Below are positions 1 through 64,000 of a stretch of DNA of 64,000 bases, piece by piece. Made by a program: the position numbers and the translations under genes. Below the pieces are notes generated by a model. The model had not been told where the DNA came from and did not search any database. It saw nothing but the letters and a program-made list of their open reading frames with translations. The number at the start of each line of letters is the position of its first letter. Within the stretch, counting starts at the first letter, position 1. The DNA is from Trichodelitschia bisporula (Eukaryota): assembly GCA_010356995.1 (NCBI GenBank), contig ML996698.1, positions 555,923 through 619,922 of the forward strand, read 5' to 3'.

Positions 1-2352
1 GGCGGAAAAACAGCACCGCCACTAATCGCCGCCGCCAGCAGGGCACTTCCATCCTTCGTCCACCGCCCCAAGCCCCGCAAACTCGTCGCGTACAGGATGC
101 TGAAGATCGGGCCCTCGGCCGCGTAGAGTAGCATGAGCACGACCTCGGTCTGCGGCCCCCGGGGCCGCGTCGCGAGGATAGAGAGGACGAGCAGCGCGGC
201 GTAGGACGCGAATAGTACGTATCGTGGCTTGACAAGTGTGCATAGCGCGGCGGCGATGAAGCGGCCCCCCGTGAACACGCTGTGTCCGATGACGCCCGTG
301 TCGGACTTTTCGCCGCGCTGGGTCCGCGGGCCGAGAAGATACGCGATGCCCGAGACCGAGACGCTCTCCTGCGCGCCGAGGTAGCAGAACTGCGCGATTA
401 CGCCGAGAGCAAGCGTAACGAAGACGACGCGCGTGCGGTAGCCGCCCGGGAGAGTAATTCGCGCGAGATGGGCGTCGTCAGAGCGCGCGGAGAAGGCCTC
501 GAGCTCGGCGTCCGTGGCTTCGGGTAGCGGGATATAGTAGTACAGCACAGCGAGGAGGACGACGATCAGTGCGATGCCGAGGTATGTCCACTGGACGTCG
601 ACGAGGGAGGCGGTGTGCGGCTCCGCGGCGCGGAAGAGGACCTTTTGCGCGAGGAGGGGCGAGACCACGGAGCCGATTGCTTGGACGGCTTGAGCGAGTT
701 GCAGCCGGGCTTCCATGTAGCGTGGCGGTCCGCAGAGGGCGACGAAGGGGTTGGCGGCGATTTCGAGGGAGGAGAGACCGAGACCGACGATGAAGTTGCT
801 GACTACGAAGGCGGGAAAGGAGGTTAGGACTGCCGAGGGCCAGAAGATTAGCACGCCGCAGGCGTAGATGCAGAGCCCGATGATGAAACACGCCTTGAAG
901 CCCCAGCGCTTGAAAACCAGCCGACCAAAGGACAGCGTGCCGGCGAAGTAAGCCGAAAAATAGGCTGAGTGGATCCCTAGTTTCTGTGCTGTGCCCATTT
1001 CCACTTTGCGCTGGAACTGCAAGTTTATCGCGTCGAGAAAGCCGTACGCAATTCCCCAGATGAAGAAGAGGATGGTGACACAGAGGTTTGGTAGTAGGCA
1101 TTCGCGCGCACTGAGCCCAATAATGCACTTCCGCCGCGGACTGATGTCCACAAAATCAAAGAATCGTTGCGGCGAGGAGCGCGATGGGGCGATATGGCTG
1201 CCACCTGTGCGCGTGCGTGCCAGCATATCCGGCGTCGTTAAGAAGTCAATCATGTCGACGGGCTCTTCTTCGACGGGCTCTTCGTCGGAGCGCTCCGCAT
1301 CGGCCTCAGTGGCCACGACGGGCCGCTTCGGCAGCTCCAGAGCGCGAGGCACTCCTGGTTGTGCATCTTGCGTAGTGACTTTCTCGCTCTCTCGCTGTGA
1401 GGAGTTTCCCGGATCGCGGAGGATGCGCGGCATGAAACGAGATACCAGTGGTTTCAATCCTGGGACGCAGGCGCACATGATGCCGACATTGACCTCGATG
1501 GCGGACCACATGTAACTCAGGGAAGCGTACCAAGCAACGTCGGTCTTGTTTCGTACGTCGGTGGCCAACTCTGGGTCTTTGCTCTGCATGTCCAAGCGGG
1601 CCGTAAGTGCTTCTTGCAGGTACGCGATGCGAATAACGTCGACAACCGCAACAAAGAAGCCGAAGCCGAAGGTAATGACAAGAATCGTTTTTTGCTTCTT
1701 GGGTAGCCGCATGCCGGTTAAAATCGGCATGGGTAAGAACAAGATGGCGAGGTCGGTGATGATGTTGACAGGTGCCGAAGATAAATACAATGTCACGATG
1801 TCCTGGCAGCGGTCCGTTTCCAGGACAGGTGTGGCAAAGGCGGCGCCCACTGGACGACACTGAAAGATGTTGAGGAAGGTGAGCGCCAGACCGGCGGCGT
1901 TGACAACCATCAGAGTTACGAGCGTGGCCCATCTGAAGATCTTTTCCGACTTGGACAAAGTCAAGTAAAAGAGGAGGATGGAGGTTTTGGTGGCCATGAG
2001 GGCCGGGTTCTGACGGGTCAGCCTGCCTTGATCGTACACGTTCAAGAATACCTACATAGAGCACCGAGAACGCATACTCTGACTTCTTAAGCGGCGAATT
2101 CCAATCGTCAGGAATAGCTGCCTGATGCCGGCCCAGGCCGACGGACGTGCCATAGCAAATCGCGAAGGACAGTCCAAAAGCTATGCACCAGGCCAGAATC
2201 ATGAAGTAGTCATCAAGTGATACTCGACGCACAATCCCAAACTTGGACACCAGGCGCAGAACCACGAACAGAGTCGACAGCACCAGCATCACCGCCGTGA
2301 CTACCAGCACGGCGGGGCCGCGACTAGGTAGGTCCGGGTCCTGTGGATGCAT
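1..2352 (-). CDS. Pth11-like (fungal rhodopsin-domain) 7TM protein fused to a FucP/glucose-galactose-type MFS transporter; 3' end runs off the window
   Basis: ATG at 2352 (MHPQDPDLPSRGPAVLVV). One intron, 2055..2010 (GTAGGT..CTGAC..CAG). Exon 2 stays open from 2009 to base 1. Pth11 motifs: DDYFMILAW, GLGRHQ, KTSILLFYL, NIITDLAILFLPMP, WSAIEVNVGIMCACVPGLKP. MFS motifs: LFFIWGIAYGFLD, HSAYFSAY, LEIAANPFV, QFCYLGAQ, EGPIF. Confidence 0.9.
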
Positions 2353-4690
2353 GGAGATTTGGTGGTTTATGACGGTAACGCGGCGCGCGAGTGACACATT
2401 GCGGTCGAGAGTCCGCTGAGCGGCTACAGGACGGAGGATACGAGGTAAGAGAGCAGGCCAGATGGAGACATTACCAGTTCGAAGATGTGGCGACGATGTG
2501 GCGAAGAAATGAAGAGTTTGGAATCGCAACGCCTTGGAGAGGTCCTAGTGGACAACCCCACGGTCAAGATGGTGAGAGAAGATGGTTTCCAGGAGAGCAA
2601 AGTCGGTCCACGAGGCTAGAATTCGTAACACCATACGCAACAATTGGCGATACCAACGACAAAGCAGATGAGAAAGATGAACGATAGGCGATAGGCGAGG
2701 TGCCGGGCTGATGGGCCTCTAACTCTCATAAGGGACGCAACGACCATCAAATGGCCGACCGGGTGGCGCATTCAGGCATTAGACCATTCCTGCCGACCCC
2801 CCCAACCTGGCACTCCCAGTCTGGCACGGCCGGCTAGGAGAGTGTGGGGAAAACGGCAGGTTTGTCGCGGGCCAAACCCCGGGAAATGCCCTGGGTTGGT
2901 GCTGGATAGACCGCGGCAAAAGGCGAGAAGTTGGGTGTGGATGGGGGTGGGCAGTAAGCGGCCGTGAGCGGGCAGGATGCGCTCCGCCAGACCACCCATA
3001 TCCTCCTCCCCAGTGCTCCCCCTCAACAGTCCATCCAGCTGGTCAATAGCAGTGCCAGAAACAAATTGCCCTGATTCCCTTTCTTGTCCATCACAGCCCT
3101 CATCCCATGGGCGTGGGCCGACCGCAACTCCTGTGCATAGCTATCACCTTCCCTCCTCTCTCTAACCTCCCCCTCCCATCCTGTCCCGTCCCCCTCGTCC
3201 TTCTCTTCCTGCTCTGAACTGGCCAGGTGTTCGCGATGCCCTTTCATCAAGCCCACGTCTGCATATGAACGTGCGCCCCGGGGGCACTCAATATACCCGC
3301 AACGCCATCCTAGCGCATCATCATGCAACGCTCGCAGAGAGGAGCAGTGATTCCGGGAAATCCAGTAAAGGAAAGGAAGAAGACGTGAAGCAGTCCAGGA
3401 TAACAAGGTTGGACCGGCACACTCGTAGCCAGCTGAAGAGTGCTAGTGGTCGTGTACCCTTCCCCTTCTCATCTCCTCACGAGCCGTCCGTTAATCCCAA
3501 GCCGCTTCCTACAGCTCCTCTGCACCCTACTATCCCTCCACTGCCCTGGTTCAGAGTGCGGTACCCTTACCGTGCCGACCTGGTTAACCCCCATGTTGCT
3601 CATATATTGAGCGGGAATGATGCTTCAAGCCACGCGCACGTTGGCCGAGGAGCTGTCTGCGCTTCACGGCGCATTGTCCTCGCGACCAGAATCCTGAAGC
3701 CCTGAGCCCAACGAAAATAGGAATGTCAACCCTCAAGCCGCGAGATGGCGTGGTGGATGCGCCACATGCCGGCCGGTGAGGGTGTGCGTGGAGAAGATGG
3801 AGGAGGAGGTGAGGTCGCCGAGTGGTCCATCGTGAGACGGAAGTGCGGGGTCAGCCGAAGGGACCACAAGGGATCGAGTGGCGCAAGCCGCTGTGTGGAG
3901 AAGCAGCCAGAAACTCGTGACCCAACGAAATGTGACCGACCAAACGCTCGTGAACCTCGCAAACCCTCGCAAAACACCCAACCCCAAGAATGTCCAAACT
4001 CTCCCGCCTCTAACCGAATAAACCACCACTCGCGGTTCACCAATCCCTCCGACCAACATCTCAGGTTGCAGCAGATAGCCCATCCACTCCTCCAGCTCCG
4101 TCAAATGCTCTCCTGCATACCCCATCGATCAGTGCAGACATGCATATATATTACCTCGCTCCAGGCCCCATCGCGGGATACCCTCGTGAGCCATGTGCCA
4201 TCACCGCTACTCCGCCCCCATAGCCACTGACTCGACCTGGTAACGACGATGAGAGACGGCAGATATGCGCTAGTTCCACGACGTCGTGTCCGCCGAGAGG
4301 GCGAAATGAACCCCATCACCGGCTCGGTCGTCGGCTTGGCCGGGTGCAGGCACATTGGAGACGGCGAGAGGGGGTCGGCACAATCTCGCAATGCCGGCAT
4401 GAAGTACGTAAATGGCTCCCAAGGAGCGGACCGGCAGCACGCAAATTGATCTGCCAAGCGGCTCAACTGAGACACAACTGGACGGAAGAACACGGGCTCA
4501 CGGGACGCTCGAGGGCGCAACCTGGCAACGGCTCAGCATGAATAGATTAAACAACTACCTTATACTTCTGACCCCGCACGCTACCATCCCGTTCGCCACA
4601 TAAATGCTTCGACTCCCGAGCCCAGCCCTTGGTTTATTCCTCCTGCTCAGCACCTTCGTGGTGTATACGGTATCGAAACTAGCACTGCGC

Positions 4691-5401
4691 TTACAACAGC
4701 CCCACCATGGCGAGCGCAACGCCCACGAGTCCGCTCGCCGGGACGAGGAGACTCGGCGCCGCGTTGCCAGTTTTGCTGGCGCTCGCACCGGACGCCGTCT
4801 TGCTCCCACTCACAGCAGCCTCGGTCGGGGCGGCAGTCGTCGAGGCCTTGGTGGCGGCGGAGGTGACCGTGGTCTTGCCGGTCGCAGTGGCGGCGGACTG
4901 GGCAGAAGCCCTACACTTATTAGACGCGAGCATATATTTAGGTAGAAGTAGACTTACTGCGAGGCGGCGGCGCACCAGGCCTGAGCCTGCTGTTGCGCAG
5001 ACGGCTGGTTCGGATCTTGGGGGCAGTTGTTATAACAGCTGTCAGTCGCATTAGCCGTGCCTCCGATATGCCCCATGGTATTCCGTCCCTGGCTCCCAGC
5101 CGGGTCCCGAGCTCGGCATCCCGTCGTATCCGTGCAGGTAGTACTCACGTCAGGACAGCGTTCTGCGCGTCACACATGCACCTCCAGTCGTTGGCCGGGC
5201 AGGCATCGAGCTGGATCTTGGTGGTGGCAAGGCAGGCCTCGACAATGCTAAAGATGTTAGCTTTAGGCTTGAATGTCGAGATATGATGACGTACTTCTGA
5301 GCGTCGCAAGAGGACGATGTCTTAGCAGCAGCGGGAGTGGTGGTGGTCTGCGCAGCGGCCAGGCCAGCGGCGGCCAGAATGGCGATGACGGAGAAACGCA
5401 T
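4691..5401 (-). CDS. Small secreted, GPI-anchored Ser/Thr-rich protein with an 8-Cys (CFEM-like) domain
   Basis: Signal peptide MRFSVIAILAAAGLAAA. Three canonical introns. Spliced Cys core CDAQNIVEACLATTKIQLDACPANDWRCMCDAQNAVLTCYNNCPQDP..WCAAAS, then an A/T/S-rich linker and a hydrophobic GPI tail (GNAAPSLLVPASGLVGVALAMVGLL*). Confidence 0.85.
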
Positions 5402-7032
5402 CTTTGGCTGTGGGTTGGGGGAGGAATGAATTGATATTAGGATGACTTAAAGGTGGTAAAGACCCAGAACGAGTGGATGGGCTAAGGCGATGGATATGCA
5501 AAGTAGCGGAACGATGTCTCACGAACACCTAAGAAAGGGGGCATCGGATTTATACGCTGGCGTTTTCCCCGGTTCCCGTGCAGTCACACTGCTCTGTGCT
5601 GAACGGTGCCGCGAGCCACTGTGCCACTTCAAGCCATGGCTCATGGAGAGAAAGTGGAGCTGGTGGGCCGTGCTGTGATTCGATTCATTCCGACTCGGAA
5701 CGAAGAGGTGTGGGCATCGGACGCGTCCTCAACCCTAGAAGAGTCCCAAACAACAGAATACCACAGCAGCATTGCATAAAGTCCTCGTACGCCGCTGCGG
5801 TATCCTACAGCTGTACTCCGATTGCTCCTATGCTCCACACCACGATGCATTGTGCACCCCAAGTTCCGCTCCGTTCGATGGCCAAAGAGGACAGCTCCAT
5901 CCCAATCATCACCTTTCCTGATTTGGAGTTAGGCGGCGCCCCACAACTTCAAGCTTTAAGCCGCACGTCCCACTGCGTGAGAATCGGGGTTTTACGGAGT
6001 AGTTATTGGTCAGTGAATTGCTTCCCCCCGTTTCCATGCCGCCAACCAGCCCGCATTCAGCCCCGCACGGGCCGAGACACGGCGCGATGCCAGGGATGTG
6101 GTTTGTCAAGCGCGGTCGGTCCCCGGATTTGTTTGCATCGGGCGTGATCGTGATGCTGCGCGGTTGGGGAGACGGGTCGTCGCCATGCGCTGGTGAGGGG
6201 CGTAGTGGCATGGAGTTTCCACTCTTAGATCGTGATGTATGGGTGCTGGATGAGTGGATAGAGAGGAAGCGGAGACCTTATGGAGGTGGGTTGCCTCCAA
6301 TAATACGAAGGTTCTACGTAAGCGATTCTTGAGCATGGTCGTGGCGTTCTACGAACATCTCAATACGTGGGGAGATGGCGCTGTCGATCGACCAATGATG
6401 AGCGAAACGGATATTGAAGACATTCTCATCAATACACTTGTCGATTGATGCTGGAGCAGACATTCTCCTTGGAGCTGCGCGTACACTTCTCTCGTCGGAC
6501 TTGAGCACAATAGACAGCAGCCAACAGCGTGGTCATGCTAACAAAGTTGGAGGGGATCGAAGAAAGTTTAGTGGGAGGCTACCTTTCTTCCAGGGTTCAA
6601 GAGTCGAGAACTTGGACTGATATGGTGAGACGGCCAGACCACTACGGATCCTTTCCATATGAAAGAGCTATGCTTCCAAGTGACTGAAAATCACCGAGTG
6701 TCCACATTGATATCTGCTTCAAGTAGGTCAGCCCCGATGTCAAGGTAAAAGAGAGCTCTCGATGGATTGTATCGCAACAGTATGTGGTTTACAATTGCAA
6801 GCCTACATTTCACCCTGTTGCGGGGAATGGGATCATCATAGCGGGGTCGTGATACCGAAGTTGTTGATGCCTTATCGTTGCCTCAATTCCTGATCTCGGC
6901 CTCGATGCCTGCCCACATCTGCCAAGACTTTGCACTGCCAAGCGCACAACCGAGCCGCCCAACCTCAATTTCACCCTGCGAAATCCTACAGCTTGCAACC
7001 GACAACCCACGGCCACTCGCAAAATTCGACCC

Positions 7033-7077
7033 GTAAGTCGAAGTCCTCACCATACGGACAGCCTCTAATCACTACAG
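7033..7077 (+). other. Probable 5'-UTR intron of RPL31
   Basis: GTAAGT donor at 7033, CTAAT branch site, CAG acceptor at 7077, 3 nt before the ATG. Confidence 0.7.
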
Positions 7078-7080
7078 AAA

Positions 7081-7615
7081 ATGCCGAACGCGACCAAGAC
7101 CAAGCCCGCCGCTGGCAAGCGCAGCGCCATCGCCGATGTGGTCGCGCGTGAATATACCATCCACCTACACAAGCGTGTACGTGCCTTCCACCGTTCAGTT
7201 TTGTGAAGTCCATCAATGGTGGCCTGCATGTGCGGGCGGCATTGGACGGAAGACTGATTCGATTGGCATACAGGTCCACGGCGTGAGCTTCAAGAAGCGG
7301 GCGCCCCGCGCTATCAAGGAGATCCGCGCGTTCGCTGAGAAGGCTATGGTACGTTGCTCTCGACGAGTCTGTAGTGTATTGCAGTACGAATACTGATTTG
7401 TTTTTAAGGGCACCAAGGACGTGCGCCTCGACCCGCAGCTGAACAAGAAGGTCTGGGAGGCTGGTATCAAGGGCGTTCCCTTCCGTCTGCGCGTCCGCAT
7501 CTCGCGCAAGCGTAACGACGAGGAGTCGGCCAAGGAGCGCCTCTACAGCTACGTCCAGGCGGTCAACGTCAAGAACCCTAAGGGTCTGCAGACGGCTGTT
7601 GTTGAGGATGCTTAG
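7081..7615 (+). CDS. RPL31: 60S ribosomal protein L31 (eL31)
   Basis: Two introns. Spliced product [96 protein letters not shown]. Confidence 0.97.
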
Positions 7616-8468
7616 ATGGGTGGATGATTTGTCTCGTTGGCGTCAATGGTCGGGGCGTGCGATGATATGTATACCGCATACCAGGGTTCCAATTCCATGA
7701 TACCATACAAGACAACAATCTCTGATGCTGTGATGTGCTTGTCGCTTTGCTTGGATGCCATATTCAAAGACTTTAATGGCGTCGGCGATGGCCATGCAGG
7801 GCCCACAGGCTTTCACTACTTGTCCCAGGGTTAGGCTTTCGAGATTACAATGTTCATACAGTTGCACTTGGCCCTTACATGCGAGTCACTCATGTTAGTT
7901 AAGAAGCAGACATTATTGCATTCCATTCTCAACTAGCGAATACTAGTCGATAGGCCGCTTCATTGGAGACAATGTTCTTCATCCAGTAAGGAGGATGTGG
8001 CAGGCTGCTTGATAGTAGACGACGCTCCTGTCCACTTCTGCCGACATATCGCACCACCTTGGTCGTACTCTTCCTTAACCACATGTCAAAAACACCAGAC
8101 CCTCCATTCGACGGCTCAACTGGCCTTTGGATGTTCGCCACCCCGGTGTACCAGTCGGAGCACTGTCGTCAGTCTCCTCATGAGCTTGAGAAGCTGTCCG
8201 GAGAACGTGCGGAACGTGCGGAGTCGAGGTGGGCGCGCTTGGAGCCTGTTGATATGCGACTTTGAAGCTGACAGAGACTTCCTCCTGCCCGCTCGAGCCG
8301 GGAAAGTCAAAGGAGCCACAGGATAACTCCCTAAAGAGCTTCGGAATGGGTATAGCGCATGACGAGAACCAATAAGCAGAGGTGCGTCAATGGGCGCCGA
8401 TGAGAATACTGACTGGCCATCAGAGTGCAGTTTGACGTGGCCGTGAAAGGGCGAGGCGAAAACTGAGG

Positions 8469-9103
8469 CTATATAGTAGTGGCACCGGCAGTCCATGCTT
8501 CGCCAATTCTCTTGACTTCCTTGATAAAGCCAGGGCTGTTGATTTGATCGGACGAGATCTTTTGATCAACGCCTGCTTTCAGGGCTGAGGCTTCGACAGG
8601 ATTAAAGAAGGGGTTTCGCATGAGGTTTATGTAGGCGGTTTGCAAGGCTCGAAACGCCTATGCAGTTAGTATCGCGACTGTATATCGAACTGCGCTCGAC
8701 GGCGAAGAAACCTACAGGCTTCAGGTCTGCGTCTCGGATTCCCACCGCCGAGCTCACTTTTGCATCTCCAGAAGCAGCGAGCCGTCCTTCCATGTCCACG
8801 ACTATGATGAACTTGATCCCCGTATTGGTGAGCCAGCCATACATAGCAAGCCGCTCATCGACTGCCTGAAGAAGCCCAAAGTCCTGATCGGCAGTTTTCA
8901 GCGGCATTCGCATTTCGAAGATGTCGAGACATGATGAGAGCAAGAAGGAGAACTCCAGGGAATCGCGCTCTTTTGGTGGGAAAAGCGAGATATGCAGTGG
9001 ATTATTCTGCCGGCAATCAGCCTTACTTCGGGTCGCCAAATGGTGCACGTACGTGTTTGCCGATCACGCCAATGCAAGCTATGGAAGGCACGCGAGTAGC
9101 CAT
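8469..9103 (-). CDS. Sedlin-family TRAPP subunit (TRAPPC2L/Tca17-like)
   Basis: Three exons: MATRVPSIACIGVIGKH|NNPLHISLF..SSCLDIFE..DFGLLQAVDERLAMYGWLTNTGIKFIIVVD..|AFRALQTAYINLMRNPFFNP..FIKEVKRIGEAW. Confidence 0.88.
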
Positions 9104-9390
9104 GACAGCACACAACCCTTCAAAAATCGGCACTGCTGCTCTAGCAGACGGTTTGGATGGCGTAGGAGTTTCTTGTCGAGAAGTTCTGGGTGCATACTCT
9201 CTCATCCCTTAGCCTCCCCATCACATGTCGTCGAGTGCCGGAGGAACATCGGTCCGGGACTCAACTCTCCCGTCGCATCCTTGGTCATCCTCCACATCAC
9301 GGTGACAGAGGCAGTCGCCACAACCTCCATCTTTCCCTCACCCCCTCCAATTCTCCTCCATCCGAGCGCCCCACGTCGTAGAGCGCAAAT

Positions 9391-10186
9391 ATGCTCGCGA
9401 CATCACGGTCCACCGCCGCAATGGCGCTGCGCGGTACGTAACCGTACTTGGAATTGCCATCTTCCGCTAATTGGACATCCATAGCCAAACCTTCGACCGC
9501 CCTTCTCCCCGTCCGCGCTGGTTCAGCTGCGTGGATATCTACCTCTCCGTCAAAACCTGCACAGACGGGAAACGTCGGTCTTGTATCACACAACCCCTCA
9601 CCTTCGTTGGCCGCTGCAAAGGCCCGCCATGAGGTTCCGCTGCCGAGCCAGGAAGGAACAAAGGGCGCCCTTCAATACGCACTGTACGCGTGCCGCATGC
9701 CATTCAGTAGACTAAAAGGCGGCTGACGAGTCTAGCACGACCCTCGATCAAATCACCAACTGGGCTCGGCAGGGCTCCTTGTGGCCGATGACGTTCGGTC
9801 TGGCATGCTGCGCCGTCGAGATGATGCACCTGTCCACACCACGCTACGATCAAGATCGTCTCGGTATCATTTTCCGTGCATCTCCTCGGCAGTCCGATGT
9901 CATGATCGTGGCCGGTACATTGACGAACAAGATGGCTCCCGCTCTCCGCCAGGTGTACGACCAGATGCCCGATCCGCGCTGGGTGATCTCCATGGGCAGC
10001 TGCGCCAACGGTGGCGGCTACTACCACTACAGCTACTCCGTGACGCGTGGCTGTGACCGCATTGTGCCGGTGGACGTGTATGTTCCCGGATGCCCACCCA
10101 CGTCGGAGGCGCTTATGTACGGCATTTTCCAGCTGCAGAAGAAGATGCGTAACACGAAGATCACGCGGCAGTGGTACAGGAAGTAA
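9391..10186 (+). CDS. NDUFS7: Mitochondrial complex I Fe-S subunit PSST (NDUFS7/NuoB family)
   Basis: Arg/Ser/Ala-rich presequence and two introns. Motifs [50 protein letters not shown]. Confidence 0.97.
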
Positions 10187-11229
10187 ACTGGCGGACGTGG
10201 ATGGCATGAAGAGGTCGTGGAATGTACATAGTGAGAACCCCCTTGAGCTGGTTGAGTGGAGGCATTACTCCAAACTCCATGAGCTCCAAAGTGTTATATC
10301 CAGCATCGGATTTTGTCGCGATGAATCCTTCCTCGTTACATGCTGGCGTAGTGAGGCAATGCGCTTGCAGCGGAGTCCAGAGCATTCCATACAGTACCTG
10401 CAATGCGCGTTGCTTTATCGTAGCGCCTTGCAGTAGGGCGTACTCGTACCATTGACTCAGTCCCCAAAGTTTATTATGTACTTTGACGTCTTGTACTTTG
10501 CGGACCCGGTAACGCTTGCAACCCCTGCGCTTAGCATTGTGGGGCCTGTGATAGGCCCCGCCTCACTACATGGCAAAGAAAATAGTAACTATGCACACCA
10601 GTCAGTTACTACAGGAATTGTGGAGTAGCCAGATATGAGAAGCTTGAATGGTTGAAGCTGGTACCAAAATATTTAGCGGCGGCTGGCGCAGTTGGGGCTG
10701 ACACCGAGGCGTGCTGCGAGATGTGAAACAAAGTGGTGCATCCTTGTCAGGCGGCGTGCACATCGTATTGCTGTGCGAGAGGGACACCTCTCCGGAATAT
10801 GTTCAGATCCCCCCCCATCCCAATCCAACACATTTACCATCTTCCCGTTTGCACGAATCTGTACTTAATAGTCGAAGCGATCACGCGTTGCCATTGTTGC
10901 CCTTGTTGCCCTTGTTGCGGTAATTCTATCCGTCGCGTCCCCGGCGCGTTGACTTGCGGCTGCTAAAGGGTAACAATAGAAGGAAGTCCCCCTCAACTCC
11001 ACTCTGCAACCGTTAGACGCTCGCAACAGCAACACAACACCGTGTACCCTCTCTAAAGCTCGACCGCGGTCCCTCTTCTTATCTGCATTCATATACAATT
11101 GGTGCAGCGACTGCATTCGAATCCACATCATCAGAAAGGCGGAGCGTGCGCCCATGCGATAGCACTCCCGGCTTCTCGTCGCCGCCGCAGGCTTTGCACC
11201 TCATCGGCTTTGTGCCTTCGTTCGCCGTC

Positions 11230-13209
11230 ATGGCCCTTCCCATACAACCCACGTCGCGATGGCGATGGGGACTGGCGTGGATGGTGTTTGGCCTGATGGC
11301 CTCGCTGTCGCCGGTTATGGCGGATAAAACGTCAGCCGACTACTTTGTGAGCTCGTTACCTGGAGCGCCAGGTGGGCCTCTGCTGAAAATGCATGCTGGG
11401 TGAGTCTTACAAATGTTTTCTCGACGTTGGACTGAATGTGGTAGGCACATCGAGATTACGCCTGAGCACCACGGGAACCTGTTCTTCTGGCATTTTCAAA
11501 ACAGACATTTGGCAGACAGGCCGCGCACTGTAATATGGCTCAACGGTGGCCCTGGATGCAGCTCAGAGGACGGAGCTATGATGGAAATCGGCCCATACCG
11601 AGTGCGCAAGGGCGGAAAGTTGGAGTTGATAGACGGTTCATGGGACGAGTTTGCCAACCTCCTCTTCGTCGACAACCCCGTGGGTACCGGCTTCAGCTAT
11701 GTGGATACCGACAGCTACGTCAGCGAACTGGACGAGATGGCCTCGCAGTTCGTACAGTTCTTGGAGAAGTGGTTTTCGATCTTCCCGGAGTACAAGATGG
11801 ACGACGTAGGCTGCCGCTTCCCTTCCGCTAATTATACTGACTCTTGCTAGATCTACCTTGCCGGCGAGTCTTATGCTGGTCAACACATCCCGTACATCGC
11901 TCGCGCCATCCTTGACCGCAATAAGGGCCATCAAGCTGATTCGTGGAACCTTCAAGGTCTTATCATCGGTAACGGTTGGATCTCTGGTGTTCATCAGTAT
12001 CCGTCCTACCTCCAGTATGCCTACGAACATGGGCTCGTCAAGGCTGGGACGGAAGAAGCGACGCAGATCGAAAGGCAACAGTTGCTCTGCCAGGAAGAGC
12101 TCTCGAAGGGTGGCAAGGATCATGTCGATGTCTCGGCATGTGAGGATATCCTGCAAGAGATCTTGGTGGCGACTTCCACCAAGAAGGGAGATACCCAGAT
12201 GTGCCTGAACATGTATGACGTCCGCCTGCGGGACGAGTACCCCAGCTGTGGTATGAACTGGCCACCCGATCTGCCAGACGTCACGAGCTACCTCCGCCGC
12301 AGGGATGTCATCGACGCTCTACACGTTAACCCGGACAAGCGCACGGGGTGGATGGAATGCAACGGCGCTGTGGGCAGTGCATTCAACGCCCGCGACTCTA
12401 AGCCGTCCTACCAGCTCCTCTCGGGCCTGCTAGCCGAAGTGCCCATCATCCTCTTTTCCGGCGACCAGGACCTGATCTGCAACCACATCGGCACCGAAGA
12501 ACTCATCCACGACCTGGAATTCAACGGCGGCAAGGGCTTCGAAATCTCACCAGGCGTGTGGGCACCGCGGCGCGCATGGGAATTCGAAGGCGAACCCGCG
12601 GGCATCTACCAGGAGGCGCGCAACCTTACGTACATCAAGTTCTACAACTCCTCGCACATGGTGCCCTTCGACTACCCGCGCCGCTCGCGTGATATGCTCG
12701 ACCGCTTCATGGGCGTCGACATCGCCAGCATCGGCGGCATCCCGACGGACTCCCGCATCGACGGCGAGAAGGGCCCGCAGACATCCGTCGGCGGACACAC
12801 CAACAGCACCGCTGCGGAGAAGGAGCAGTCTACTAAGCTACAGGAGGCGACCTGGCGTGCGTACGCAAAGAGCGGCGAAATGGCCCTCGTCGTCGTCATC
12901 ATCGCTGTCTGCATTTGGGCTTACTTCGTCTGGCGCGCACGGCGGAAGCACGGCGGTTACACCGGGCTTCCCGGGTTGGTGCCCGATGGCCGGGAGGGCT
13001 TCAGGCATAAGCGTGTCACTGTGCCCGATAGGGATCTTGAGGCGGCGGACTTTGACGAGAATGAGCTGGATGATTTGGCGGAGGGCAGCGCAGCGAAGCG
13101 GGGAAGAAACGAGGATATGTACCGCGAGCGTTACAGCGTTGGCGAGGCTAGTGAGTCCGAGGAGGAAGAGGCGGAAGAGGAAGATGAAGGGAAACGACCG
13201 AGAAAATAG
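11230..13209 (+). CDS. KEX1: Pheromone-processing serine carboxypeptidase Kex1 (peptidase S10)
   Basis: Signal peptide and two introns. Motifs [20 protein letters not shown], catalytic [23 protein letters not shown]-terminal TM helix followed by an acidic cytosolic tail. Confidence 0.95.
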
Positions 13210-13536
13210 GCGCATGTGTGAAGACTTTCGGCGCTGATTGTTAGCGTATGGGGTTGGTTTTGGTGTAGACACTCTGCTAGTGCTCTGGTTTAGATGATGA
13301 GACGTGATTGCTGGGTTCTCGTTCTTGCATGCGCGAACAAGGCTAAAGCCTCGTGGGAATGGGCTTCGGTTTCGGGATGTGAGGACTGGCGTAACTTGAA
13401 ATTGATATCACGTGGCATCTGAGATTCGTCCCGAATTGACGACGGTGAACGCTACACATCCAAAAAGTTGTACCGCCAGCTTGCGCCTCTCCGGAGGTCA
13501 ACTATCAAGATATTGAGGTGAAAAACACCCAAGGGC

Positions 13537-13541
13537 AAAAA
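13537..13541 (-). terminator. Pol III oligo-T terminator of tRNA-Asp
   Basis: TTTTT on the minus strand, 3 nt past the tRNA 3' end. Confidence 0.65.
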
Positions 13542-13544
13542 GGA

Positions 13545-13616
13545 CTCTCCCGCCGGGAATCGAACCCGGGCCGTCCGCGTGACAAGCGGAAATCATGACC
13601 ACTAGACTACGGAAGA
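13545..13616 (-). tRNA. tRNA-Asp (anticodon GTC), intronless
   Basis: 72 nt: TCTTCCGTAGTCTAGTGGTCATGATTTCCGCTTGTCACGCGGACGGCCCGGGTTCGATTCCCGGCGGGAGAG. Acceptor stem TCTTCCG/CGGGAGA, anticodon arm TCCGC-TTGTCAC-GCGGA, T-loop GTTCGATTC, G discriminator. Confidence 0.96.
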
Positions 13617-14171
13617 TGGGCGAGCTGTGCTCGTCGTAGTGTGGTGAAGGCTTTGAGCTCTGTCAGTATATATATATAACAAAATAATGTACTGGTCCCA
13701 AGGCTGCTCGGAGTCCCGCGATCTTATAGCAACGGTCACTTCAAAGACTGGGACGTCATAGTAAATCACCAAGCAGGACCCTGGTTCATAGCGGACATGG
13801 GATCGTAGCCGGCATCGGAACGCAGCTCCCAATCCACATACCATTCATCACACTATATCTGCAACCCACGAAAACCGTCCCCCTCGCCATCCCAGCCATC
13901 CCAGCCACCTTCTGGGACAGCAGATACAAAGAATTGCACCCCGCCCTACTCACGCGCCAGAAACGAACGAAAGAACCAGCCCCCGCCCAATCCCGTACTC
14001 CGTACGTCAGCGAGGGCCGCAGCGCCGCCGTGCCCCAGACCCAGCGAGCCCCAAGAAAAGAAAGGAATGTATAATTCCAGCAGTGCGATGCTCCATGCAA
14101 CGAGAAAGGAAATCTTGCCGCGGTGCGGAGCCCGGCTCTGCACCTTCCTCCACAAATCAGACCCTGGACTT

Positions 14172-14682
14172 TTAGACGCGGAACTTGGCCGAGCGCCGGT
14201 AGGTACCGTAGCCCTGCGTCGGCGCAGCCTCGACGGACTTGCTCGGTGCGACGGAATTAGCGCTGCTGAGTGGCAGCGCCACGCTGCCCTTCTCGCCCGC
14301 GGGCTTGGGGAAGAGCGGGCGCGTCGCGTTCACGGGGGAGACGTCGAAGCCGCTGCTCGGGCGGAGGAGGGCGGGGCGGGTGCCCGTCGGGAAGGGGCGG
14401 CGGGAGAGGGTGCGATCGGGCTTGAGGTTCTTGGTCTTGGTCTTTGTCTCGGTGACGGTCTGGGGATGTTAGCGGGTGTAATGTGAGGAAGGAGTGGGGG
14501 GAGGGGTGCGTACCGCGGTTGCCTTGACGGTTTCAGTCACGGTCACGATGGACATGGAGGGGCAGGCGCTACCCTGGGCGTTGACGGGCGCGACAGGCGC
14601 AGGGGCACCGCCGTAGTTCGAGCCCGAGTTGGTGTTGCCGGTGTTGGACCCTGAGCCGGATCCGGAGCCAGAGCCCGAACCA

Positions 14683-14719
<37 letters not shown>

Positions 14720-15608
14720 CGGAGGCGACCTGAGTCTGCGCAGGGGCTTCATTCGCACTCGAGGCGGGGCGGGGGATAACGACGGTATGGGTGCGGGTGA
14801 GCTGGATGGTCGTGGTGCTGTCATCCATAGTCTGCTGGCGGACGGCAGTGACGGTCTTGGTCAGGGTATTGGTGACGGTGACCTCGATGGTGGTAACCTC
14901 CTCAGTAGTCACGGTGCCATAGGTGCGCGTGATGGTCTTTGCCGTCTTGCTGATGCTGAGCTCTAGGTTCGAGTCCGCAGTGGTCTGCGGCGCGAGGCTC
15001 GTGCTGCAGGGCGTCATTTCAGCGCCCGAGATGCCCGTAAAGTAGACGACGAAGGTCTTGGTGATGGTGCTCGTGACCGTGGCGGGCACCGTCTTCGTGG
15101 ACGTACCGTTCACGACGAAGAGAGAAGTATAGACCGTGGTCAGAGCCGTGGTGACGCTCGTGCTCGTCGACGTCGCAACAAAGCGGGTCGAGATGTTGGC
15201 CGGGAGGATCGCGTCCGTCAAGTTCACGTTGGGCTTCGCGAATCCGCCAGTCGGGCGGGCGAACCCACCACTCGGGGGTGCGAACCCGGACGGCTTGGAA
15301 CCCTTGGGCGGTTGCACCCCCTTTGCGGCATCCACTTCGACGCCGCTGGAGCTCACCGGGGCGGAGCTCGACACCGAGCTGGCCGGGCCATAGCCGTACG
15401 CACTCGGTGAGACGGCCGCCGCATCGACGACGGCGCTGCTGGCCGGGGCCGAGCTGGCCGGGCCGTAGCCGTACTCGATGGCCGGGGCGGCTGATGGGGC
15501 AACCGGTGCTACCGGGGCAACGGGCCGACCTTCGGGTGATGTCGAGTTCAAGCTCTTCGCAGCAGAGATGGTCGCCAGAACGGCGAGGGAGAGAGACTTG
15601 AAGAGCAT
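14172..15608 (-). CDS. Secreted Ser/Thr/Pro-rich low-complexity (mucin or cell-wall-like) protein
   Basis: Signal peptide MLFKSLSLAVLATISAA, two YGYGPASS repeats, Thr-rich segments and a (GS)n run. One intron at ~14513..14460 (GTACGC..CTAAC..CAG) leads to a last exon ending QGYGTYRRSAKFRV*. Confidence 0.82.
14683..14718. repeat. (GAGCCT)6 coding hexamer repeat encoding Gly-Ser
   Basis: Six perfect copies, flanked by degenerate copies. Confidence 0.9.
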
Positions 15609-18600
15609 TTTGCTGATATATCAAGTCGGATTCAAGTGTTCCTATTGGTCGAGACCTTCAGGGGAAGGGAGAGTATTGCGAAGTCCGGCCTGGGACGAGA
15701 TAGAGAGCAAACGGAAATCAATTCCGCGAGTTGAACCAGCCAAAAGGAGTGAGACTGATTGATGGAGTAAGGAGTGTAATTGCTCAAAGAGCAAAAAGGC
15801 AGGGAGTGAAGCAAAAAACCGTGGGTAGAGAAGAAGAGGGAGGGGGCGGGAACGGAGGTACACACGACCTTACATAGTCTTCCCATCGAGAGCAAGACGG
15901 CACTAAGACCTTGGACGATGAGGCGCTAGGAGTTCCAATGAAAAGACTGGCAGCATCTCTGCTTCCCACAAGCCCAACTGGCGGAGACCCCAGCAACGGT
16001 CTCTTACCGGCCGATGGGAGTGGAAATCAACCATGAAGCAGAGGCATATGGGAAATTACCCCCCCTGTATGGAGGGGCATCCATCGCCCACTCAGCGGCG
16101 CAGATGCGGCGGCGCCGCCGGTATGGCTAGGGCGTTCGGCCAGTCACATCGCGCAGAAGGTGTTTTAGCCACTTTGCTGTCCAACGTCACAGGATCGCGG
16201 CAGGTTGAAGCTGATTTCTTTGTGTTCGGCGGGTTTGCGGTGTGGGTTTGGACAGAGTGGTTAGTAGGTAGATGCGGGAAGCGGAGAATCTGCGAAGACA
16301 CGCTAGACGGAGCAGTTAGCCCTACTTGGAATATGCTGTGATATCCCGAGCGGGAAAGCCAACATCGGAAAAGAGAAAGAAATTTGTGCGGCCAGCAACC
16401 ACCTTCCGTTGCCAGAGCTTCTTGTTACCGTGGGGGGTGCAACCAGCCGATTGGGACTATCCTAGAAAACCAGCGGGATCCCCGGTTTCTTGGTGTTTGA
16501 ACTTGGTGCTTGGGAGTTTTGCTTCACGCCCCGCCCGTCGGCCTTGAATGCCGCGCCGTTTGCCAAATCTCTCCGGCTGGTGGCCTCCGTTTACGCCATT
16601 GCCGTAGCCCGACCGGGCCTGCGAGACATGCACTCCTGCCATGCGCCACGTTGTCACAGCGTGGACAGCGGCGGTGCATGCGACCGGACCTGCAGCATGC
16701 TGTGTTCCCTTCCACGGGTTGCATACGAAAAGGATCCAGGACGAAGGAGGATGGGATGCAGCGAATGTGTGTCACTTTCCCACTTTTGAACTCTAAGTAA
16801 AGGTGAGGCTCAAAGTCTGTCAGTCTAATGAGGGATGTAGGTAGTAGTGAGCATTCCGTCCTTCGGTAGCCGAAGGAAGCCACCGGGCCGGCAGGGCTCA
16901 CGACATCGGTACCCAGCTGTGGCGCAGTCAAACCGTTTCACCATCATCCCGTGTGCCTTGGTGGGCCTGTCTTCCCCCCTCATCTCACGGAAATCTCATC
17001 GCTATTGATACGAACCACACTATTTTTGCTGTTCTTGTGCTCTCATCCCGCATCTCATCTCGCTTTCTCCTGAAGCTAGCAAACGCCAGCCTGCCTCACC
17101 AGATCCGATTCTAACAAGGCTGTGCCTTCTGCGGAGAAAGCTCCGGGACCGAGATGATGAAGTCATCAAACGCCAGATCTGCGCCGATCACACTCTGGCT
17201 CGCTCCCCATTCTAATTGCTCACGCGGCGGCAGATCAACGCTTAAGATTGCGCGGATATCAAACTGCCCCCTTTCAGACTTTGACGTGCTTTGACAAGGG
17301 ACCACGTTCCATCCCTGCCAGGGCAACAACCTATCCTATCCCGCCATCCTCATAATTTCAACGGTCCCGTTCCAAGACATGCAAAGCTTCAAAGCGGTTC
17401 TCCCTTGCGTCTCCCAAGGAAGCTTCGGCTCCTGCCAAGCGGCCTTTGGTTTCTCAGTATAAACAGCGTACCTGGATGCTCAGTTGACAGGTAAACATCT
17501 GCTCCACTACCGGCCGGCGGCCCATCGCAGTCTAGCCCAGACCCGACACTGCACGTCGGAGGAGCCTCGATTGCCGCTTGAGCCTCCGGATGCTCCCTCA
17601 TCCAGCCCATGCGCATACTTAACCCTCCGACACCCCACCCCCGTGGCCAGGCCAGGTATCCCCGACCGATACTACATGTTGCTTACAGTCTATTCAAGGT
17701 CCAACTGAAACCATTTCACCTGTCCGGTTCCGCTTCCATGAGGAGAAGCTCAGTGGGTTGACAGCTTTTGCCATGCCATGTTTGGTCCAAGTCGCAGCTG
17801 CCAATCCGGATCCCCTTTTTTGGCAACGATATCGGTGGTGACACTTGTCATTGGCGGTTTATCGCAGAAGCGCCGTTTAGAGCTGTAGGAACACGGATGT
17901 CCAAGTTGCCGGCGCAATGAATGGCACTGTGGCCGTGGAAGGCGGCTTCAGCATCGGCTCATTTACGCTCATGGCGACAACAGCGGAATCAGCGTAATGT
18001 TATGATGCGATGCAACCCGTAGGACCTGACAACCAGATGAATTTTTGCACTCTTCAACTTCTGAATTGAGATCTCAGATCCGCAATTTGGACGACAGTCA
18101 AAGGCCTGTCACATTGGTGCAAGGCCTGTTAATTCCGGCTGGCATGGCTTTGACAGACCGCTGGCGTTCTTGCTAAGGTCTTCCCAGGAGCTGAGCAATG
18201 TCAATTTGAATCAGAGAAACTGGACAGAAACAATATTACATATACTGACCTTGGTCAGACGATGCGCTTTTCGTCTTGTTCTTCTTGGAAAACAGATGAC
18301 CGCAAACTCGCAAACTCCAGCATTCAAGCACTGTTTAGAGTCGATGCTTGTTTCGTACATGTGTACTGGTGGAAACCGATGATTGTAAACCAACCCGCAC
18401 AGGCAGCATACGGTTCAACTTCCAAATGTCTATCAGGGTCCAAAGTTATAATCACCTTTCCCTGGTAACAGCTGAGGGCAGCTTTCCAAGCCGGACACTT
18501 GAAGTGGGCGGAACAACTCTGGAATCACGGCAGTGTCTCGATCTGTTACAGACCCAGTTGAGCCCTTCATGGGGAGATCCCCGCATCTGGCCCATAAAAT

Positions 18601-18834
18601 TACAGAACAAGACCAGCAAGCCGTCCAGGTATCATCAGCATCACCCAAAATCGTTGTTCATGTTCCACTCCCAGGAACCGAGCACCACACTTCGGCACCA
18701 AAAAGGTATCACAAAGACAATGATCTCACACCCTAAAAGTTCAGCGCCATTCCCCATAAAGACCGTTCACAGCGCAGTTTTTGAATCAACATTATTACAG
18801 AGCCGATAAGCAGGAGTGTCGACTTCTTTCTCTC

Positions 18835-20207
18835 CTAAAAAGCATTATAATTAGTTTTGTGAACAGGCTGCAGATCATTCGGTCCCTTATATTCGGACTC
18901 ATGCATATCGAACGACGTCCGCTGCTGAATGACAAGCTTCGTGCCAGAGCTTGACTTGAGTGTATCGAGACCGACGGTGTCGTGCTCCACATCGCCAGCG
19001 TTGCTTGTCGTACGGTTGTAGCCACTGCTCGCAGGGAAGCTGCTTCCTTTCGACGCCGTGGTCTTGGAAAGAGTCTTGACTTTGGTGAAAAGGGAACCAA
19101 ACCGGCCCTTAAAGATCGGAGCCAGGAGAGGCCGAAGGGCTGGAACGCATGCACAAATCTGATTGATTGTCAGTAACGTAATTCCCAAAGAAGAATATCA
19201 TGGTCGGAGAGGGAAAATCGTACGATTGCAACGTCATTCTCAATGGTGCAAGCTAGGAAAGCTGGAGTCTGCCACCAAGTGGCGTCGTATGTCGAGTAAA
19301 ACACCTTCCAGGCATAATAGGTCCTGATAGCACCTGCCGCCGTAACCGCGTACCCAAGAGCCAATAGGCCCGCCACGGCGTACCGCTGGCTCGGGGCCAT
19401 CTTCATGCGCAGAACCAGCGGGATTGGGAGCGTCGTCACCATGAAGTCAACCGTTGTCTTGACCGCACCACCTGCCATAGTGACAGGGCCTTCATTCATG
19501 CATTTCGCATCCGCGGGCGGAGGGAAAGTCCAGGCGGCGTGAACAGGTCTGGAAGATGGGTCAGCACAACTCGACCGACCTAAGGACAGAAATCTAGCGA
19601 CTTACATGCAGATGAATATTTGGAGGAAAAGGAAGACAAAAAATGTGGTTATATTAAAGGCGAGAGCGAGATGGAGCACCCAGCGGAACCATTTCATGGA
19701 GCTCTCGCCGATGAGGCGGTAATAGAAAGTAAATAGCGACAGAACGGTGCAGTTACCTGCGAGCATGAAAAGGATTTTGGAGACATATGCCAGCTTCAAG
19801 GAGCCTATGCGTCCGGGATTAGCCAGCTACCAGACTGCAACCGCAAGCATAAACGTACCTTCCGTCCAAGCGATGGGGATATCCCATATGTGCCTATTCC
19901 ATCCCCAGTGGAGCGCGCCTATGTTGACAACCACAACCATGGCAAACGTGAAGACCTAGACACCGTGCGGTTAGTGACAGCCTGGCGGGAAGATGGGATC
20001 ACACACGAAGGCGGCGAGAATCAAGATGTCATCGAGGCCAAACCATTTTGTGATGGTCAATCTTGTGTAGATCCTCAAAAACACAAACAGGCATGCAATT
20101 GCGAGAAAGACCGCATTGAGAATGACCAAGGTGGGTCCTTGGGTCTGCGGATTCGTGTAGTTTGGTGTCGGCCAGGCCAATATCACTTCCAACGGAGGAA
20201 CCCTCAT
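18835..20207 (-). CDS. Pth11-like (fungal rhodopsin-domain) integral membrane protein, no CFEM domain
   Basis: MRVPPLEVILAWPTPNYTNPQTQGP, LRIYTR..FGLDDILI, GWNRHIWDIP, DFMVTTLPIP, IENDVAI|ICACVPALRP. Four introns. Confidence 0.9.
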
Positions 20208-23200
20208 GGCCACGAAGGGACCTGATACCGAGTACTATCTTGGCCGAAGTGTTCCAAGTGAAGGCGGGCGGATAGGCTAGTAAGTGACGTCGAGCATCAA
20301 GGAGTCCGTGAGTAAGGAAGCCGAGAGATGGGACCGGGAGATCTAATAAGTCAGGGATGGGGTCAGTTGGATTTAAGAAATATCCCCAGTGGTGCAGGAT
20401 GCTAGTTCTAGGGTTGGACAATGTTGGGCAAATAAAGTTTAACTGCATGGTGGAATGGTTCTGTGGGTCTACTGTAACAGTGCGTAGGCATGAGGGGTGT
20501 GCCTCTGCTGTGAGGCGACATGCTTAAGGCTGCAGGTGATATGCGCTAGCGACTCGCACGCCAGCCAGACAAACCTGCAAGCGAACAGGGCCGATGGCTA
20601 CCGGTAGAAGTGCGGCCGGCTTAATGGAAGGCGGGGCGAAATGGCGACGTTTGGTGAAGTGGGGAAGGGATTATTTCTGCAGGAACGGATAAGGCGCCAT
20701 CACCGCGATGCCAGCCTCGACAAGTAGAACTAGCAAGACCAAATTGTGGCGTTAATGGACGCCGGCCTTGCGCTCCTGTGCCGTACCCTGCCGAAAGATT
20801 GACGCGGGGGAGGATGCAGGGGCCCAGCTTCGGTGAAACGCCCACTGACTTTTCAGATGCGGGAGAGTTGGCAAGATACTTGCTGACTGAAAAACTGAAA
20901 CTATCGCAACAGCTTCAACGTTGATTCCTCGATGTCTGTTGATCGTTCTCTGTTGCCCGTTGAAAGGGACTACTGGGGTGCACGGTACCTGCACGCTTGC
21001 CTAGCGCGGCTCCCTAACGAGAGGTGGGGCAAATGCCGTGAAGCTAGGAAACGCCGAAATTCGTCACGGTTTTTGATAGTGAGTTTATCGTACGGCGTGG
21101 TGTCCGCCATGAAGGCGGGGGGCGGAGGTGCAGATCCGGAGAAGTCCATGGTGAGATCAAAGGGCCTGTGCCACTCGCGTGTATCTCTGGCCCGAGCCAA
21201 CTGTACATCCGTAGAGTAATCCACCAAAACGACATGCTTGTTGTTTTCCTGTTCTAGACTTCAGCCCTCTGGACCCGATAATCAGGATACCGTAGGACAG
21301 GAGGATTATGAAGCTTCCTTGAACCCTGAGGGTTGCCAAGTTCTTAACTAACCACATTTTTCAATGGAATGCAGGACTCCGTTCTCGAATGATAAGCTTG
21401 GCATCTCAGCAGTTCTAGTGCTGGCGGGGCTGCGCGTAATTTTCCGTCAGGTACCGGTACCGTACGTGGTTCAATGCGCAAGCGCCGCGCTTCTCGCCGA
21501 CCAGCTTGCCTAAGCAAAGCGAATTTCGGATCGCATCATAGCGCATAAAGCCGCGAAGCACGACTCAACGCGTCAAAGTTAAACTTCGAGACCATCGGCT
21601 ATTGCCCATCGTCCCATGAAGTTAGCTAGTCGTTGTCGTGCCGAGCGCATTTAGTGCCACGCTTCGTGTGCGGTGTGAGGAGCTGGTTATCACCCGAGTC
21701 AGATCCCCTGTCATCCAAAACCTAGATTCGTGCATTACATTAGATTGGACGCCTCGGGTTTCGAGTCTCAGGCTGTCGACTGAGATGAAAGCCGGCAATT
21801 CAGTGTTGGTTTGGGTCAACGTTGCGCCATTGCAAACCTTCTCCAACGTCAGGCAACTGCCATTGGCTCTGTGCGCAATATTGTTGACCGAAGTCCGTCT
21901 GGTCTGCAGCAAGATGGGGAAGAGATGATGCAAGCCTTGCAGAAAAGCACATTGCCATGCGGGGAAGCCGCCCACCATTCAGAGCTTTGACTCTCCGGTA
22001 GCTCGTCAATAGACTTTTGTCCTGCCTCTGGATGTCATGCCTTGGGGACGACGGCAGATGCTTCGTGGACTCCAGTTGGTTGACGTACGGAGTACTGTAT
22101 GCCGTTCTATTCGCACCCAAACGCTTGCCTGAGCTTGGTATGCAGTTTACTGTTGTATGAGTGAGGTGGAGCCAACAATGGGGTTGTGGTGGCACTGCCG
22201 GAGTACCTCAAGCTTCCTGGGGCGACCCCATATCCGCACCAGGGTTCCCTGCAAGCGCATCATACCCTGTCCACACCTTTGCCACATGGTGGCATTGTTC
22301 GCATCCTGAACCCAAAGCAATCATCGGACGTTGAAACATCGTATCAAACAGGACCTAGAGCCTAGGTGTCTGCTTCGTCGTCAATGCATCCAAGTACAGG
22401 CCCGTCAAAAGAGGAAACCAGCACTCTGTATCACTACCTCATCTCGATGTTGGGTCGGAGAACACATCCTTTAGCGTCCGATGCTGTGCCGTAATTTCGC
22501 GTGGCTCAGAGGAGGGAAAAGCCCCTCCACTTGCCAAGAAAAGAATGCCACTCCTTGAATGGGAAGAAGAAGAGAAGGATCAGAGAGAAAATTTGAAGAA
22601 GGCAGGGCTGCAAACTTGGTTGGCTGAAGGCTTTTCCGTCAATTTTTGATTCGCCTGTGGTACATATCAAAAGCGAGGGAAACTTCCGACAGCCGGCTGC
22701 GCTGCCCGTGGATGCCGTGCCATGCACCCCGCGCTTTGCATGAGAACGCGTCCAGAGGGTGGCGTAGATGGATAAGCGACAGGCGCTACTTCGTATATTT
22801 TGGTTGTTGTCTTTTCCTGCCCCCCTGGATACGGGCCAGAGGTTAGGTCCGGAATAATGGGTACCGCTCTTTTGGCGTTGGGTGCTTAATTCAGCCAGGA
22901 GCCACCACCGTCAGGCAGCCAGTGCATTCTTCTCGGGCTGGCAGAAGAATCATTCGAGTTGTCATACCGGGCGAGACGAATTGAGAACTCAGTCGGTAAT
23001 GCTTGTCACTTCATTCTTGGGATGTGTCCTTTGAATTTTCGGATCCAGCAGGCCTGCTTTCCGCAAGCTCAAGCATATGCGTCCATGGCGTCTTCGGAAG
23101 GGTAGCCGTTCTCCCGATACACCTGTCGAGTGACGTTGGTTCTAAACGGCTACGATAGCCCTTTGAGGATTCTCCGCAAGCTCACGGAGCATCAAGCGAC

Positions 23201-23987
23201 CAACCCTAATACCTTTTGACGGCGGGAGGTTTGCACCGGGGAGCGCATCGCGGGACATGGCTGCGCTTAGCCCTGTGAAAAGATCGGCGATTGCGATTTT
23301 TGTGGAGTAAGGGGGTCGGACCGGTGTGCGGGGAAAGGGGAAGATTCCCATCAGTAACGACGGTATTGACGGGACTAATTCCGTGCCGTAGAGACGGAAC
23401 TGCGGTCCGGTGGAATGGTCCGGATCTGCTGTGCAAGGCTTGAGGTTTGACAGGTGACATTTGAATGGAAGGAGGTTAACTTCGCTCTACCTCCGTACTG
23501 AAGACGTGAAGGAGATCGCAAAGGGACAGCCTCTATTGCCTCTGACTCTCTGAGTTCCAAGACCCAAGTCCTGGAACATTGAGCTGCAAAAGATTGCGAC
23601 ACATACGTATCGTGAAGCAGCACTTCAGCATATGCGGAAGTGCCTGGTTGATGGAAACCGGAGCTTGAGCAAGACAGAAGTGTTGATATAACAGTGCGGT
23701 ATGTGCAGCGGGGAATGAGTCTCTAGTCGATGTGATGGTCAATGATGCTAATTTTATAGGCTGTCAGTCTGCGAAGTATCTCACGATCGACCTACGGTAA
23801 ACGTTGAAGAGAACTGGTCGAACCCATGCAGCGATAAGTGATGTCAGGCCAAATTTTGCCAAGGCTGGAGCTTCCCGCAACCCGCAACTGTGAACCTGGG
23901 ACGACAGCTGGCGAAGTTCACCACCAACAGCAAAGACCCACCACCACCACAAATAGAGCAGGTTGACCTGCTAAGCACCCCGTCAAA

Positions 23988-24731
23988 ATGCCGTCCCTTA
24001 TAGTTGTCGTCTTCGCCCTGCAGGCCATAATCCACATCGTTAACAGCGTCGGCGCCGCGGCAATCAACGAAATGGTGCGTGAAGGTCTCTCCACTTTACG
24101 CGCACAAACCGTGCTAACAACCTCATAGCTGTGGGCCCTTTACAGCAAGTTTCCGACTTTGACCTCGAAAGCCGCTCAGGAGCAGATCCGGCTCCGCCGT
24201 GAAGTCGTACGACTGAAGCGCGAGTTGGGCGGCGTGAGCGCGCAGGATGACTTTGCGCGGTGGGCAAAGCTGCGGCGGCAGAATGATAAGGCAATGGCGG
24301 ACTATGAGAAGCACGGTGCGCAACCCCCCACGGATGCTATGCTATCCGCAAGCCCGGAAATGTCTTGTACAGGAGCTAACAGCATTTCAGCATCGTCTCT
24401 CACACAAACAAAAGCCACTTTTGATTATCGCGTCGGCATTCTTCGCATGTTCATCACTACCATTCCGCGTTGGGCACTGCAGTTCTGGTTTGCGCGCACA
24501 GCGATCTACTGGGTGCCGAAGGGTTGGATTCCAGGCTATGCGGAGTGGCTGTTGTCCTTCCCTACCGCCCCTCGCGGCAGCGTCAGTATACATGTGTGGG
24601 CTTTGGCATGTGCAAGCGTTGTGAGCTTGATCGGGGAAGCCGTCACTGCAGCGATTGCAATTGGACTAGGAAGCAAGGCACAGGGAGCAGAAGTGGAGCC
24701 CGAGCCAGCAAAGGCGAAAAAGGACCTATGA
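23988..24731 (+). CDS. GET1: ER insertase subunit Get1 (WRB/CHD5 family)
   Basis: N-terminal TM segment MPSLIVVVFALQ, coiled coil with SAQDDFARWAKLRRQNDK, and WVPKGWIPGYAEWLLSFPTAPRGSVSIHVW. Two introns. Confidence 0.93.
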
Positions 24732-25633
24732 AGTCATGAACAGCAAGGCGTTTGGGAAAGGTGTGGCTAAAGGCATGGTGGATGGCACGAATGACGCCTT
24801 TCTAAGGCTTGATATTCTACGCAGCAAGCCTAAATTATGCTTGGCTGGTGGGATGTCTCTCATCAAATAGACGCAGAGTAATCAAAGCAAATGCTCCAAC
24901 ACTGCAACACGAAGTGAGAAGCGACCAGTGAAGGCCACCGTAGTTTATCTAGGCACAAATTTGAACTCGTGACCGTGGGATAGAGATCGCCGAGTCTTCG
25001 AAAGTGCCAGTGGGGGTTGAAGGGTGGACTCAAGGGAACACTTTCATCTACAAGCATGGGGAGGGGGTACAATAGGTACCAGCCACATGCTAAGTTCAAG
25101 ATAGAGCCGGATTCGACTGTTGATGGTGATCTGATCAGTTCAGAGAGCGGTCAGAATAGACTGGAACTAGAGAAGGCGAAGTGCTGGTACACTCGACCGG
25201 ACGGAATAGAGTAGAGCGAAAGGAAGGTTGTAGATCCTTAGAGTTCGAATACTCGGAGTTTGAACTCTCAGTTGCATTGCCGATAGGTGCGGATTGAAGA
25301 ATGAACACGAGGATCATGTCAAAGTCTTAGCATGAAAGTGCTGCACTGATGGCAAAAGGTTGTGAGGTTGAAGAGGAATTGAAGGTGAAATTTTGCGGGC
25401 AAGAAGTAGCCGGGCGGATTAGAGAGTTTCCTCACCTTGGCAGCCGATCCACCCTACTCGCGGAGCCAACGCGCTCAGCCCTGTCGGAGTCCAAGCCGAC
25501 ACTTTACCTCATCTCAAATATATCCACAACGAACACCTTGACCTTTTGGCCTCACCGAGCGCCCTTCCCCTCCGTCCTCGACCGTACATACTCGACGCCG
25601 CCAGGAGCCACCGACAACCTCGCTGGCGCCGCA

Positions 25634-26758
25634 ATGGTGTCCCTCGAGAGGTAACAAAGCTCCCCTCCACTCATATCCGCCTCCAACCGCTAACACGCCC
25701 ACAGCCTAATCCAGATCCTCTTCTGGACCGTCCCCCTCGTCCTCCCACGCGCTCTGTCCCTGTACCGCGCCCTCACCTCCCCCGCCCCCGCACAGCGCCA
25801 ACCCCTCCCCTACCTCACACGCCTCACTCTCGCACTCACAACCCTCAGCATCATCGCCTACCTCGCACTCCTCACCCCCCCCTTGACTCCGCCCAACATC
25901 TTCACCCTAACCCGCTCCCGCCTCGCCCTCCCCGTAAACCTCCTCACAAGCCGGCTGCATACCGCCCGGCACGGCGCGTTGACACCCCTCGACCACGCCC
26001 TCACAAACGCATTTAAATCTGATCCCTCCCCCCGGCCCCGGCTCCTCTACGCCGCCTACGGCCCCAGCCCCATCGCGCACTGCCCCTTCTGCACCTCCGA
26101 CAGCACACGGAGCTACTTCTTCTACGCCATCCCCGCCCTTCTCACCCCACACCTGCTGCACACCGCGCTCCTCGGCGCCCTGACCTCTCCCCACCTAACC
26201 GGTGCGGCGGGGCGCTCCCTCCGCGCCCCCGCCGCAGTAGCTACAGCCGCCCTTTGCGCTGCCGACGCCGTCCTCGCCGCCGCCTACGACGTGGACGCCA
26301 ACGCCACGCGGCGCAGTCTCCGCGATGTGGACTGGTTCTTCTGGCGTGCGCGCATGTGGCGGCTCCTCGCCTTCGCCGCCGTCGATGCCGCGTTTGCCAT
26401 CGCGGTCTGGGGCCGCGCGGTCGGGCGTTGGCCGGGCGGGGAGGAGCCCGGGGGTGGGCTGCGGGAGCTCCAGGCGCTAGGGTACGGACTCAGAGACCTG
26501 TATCAGCGGAGTGCTGCGGTGGGGCCGGTGCGGCGGGTTGTGGTTGCGGATCGCGAGTTGAGGGCTCGGAGTGCGGCGTATTGGGACCAGGAGCCGAGGG
26601 TTATGGAGGAAGTGGAGAGGGAGCGCGAGGTGGTGGATGCGAAGAACCGGGTGCTTGGGACCATGGACGTGGAGCGCGTGAGGCACAATGCTGAGGAGTA
26701 TGTTGAGCGGGTGTTGGGGGATCTGAGGCCGTCAGTGGAGAAGAGCAAGGATGTTTGA
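25634..26758 (+). CDS. Uncharacterised fungal multi-pass membrane protein with a CxxC motif
   Basis: ATG in GCCGCAATG context. Intron GTAACA..CTAAC..CAG, then an open frame: LIQILFWTVPLVLPRALSLYR..PPNIFTLTRSRL..RLLYAAYGP..HCPFC..LTPHLLH..DWFFWRARMWR..AAYWDQE. Confidence 0.8.
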
Positions 26759-27374
26759 TTTGGTGCTCGCGGGTGGCGTTGGGTGTTTGGTGCAAATGGA
26801 TACAGACGTGCATTTCGTCGCATGTGAGCTTGAACGGAATAGAAGTAGGCGACGTCACAGGAAGTTGAGCATGTGCAGAGGAACGCATATTGCATGAGGA
26901 AAGCATCAATATATGAAAGCGACTGAACCATAACTACGCCACATGAAACTGCACACCTGTCGTACATTCCACCTTTCCATAATACAGCAACTTACAGAAG
27001 ATATATGTCTCGTCTTAGCCAATGAAGCCCCAAATTCGTTTGCATCGACGCCGGCCGGAGGGACAGAAGTTCTTAAAGGTGGTCTCCATGCGCTGCTCTG
27101 CCAGGTCGCACCAGACATCTGCGCTCAACAAAATCACCCGCCGCAATAGGCACAACCATAAGCATGAGTGTCCGCGCGAGAATCGCACCAACTTTTTTCC
27201 TCATCCCTACGCAATTCACTTCCTTACACAATTCATGGCTCGCACCGCCGTAGCGACAGACAGCAGCATCAATATGCCCCGCGCTAACCTAGTTATTGAC
27301 GCGTGATGAATGTACCTGTAAAACCCGCACCGCTGTGAAGAAAGAAGCGCCGGAAAAGACATGAAGCCACACCA

Positions 27375-30255
<2,881 letters not shown>

Positions 30256-30334
30256 GGTGGCCGCGAGTGGAGGGCGAGCGGGCGAGCCCCTCGCAGCTAC
30301 AGGCCCCGTCGAGAGCAATGCACTTTGAGTTGCT

Positions 30335-30397
30335 CTGAAAGGAAGTCAAGATAACCGGACACCGGATGTGAATGGCTGATGGCGAAATTCACCATAC
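30335..30397 (-). other. Possible 5'-UTR intron of RSP5
   Basis: GTATGG donor, TTGAC branch-like site and pyrimidine-rich TTCCTTTCAG acceptor; 63 nt. Confidence 0.5.
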
Positions 30398-31070
30398 GAT
30401 ATCGACGAACGTCGAATATCAGGAGAGGTAGGGGTTTAGGGAGGGGGGTGGGGGGGAAAGGTTGCTGGGTACGTGGTGGAGTTGCGGAGGGTAGGAGAGG
30501 GAGGTGGAGTCGGAGGGAGAGAGACGGAGGTCACGATGGCGGGATGAGCCCAAGCGCGGAAACGAGGCTGTGCAAGCCAAGCATTGACCTTCCAGGCGGG
30601 CTGATGGGGGGGCGGTGCGCGGCAGCGCGGATACAGCGGGGGGGGGGGTGCTGAGAGTGAGAGGCGCTTGGAGATGGAAAGCGGGCGGGGATGTAACGCT
30701 AGGCGTGTGGGGTGTGTTGGGTAGATATTAGAGACACGGTTGTTGCTTAGTTATCTAGCTAGAGGGGGTAGGGATGTAGAGATGGGGAAAGAACTGAAGA
30801 CAACAAGAACCAGGCACGAGAACGAGACAAAAGCTAGCACTAGATCTACTCCGTAGTCCGCGGCGGTGTGGGATGAGCGGCGGAAGGATCAAAGATTGAA
30901 AAGATATGAGAAAAGAGACGTAACTTGAGAGGAGAAACGAAGCAGCAAGCTGGAAGAGGGGTGAGAAGTGGCGGAAACAGTGGCGGGCTGGTGGCGTAAT
31001 TGTGGTAGCGTGGTAGGCACGGAGGACTCTGTGGCTTGATCAAGGCGGGGCGGACTGATAAAGAGGGGAC

Positions 31071-31135
31071 GGAGAGGAGAGGAGAGGAGAGGAGAGGAGA
31101 GGAGAGGAGAGGAGAGGAGAGGAGAGGAGAGGAGA
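31071..31135. repeat. (GGAGA)13 pentanucleotide microsatellite within a pure-purine tract that extends to 31153
   Basis: Directly visible in the sequence. Confidence 0.97.
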
Positions 31136-31911
31136 GGAGGGGGAGGGGAGGAGTGGAGCGGAAGGCGGAAAGATAACGGTGCGGAGCGGAGCGGATAGCG
31201 GAGGCATAATACGGAGGTACATCCGTAGTGGGGGTGGAGCGGAAGGTTGAGTGATGGAAGTGGGAGTGGAGCGGAATCAACTGTCTATCATCTACGGTAT
31301 CATATACAGTCCCAGTACGTCGGCTAGATTACACCGATTGCACACCTCAGCTTCGATCGATAGACCGAATTGGCGGAGGGCGGGACGAACATGGCGGAGA
31401 GAGAGAGGCAGCGGGCTGGCGGAACCTCGGAAGCTGCTATTCTCCGACCCATGATATCACTGCCTCTCCACGTTCCTCCGCTCCACTCTCTCCACGCCGC
31501 TCCACTCATGACCATCTTCTCACCACTTCTCCTCTCCACAGCATCCTCGGCTACTCTTGTCCGCCGCACTCAATTTAATGCTCTGCTTGCAAATGCCTGC
31601 CTTGTCTCAATATCTCCGTACTAGATGGTCGCTGACAAGCCTCAAATCCTGCCGATCCTACCATTCTGGCTCGAGTACATACCCCCCATCGCAAGGGCGT
31701 CCACTAACCACGCAAACATTCCGGACATCTTCCGATATTCCGAACGCATCCCGTACGGAGTATGCATGCACATCCAAGATTGTCCAACCATCATGCCGAA
31801 TGACTTGTGTTTCTCCCCATGCCTTCACTCTACGTTGCCCAGTCTACTTAAACCCTGCTCTATACATGTATCCCAAAATAGACAGGCAACCACTCCCCCC
31901 TCCATACTCAT

Positions 31912-33800
31912 CTAAACGCCCAATGGCCCCATCCCAAAAATCTTACGCAGAGCAAGGTACATCTCGAACGTATTCAGCTTGAACTCGACGCGGGCATGCC
32001 CCGCCCACGCCCGTACCAGCTCCCACACTTTGGCCAGCCGCCAGTCACCCCCCATGATGCGCTCTAGCTGCTCCTCATACACAGTACGCGACGCGTAGTG
32101 TGCAAGAATGAGGAAAGTGCGCGCAGGGCCCTGGCGCGTCTGGAGTCCCTCGTCAAGGGAGCGCGCTTGTTAAAGTCAGTCGAATGCTCGCCGTACAATA
32201 GAGATAGCCCAAACGGGAAGGAAAGACTCACTCAGGTCGTTCGTCTTCAACACCAGGAGTAGCACGCGTGGAACTGCTCCCAATAACTGCACTAGCTGCG
32301 CAAGCATTCCTTCTCCCAGCGCTGCACCAATGACCTCTCTCTCCTTGTCATCCCGCTGGCGCAAGATCCCCCCATTCGGGTTCGTCAACGCTCCGTAATC
32401 GCGCCCCGTGATCGCGCTGGCGAACAGCGCAAAATCCTCATCCCCTACACCCGCCACCTTGTGCGCCCACCGCCGCATCTCCGGCTCATTGCCATCCAGC
32501 ACTGCCAGCCAGAGGTGCGCATAGCTACGACGCAGCGCACGCGGAATATCCCGGTACAGCCCGTGGTCGTAGAGCACGATGTCAAATGCGCCGTGCCGGC
32601 CGCGTGACCGCACAGCAATGTTACCGCCATGTGGATCGCAATGCAGCGGCGCGTCGTTGCCGAAAATCATTTCGTTGAATATGCGCGCCAGCGCAGCCGA
32701 CACCTCGTCGCGGTCAATACCGTGCCCGTCCAGGTAGCGAAGGTTATCCGGGCGCGCGCCGGTCACGTACTCGAGCACCAAGATGCGGCGTTTAGCCCAC
32801 AACACGCGCGGCACGACAACAGGCAGCTCGGGGGCAAAGGAGGCAAAGTAATTGCGAGCTCGGACTGCGTTCTCTCCCTCGCGCGCAAAATCGAGCTCCT
32901 GGGGGAGGCTGACCTCCATCTCCTCGGCCAGCCATGTCAAGTCGTATTCCGGGAACCAGCGCTTGAGGGTGGCGAAGGTGAAACTCGTAAGCCACAGATC
33001 CAGCGGCACCCACTCATCCAGGCTCGGATGCTGGAGCTTGACGGCGACCTGCTCGCCTGTGTCGCGCAACGTTGCGCGGTGAACTTGCGCGAGGGAGGCC
33101 GCGCCAATTGGGTTCGGGTCAAAGGTGGAGAAGAAGTGAGAGAGGGGGAATCCCGTGTCGTCAACGAAGAGCTTCTCAATACTCGGTATCGAAGACATGG
33201 GACAGCGGTCCTGAAGGGGGATGAAGGTGGTGCACCACTCCGGCGGGAGGAGGTAGGTCAAGGAACTCAGATGTTGCCCCAGCTTTATGAATATCGACCC
33301 ATTCTTCTCCATGGCGACGAGAGCGCGCTCGGCGCAGCGCTTGTGACATGCCGATAACTGCGCTCGGTACTCGGCCTCATCGTCTCGAGGATAGCGCAAG
33401 GCCCGGCGATAGCTACACGTGAAAAATCAGTATAAGGGTCCCTAAAGCCACTTCCTGGAGACACCAACTCATTGATACACACCGCCAACGTTCCTACCAC
33501 CCGCCCTGTCCTCTCCACCCCAGCAACAATATGCCGCCCCTTATCCGAATAGGTCGCCGCAAAGCCCACTCCCACCCCCAATCCTACGAGCATCACACGT
33601 CTCCTCGTCCTCTCCGCTCTTGCCCTCCGTGCCTCCCCCGCGGCATCATCTTCCCCTACGCGCTCCTCCGCCAGCGTGGCATAGCCCTTATACGAAGACT
33701 TCGGTCCTGCGCGCCCCGGAGTAGCACGCAGACAGGCGCGACAAGTCCAAGTGCGAGCGGGCGAGAAGGCCTTGAAAGCGGTGGGAGCAAACATGGGCAT
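31912..33800 (-). CDS. Mitochondrial ABC1/UbiB atypical kinase (ADCK1/Mcp2-like)
   Basis: Presequence-like N-terminus (start at 33800 or 33794). Motifs IFIKLGQHLSS, PIGAASLAQVHRA, VAVKLQHP, ELDFAREG, HCDPHGGN, LYDHGLY, LKTNDL. Two introns; last exon ends FGMGPLGV*. Confidence 0.92.
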
Positions 33801-34699
33801 GCGAGCCCGAGAGGTTGAGAAAGGGTACGAAGGGCAACGATCGTGATGTCAACCAGCGCAACGGTGAGTGCTAGTCGTGCATGGGGCGTGCTGAGTAAAT
33901 CGGCGGTCAACCAGGCCAATGCCGGCGTGCAGTATTGCTGGGTGGTTGAAGAAGGGGCGACAGGATTTTTTTTGGTCGGCGATAAAATGTCGGGATGCCG
34001 GTTTGGACGGTGTCTTGTGGTGGTGGCGGCATGCGGCTGGGGGGAAGGGCCAGTGCCCCTCCCACGGACCGCGGACCGAAGGAAGGACATGCCGCTCGAC
34101 CTTCATTCATCCCAATACGTTCTTGATACCGGATTTGCTTGTAAAAGGGTTAACTTAGGAATGAGAAGAGTTTGGCTCCTTACGTCGAGTTTCTTCCATT
34201 TTCGTCTCCAGATCGGGAAGCGATGATACGTCAGGGTGCCCATTGAATCATTATTTCTCGTCCCCGAGTACTTCACAATGCCTCACTGTCGCAATCAAAG
34301 CAGGATTCTACGAGTCCAAAGAAGATACATGCATACTGCATACGTAGTAGTAATCACATCACGCGTCTATCCGGCCCTCTAATAGTGCCACAAACCCCCC
34401 ATTACTCGGATTCATGCCCCACGATCGTGAGAAGCATTATCCTCATCCATAAATCTCATGAAACAAGAAAGCTCGCGGGGAGATTCATGAGAATACTGAT
34501 AAGACCCCTTTCTGTCCTGACCAAGGCCCACAGACAAATAACAATAGTACGAATTTCCAAACGGAAACAAAACTAGAAGGGTATGAGGAACTCCAAACTC
34601 CCATCTCTGAGCCTAACCAAGCAACGCCGTAACCTGGGCCGTTGTTCATCTCGGCATGATCGTGCATTGCAACAGGGCAAATCAGCTTCGACAACCTGC

Positions 34700-36948
34700 C
34701 TACGGTCCAACATCACTCGCCCACCCGTACGCGCCACCCTGCGGTGCGTAATCTCCTTCATCATCATACTCGCCAGCCGAGCTGTGATCAAAGTTGCCTT
34801 GCCCGCTAAGTTCGCCGTCCATTTGGTCGTCGGGGCCTTCGGCAGGGAGGTTGTCCCAGATACCTCCAAGGGTTGGATACTGTTGTAACAAGGCCTGCGG
34901 TAGACGGTAGACACCCCCCATGTGATCGATCATGTTGGGCTGTCCGTACATGTCGTATCCAGGCGGTTGCACAATAATGCCTCCCATTTCGGGCTGCATC
35001 ATGCCTGGATTCGCTGCCATCATCTGTGCCCGCGCATCTTCGTGCTGCGCTATCAACTTCTCGCGCGCCTCTTCCTCGAGCAGAGGCTTAATGCAGATAC
35101 GTCCTGCCTCGGAGCGGAAGTGGCGGCCAAGCGCGTCAGCACGGGCAAAGCGGCGTCCGCAACCCCAAGGGTTCGAGTCCTTTAGTGAGCCGCGACACAC
35201 AAACTTCTTTTCGCCCGAATGCAGGCCCTCATGTCGCTTCCTATCATGCTGCCGTGCAAATGCCTTGCCGCAAACACCGCAGACAAATGGCCGCTCGTCC
35301 GTGTGCGTGCGAAGATGCGAGCGGAGGTTGTATGCGCGCGTAAAGCGCTTGGGGCACAGGCTGCATTGGAAGGTTGCAGGGTGCTTTTGCGTGCGCTTGG
35401 ACCCACCCGAGCCTGAACTGGCTCCATTCTCGCTGCTAGTTGCGATGGTCGCAGCCGGACGCGAGGGATCCGCAAGATCAAGGATGTAGTCGCGGTTAGG
35501 CACCGACGACGTTGAAGAGCGCCGTTTGCCTGAAGGTGACGGAGAGCGTGAGCCAACACCGGCCGCGTGCGGGGACAGGCGGTTTTTGATGACTTCGGCG
35601 GCGCCCGGTGTCGAGGCTGTGGATGCTGGTCCCGCACTAGACTCGGATTTTGCACGCATGCGACGACCACGACCTAGGTGGCATGAATAAAGAAAGATCT
35701 TGGAACCAAAAATTGTCACTTACTTCTGTCCGGCGGGCTGAGCCCACCTTGCTCTTGAGCATCCGTCTTGACATCGTAGCTCTGCTCCTTGGGAGCCAGT
35801 TGAATATTGATTTCTGGGGGCGACATAGTGTCCGCTTGACCACCAGCATATTCTTCACCATTCATGTGCCCCAAGGTAGGGAACGCTTCATGGTTCTGGC
35901 CTGTGTACGGTTCGACCAACTGAGGCGAGGGGTACGATGAGTGCATAGGCACTGGCATGCCGACGCCTGAAGGACTCATAAATGTCTCAGGAGAAGAGAA
36001 AGCGGGAAGGTTATGCTGCTGGGGGAGCAGATGCGGTGATATGTGAGGGCTATGGCCAGGGCTAGGGTTGACGTTGTAGTGAGGATGATGGCCTTCGGAT
36101 ATGGAGAACTGGCCGATGCCCATGACTTCCTGGTACATGGACGGGTCGGCTTGAGCGGACAGTAGAGGCGAGTGGTGATCGGGTTCGAAAGAATCACTGT
36201 TGCCGAGAAAGGGAGATGGGTGTGCCGAGGACGAGACATCCGAGTGCGCATCCGAATGCTGGCGCCGATGCTGGAATCCGTGCCCCCACTCGGCACCACT
36301 CTGCATCTGCATGGGATATGCGGCGCTGGAGGGGTCTAGCGACGTGTTTCTCGAGTGCCGTGGGGAAGGCGCCTGGAAAGACATATGGCCCAGCGCAGGC
36401 GAGTTGTGTGGGCTTCCGCTTGACTGACGGTGCATGTTGGGCGCCAGGAGATGGGGAGGAGTAGGGGACTGAGTAGAGGTCGCCATCTGGTTTGCGAGTC
36501 CTGCCTGGTTGAGAGTATGCTCTTGCAGCGGGGGACTGGAGAGTAGCGCGGGATCAAGGGATCCAGTACTGTACTGAAGCGGATTTGGGAAGAGAGCGGG
36601 GTCGACTTCGTTTGATAAGCCCGCCGTGAAGTCGAACAGCTCGGTAGCTTGATCTTGATTGAAATGTGGGTTGGCGTTAGGCTGCTGGAGCTGGCCTTCG
36701 GGAAAGAGAGAGCCCTGTGCAAATGCCGACGGGTGAGGAAAGGGTTGCGACGAGCTTGTGAAGGCGACACTGGGATCAAAAGATCCAAACGAGGGAGTTG
36801 GATCGGAAGCGAGGAACGACTGGCTTGTCCCGATATCAGACACTGAAAGCGAGTTGCGAAAGGCGTTGTGAGGAGAAGGCGACGGTTGATTACTTCGGTT
36901 GTTGTGTCGGCCTGTTGAGGGAGATCTCCCTCTCTGGTGTTGGTCCAT
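34700..36948 (-). CDS. CRZ1: Calcineurin-responsive C2H2 zinc-finger transcription factor Crz1/CrzA
   Basis: [11 protein letters not shown] start, Ser-rich region ([11 protein letters not shown]), PxIxIT-like docking site PEINIQ. Intron 35723..35674. Zinc fingers [68 protein letters not shown]. Confidence 0.95.
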
Positions 36949-38572
36949 GACGGGGCGGGGTGGTCTCGAGATATATAGACGTCTGAGTCGGAGAAGGACA
37001 GGGAGAGTGACAGTGGGAAGAAATGTGGATGTTTGTTGCAGTTCTTTTCTTAGGATTTGCGAGTGCTTTGGGGTGCGCGGGGGGGATGGGGGGGTGGTAG
37101 TGGTGGAGGGGGGGTGGGGTGGTATGAGTGGGGGAGGGGGTAGGTGTCTACGCTGAGAGGGGAACGGGACGATGATTTGCGGGTGGGGGGAGAGGGGGGT
37201 TGGAGGATTTTGCTGCTTGACTTGCAGGCAACGGGTCAAGGGGAGCTTCGCGACTGGTTGCGCAGTGATAGAAGGTTGGTTTAAGGTGTTCTGGAAAGGG
37301 AAACGGAGAAAGTGTGGCGATGAAGGGCGATGTAGGGTGTTTAGTGTTCCGTGCGGGTGACGATGGTATGTAGTGGTAGTAGTGGTGGTGATAGAGGGTG
37401 GTGGAGTATGTACGGTAGGATGTCCAGGCGGTCTGTGGGACTCATCCGTGCATTTGACCTGTTACAGGGCAAGAGAGTGGTAGAGAACGGGGAACGGAGA
37501 TGGGCTAACAACCACAACCAAGAAGATGGGCTAAATGGACTGCTCCGCCACGGGGCTTAGATGAGAGAAACAAAAGTCGGCGGCCAATCCAGCAAATGGG
37601 CAAATGGGCCAAATGGAAGTTTAAACAACTGCACTGCACCGGCAACCTATAACCCCAAAGTTATTTATGGAATCGATCCGTTGATAAGCAAGCAAGAGCT
37701 GGTCGCATGCGCGTTTCAGATCTCAGAGCGTCAAAGTCGTGCGCAATGCGATTTGCGACTTGCGCTTGTCAGCGCCATTTGGTGTTGCGAGCTCAGGTAA
37801 CTTGCGACACTAAGTCGATCAGGCTTACGCGCTGCTTCCTACGATGGTAGTTCTAGTTCTACTTGTCACCAAACGGTCTAAGTAGTTGGCGCAAGAAGGA
37901 GAAGATATTCGGGCAACATCCCATTGCGCTCGTCAACTGCTCAACTGATAAATGCGATCAAAGACCGTAGACAGCGTTAAGATGGAGATTATACAACTGC
38001 ATCATCCTCTTCATCACTGCATCCGTACGTACCTAGCCACTATCGGCTGGTTTGGGATCCGAACGTGCTCAGCCCCCAACCGTCCATCAATAGCTCGTAT
38101 CGCTCTCCCCGCTTGTTTCCAGTGCGCCCACGAGAATGAGAGAGGAAGTGAGTGAGTGAGAGAGAGCAATCAAAGCACTGTACAGCGGTCAAGGGATCCT
38201 GTCGCCACGTACCAAGGCAAACCCTTTCGACACTGTCTGCCCAAATAAACTCATGGCCAATAGCAAATTTCATGGCCAGGTACAGTACAGTACCAGCTCG
38301 AAAACTGTGTTGCGTGCGCGGCTGTCATGTCCGCCTCGCTGTTCCTGGATCACCGCCCCGTCCCAATGGAGAATGAATCCCGGCGTTGCACAGCCACCGT
38401 TGCTGCCTTCTCGGAGTTGGAATGTGAGAGTCGAAAGCACTAGCCTGAAGGGTTCGACGTCACACATCGTGAGGTTTACTCGTCAACTGCCAATACTACA
38501 TGCATGCAACCATGACGCCCCGTCAACCGCGCGTTTACTCCACACTTCTGCGGCGGACTACGGCAATCGTGC

Positions 38573-41267
38573 CTATGAAAACTTCAGGCTCTTGGTTTGA
38601 TCCCATTGTCCGCCCCTGGTCTGGCCGGATTGGGCGCCACTTGGCGGCGCGCCACCTTGCGCAAATCGGATGCCCACTTGTGGCGTCCACATTCCTGGTG
38701 TCGCGTTGGAGCTTCGAGTGGGCTGTGGTGCCGTCAAAGGCTCGGGTTGTGGTGCTCTCGCCGCATACGACGGGCTCTGCACTTCCGCTTGCTTCTGCTG
38801 CTGCAGGCTCGCGACTTGATTGAGGTTTAAACCTGACATAGCCGTAGTCATATCCCTACGCCGGATGTTAGCAACGCCCATCGCACAACGAGGTGCTACA
38901 TACGATTCCATTTGCGATGCTTCGGAGCGGCGCTGGTAGGCAAAAGTCCGACACCCATCTCTAAAGCGCGTTACAATCTTGGCGAGGTCGTTGTAGAACG
39001 TTCGCCCTGCATTGAGGTTGGTTATGATTTCCTTGTATTTCATGTATGCGTTTTCGAGCTGCTGGAGAGCCCGCTCGCGGTCTTTGGTCGTCGAATCGCC
39101 CTTCCGGGCACTGGTAAAGGCTGCGTTCGCCTCTTGAAGTCGACGGATGATCTCGCGCTGCTCTCTTTCTTCCCCTGCCAGTACCGCCTTGTCGGCATCG
39201 TAAGCTTGCAGCTGGCGGTCGAAAAAGTGCTCAAACTGCCCGGCCTCAATCTTTTGCATAGGCATCTCGCGTTCCAGTCGAGCAGCTTCTTGGAGGAGAG
39301 CTGGATCTGGACGCTTATTAGCCTGTGCGTGGAATCTAGGTTTTACTCACTTATATCATCGGCCTTTGCCTTGGCCCTGATTTCTTCAATCTTCCGACGG
39401 CGTCTGCTTTCCAGTCTACCAATGTCGTTTAGGCAGCCCCTCAATTTTCCAGCTGCCTGATCAACCGCAACAGTGATGGCAGGTCTGCGGCTACTGGGAA
39501 CAAACCGCTCGAGGTCGCGATCGCTTCCCGCCAAAAGACGTATGAGCGCTTCATTTTCTCTTAGCTTGGCCTGGACCGTCTCATCTGTGCCATCAGCGGC
39601 CCTGAAGTAGCCACTGATTTCCCCAATGTCGGCGTACAGCTTTAGGGCAGCTTCTTGGGAAGTCGGCCGCGTCCAACGCTCGGTCCCATACTTGAGGCGT
39701 GCTCGTTCGTCCTCAGCTGCCTCAGATCGCAAGAGCTCCACACCTTCTTGATATATAGCTTGGTCGGCATCTTTAAGCTTCTCTGTTTCATGCAGAGACT
39801 TTGCAAGCTTTGTTGGCCCGTCCTGTTGCCGTATTTCTTCCGCATGGGACACAAGTCCAGGTGGGAGTCCAAGAGGTTTTTCAATAGCTTGAAGCGAGCC
39901 AGGCAAGTTCAGAGACTTCAGTACCTCGTGTAGCTGGCCTGTCATAGTTTCAAGCTCTCCAATGATGGTCTGGTTGACGAGGCGGTCTCTCCGGTCGGCG
40001 TATATGCTAGCTGCAACGTGAACCGCATACGGGACGAGCTTGGTGAAGAGCAAGGGGCCTAGCTCTGCATCTTCACCGAGAGCAGATAAGGGATCTGAGA
40101 CCTGTGGTGGCACCTTGGGCGCGACCATAGACCGGCGCTCCAGGAGTTTGAGCTCCGATTTTGGGGGCTCCGGTTCTGCCACATGTTAGGACGGCTTTGG
40201 ACTTGAGGGTAGGCGACATACGGAGGTAAATCATGTCATTGTCCTTCTCTGCCCGTTTCAGATCTTCCTGTATCCTGTTCTTCAGCCCATTCAAATCCGA
40301 AAGCACAGCCTTGCTGATGTATCTTGCTTCCCGTAACGCCTCAGTTACGCACGATAGACTGTCCTTCAGCCTAGCAACCTCTTCGCCGTATCTTCTCTTC
40401 TCTAGACAGTCTAGGGCGGCGCGAAGCTGCGCAGCGGCAGCGAAATGGTGGTGCTTAGCGTTCATGTGGTGTATCCACTCGCTGCTGATGGCATCTGATT
40501 TGACCCCGAATTCACCAGCCTCGGAGTACAAGTCCGACACCTTGGCTGCGAGCTTCGAGATAGACAAGTCCTTTAGATTATCCTTCACCGCCTTTTGCCA
40601 GAAGCATTCTTGCGCCTGCGCCAGCAGTAGCCTTTCGAGGCTCTCCAGCGTCATGATGTCCATATCCTCAGGTGGGCTGGACCGAAGTTCAGGTATGACG
40701 GTGACTGTCAAATGGTGAACGACGCCCGCAGAAAGGCAAAAGTAATTTGCTGCGGCTTTTAACCCGTCTTGTGTGCTCCGGTTCGCGGAGTAGGCGAGCT
40801 GAGAGTACATGGAGGCGAGGTTGTACAGCACATTAGCGAGCTCGAACCGAATGTTGTTTTGAGAGACTGGACCGATTAGCGTCGCCATCAACTTTTGTAG
40901 AAGCAAACTGACTTGGTCTCTGCGTGTTATACCCAAGAGCCGGATACCACGTAAACTCAACACCGATATCGATAGGAAACTTTCCACCCAACCACACTAG
41001 CTGCGCAGCGTAGGCCTGGAGCTTCTTTATCCCGCTGACGTGAGGCTCTAGAGCGTGTGCAGCTTCCCTGCGAAGCTCGTCAATTGTCTGCAGGTCCCGC
41101 GCAAACATGTCCGGATGCTGGTCATATTTGGTCGAGATATACTGCTTGATGGCATCGTTGAAGGAGAGGGCATGGGTTCGCCGGAAGGAGAGAAAAAGGA
41201 TGTTCCTAGCAAATAGTTAGAAGTCTCGAAGTCATGTTCATGGCTATACTAACGATATGGCCGCCAT
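38573..41267 (-). CDS. palA: pH-response regulator PalA/Rim20 (BRO1 and V domains)
   Basis: MAAISNILFLSFRRTH..KYDQHPDMF, GKFPIDIGVEFTWYPALGY, FELANVLYNL, LLAQAQECFWQKA, EKDNDMIYL, RLKYGTERWTR, NLNAGRTFYNDL. Five introns. Confidence 0.94.
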
Positions 41268-42071
41268 CTTGCTGGTTGGTGTACAAAATCGCTGACTATT
41301 ACCGTGCCGGACGCCGTCAAAGGTTGCGAGGACGACAACAACTGCGTCACCGCTTGGCACGAGGTTCGTTGCCCGACGGCAGCGCCACAGCGGGCAAGTG
41401 GCGTATGCCCCGCACTTGGTGAGCACAGCCGCAAACGCCATATCCTCGAAGCTGACAACAGCAATCCAAGTCAGATATCATCCAGATGGTTGCCTTGATG
41501 GCAAAAGAGCTGTACATGTCTATTCTGGTCCGACTAAAGTCGAGCGCGTTGCAGCAATAATGCATCTAGCAGCTGATTTGAATGGCCGTCGCCATAACGG
41601 CACAACAGACAATTGCGATACACAGTAAGGGTCTCCGATGAACGGGCTGTCTGTATCATCTGTCCGCATGATGGGCGAACCTAATAAACTTCGAAATTGC
41701 CTACCACCTCCGATATCTTCGACTTATAAACTTGCTCATGCTGTGGTCGGACGCTCCCTTCAACCTCTTGTTCCGCCACTAACCATCCCGAGAAACCCGC
41801 CAGCGTAGCCGACTGCTTAGTGAGGTCTAGTCCCAAACAAAGGTGAAGCTGGATTTGTAACCTTACCCGCTGGCCTGCCTAACGGCGGCTGCGGCAAACA
41901 TAACGCCGTACCGCAACCTAATCTATAGGAAGCACGCGCGCAGTCCTCTTTCGCCTTCCGTGATACCGTTTCAAAGTCCATCCACGTTGTCGTAGACCGA
42001 GGTAGCCCTGTCAGCAGTTTGCCTTAGTTTCCGCCGTCTTCTTCCCCTAAGCTTGCGTGGCACCTGCCCGG

Positions 42072-42079
42072 TATAAATA
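42072..42079 (+). promoter_or_regulatory. TATA box upstream of ATX1
   Basis: TATAAATA about 110 bp upstream of the ATG. Confidence 0.5.
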
Positions 42080-42183
42080 CGCGTGGGGTCGAACCGGCCT
42101 CCGCAAACTGACGTCCGCTAGTTACTCCAATCCCGCAGCCCCACCCCGCAGACACATCCATCCGTTGCACTTCATCCTACAGA

Positions 42184-42540
42184 ATGCCTCAACATACCTA
42201 CAAGTTCAACGTCGCTATGAGCTGCGGCGGCTGTTCCGGCGCCGTTGAGCGCGTCCTTAAGAAACTCGATGGTAGGTTACAGTCATTCCGATTCAACCGT
42301 GCCCGTGTACTCGCGCCTCAGCTAACAAATCATGCAGGCATTGACCACTACGAGGTCTCCCTCGAGAAGCAGACTGCCGAAATCGTGACCACGGAGGACT
42401 CGCCGCTCGACTTCAACACCGTCCTGACCACGATCAAGAAAACTGGCAAGAAGGTCAAGTCTGGAGAGGAGGATGGAAAGGAGCTGCCCATTGATGTCGC
42501 CGCTTCCGCTACTGAGCCGAACCCTGTTCCTGTCGTTTAA
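42184..42540 (+). CDS. ATX1: Copper chaperone Atx1 (HMA domain)
   Basis: HTYKFNVAMSCGGCSGAVERVLKKLDG and IKKTGK motifs. Intron 42272..42337. Confidence 0.95.
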   Translation: MPQHTYKFNVAMSCGGCSGAVERVLKKLDGRLQSFRFNRARVLAPQLTNHAGIDHYEVSLEKQTAEIVTTEDSPLDFNTVLTTIKKTGKKVKSGEEDGKELPIDVAASATEPNPVPVV

Positions 42541-44187
42541 GTGATGTCGGGCGTGCGTGGGTGAGGATATCGTGGAGGAAGACCAATACAAAATTATTTC
42601 TACATCCGTGGTGTTCTGTAGCCCATTCAGACTCCGTCAGAATTCGTGATGCACAGTATCCTCTCGAATCACGCCATATGGGGGCCAGGAACGTGTGGTT
42701 GTGGATGCATATATCCAACGAGGCGTTTAGGGCATCGGGCAGGAATCCGTGACGATGATGACGATAACGCTGTCCGTCTTAGATTACGTTCCCCTCCCGA
42801 TTCAGGTCCCGTAGCGTGTCGGCTGTTGCGCGCTAAAACCGTCGCCGGACACGCAGTTGCGTTGCCGTTGTCGCTCGACCAAGGGCGCGTCCAAGTGACT
42901 TTCAAGGTTAATTGAGCCATCAATCCGCGATTGACAAGGCTCGTTTCATTTCGGTACACGTTGCAACCAGAACATCATTGCGGGGAAAGCTTCGCCTGTC
43001 AGATGCAGAAGTACCGGCAAGGACTGCCCAGAGCCTGCCTGGAGACACCTCCTTAGATGCGTTCGCTGACTGCCGTTCAATCGCCAGTCGCTCGAGTTTC
43101 AATTACTCTAAGAATCATGATGTGCCCAGTTCCGGTTGACAAGCGAATCACCCCTTAGCCGGCTGATGAGAAACGTATAGCCAGTATCACCCATTCTCAG
43201 AATCCGAAGTCTGATTAGATATGAAGCCACCGTGCAGAGGAGTTATGTACCATCTGCCCCCCTGCTTCCGAGAGCCAGTGTCGGTCCGGGTACGAAGGAC
43301 CCGGTAGGAGAAGTGCCCATGTTCACCTCGGTCCGCTCCCCGCATCCAATAACAGGGGACCCATGGATTGGAATGGGATCCCGTGAGAAACTCCCAAGTT
43401 ACTGATGGAGGTGGCGTGCGTGGTTGTGGAGGCCGAGTAGCAAGTCGGGGATGCTCAATAGCCTGTAACTCTGGCTCAAGATCCGAATCCTTTGTTTTTC
43501 ATACAACCGATTTGGATAACCGCGAGGCATAAATGCTGTAGGGTGCGAGTAATATATGGCATGGTGTATATGCAGAGGCTCAAGTGTCTAGAACTAGAAC
43601 TACTAGCTACAAGCGCCACCACATCTTGAGCTTTTACGTCTACTGTAGTGCTATGGAGGCTCAACTATGGATGGATAAAAGTCAACGCAAAGCTCAGTGG
43701 TCTATATTAAAGCACAAGGTAGTTCAATGCCCGCTCTTGATACCTTATGTTGAGAAATGCTGTCGTTACTGCAAAGTACAACTAAGGGAGCTGGCGCAAG
43801 GTTGGCTATGACGTCACTCATGGAGATGAAAATGCCCCACAACTTCATGAGAACTGGGCACCGCCACAGGTTTACCACTGTGGGGCTGGCTAGGTCAGTA
43901 GCATCCGTTAGAGGCAAGGAGTTCCAAGGACATGCAGTGGAAAGAGCGAGGAACTGTGAAAGCTGCCCTCAGATCCTGGAAGGTGTGGCGCGCTTCGTGC
44001 TCCAAGCATCCAACTGACGTTACACTCCATTACGTCACTCGGCGGAGGTACCACCTCAAAACCACACTCTCCCCCCAAAGGCTGCCCTCCTAATCACACT
44101 GCCTCAATCACCTTCTTCACTGCACACAATATTCTCCTCACATATTCCAATCTCCACAACCCCAACTCAATCACATCCACCAGCACA

Positions 44188-44762
44188 ATGGCCACTCTTC
44201 ACTGTAAGGCTCCTCTCAATGCTACTACCGCCTTGTTTGGCATGTCGGCGTTTCAGAAGCTGACCGCTCTCAGATCTTCCTCCTGTCAAGCCCTCCGCCA
44301 TTGCCCTAGGCACCCTCTTCAACAATGCCGTTGCCATTGGTGTTTTGACTCCCGTCTTCGGCGAGACCTACCGCCGTGCGCAGCAGGCCAACACGAAGGA
44401 GGAGTTCTTCCGCTCCAAGGAGGCTGCCACCGCAGCTGCTACTTGGGGTAGCTCTCTGGTCGGCTCCGCCCTCCAGGCCTACGGCGTCGGTGCTCTGATC
44501 AACGCTACCGGTACTCTCAGCTACAAGGGTGCTGCTTATCTCGGTTCTTTGATCTTCCTCGCTAGCGCTGCTCCTTCGGTAAGTCCTCACCGAACTCCTA
44601 ACGGTGGACGTTTTCTGACATTCATAGGTCGTCTCCCAGGTCCTGACTGAGAAGCGCCCTGGTGACACCATCCTCGTCGGTGCTGTGGGTCGCGTCTTTG
44701 AGACTGTCGGCCTCAGCTTGTTCCTGACCTACTGGGGCACCCGCACGAATCCCTTTGACTAA
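44188..44762 (+). CDS. Small 4-TM membrane protein, DUF1761-like
   Basis: Two introns. Spliced product MATLHYLPPVKPSAIALGTLFNNAVAIGVLTPVFGETYRRA..LINATGTLSYKGAAYLGSLIFLASAAPS|VVSQVLTEKRP..WGTRTNPFD*. Strong codon bias. Confidence 0.82.
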
Positions 44763-45133
44763 ATCTGCTTGATTATGGAACCAACTGCGAGCGGAGGAAT
44801 GCGTAATGTACATTACAGCCGCGGCGTTTTGTCTTCCATTCCTTGATGATGCCTACTAGGGGGAACTAGTCAGAAGGGAACGCTTAGAATAGGCATATCA
44901 AGCACTTTCTCTGAGCTAGCCATCTGTACTTTGTAGCCCGCTTCTAGTGACACACAAACAAACTTCTTCTTCTGCCTCACAATCAGGCAAATAACTAACG
45001 GGGTTGGCTATCTTAAAGGCTGATATTATTAAGGCATGAGGCAGTCACTTGCTAGTTCTAGTCCATGTCATACCTCCATGAGTGATGCTTCAGCAAACCC
45101 TTTTGTCCGAGATGCAAGTAGGCGACACAAGCT

Positions 45134-46244
45134 TTAGGCTGACAATTCAGCAGCAAGCGCTACGCGCCGTCCATTTGCGACCAGAGCTGCTGACGGTACC
45201 ATACCCGCCTCCTTAAGTGTCTGGCCAAAGTCGGAGGTGTCGAACACCTTGCGAGGAAAGTTTTGGGTGAAGCTTGTGACCATCGTGCCGTTCTCCTTCT
45301 GCAGTGCCTGGGATACCTCCAAGAGTGTCGTATCGACCGGAAAGGACTTCACAACTGTTCCACCCGGGGTTTGGAGCCGCAATCGCGTCTCAGTGTAAGA
45401 GCTCGCTGGTTTACTAGCGGGTTGAGTGGCGGGAACTGCAGCGGCAGGCACGGGGCCGGTTGCTAACTCCGCCAGTCCTCCTCCACCGGCACGTTGAGCC
45501 TTCTCCAAGTCGGCCTTCCGCTTGCGTTCAGCCCTGTCAGCGGCAATCTGATCCAGCACCTTCTTGCGAGCGAGTTCTTCATCGCGCTTTTCGCGGCGCT
45601 TCTTTTCGGCTTCTTTGATGCGCTCCTTTTGCTGCAGGGCCTCCCGAATGTCCTGCGACTCCTTGGTAGCCTTGCGGCGGATTTCCTGGAATCCTGTCAG
45701 CACCAAAACAGTATACTTCATTTTGAAGAGCTTACCTCATTCTTCTTCTTGTCGAGCTTGTCTTGTTCAGAGACCTGGGCGCGCTTGGCCGCGAGTTTGG
45801 ACTTGAGTTCCTCCAATTTGGCGGCCTTCTCCTCTTCCGTCAAGGGCTTGACCTCTTCAGCGGATTCGGAGAAATCAGTGTGGCCCCTACTGCCAGTCAG
45901 CCTCGCCTGCTCGCAAAGATAATATCTGATGCTCACGATTTCGTGGCGTGGTACTCCGCCTGAGCTTGGTTTCGGAACTTCTTTCCACAATCGTTGCAGA
46001 CCAGGCTCCGAGCTTCTCCTACGTCATCGCCAGGGGGTCCATCGTCGCTGGTGAGCTCTTCAATGGTCTTGTCGGCATTCTTGTCTAGCCAGTCGACGGC
46101 ATCTTGCACTGATTGCTGTTAGCGGGGGAGTGGAGTACTGTAGGCTTGGAGTTGCTTACGGCTACCAGTCTGCTTGACTGCAAGCTTCGCCTTGTCCTCA
46201 GCAAACCCCATCTCCAAAAGCATTTGAAGGTCGGAAGGTGCCAT
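45134..46244 (-). CDS. UBA-C2H2-UBX domain protein (UBXN1/SAKS1-like Cdc48 adaptor)
   Basis: UBA domain (LLEMGF..AVDWL), zinc finger (CNDCGKKF..HATKSGHTDF), coiled coil, UBX domain (TRLRLQTP..NFPRKVF..TLKEAGMVPSAAL). Three introns. Confidence 0.9.
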
Positions 46245-46993
46245 GGCTGTAGACTGCTGTGGATTCTTGGGAAGAGCTGGGTAAAGGAAAGTGAGAAGTG
46301 TGGGGGATGGCGGGAGGGTGGGGCGAGGGGGGAGCGAGGGGTGTTGCTATAGTTGACCCAGGCTGGCTGTAGCGAGAGGCTTTTGTTCTCTCTACGATGG
46401 GAGCATGCACGGGTTCGAAATGGAGCACTCTTCGCCAAGGTTTACTGAAGTGGAGTTCTTCACAAATATGTTGGGACGACGGTGAGATGGTGGGGAGGCG
46501 GTACGGGTAAACTGGTGATGCGCGTTTGTCAGGAACAGGTCGGTTGGAGCTCACTGCGCACTTCTGGTTGCTAGGGCCGGGTTGCGTCAGACCCTCCCAG
46601 GCTTGTCCGTCCCCTAGAGTGAGAGCCCGTGTTCAATGGGCCACGCTCCCCCCTCCCCCTCCAACTCTCTCACCACGCACCTTCACCTATCTTACATTGG
46701 AAACCTTCGACGCGCCTTCTTTCCTCCATCGCCACTTTATTGCGCTTACCGAACACTTCCACAGACACCGCGACTATCGACCTTCCTTCCCCTTTCCCCG
46801 CGCTTGCCTGTACCGTCCTCCGAGCAAGTGTCGCCTGCGCACTCACACCCGCGCCGCGCGCCGTCTTTTCTGGGCACTTCCGCCAGCACACCCTCGAGAA
46901 CTACACCACCTCGCTCTACCTAGCAACCCCCGCACCCGCTCACGACTTGGTCCCACTCGTATACATATCATTACTACATCCTCTGCTGTCGCC

Positions 46994-48082
46994 ATGTCTG
47001 TCGAACTGGACCCCGCAGAACTGCATTTTAAGCGTATGTTTGCATGCCAACCTGGCATATGAAGTGGCCACTTACGCAATCACAGGCCCCTTCCAGCGCG
47101 AAGTGTCGCAAGTGCTGAAGCTTCGCAACCCCAATTCAGTGCCCGTTGCCTTCAAAGTAAGCTGTTCTTGGAATTTTCCGCTGGGATTGGGCTAACCTTG
47201 CGTAGGTCAAAACCACCGCTCCCAAGCAGTACGCCGCGCGCGCTTTCCCCCCTGTCGTGTGCCATATCTGACCTGGTACCTGTAGATACTGTGTGAGGCC
47301 AAACTCTGGGAGGATCGAGCCCGGAGCTGAGGAGGAAGTGCAGGGTATGCTCAGCGCCATATCTGTTCGGATTCACTGCTCACCACTTGCGTATAGTGCT
47401 CCTGCAGGCGATGAAGGAGGACCCACCCCTGGATTACAAATGTCGCGACAAGTTCCTTGTACAATCCGTTGGCGTGCCCGCAGGCCGCGACTTCAACAAT
47501 GTACGCGCTCTCACCATTCTATGGTATTTTGGCTGATCCTTCGTACAGTGGTCTCACATTGAACAGACGGACCGCACCTTGATCCAGGAGAAAAAGATCC
47601 GAGTCGCATTCCTTCCCGCTGACGATTCGACGCCCGCTAAGCCAAATGGCTTCAGGGAAGAGACGCCCCACAGGCACCCCTCCCCCGATGCCGCTACACC
47701 TCAGCCGCCTAGCACCGCGCCTACCGGGCAGATGCCGGTTCCCGAATCGCGCCCTAAGGACAATAAGTACCTCGCTGAGGCCGGGAGCCCTCAGGTCCAG
47801 GAGAGGTCGCCTGCCCGGGAAGTCGCCGCCCCGATCCCAACTAGCGTCGAGGAACTGCAAGCACAGCTTGCTGAAGCTCATTCCGTTATTGCCAAGTTAA
47901 AGGAGCAGACTGACGACAGCGGGTTGAGACGGCGGAAGGGTGATTCCAGCGCGAAGGCTGAGGAGCGCATGACTTCTGGACCCACAAGCCTCGTTGCTCA
48001 CCAAACGCAGGAGGGCGTTCCTATCAAGGTTGTCGCCGGCCTCTGCTTTTTGTGCTTCCTTTTGGCCTACTTCTTCTTTTGA
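46994..48082 (+). CDS. SCS2: VAP-family ER membrane-contact protein Scs2 (MSP domain plus tail anchor)
   Basis: VAFK|VKTTAPKQ|YCVRPNSG, CRDKFLVQS, and C-terminal TM segment VVAGLCFLCFLLAYFFF*. Five introns. Confidence 0.95.
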
Positions 48083-49070
48083 ACCCCCTAGGATGGTCTT
48101 GAGAGGATAGGTGATAGTCAGGTTGGAGGCTCATTGAAACCGGATGCGTGATGTTGGCTGCTGTGGGATTCATACGGAGGGAGTCATGGAGAGACAATAC
48201 TTCAGGCACGGAGTTGGAATGATTCCTGCGATTCTTGCTTCCATTCCTGTGTGCTGCTTCAGTTTCCTTGGTATAGGTTCGGAGAGGCTCCCTGACACCG
48301 AAATGGGAGGGTATCTGGCTTCGGTCGGCGGAGACAACCCGGGGCTTTTCGGACACATGTACAACAACGACGGACTTCTTCTGTAGGCGCGTGTTTGGCA
48401 GTAATGACATTGAGATGCGAATGGATACCGGCACATCTTCATGCGTTCATTTTGCATCACACTCCATGGGCGAGCAGTAAGATAGGTGAAGAAGAGTGCA
48501 TATTCATTGAGCAGTAGATAAGCCGGATACGTTTTGATGCATGGCGACCCGGGTTGGGGAAGCACCATCTGTACCGAGCCGAGCCTTAAAAAAAGGGTGA
48601 CATCCGGATGCATAGATGCATACGTAGTAGTTTTGGACTCCACCAAGCTATTATAGAGAAGTTGCCATTCGATGTTTTTACCTCCGTAGTTCGGAGTATT
48701 CCGGCGAGCCGGAGTTGTTACTTGACTGCATGTTATGATTGCACCTTGAGATTGGCGGGATAGAAAGCGCGTGGGGCGGTGGGCAAGCAGTACCGCAGCA
48801 CGCCGTGCACGCCTTCCATGGGGGTGGTAGAAGGGCAGCCGTGGCAGCGTGGGCAAGCGTGGTCACGGACCCTTGCTGTGTTTTTATTCGCGCGGAGCTG
48901 GGCTGGCGATTCACATCCTTACCGACGACGCAACGCTCCGAAAAACTCCCCTCCCCAAAACCTTCGCTTCGACCAGCGTCTCTTGATTCCACAACAACAG
49001 CCGCCACATTTCACCGCATTTCACCTCATTTCACCATATCCCCAACCCCTTCATTTGCCAGTCGCCCACC

Positions 49071-50418
49071 ATGTCTGTCCCTGCTTTCTCAGATATCGCG
49101 AAGCCCGCGAACGATGTAGGCATTCAATTGTTCCCCCTCGGCCCGCATCCGAGCCGTTAACCGCGCCGCCGTTCACGCTCCGGCCAGACTCTAGCGCGCA
49201 ATTGATACATGTAACTGACGCTTTTCACAGCTCATCAGCAAGGACTTCTACCATGCGACAGCCGGTACTTCATATTTGCGCTCCTCCAAAGGGCTTCTGG
49301 CGCATCATGCTCACTGAGTTGCAGCTATCCTTGAGGTGAAGCTGAAGGCTCCCAATGGCTTGGCCATCACCACAAAGGGCACTTCGCCGCACGAGGGGGA
49401 CATCAGCGGTTCGGTGCGTCTTATCCAGGCCACCCGCGACGTTTGGGGACTTGGCTAACAAAATATAGCTCGAGGCGAAGAAGGTCATCAGCAAGGGTAC
49501 ATATTCCTTCCCTTTTGGCCATCCCTTTGGTACCGTCGCACTCTCAATGCTTCTTTATAAGGCGAAGACGCACTTTGCGGATTTGCAGTTGCTTGCCATT
49601 GACACGCGGATACCATACACTATTCTTAGAACGAGACTAAAATTTCCGTACTTAGGCATAACCGCCACTGAGTCCTGGTCGTCTGCCAATGTGCTCACGA
49701 CCAAGATCGAGCTGGAGGATACCATTGCACAGGGCCTGAAGGCTGAGTTCCTCAGTGTCTTCAACCCGAAGCAGGGGCCCAAGGGCCAGAAGCTCAGCCT
49801 TTACTTCAAGCAGGGTGCCTTCAACACCCGTGCGTTCTTTGACTATGTTCCGTCCACTGGCAACGTCAACGCTGTCGTCGATGGGGTTGTCGCTCACGAG
49901 GGCTTTGTTGTCGGTGGTGAAGCCGGCTACGATGTCCAGAAGGCCGCGCTCACGCGCTACGCTGCCGCTCTCGGATACACGCAGCCGCAGTACAGCGTCG
50001 CAGTTACCGCCACGAACAACCTGAGCGTCTTCGCGGCGTCGTACTACCACAAGGTCAACACTCAGGTCGAGGCTGGCGTCAAGGCCGCCTATGACACCAA
50101 GAGCAGCTCCACGGTTGGCATCGAGATCGCCAGCAAGTACAAGATCGATACTCTGTCGTTCGCCAAGGTTTGTCTGCGCGTCTTTGTGCAGCACTTCCAC
50201 TGACCCCACGAAACAGGCCAAGATCAACGACCGCGGTATCCTTTCCCTGGCGTACAACAGCAAAATCAACTCGGGTCTTACGTTCGGCATTGGCGCGTCT
50301 CTGGACACTCAGAAGCTCAACGAGGCCGGCCACAAGGTTTGTATCCCTTTTCTTTGGTTGAATCCTGGTCACTGACGATGACTTCTAGATTGGTACTAGC
50401 TTCACTTTCGAGGGTTAG
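49071..50418 (+). CDS. POR1: Mitochondrial outer-membrane porin (VDAC)
   Basis: Seven exons: MSVPAFSDIAKPAND|LISKDFYH..APNG..GSLEAK..AGYDVQKAALTRY..YYHKVN..AKINDRGI..LDTQKLNEAGHK|IGTSFTFEG*. Confidence 0.97.
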
Positions 50419-50713
50419 GTATTTTGAAACTGGGGCTGTTGTACCGGTAGTTTAGATTGCGGCGGATGTCATGGCTATGCTAGACCGTCAATGAAAGCAC
50501 GTTTCTTCCTTACCGTGGTTCCTCCCTTGTTCAGCTGCCATCGGGCCTGCCATACTTCATGCCTCAGATATCGTTACCAATGACGATGGCACATATGCGG
50601 GGAACTATGCGCCTAAAGGCCTGATAACCGAGGCTTCAGCAGCCACAGCTTTTGTACAAGAGGAGATGACCGACCACGAGGGTGCAGTTCAAGGTAATGA
50701 TTATATGCCAACG

Positions 50714-51520
50714 TTAACCGTCTCCTCGTTTCTTCGTGTCGGGTTTTGACTTCACGATGACAGGCACCGCTATAACCAACGCCACAACCCCCGTCACTAG
50801 GAAGAAATTGACGATCATACTCCCTCCGACCCTCTCCTCATCCAAGCCGCTCATCCTCCCGCGTTCCGCACGCGTCTCCCGCCACTTTCTGATCGATTCA
50901 TGGGTCCGGAAATGCCCCGCGCGGTCCCAATGCGGTATGAATGGCTCAGGTCCGGGCACCTCCTGGCCGAAACCCATTCCACCTGTGCTACCGGACCCCG
51001 CGGACTCAGCCTTCGTCTGATGCTCCGTTCGCTTCGCACTGTGCGCCCCATACCCCCCGCTTCTGTAGAAACTCGGTGGCGGCCCCTTGAACTGGGTGCG
51101 TCGCCTGCTCAAGCCACTTGCAGGACGGGAGCCCGCCGGACCAGCCGCGTGCGAGCTATGACTGCCAGTCGGGTGAGTGTGCCGGTGATGTACCGGACGA
51201 GTGAATTGGGCGTCATATTTGGCGCGCGCGGCCGGGGAAGACAAGACGTGGTAGGCTTCGCTGATGGCGACAAACTTGGAGGCGCTGGATGGGTTGCCTG
51301 GATTGCGGTCGGGATGGTGGAGCTTAGAGAGGGTATAGAATTGCGACTTTATCTGTGCGGGTGTCGCGTGTGGAGGGACGGAAAGAGTGGCGTAGTGGTC
51401 TGGGGGACTGGCGTCGGCAGAGAGCGCGAGGGTAGGGTGAAAAAAGCGGCATTGAAAGTATGAGGCAGGGTTTCGCTGTGGAAGAGACAGTAGGCAAAGG
51501 GGTCGAAGATGGGGTGTCAT
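50714..51520 (-). CDS. Mitochondrial J-domain protein with a C-terminal TM segment (DNAJC4/DNAJC30-like)
   Basis: Presequence-like MTPHLRPLCLL..RFFHPT, J domain DHYATLSVP..LSKLHHPDRN..ISEAYHVLS, hydrophobic C-terminal helix. Intronless. Confidence 0.88.
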   Translation of the reverse strand: MTPHLRPLCLLSLPQRNPASYFQCRFFHPTLALSADASPPDHYATLSVPPHATPAQIKSQFYTLSKLHHPDRNPGNPSSASKFVAISEAYHVLSSPAARAKYDAQFTRPVHHRHTHPTGSHSSHAAGPAGSRPASGLSRRRTQFKGPPPSFYRSGGYGAHSAKRTEHQTKAESAGSGSTGGMGFGQEVPGPEPFIPHWDRAGHFRTHESIRKWRETRAERGRMSGLDEERVGGSMIVNFFLVTGVVALVIAVPVIVKSKPDTKKRGDG

Positions 51521-51897
51521 GTTGTATTGCCTTGGATATGCTGACGTTTGGGGGGCGGTAAAGAGACCGTAACCGGCGGTATTTACCGGCGGTATGATGC
51601 ACAGGTGCGTTGCTGGACAACAAGTCGCATCTAATAGACTATTACAAACAGTTGGAGCAGCGTGGGAAGGCTGGTTGTGCAATGGAGGTGAGGTAAAGGG
51701 AGAAGGGGTATGGAGCGCTGCGGATCGTACATTGGTTCCCCGAGCTGTGGAAAGCAACGTCATGCTGTCCTTCGGCAAAAAGTTTCCCAGCGCCACCACC
51801 ATCCCCGACGGCGAATCGACCCCCGCCCGCACACCCCCGCCTTCAAAACCAGCGCAGCATCCCAACCCACGCCCCAGCATTGCGCTCAACTGTAACC

Positions 51898-53537
<1,640 letters not shown>

Positions 53538-54029
53538 CATAGTATTGTACTTCTGAAACACGCAGTACAACGGTAGGTATGAAGTATCTTTCGATGAATC
53601 TACTACGTAGAAGGAGATCTGTCGGTCCTTTTGCAATGTCACTGGAACCTGAAAAGGGTCATCGTTCGCTTAAAATATTTATCGTATGATGAACTACGAA
53701 TCTTATGACGCTGCTTTTGAAGAATGACATGAAATTGAAAGTCTCAACGAAAAAGGGTTTCAGTCAGCATCATGAAGCTGAGAAGGCCCAGACCCTTTTG
53801 TGTGGATACCAAGCACGTCAACTTCCCCTTGGTCTGTGCACTTGTGCCCAGTTTGACCCTTGAGTGGGCTGAACGTGTCCCATGTTCGCGCGAGCCACAC
53901 GGCCGCCCCCGGCGCCACAATTCCAATTGCTCCTCACCCCTCTGCGCTCAACGTGGAGCTCTCGACATCGACATCTCGCTCTCCGCAACCACCAATTCAT
54001 TATCTGTAGCAGCCTGCTTGTACCTTGCA

Positions 54030-55224
54030 ATGCAGTCTACTACGAAGACGGTTGCGCCCAGCACCGGCCAGGACTCCGCCCAGCATGACTTCTTCTGGAC
54101 CTACACGGAGGAGCCGCATCGCTCCAGGAGGCAAGCTATCATCAAGGCTCACCCTGAGGTAATGGACGCTCCCCAGTTCCTATGTCAAGACTCTAACAGC
54201 AGAACAGGTTACGAAGCTTTGCGGACCAGAACCCCTCACCAAATATGTCGTCTCTGGAGTCGTCGCCCTCCAGGTCCTTTGTGCATACCTCCTCCGAAAC
54301 ACGCACCCCATATCGTGGCCCTTTTTTCTGACCGCCTATGCCATTGGCGCTACCGCGAATCAGAACCTGTTCCTGGCAATCCATGAGATCTCCCATAATT
54401 TGGCGTTCAGGTCCCCTCGGGCAAACAGATTGTTTGCCATATACGCGAACTTGCCTATCGGAATACCCTATAGTGCATCGTTTAGGGTATGGTGGGAATG
54501 CGCGCCGTGGGAATCTGGCTGACTGTTGTAGCCGTATCATTTGACACACCACAAGTCGATCGGTGTCGATGGACTTGATGTTGACCTCCCGACCTCTCTC
54601 GAAGCCGTCTTCTTTGACTCTGTCCTCGGCAAGGCCTTCTTTTGCACCTTTCAGATTTTCTTCTACGCCCTGCGCCCGATGATGATTTACAAACTGCCCA
54701 TAACTGGCATTCACATCCTCAACATCATTGCCCAAGTTGTGTTCGACATCATCTTGGTCAACACCATCGGCTGGTACTCGTTTATCTACCTACTGATGAG
54801 TGCCTTCCTTGCGGGCTCGCTGCATCCGTGCGCCGGCCATTTCATTGCCGAACACTACGTATTTGAGAAGCTAGGTCCGGAAGCCAAGGTCGCCGACAAC
54901 AAGATTCCGGTCACCGAGACGTATTCCTACTACGGGCCACTGAACTTCTTCACGTATAACGTTGGCTTGCACAACGAACATCACGACTTCCCCGCCATCC
55001 CTTGGACACGGCTGCCGACTTTGAATCGCATCGCGAGAGAGTTCTATGACGATTTGCCCTACCATAAGAGCTGGGTGAATGTCATCTGGCAGTTCATTTG
55101 GGATGACGATGTGTCGCTGTGGTCTCGCGTCAAGCGGACCGAAGGCGGTCGCAAAGTTGGAGGCTGGAGAGAGGATGAGCTGGGCGCCAACGAGACGAAC
55201 CGGCCGATACCAGGCGTAAAATGA
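54030..55224 (+). CDS. DES1: Sphingolipid delta(4)-desaturase
   Basis: DFFWTYTEEPHRSRRQAIIKAHPE and three His boxes (HEISH, HLTHH, HNEHH). Two introns. Confidence 0.96.
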
Positions 55225-55344
55225 TGGGTGGCCCTGCATGGTATTGACTGGCGTTTGGATGGATCTTGTCGGCATTAAAAATATACTCAATTTCATCCAT
55301 GGCAAAGCGAATGCTAATCTGAAGAACCAGTCCAAGTCGTCCCC

Positions 55345-57800
55345 CTAACATTTTCTCCACACGCCTCCGATCCGGTTCAGTACAGACCCAAACAGTGCGC
55401 TGTCATCCCAGTATCCCATGAGCCCTACCAGGGTCCACTTCTCTCCATCTTCCGGAGGCTTTTGTACCACTTTCTTCATTCCAGTCGGTAATTTGCCGGC
55501 ACCCCACGCCTTCCAGAGCAACGCCTGGCCAGTCTGGTCTCCGAACTTGTCGAAGAAAGCCAGACCGGAAATCATTCCGGAGTCCGGCACGTAGTAGACC
55601 TCGATTTGGGCAATATCTAAGCCCATGGCGTCCTCAGCAGACTCGGGGATCTTGCCGCTCGGACGATAGATCTTAAAGCGGGACGGCTGGTCAAAATGCG
55701 GCCTCCCAGTGTGCACCGCACAGCCATCCGCCTTCAGCTCCGTATCGTTGACGAAACGGAATCCAATGGCGCCAATGCAACCGTCTGCGGCCTTGGAGAA
55801 GCGACTCGCGCTGTTCCACTTGTGGTGGTGATGTGCGTGGATACTGAAGTTGCATAGGATGTTGCCATGGTCACGCCGCTCGTTAAACTCAAGAGAGACG
55901 AAGTGCCTGTAGGTGCCGTGCGGCTTGCCCTCATCGCCGGTCATTTGGGCGAAGAGATCTTCATTGTGCGAGAAGGACTGCACAACCGCTGACGCCGGAT
56001 CACGGGACAGAGAGTCGTGCGCTGCATCGTTGTACGCGGGAATCGGCAGCCTCTCGCGCAGCACTTCAGGGAAGGCGTAGTTGGGCCGTTTCATCCGTGT
56101 CTTGCCTGTCTTGCCATCGAAGTCGGCATAGGCAAGGTCGGGATGATTGACTAGCCGGGCAGCTTCTTCGGTGATGAGCGTCATGGCTTCACGGCACAGG
56201 AGGCGCGCTTCATTGAGGGCAGTCGGGTCTAGTGGGATCGGCTCTCGTGATGCATTGTTCGCGGCCAAGTCGAAGTCCAGGGAAATGAGTGGGTCGTCTA
56301 CGTGGAAGGTGTCGGATCGACCAGGACATCCTTCTTCATTTGTTTTCAAAATAGCCCTTTCGAGCGGACTTAGGCCCTCCCTTGCCAGAGGAGTTTGTGG
56401 CATAGGGGAAAGAACTTGGTTCCTACCAAACGGCACCGGCTTCTTGATTATCACATCGGACTTGACAGGATCTCTGGCTCTCCACTTTGACATATCTTGC
56501 ATGACTGCGCGATGTTAGCGGATGGTGGAACTGGTGGGAGGCAGCCCTACTCGTGTCAATCTGCTTCCACAGCTTCTTGTACGCCATCAAAGCATCGAAC
56601 AGATCGGTAGTATACACGCTACAAGGGGCATAATTAAGGATGAGATTCTTGTCTCCGAACTTCGGGTTCTCGGCCATCTCCTTGTACCGCCACTCCTGGA
56701 ATGAGCGTAACGATGTATAACGCGTCAGAATCGCCGAAGTCTTCGATGAGCATCGCGCAACCATGGAAGGGAAGGCATGCGCTACGGCCATCACGGATGA
56801 GATGGTCCATGGTGCCTCGGGCTTCTTAACTTCGCCACCGCCGGCCCAGTTTACGGATATGGTGATTTCGGTATCCTGGAGGAGCTCTGCGTGCTGCTTC
56901 TCGACCGATTCAGATCCACCGACAGATAACGGGGACGGCCCAACCGCGAGCTGTAGATCGATCGATTGCTTCACTTGCCGGACTTTGCTCTTGTCTTGGA
57001 CGCTAACCGATATCACGGCATTGAATTCGCCCCCTTCCAGAAAGCCTAGTAATGACCGTCAGGCCTTCCCGATCTCGTAGAAATTTAGCTTACCGGATAC
57101 GAAACAATCGCCATATATCTCAGTGAAGCTTTCTGGGGGGATGTTTTCGATTGGCTGGAATTCCATCACGTCCGGCTCGACTCGCGAGTTGTTGTTCACC
57201 TTCACGCTGACGAGATAGTTGAGCTGACTTTCCAGGACTTTACTCTCGTTTACGAAGCCGGCACTGGCATTCCCATGGATGGTACCATACTTGATCGATA
57301 TGGCTGTTGAGATGTTGAGAGCGTCCATGATGTCGCTGACGTTCTCGATTGCCCGCGTGGAGAATGTGACATTCTGGCTCGGATGGACTAGCGGAGCCGG
57401 CACTAACGTAAAGGGTAGATTTGTTGCAGTTGATGAGGGGTTGTACAAAGCCTCTTCCGCACTTGCGATAAGCTTCATGTTGGTCGATCCGTTGGCTAGT
57501 TCCTTAGGAGCGATGCCGTTGGTGGGTCCATTGTGACCAGTTCCGTTAACTTCGGGGACACTCGGTACGCTCGTGTCCGGATCTTCGACTCCAACTTCGG
57601 GCTTTGAGACTTCGGCTTTTGAGACTTGTTCATTCTCTGGGTTGTGGAGCACGATGCGCACCGCACCCTGCAGTCTTGGTTCGTGGGTGTAGGAGTTGAA
57701 CCCCTGTCCTGCCGAATATTTAGCCCAAAGTTAGCACGCAACACAGCCTTGGGACAATACCGAGTCTCAACTCGTTGGAGTAAGGGGCGGTAAGCGACAT
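55345..57800 (-). CDS. Uncharacterised ~769-aa protein; putative MACPF/CDC-like N-terminal domain and jacalin-like C-terminus
   Basis: Exons 57800-57761, 57708-57094, 57045-56551 and 56504-55345 join to 2310 nt in frame. Begins MSLTAPYSNELRLGQGFNSYTH; contains FTEIYGDCFVSGFLEGGEFNAVISV. The gene model is well supported; the domain calls are inference. Confidence 0.78.
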
Positions 57801-58380
57801 TTTCACGAAGACCTAGCACGTAATATGCAGATTTAACAGACATGACCGTAGAGGAAACGAGCCTAGATATAGTAGTCTACCGTAGCGTCGCTGTCCGCTG
57901 TAGCGTCGCTGTGTCCGCGAGGCTGACGCTCAGCTGAACCCAGCTTGGCTCCAAAGCTGAGCTGCGGCCCTGCCGTGATTATGCATCCACCCCGGTAATG
58001 CGGGGAGGTTGGCGCGGGAGAACCAATTCGATAAGCTAGAAGTGGATGCAACAGCAAGGTTCCAATCTAGGCTCTTCGAATGGAATAGTCCCTACAATGC
58101 GAGGCTCAGGTGGGGCACAAATCACGAGGCAACGGGCGCTGCACTCGCCTCAGCGTCAGCCCACGCACTGGGTCATTTGTTGCTCACGGAGGGCCTGAAA
58201 ATGAGGTGCAGAATCATGGCAGAGCTGAGTTTGAGACAGTTAAAGCTGAAGGGTTCCACGACTGGAGAAGTAACGTTCTAGAATCCCATATCAAAGGTCA
58301 TGATTTCCCATCGGAGGGTTGTCAACCAACACCAACTCCGGGATGTCGAGGTACATAAACAGCCACGGCAGCCACCCTAC

Positions 58381-59473
58381 CTAAAAAATGACCCAAAACA
58401 ACGATGCGGCTAAACCGCCGAGTGCGGAACCGGATAGTAAAATTCTCCCAGCCCCCCCGGTGGCCTGCTGTACCGAGGGGGACGGAGAGCTCACGCCGTT
58501 CACGCCGCCCATGCCGGTGGCGATATAACCTCCCAACCCTTCACTCGTACCGGTAGGAATAGCCTCCTCAGTGACCACCGACGTGCTCGTACGCTTAGGA
58601 CCTCCAGTGACAGCGGCAATCGGCCCACTCTGGGAAGCAGTCGTAGTTGTCGGAGCGGACGTCTTCGCCCCCTTGGCCTTTGGCAGCGTGGAAATCTCCG
58701 TCTCGGTCAATACGAGTACCTGTCCCTGTGCTCCTGCCGGCGCATTCGCGACCCTGGCACAGCTTTGCCAGGCGACCTCCCTCGATTTCAACATGGCCTC
58801 CCAGCCAGACGGGTACCCGTTCATTTTTACATCGGTGGTGAAGAATAGGCCATATTTGTCGCCTCCGGTGGGCGTTGCGAGGGGCGGCTGGGTGAGCTTC
58901 GACGTTTCATCGGTCGGCCAGGCTATATCGGTATTGGCCACGCATACGCCCTTGCCGTTTATGGTTGTGGAAACACTGCCCGTAAGGTGGTAGGCGCTGG
59001 CCCAGTTGATCGTGGCGCTGGGGTAGGTGCTGCATCTCTTGATCAGAACATGGTTTTGATGAGACGCGGACAGTACTAACAGTGTGATTATCCCCTGCCC
59101 CACTCTGCTATACGTCGCAATCGCTATGCCTTCGCTGTTGGTTGGTGGCTGCTTGACTACGACCGCACTTGCTGGCAATGTGACCCTGGATGTGACCGTC
59201 TTCGTGGTGTGATTTTCCTCGTCGACTATCAAAATCACCTTGTCGGTGACTGTTGTAGGGAGTGCTATGGATGTCCATGAAGTGACCCAGGGGATGGGTG
59301 CTTCTACTGTGCACTCTCCTCCACAGGAACCAGCAGAAGAAGTAGCCGCTGCTGCAACTAATATTACTTTGGTGTTAGGATTCTATTTGCAGGTACAAAA
59401 CTCAGGGCAACGTACAGTGTACTCCCACGAGCAGTGACAGGACTCGCAATAATTCGAGAGATGGAGAACGCAT
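58381..59473 (-). CDS. Secreted, probably GPI-anchored Thr-rich protein with 4 Cys
   Basis: Signal-like exon 1 (MRSPSLELLRVLSLLVGVHF), intron, then AAAATSSAGSCGGECTV. A second probable 51-nt intron. Hydrophobic tail GGAGRILLSGSALGGLAASLFWVIF*. Confidence 0.75.
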
Positions 59474-60986
59474 GGCTACCCCAAACGAAAGCGTATATGG
59501 CGCAAAGGATGGACAAGCAACGCGAACAAGAACTATAACGAATTCAATTTAATATGGCAAGCTTGACCTCTCACAGGCATGGTGGGACAAGGCGTCCTAT
59601 GCAGGCGCCATGACGGACTCCTATTTACCGTAGCCGCTTAGCCTCACCGGATTCCCCGTCTTCGTGTGCGGCTACACTTTATGCAGGCTAGCAGTTGCAC
59701 CCGGGACGGTTAGGCTCATATCGTGCAAGAGAGAGGTGAGAGGCTCCGCCATCTCACTAGCACCTCGGGCGCTTAGTTCCACTGTCGCAGGGCGCGTTCT
59801 TAAATTGAAAGGAGGGCTGCTGTTGCTAGCGGCCCTCGTATCCCTGCTGCCGCACCGTTGTCCCGGTAAGCCTCCGGGGCTTGTGGCTGGGCAGGAGTAC
59901 AGTAAGGCTGGGCTGAGTGCACACGTTCTTTGATATCACGACTTCTGATTATTTGATGATACCCCTGTGGTGTCGCGCATATGATGAATATGACCAAGCT
60001 GCAACGCTGGAATGGAAAGTTAAGTTTTCCCAGAAGCTGGAGGATATCTGGCAGACAACTGCCCGTCGTATTGAGGCGCATAAGTAATCTGTTGCTGGCC
60101 AAGGGCCGTACCACGTTACTCGTTTCATGGGACGCCTTTGGAAGACATATGACGGAGGCGGGACTATTTCTTGGGCATCAATGTCGAAAGAGCTCGATAC
60201 CGAAAAGATGCCTTAGCGCAGTTGCCACACAGACATGCCATGTCACAGCCATCACCGGTGGTGTCGGGGACAACACCACTTCCTTCCTGTCTGTGCAACC
60301 GAGGAGCTGGCGGTGCACGCGTACGGAAATTGTGCTGGTAAATTGCACTTTTCCAATTACGATGAAGAAAGTACATTCAGCTGCTGTCGAGTAAGATCTG
60401 ATCAAGCTCGCCCTTCTTAGAGAGCATAGTTGCTGAACCAATGGCGAAAGAGGTTCGGAAGGGAGGTTTTGGGACAACATGGTGAGGAAGGAGGCCATGG
60501 TGTATAGATCTGAGCTGGTACGAGCAGGTCGAGCAGGTAGAGAAGGGGAGAAATGGAGAAGTGAAAGCTGCCGAGGACCTTGGACCCTTTTATGTTGTGA
60601 AGTTCAGGCACAGCAGCGCACGGTTAGTGGTGATCCATTATTGACGCGCTTCCGGCGTCTTATACAAGGTTGTCCAGTCGTCATCAGATTTCCGCGAGTG
60701 CTCTATTGACCGTAAGAAAGACTAGCGTTTCAGCCTTGATACGGAAGGAACCAACCAAGCCTGCGAGCAATCGCATAAATACTTAGTAAGTTTGAGTGAC
60801 GTCATTGGGCGACGTTGAGAGCTTCCATATCACGTGTGTGGGGTGGAAGTAAGGTATGGCCGATATCGCCCAAGCTTTATTCCCAGGATGCGCTTGACGG
60901 TCTTGACCCACGACATAGAAGCCGTTCCTACCCCACCCCCCCCCCCCATTATTCTTCAAAGCCCATACCGTAGTGAAGCTAACGTC

Positions 60987-62586
60987 ATGGCATCTCTTGC
61001 AAAGGTATTTCTGTCACGCCGATGTCCGTACCGTTTCCGGTTGCATCCAGCCATTTGGATATCCCATCTGACGTCCATATCTAGCCCGATGACTGGGTCC
61101 CTCAACCTGGAGAATGGCCCGTTGACCCGCAAGAAGACGTGCCAATCTCAGACGAGCGCATCTGGGTAGATGGTTGCTTTGACTTTGCCCACCATGGTAC
61201 AAACCCCGCATGCCCACACTCGAGGAGCCCTGAGGGACCGGGCACTTTGACCGGGAAGATGAACATATTGGGCTGACAGAGCACAAGGCCATGCCGGAGC
61301 TATGCTTCAGGCACGCCGCCTAGGCAACGAGCTTTTGGTCGGCATTCATTCCGACGAGGCCATTCGCGAGCACAAGGGCCCTACGGTCATGACCTTGGAC
61401 GAACGGTACGGCCTTCGGCAGGCACTACTACGCGCTCTGAGCTAACATCAAAACCAGTGTGGCCGCTGTATCTGCCTGTCGCTGGGCCACCCTCCCCGTC
61501 CCATACGCCCCGTATGTCACACAGCTGAGCTGGATCACTCACTATGGCGCCCGTTACGTCGTACACGGCGACGACATTACGTCCGACAGCAGTGGTGAGG
61601 ACTGCTACCGTTTCGTTAAGGCGGCGGAGCGTTTTAAAGTCGTGAAACGCACACCTGGTATCTCAACGACCGACCTCGTCGGGCGTATGCTACTATATAC
61701 CAAAACGCACTTCATCCGTTCGTTTGAGGCAGTACTAGATGGCAAGGAAGGCAGCGGCAGCGACGAAGAGAGGAAGGTCCGGGGCAAAGAGATGAAGACC
61801 CGCATAGCCGAGTATGCGAGTGATGCATCTGGACACAACCCTTGGTGCGAGGTGTGTACGTGGAGGGCCAATGTAGACGTTGACGGCGGTGAGATATCCC
61901 AAATGGTGGCGGGGCGTGGGCCGCAGCCGGGGCAGCGTGTGGTGTACGTCGATGGCGGGTTCGACCTGTTCTCATCCGGGCATATTGAATTCTTGCGCCG
62001 GGTGGTTGGTACGGAACTGGAGCGAGCGCGCACATCGGGATGGTATGATGAACAGGCGACGGAAAAGCGGAAACTGGAAACAGAGTCAGACTACGAGCCT
62101 GTCTTTGTGGTTGCTGGGGTTCACGACGATGAGGTGATCAACCGGCACAAGGGGGTTAATTACCCCATCATGAACATCTTCGAGAGAGGATTATGCGTGT
62201 TACAGTGCAAGGTATGGAGGCATAGATAGGCTATGTTAGGACTTGCTGACCGCGCCTAGTACATCAACGCCGTCGTCTTCTCCGCTCCCTTCGCGCCAGT
62301 GGCCTCGTATCTGAAAGCCCTTCCCCACGGCATACCTGACGCCGTCTACCATGGTCCAACAGACTTCATGCCGACGGAACTGGACCCGTACGCCGACGCG
62401 CGGCAGTTGGGCATCTTCTGTGAGATCCCGCACCACCCTTACTCGGAGATCAACGCCAGACAGATCGTCGAGCGCATTCTTAAAAATCGTTCTGAATTTG
62501 AGGCTCGACAGAGGGCCAAGGGGTTCAAGGCGGAGCTTGAGGAGAAAATCCTGCAGCAGGAAGCGGAACAGGCGACGGCGATATAA
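60987..62586 (+). CDS. ECT1: Ethanolamine-phosphate cytidylyltransferase
   Basis: MASLAK|PDDW..RIWVDGCFDFAHH|GHAGAMLQA, KRTPGISTTDLVGR, second domain YVDGGFDLFSSGH, NYPIMNIFERGLCVLQCK. Four introns. Confidence 0.95.
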
Positions 62587-62838
62587 TTCACGTGCACAGT
62601 GGTCGGAGTTGGACGGCGCAGTTCACGTTAGATGGCAGAATGGGGAGTTTCAACCCGCATCCGGAGGGAATATAATTCAACTCATTTCTCTAATCATGGC
62701 GAGTCTCCCGCTGGTTGGCTGCTCTGCAGCCTCTATCATTCTTTCCTAGCCTACGAACAGGGGTTGAGTTACTCGAGGAAATTCAAAGTACCCAAGAGAC
62801 CAAAAAGAATACTTGGATAAAGCAAGACGTCGGGGTAT

Positions 62839-64000
62839 CTACAACTTGGCCTTTGGTTTCTCTGACTTCAGCATGGCTTCGGCCACTAGACGGCGCTGAA
62901 TTTTGCCCGTTGCCGTCTTGGGCATGTTGTCTGTAAAGAAAATCTGCCCCAGATTAGCCTCACAGCCCTCCAAGATGGACATCAGTCTCGTGGCATACCT
63001 TTTTGGGCACCTTGAACTTGGCGACCCTTTCGGTAACCCACTTCCTCAGCTCATCCGCGCTGACTGTCTCGCCATCCTTGAGGACCACAGCAACTCCTAC
63101 ATCCTGTCCATAGTGCTCATCTTCGATGGCAAAGCTCACCGCCTCTCCAACAGCTGGATGTTGCGCAAGCACATTGTCCAGCTCAATCGGACTGATCTTC
63201 TCGCCACCTTTGTTAATCAATTCCTTGATCCGTCCCGTGATGAAAACATAACCATCGGCATCCTTCTTGCCCTGATCTCCGGTGCGGAAGAAGCCGTCCT
63301 TGGTGAAAGAGGAAGCGTTCGCCGAGGGGTTGTTCAAGTATCCGGGGGTGACATTCTCACCACGAATGCAAATTTCCCCCTCGGATCCAGTGGGGACCTC
63401 GGCACCAGCAGCGTCGAGGATGCGCACATCAACACCCTGTCCCAGGCCCACACTGCCCGGTATGCGCTTGCCAGGAGGAAGCGGGTTTGACGTCATTTGA
63501 TGGGCAGCCTCTGTCATGGCATAGGCCTCAAGCACGGGTGCATGGAGTGCTTTTTCCAAGTCGTGGAAGACCTTGGGGCTGAGTGGCGAGGAGCACGAAC
63601 GGATGAACCTGATGTTTGGTTTAGGGTTGGGGATTTCGCCTTTAAGCAGGATTTGATGCATGGTGGGCACTGCGGTGTACCAGTTGGCGCCATACGTGAT
63701 GAAGTCACGCCAGAAGTCCGAGGCGGAGAACTTCGGAGGCACAATGACAGAGGAGGCAGCGGCAAGAGGTGCGAGGAAACCGGCCAGAAGACCATGGACA
63801 TGGAATAACGGCATTACGAGATATGTCCGGTCCGCAGGTGTAAGCGCGTAGGTGTTCTTGATGTTTTCTGTAACGCAATTAGAGTGGCAATCAGAGCGAC
63901 GACTGATAAGTATCTTTCATACTCATTGTTCTGGTCAAGTTGCGGTGGGTCAAGGGGACAGCCTTGGGCCGTCCAGTTGTGCCACTCGTGTGGAGTACCA
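62839..64000 (-). CDS. PCS60: Peroxisomal acyl-CoA synthetase / oxalate-CoA ligase (Pcs60-like); 5' end outside the window
   Basis: LHTSGTTGRPKAVPL, MPLFHVHGL, EAYAMTEAAHQ, FRTGDQG, GRIKELINKGGEKISP, PKTATGKIQR. C-terminal PTS1 -AKL*. Confidence 0.94.

Follow-up and report, generated by a model that had tools for sequence, protein, structure and literature searches.

The fourth intron of the gene for VDAC, the mitochondrial porin, in Trichodelitschia bisporula probably belongs with the translatable introns that preserve the reading frame, as in PTC7 or exitrons, and has been kept across the filamentous ascomycetes (leotiomyceta); from comparison of orthologous sequences we infer that it is retained, translated and functional. 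Metabolites pass the mitochondrial outer membrane mainly through VDAC, for which the fungal porin is a classic model; to our knowledge, filamentous fungi are credited with a single porin protein from a single gene. A second isoform is likely, given that in six classes of Pezizomycotina the intron is long, in frame, stop-free, under purifying selection on its translation and equipped with a weak donor. If true, few protein-diversifying intron retentions in fungi would be as widely conserved. Neither this intron nor a long fungal VDAC was described in the literature found by full-text searches, and no fungal VDAC retained intron is mentioned in the accessible parts of PMC11050156, PMC10967727 and bioRxiv 10.1101/2021.11.08.467853 (the last on Fusarium isoforms, main article).

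The VDAC gene and its splicing in the window

The window is the whole stretch of DNA that was analysed, 64,000 nucleotides long, and its source, T. bisporula, is a Dothideomycete of the order Phaeotrichales (lineage looked up). The best protein match of the gene is P0001, a 'mitochondrial porin-like protein' of 285 residues from the same species, with 98% identity over the aligned part and assigned to PF01459, which is the precomputed family of all matches from the protein search. P0001 corresponds to the spliced product; its residues 1-284 align to a yeast VDAC chain of solved structure, 9jvq_A (E 2e-52), as well as to mammalian VDAC1/2. RNA-derived contigs from two runs of one sample in one study, X1 and X2, cover the gene at very high depth and are joined across six GT..AG introns, with lengths of 115, 60, 55, 159, 49 and 52 nt. 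The features of the gene are the following, in window coordinates, with the evidence in brackets.

49071..50418, + strand: VDAC/mitochondrial porin gene, ATG to TAG in seven exons (RNA-derived contig junctions and protein match)
49116-49230, + strand: intron 1, 115 nt (X1/X2 contigs, sequence-checked)
49265-49324, + strand: intron 2, 60 nt (X1/X2 contigs, sequence-checked)
49414-49468, + strand: intron 3, 55 nt (X1/X2 contigs, sequence-checked)
49469..49496, + strand: exon 4, 28 nt, encoding LEAKKVISK and the first base of a Gly codon (contig joints, sequence)
49497..49655, + strand: intron 4, 159 nt, of phase 1, which keeps the frame and has no stop; candidate for retention as 53 coded residues (X1/X2 contigs)
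49497..49502, + strand: weak donor GTACAT, with A and not G at +5 (sequence)
49636..49641, + strand: branch-like ACTAAA, in which CTA is a Leu codon in the retained frame (sequence)
49656..50167, + strand: exon 5, 512 nt, barrel core, used as the query for relatives (contig joints)
50168-50216, + strand: intron 5, 49 nt (X1/X2 contigs, sequence-checked)
50337-50388, + strand: intron 6, 52 nt (X1/X2 contigs, sequence-checked)

Intron 4 is a real spliceosomal intron, since the X1/X2 contigs join 49496 to 49656 and thereby skip exactly its 159 nt. The spliced form is the only one found in X1/X2, as contigs, which drop minor variants. Its ends are GT at 49497-49498 and AG at 49654-49655, and it interrupts a Gly codon in phase 1 (AAG G/GT...AG/GC ATA, with slashes at the splice sites). 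A stop-to-stop frame, 49469-50203, crosses it without a stop, which would add 53 residues to the protein. Its length is 2.9x the median of the five other VDAC introns. A preliminary description of this DNA had placed an in-frame intron of 159 nt here, without a stop and roughly threefold the typical intron length, and had pointed to the weak donor GTACAT and the branch-like ACTAAA; coordinates and length are exact according to the sequence and the X1/X2 junctions, and both splice signals are present as described.

Some further observations were made at the locus. Intron 1 (49116-49230) is also long for the VDAC gene, and its 115 nt are no multiple of three. A 160-nt contig of depth 2.3 (X3 record 12), from a run labelled as a different organism (organism B), is identical to spliced VDAC exons 1-4 (window 49097-49486); it may have been carried over from another sample or come from a very closely related organism. 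Downstream of VDAC, a convergent ORF on the - strand (50714-51931) contains a J-domain-like stretch, with an HPD motif in '...LHHPDRNPGNP...'. Finally, a contig of 1638 nt (X1 record 4) covers the VDAC 3' exons and continues for >1 kb beyond 50600, so that either the VDAC 3' UTR is long or two convergent transcripts overlap.

Frame, substitutions and splice signals in orthologous introns

When the read-through frame is used in a protein search, most relatives match its exon-5 part only, and a minority cover 95-97% of the query, with an insertion at the same site. Such a protein sample is biased because gene callers keep open introns; therefore, DNA was fetched independently of intron 4. A scan of metagenome contigs with the exon-5 alignment (A2) yielded 80 fungal VDAC loci, and intron 4 was located in them by the exon-4 peptide ending at the GGT Gly, sought upstream in all three frames, the acceptor being the AG just before the exon-5 match. 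After removal of identical sequences, 53 distinct orthologous introns were available, the window included. Locus L050, treated separately and counted apart from the 53, has an open intron 4 of 135 nt. Intron 5, the next intron of the same genes, served as control, with 48 distinct sequences.

An exon-4 match was lacking in 13 of the 80 loci. Seven of these (L004, L058, L071, L073, L075, L076 and L080) are short loci that have neither intron 4 nor intron 5 and are thus intron-less genes or spliced cDNA; in two the upstream part is cut off, and four have no intron at the site. In L064, L066, L068 and L079, where the match starts from query residue 12, there is no intron at the orthologous Gly codon and the exon sequence is divergent; these four loci probably belong to another fungal lineage, and they could mark the phylogenetic limit of intron 4.

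The orthologous introns measure 72-207 nt (median 153), and 51 of the 53 are divisible by 3, with 49 stop-free in the retained frame. In the intron 5 control (median 58 nt), 14 of 48 sequences have a length divisible by 3, and none is both in frame and open. Among 27 distinct lengths of intron 4, multiples of three number 25, so the frame has outlived many separate indels; those seen in cleanly aligned close pairs are of 6, 6, 6 and 3 nt. The binomial p is 3e-22, a value in which independence is overstated given that the 53 sequences are related. The exceptions are L001 (136 nt) and L020 (118 nt), which are out of frame, and L047 and L067, which contain stops, L067 also being short (72 nt).

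Substitutions were counted in close pairs, 11 in number and phylogenetically separate from one another, whose nucleotides were aligned irrespective of frame. At codon positions 1/2/3, intron 4 has accumulated 63/57/143 substitutions (chi-square p=3.8e-12) and exon 5 67/40/409, whereas the same position count in intron 5 gives 44/42/37 (p=0.73). Nei-Gojobori dN/dS ratios for the core of intron 4, defined as the intron minus its first two and last eight codons, which carry the splice signals, lie between 0.12 and 0.47 in seven pairs. The dS values resemble those of exon 5, which itself shows ratios of 0-0.04 in the seven pairs. For the pair L056/L070 the ratio is 0.90 in intron 4, from 4 substitutions, and 0.19 in exon 5, and one further pair is without core substitutions. 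Pleosporales-like introns keep the motifs YIFH and QPPG, and the third positions of their codons vary (CAA/CAG, CCT/CCC/CCA/CCG, GGC/GGA/GGG/GGT). Conservation of the peptide is limited to clades; between classes, little is common beyond the residues encoded by splice signals. Judged by these substitution patterns, the intron-4 peptide is under purifying selection, weaker than that acting on the barrel. The dN/dS analysis had been put forward earlier as a check on coding constraint, and its outcome is in favour: dN/dS is below 1 in the seven pairs and in L056/L070. The control intron is devoid of the frame and third-position signature. A motif put forward on the same occasion, 'LL.YKAKT.F..L.LL...RIPYT', was found in no relative, although many annotated or ORF-called fungal porins do carry some insertion at this site.

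G is absent from position +5 of the donor in 41/53 orthologous intron-4 sequences versus 3/48 intron-5 controls of the same genes; the weak donor is therefore a conserved property of intron 4. The CTRAY branch motif keeps a single codon register throughout the orthologues, in which CTA or CTG reads as Leu, and this accounts for the L-T, L-M or L-I shared near the C-terminal end of the translations. The CTAAA variant of the window recurs in nearer relatives as an R-L-[KR] pattern.

Annotations of full-length porins that include a translated intron 4 occur in six classes of Pezizomycotina, where lineages were looked up for four species and the other class assignments come from general knowledge. 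We take these long forms to belong to the Eurotiomycetes (Aspergillus alliaceus, A. rambellii, A. wentii, A. uvarum and, of the Onygenales, Ophidiomyces and Polytolypa), the Leotiomycetes (Pseudogymnoascus, Phlyctema, Clarireedia, Scytalidium), the Lecanoromycetes and allies (Mycoblastus, Piccolia, Pleopsidium, Psora and others), the Geoglossomycetes (Geoglossum, Trichoglossum), the Sordariomycetes (Diatrype, of the Xylariales) and the Dothideomycetes (Venturia, Delitschia, Lophium, Parastagonospora, Neofusicoccum, Phyllosticta, Pseudovirgaria). Annotated porin lengths can disagree within one genus (about 283 versus 320-350 residues) because of the translatable intron 4; in Pseudogymnoascus, one record has 335 residues and others have 283. 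Intron 4 is kept in L042, L044, L050, L077 and the gene of protein P0130, which lack intron 5 or both intron 5 and intron 6. Locus L077, presumably Sordariales-like by its exon sequence, begins inside intron 4, is without introns 5 and 6, and has an in-frame TGA in the partial intron 4.

Among the inspected ORF-called proteins from short contigs, no transcript retaining intron 4 alone was found, as all enter intron 3, 5 or 6; because they also read into these neighbouring introns, such read-through proteins stem from genomic DNA or unspliced RNA. Protein P0124 (343 aa) was called from a 1171-nt contig that resembles a spliced VDAC transcript; its ORF starts ~70 residues upstream of the usual start and continues in frame into the porin. 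The species concerned could have an in-frame start further upstream or a 5' leader that is open.

The predicted long VDAC and alternative readings

According to the proposed mechanism, most transcripts would lose intron 4 (the spliced form being shown for the window) and would encode the canonical 285-residue porin of 19 strands, and the conserved suboptimal donor, without G at +5, would let a fraction of transcripts, possibly in a condition-dependent manner, keep the intron. Because the segment is 3n long and stop-free, a retained mRNA has no premature stop; it would encode a VDAC with an insertion of 24-69 residues (53 here), mostly basic, in the turn between strands beta3 and beta4. Since the peptide is under purifying selection, we infer that the long protein is made and matters; the insertion might add a loop for docking or gating, alter assembly or alter targeting. 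Length in multiples of three, openness, codon periodicity, dN/dS <1 and a weak donor are as expected if the retained form is translated and selected. The long VDAC isoform suggested in the preliminary description is favoured by the coding signature of the orthologous introns (51/53 in frame, 49/53 open, 63/57/143 substitutions by codon position) and by the conserved weak donor, but retention itself was not observed, the contigs showing the spliced form only, and no long protein was seen. That filamentous ascomycetes, from Aspergillus to lichens and Dothideomycetes, possess a second, hitherto unrecognised VDAC isoform produced by regulated retention, with a basic insertion that alters gating, partner binding, assembly or location, is about an even bet; if true, it would constitute a splicing-level switch of mitochondrial outer-membrane permeability.

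The 49 open translations have a mean length of 50.5 residues and a composition of 28% Ser/Thr/Pro and 12% aromatic residues, and their net charge is positive in 45/49 (mean +4.3). AlphaFold2 models of two long forms, P0052 from Lophium (mean pLDDT 63) and P0222 from Aspergillus (mean pLDDT 70), position the insertion between predicted strands 54-62 and 112-120 in the former and the site between predicted strands 55-64 and 130-138 in the latter, the insertion itself having a pLDDT <50 in both. The P0222 model contains two extra strands within the insertion (108-114 and 119-125), drawn as a beta-hairpin, for 21 in total, predicted at low confidence.

The main rival explanation, which we consider unlikely, is error tolerance without any distinct function. 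Slow or imperfect splicing in a very highly expressed gene would leave some intron 4 in place, and selection would keep the intron stop-free and 3n long for one purpose only, that unspliced mRNA yield a harmless full-length protein. Otherwise it would produce N-terminal pieces of the barrel or burden mRNA decay heavily. The fast divergence of the peptide between classes, the low-confidence loop formed by the insertion in the models and the dominance of the spliced form in X1/X2, the sole RNA data examined, all agree with this explanation. It accounts for the open frame but not for the constraint on residues, where dN/dS ratios of 0.12-0.47 and clade motifs maintained through synonymous change point to selection on the amino acids rather than on openness alone. 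Nor does it account for the conserved weak donor or for the persistence of a long intron (median 153 versus 58 nt): selection against errors should lead to a strong donor, to a short intron or to none at all, and intron 4 is kept where its neighbours are gone.

A conserved structured RNA within intron 4, be it a splicing switch, a riboswitch-like sensor or an intronic ncRNA or snoRNA, has very little probability. The preliminary description had drawn by hand a multi-branch structure, all stems of which are found in the sequence at the positions given there.

49528..49615, + strand: outer stems 49528-49538/49605-49615 and 49544-49549/49597-49602, with inner hairpins (sequence; outer stems in the minimum-energy fold)

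The existence of these stems, the unusual length of intron 4 in all relatives and the folding of a core chosen post hoc (49525-49625, z -2.09, 4/200 shuffles) would suit such an RNA. However, the whole intron folds at -29.9 kcal/mol versus -27.5 +/- 3.45 for dinucleotide shuffles (z -0.70, with 45/200 shuffles as good), a second script giving z -0.25, and there is no excess folding energy over dinucleotide shuffles in the 53 orthologous introns (mean z -0.10, median 0.07, 3/53 below -2). The RNAalifold and Infernal/Rfam checks proposed at the outset were run: RNAalifold returned 0 consensus pairs for 15 Pleosporales-like orthologous introns, and an Rfam cmscan of 48900-50600 at E<=10 returned four weak matches, none of them inside 49497-49655. 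The C/D box motifs TGATGA and CTGA were not seen on reading the 159 nt of intron 4. With ordinary folding energies, no consensus pairs and no Rfam family in the intron, both the conserved cis-regulatory or ligand-sensing RNA and the intronic ncRNA or snoRNA are without support and largely rejected; a structured RNA would moreover leave the 3n lengths, the missing stops and the third-position substitutions unexplained.

Less probable still is that intron 4 is an ordinary long intron whose frame is open by coincidence and looks common through gene-caller read-through. Pyrimidine-rich introns do have few stops, the other two forward frames being open in 1/53 and 23/53 and shuffled intron interiors in 15% of cases, which leads one to expect 7.8/51 stop-free introns, and the insertion-bearing protein matches are indeed a biased sample. 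Base composition falls short of explaining the 49 open introns. Chance is rejected, as the 53 introns were gathered through exon 5 regardless of frame, as they exceed the control so widely in divisibility by three and openness, and as their codon periodicity (p 4e-12) is missing from the control intron (0.73). Constraint from an overlapping antisense gene, which could also give 3n indels and periodic substitution, is equally negligible and is rejected, since the antisense frames are open across intron 4 in only 1/53, 2/53 and 5/53 orthologues and no minus-strand ORF spans it in the window.

Comparison with known systems

The closest parallel of a translatable VDAC intron is PTC7, for which intron retention in Saccharomyces and related yeasts was reportedly described by Juneau et al. 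in 2009. In both cases a spliceosomal intron lies in the coding region of a gene for a mitochondrial protein, has a length of 3n and is stop-free across species, and spliced and unspliced mRNAs yield, or in VDAC would yield, two proteins. They differ in that retention, both proteins and their separate locations are shown experimentally for PTC7, whereas the long form of VDAC is deduced from evolution alone. In addition, the retained part is a membrane anchor in PTC7 but would fall in a turn of a beta-barrel channel in VDAC. PMC7491326 judges protein-diversifying intron retention by 3n length, absence of an in-frame stop and conservation (with PTC7 and NUP100/116 in yeasts), and regards retention as appreciable at 10% or more of junction reads. 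According to PMC7491326, several PTC7 introns have consensus splice sites, in contrast to the donor of VDAC intron 4, which is conserved as weak. The phylogenetic span differs too, being Saccharomycotina for PTC7 and Pezizomycotina for VDAC intron 4.

Exitrons are exonic introns of plants and animals that usually lie inside an annotated constitutive exon and whose splicing is a minor event; the word occurs in none of the papers listed when it was searched together with fungal terms. Like them, VDAC intron 4 is internal, coding-like, biased to 3n, stop-free and conserved in the manner of coding sequence, and would be either spliced or kept. Unlike in exitrons, the spliced form of VDAC is the canonical and dominant one, and it matches yeast and mammal VDACs, which are without such a loop.

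Introns that host snoRNAs or other structured RNAs share with VDAC intron 4 an unusual length, a conserved position and a highly expressed gene, but the latter has no Rfam match, C/D motifs or conserved structure, and its constraint bears on the frame. Lastly, animals and plants have VDAC isoforms, encoded by paralogous genes, and mammalian VDAC1 has an alternative first exon. The likeness lies in the presence of more than one VDAC protein per organism, with presumably different roles. In animals and plants, however, the isoforms are separate genes or N-terminal variants, whereas in the filamentous ascomycetes the proposed pair would come from one gene and differ by an internal loop.
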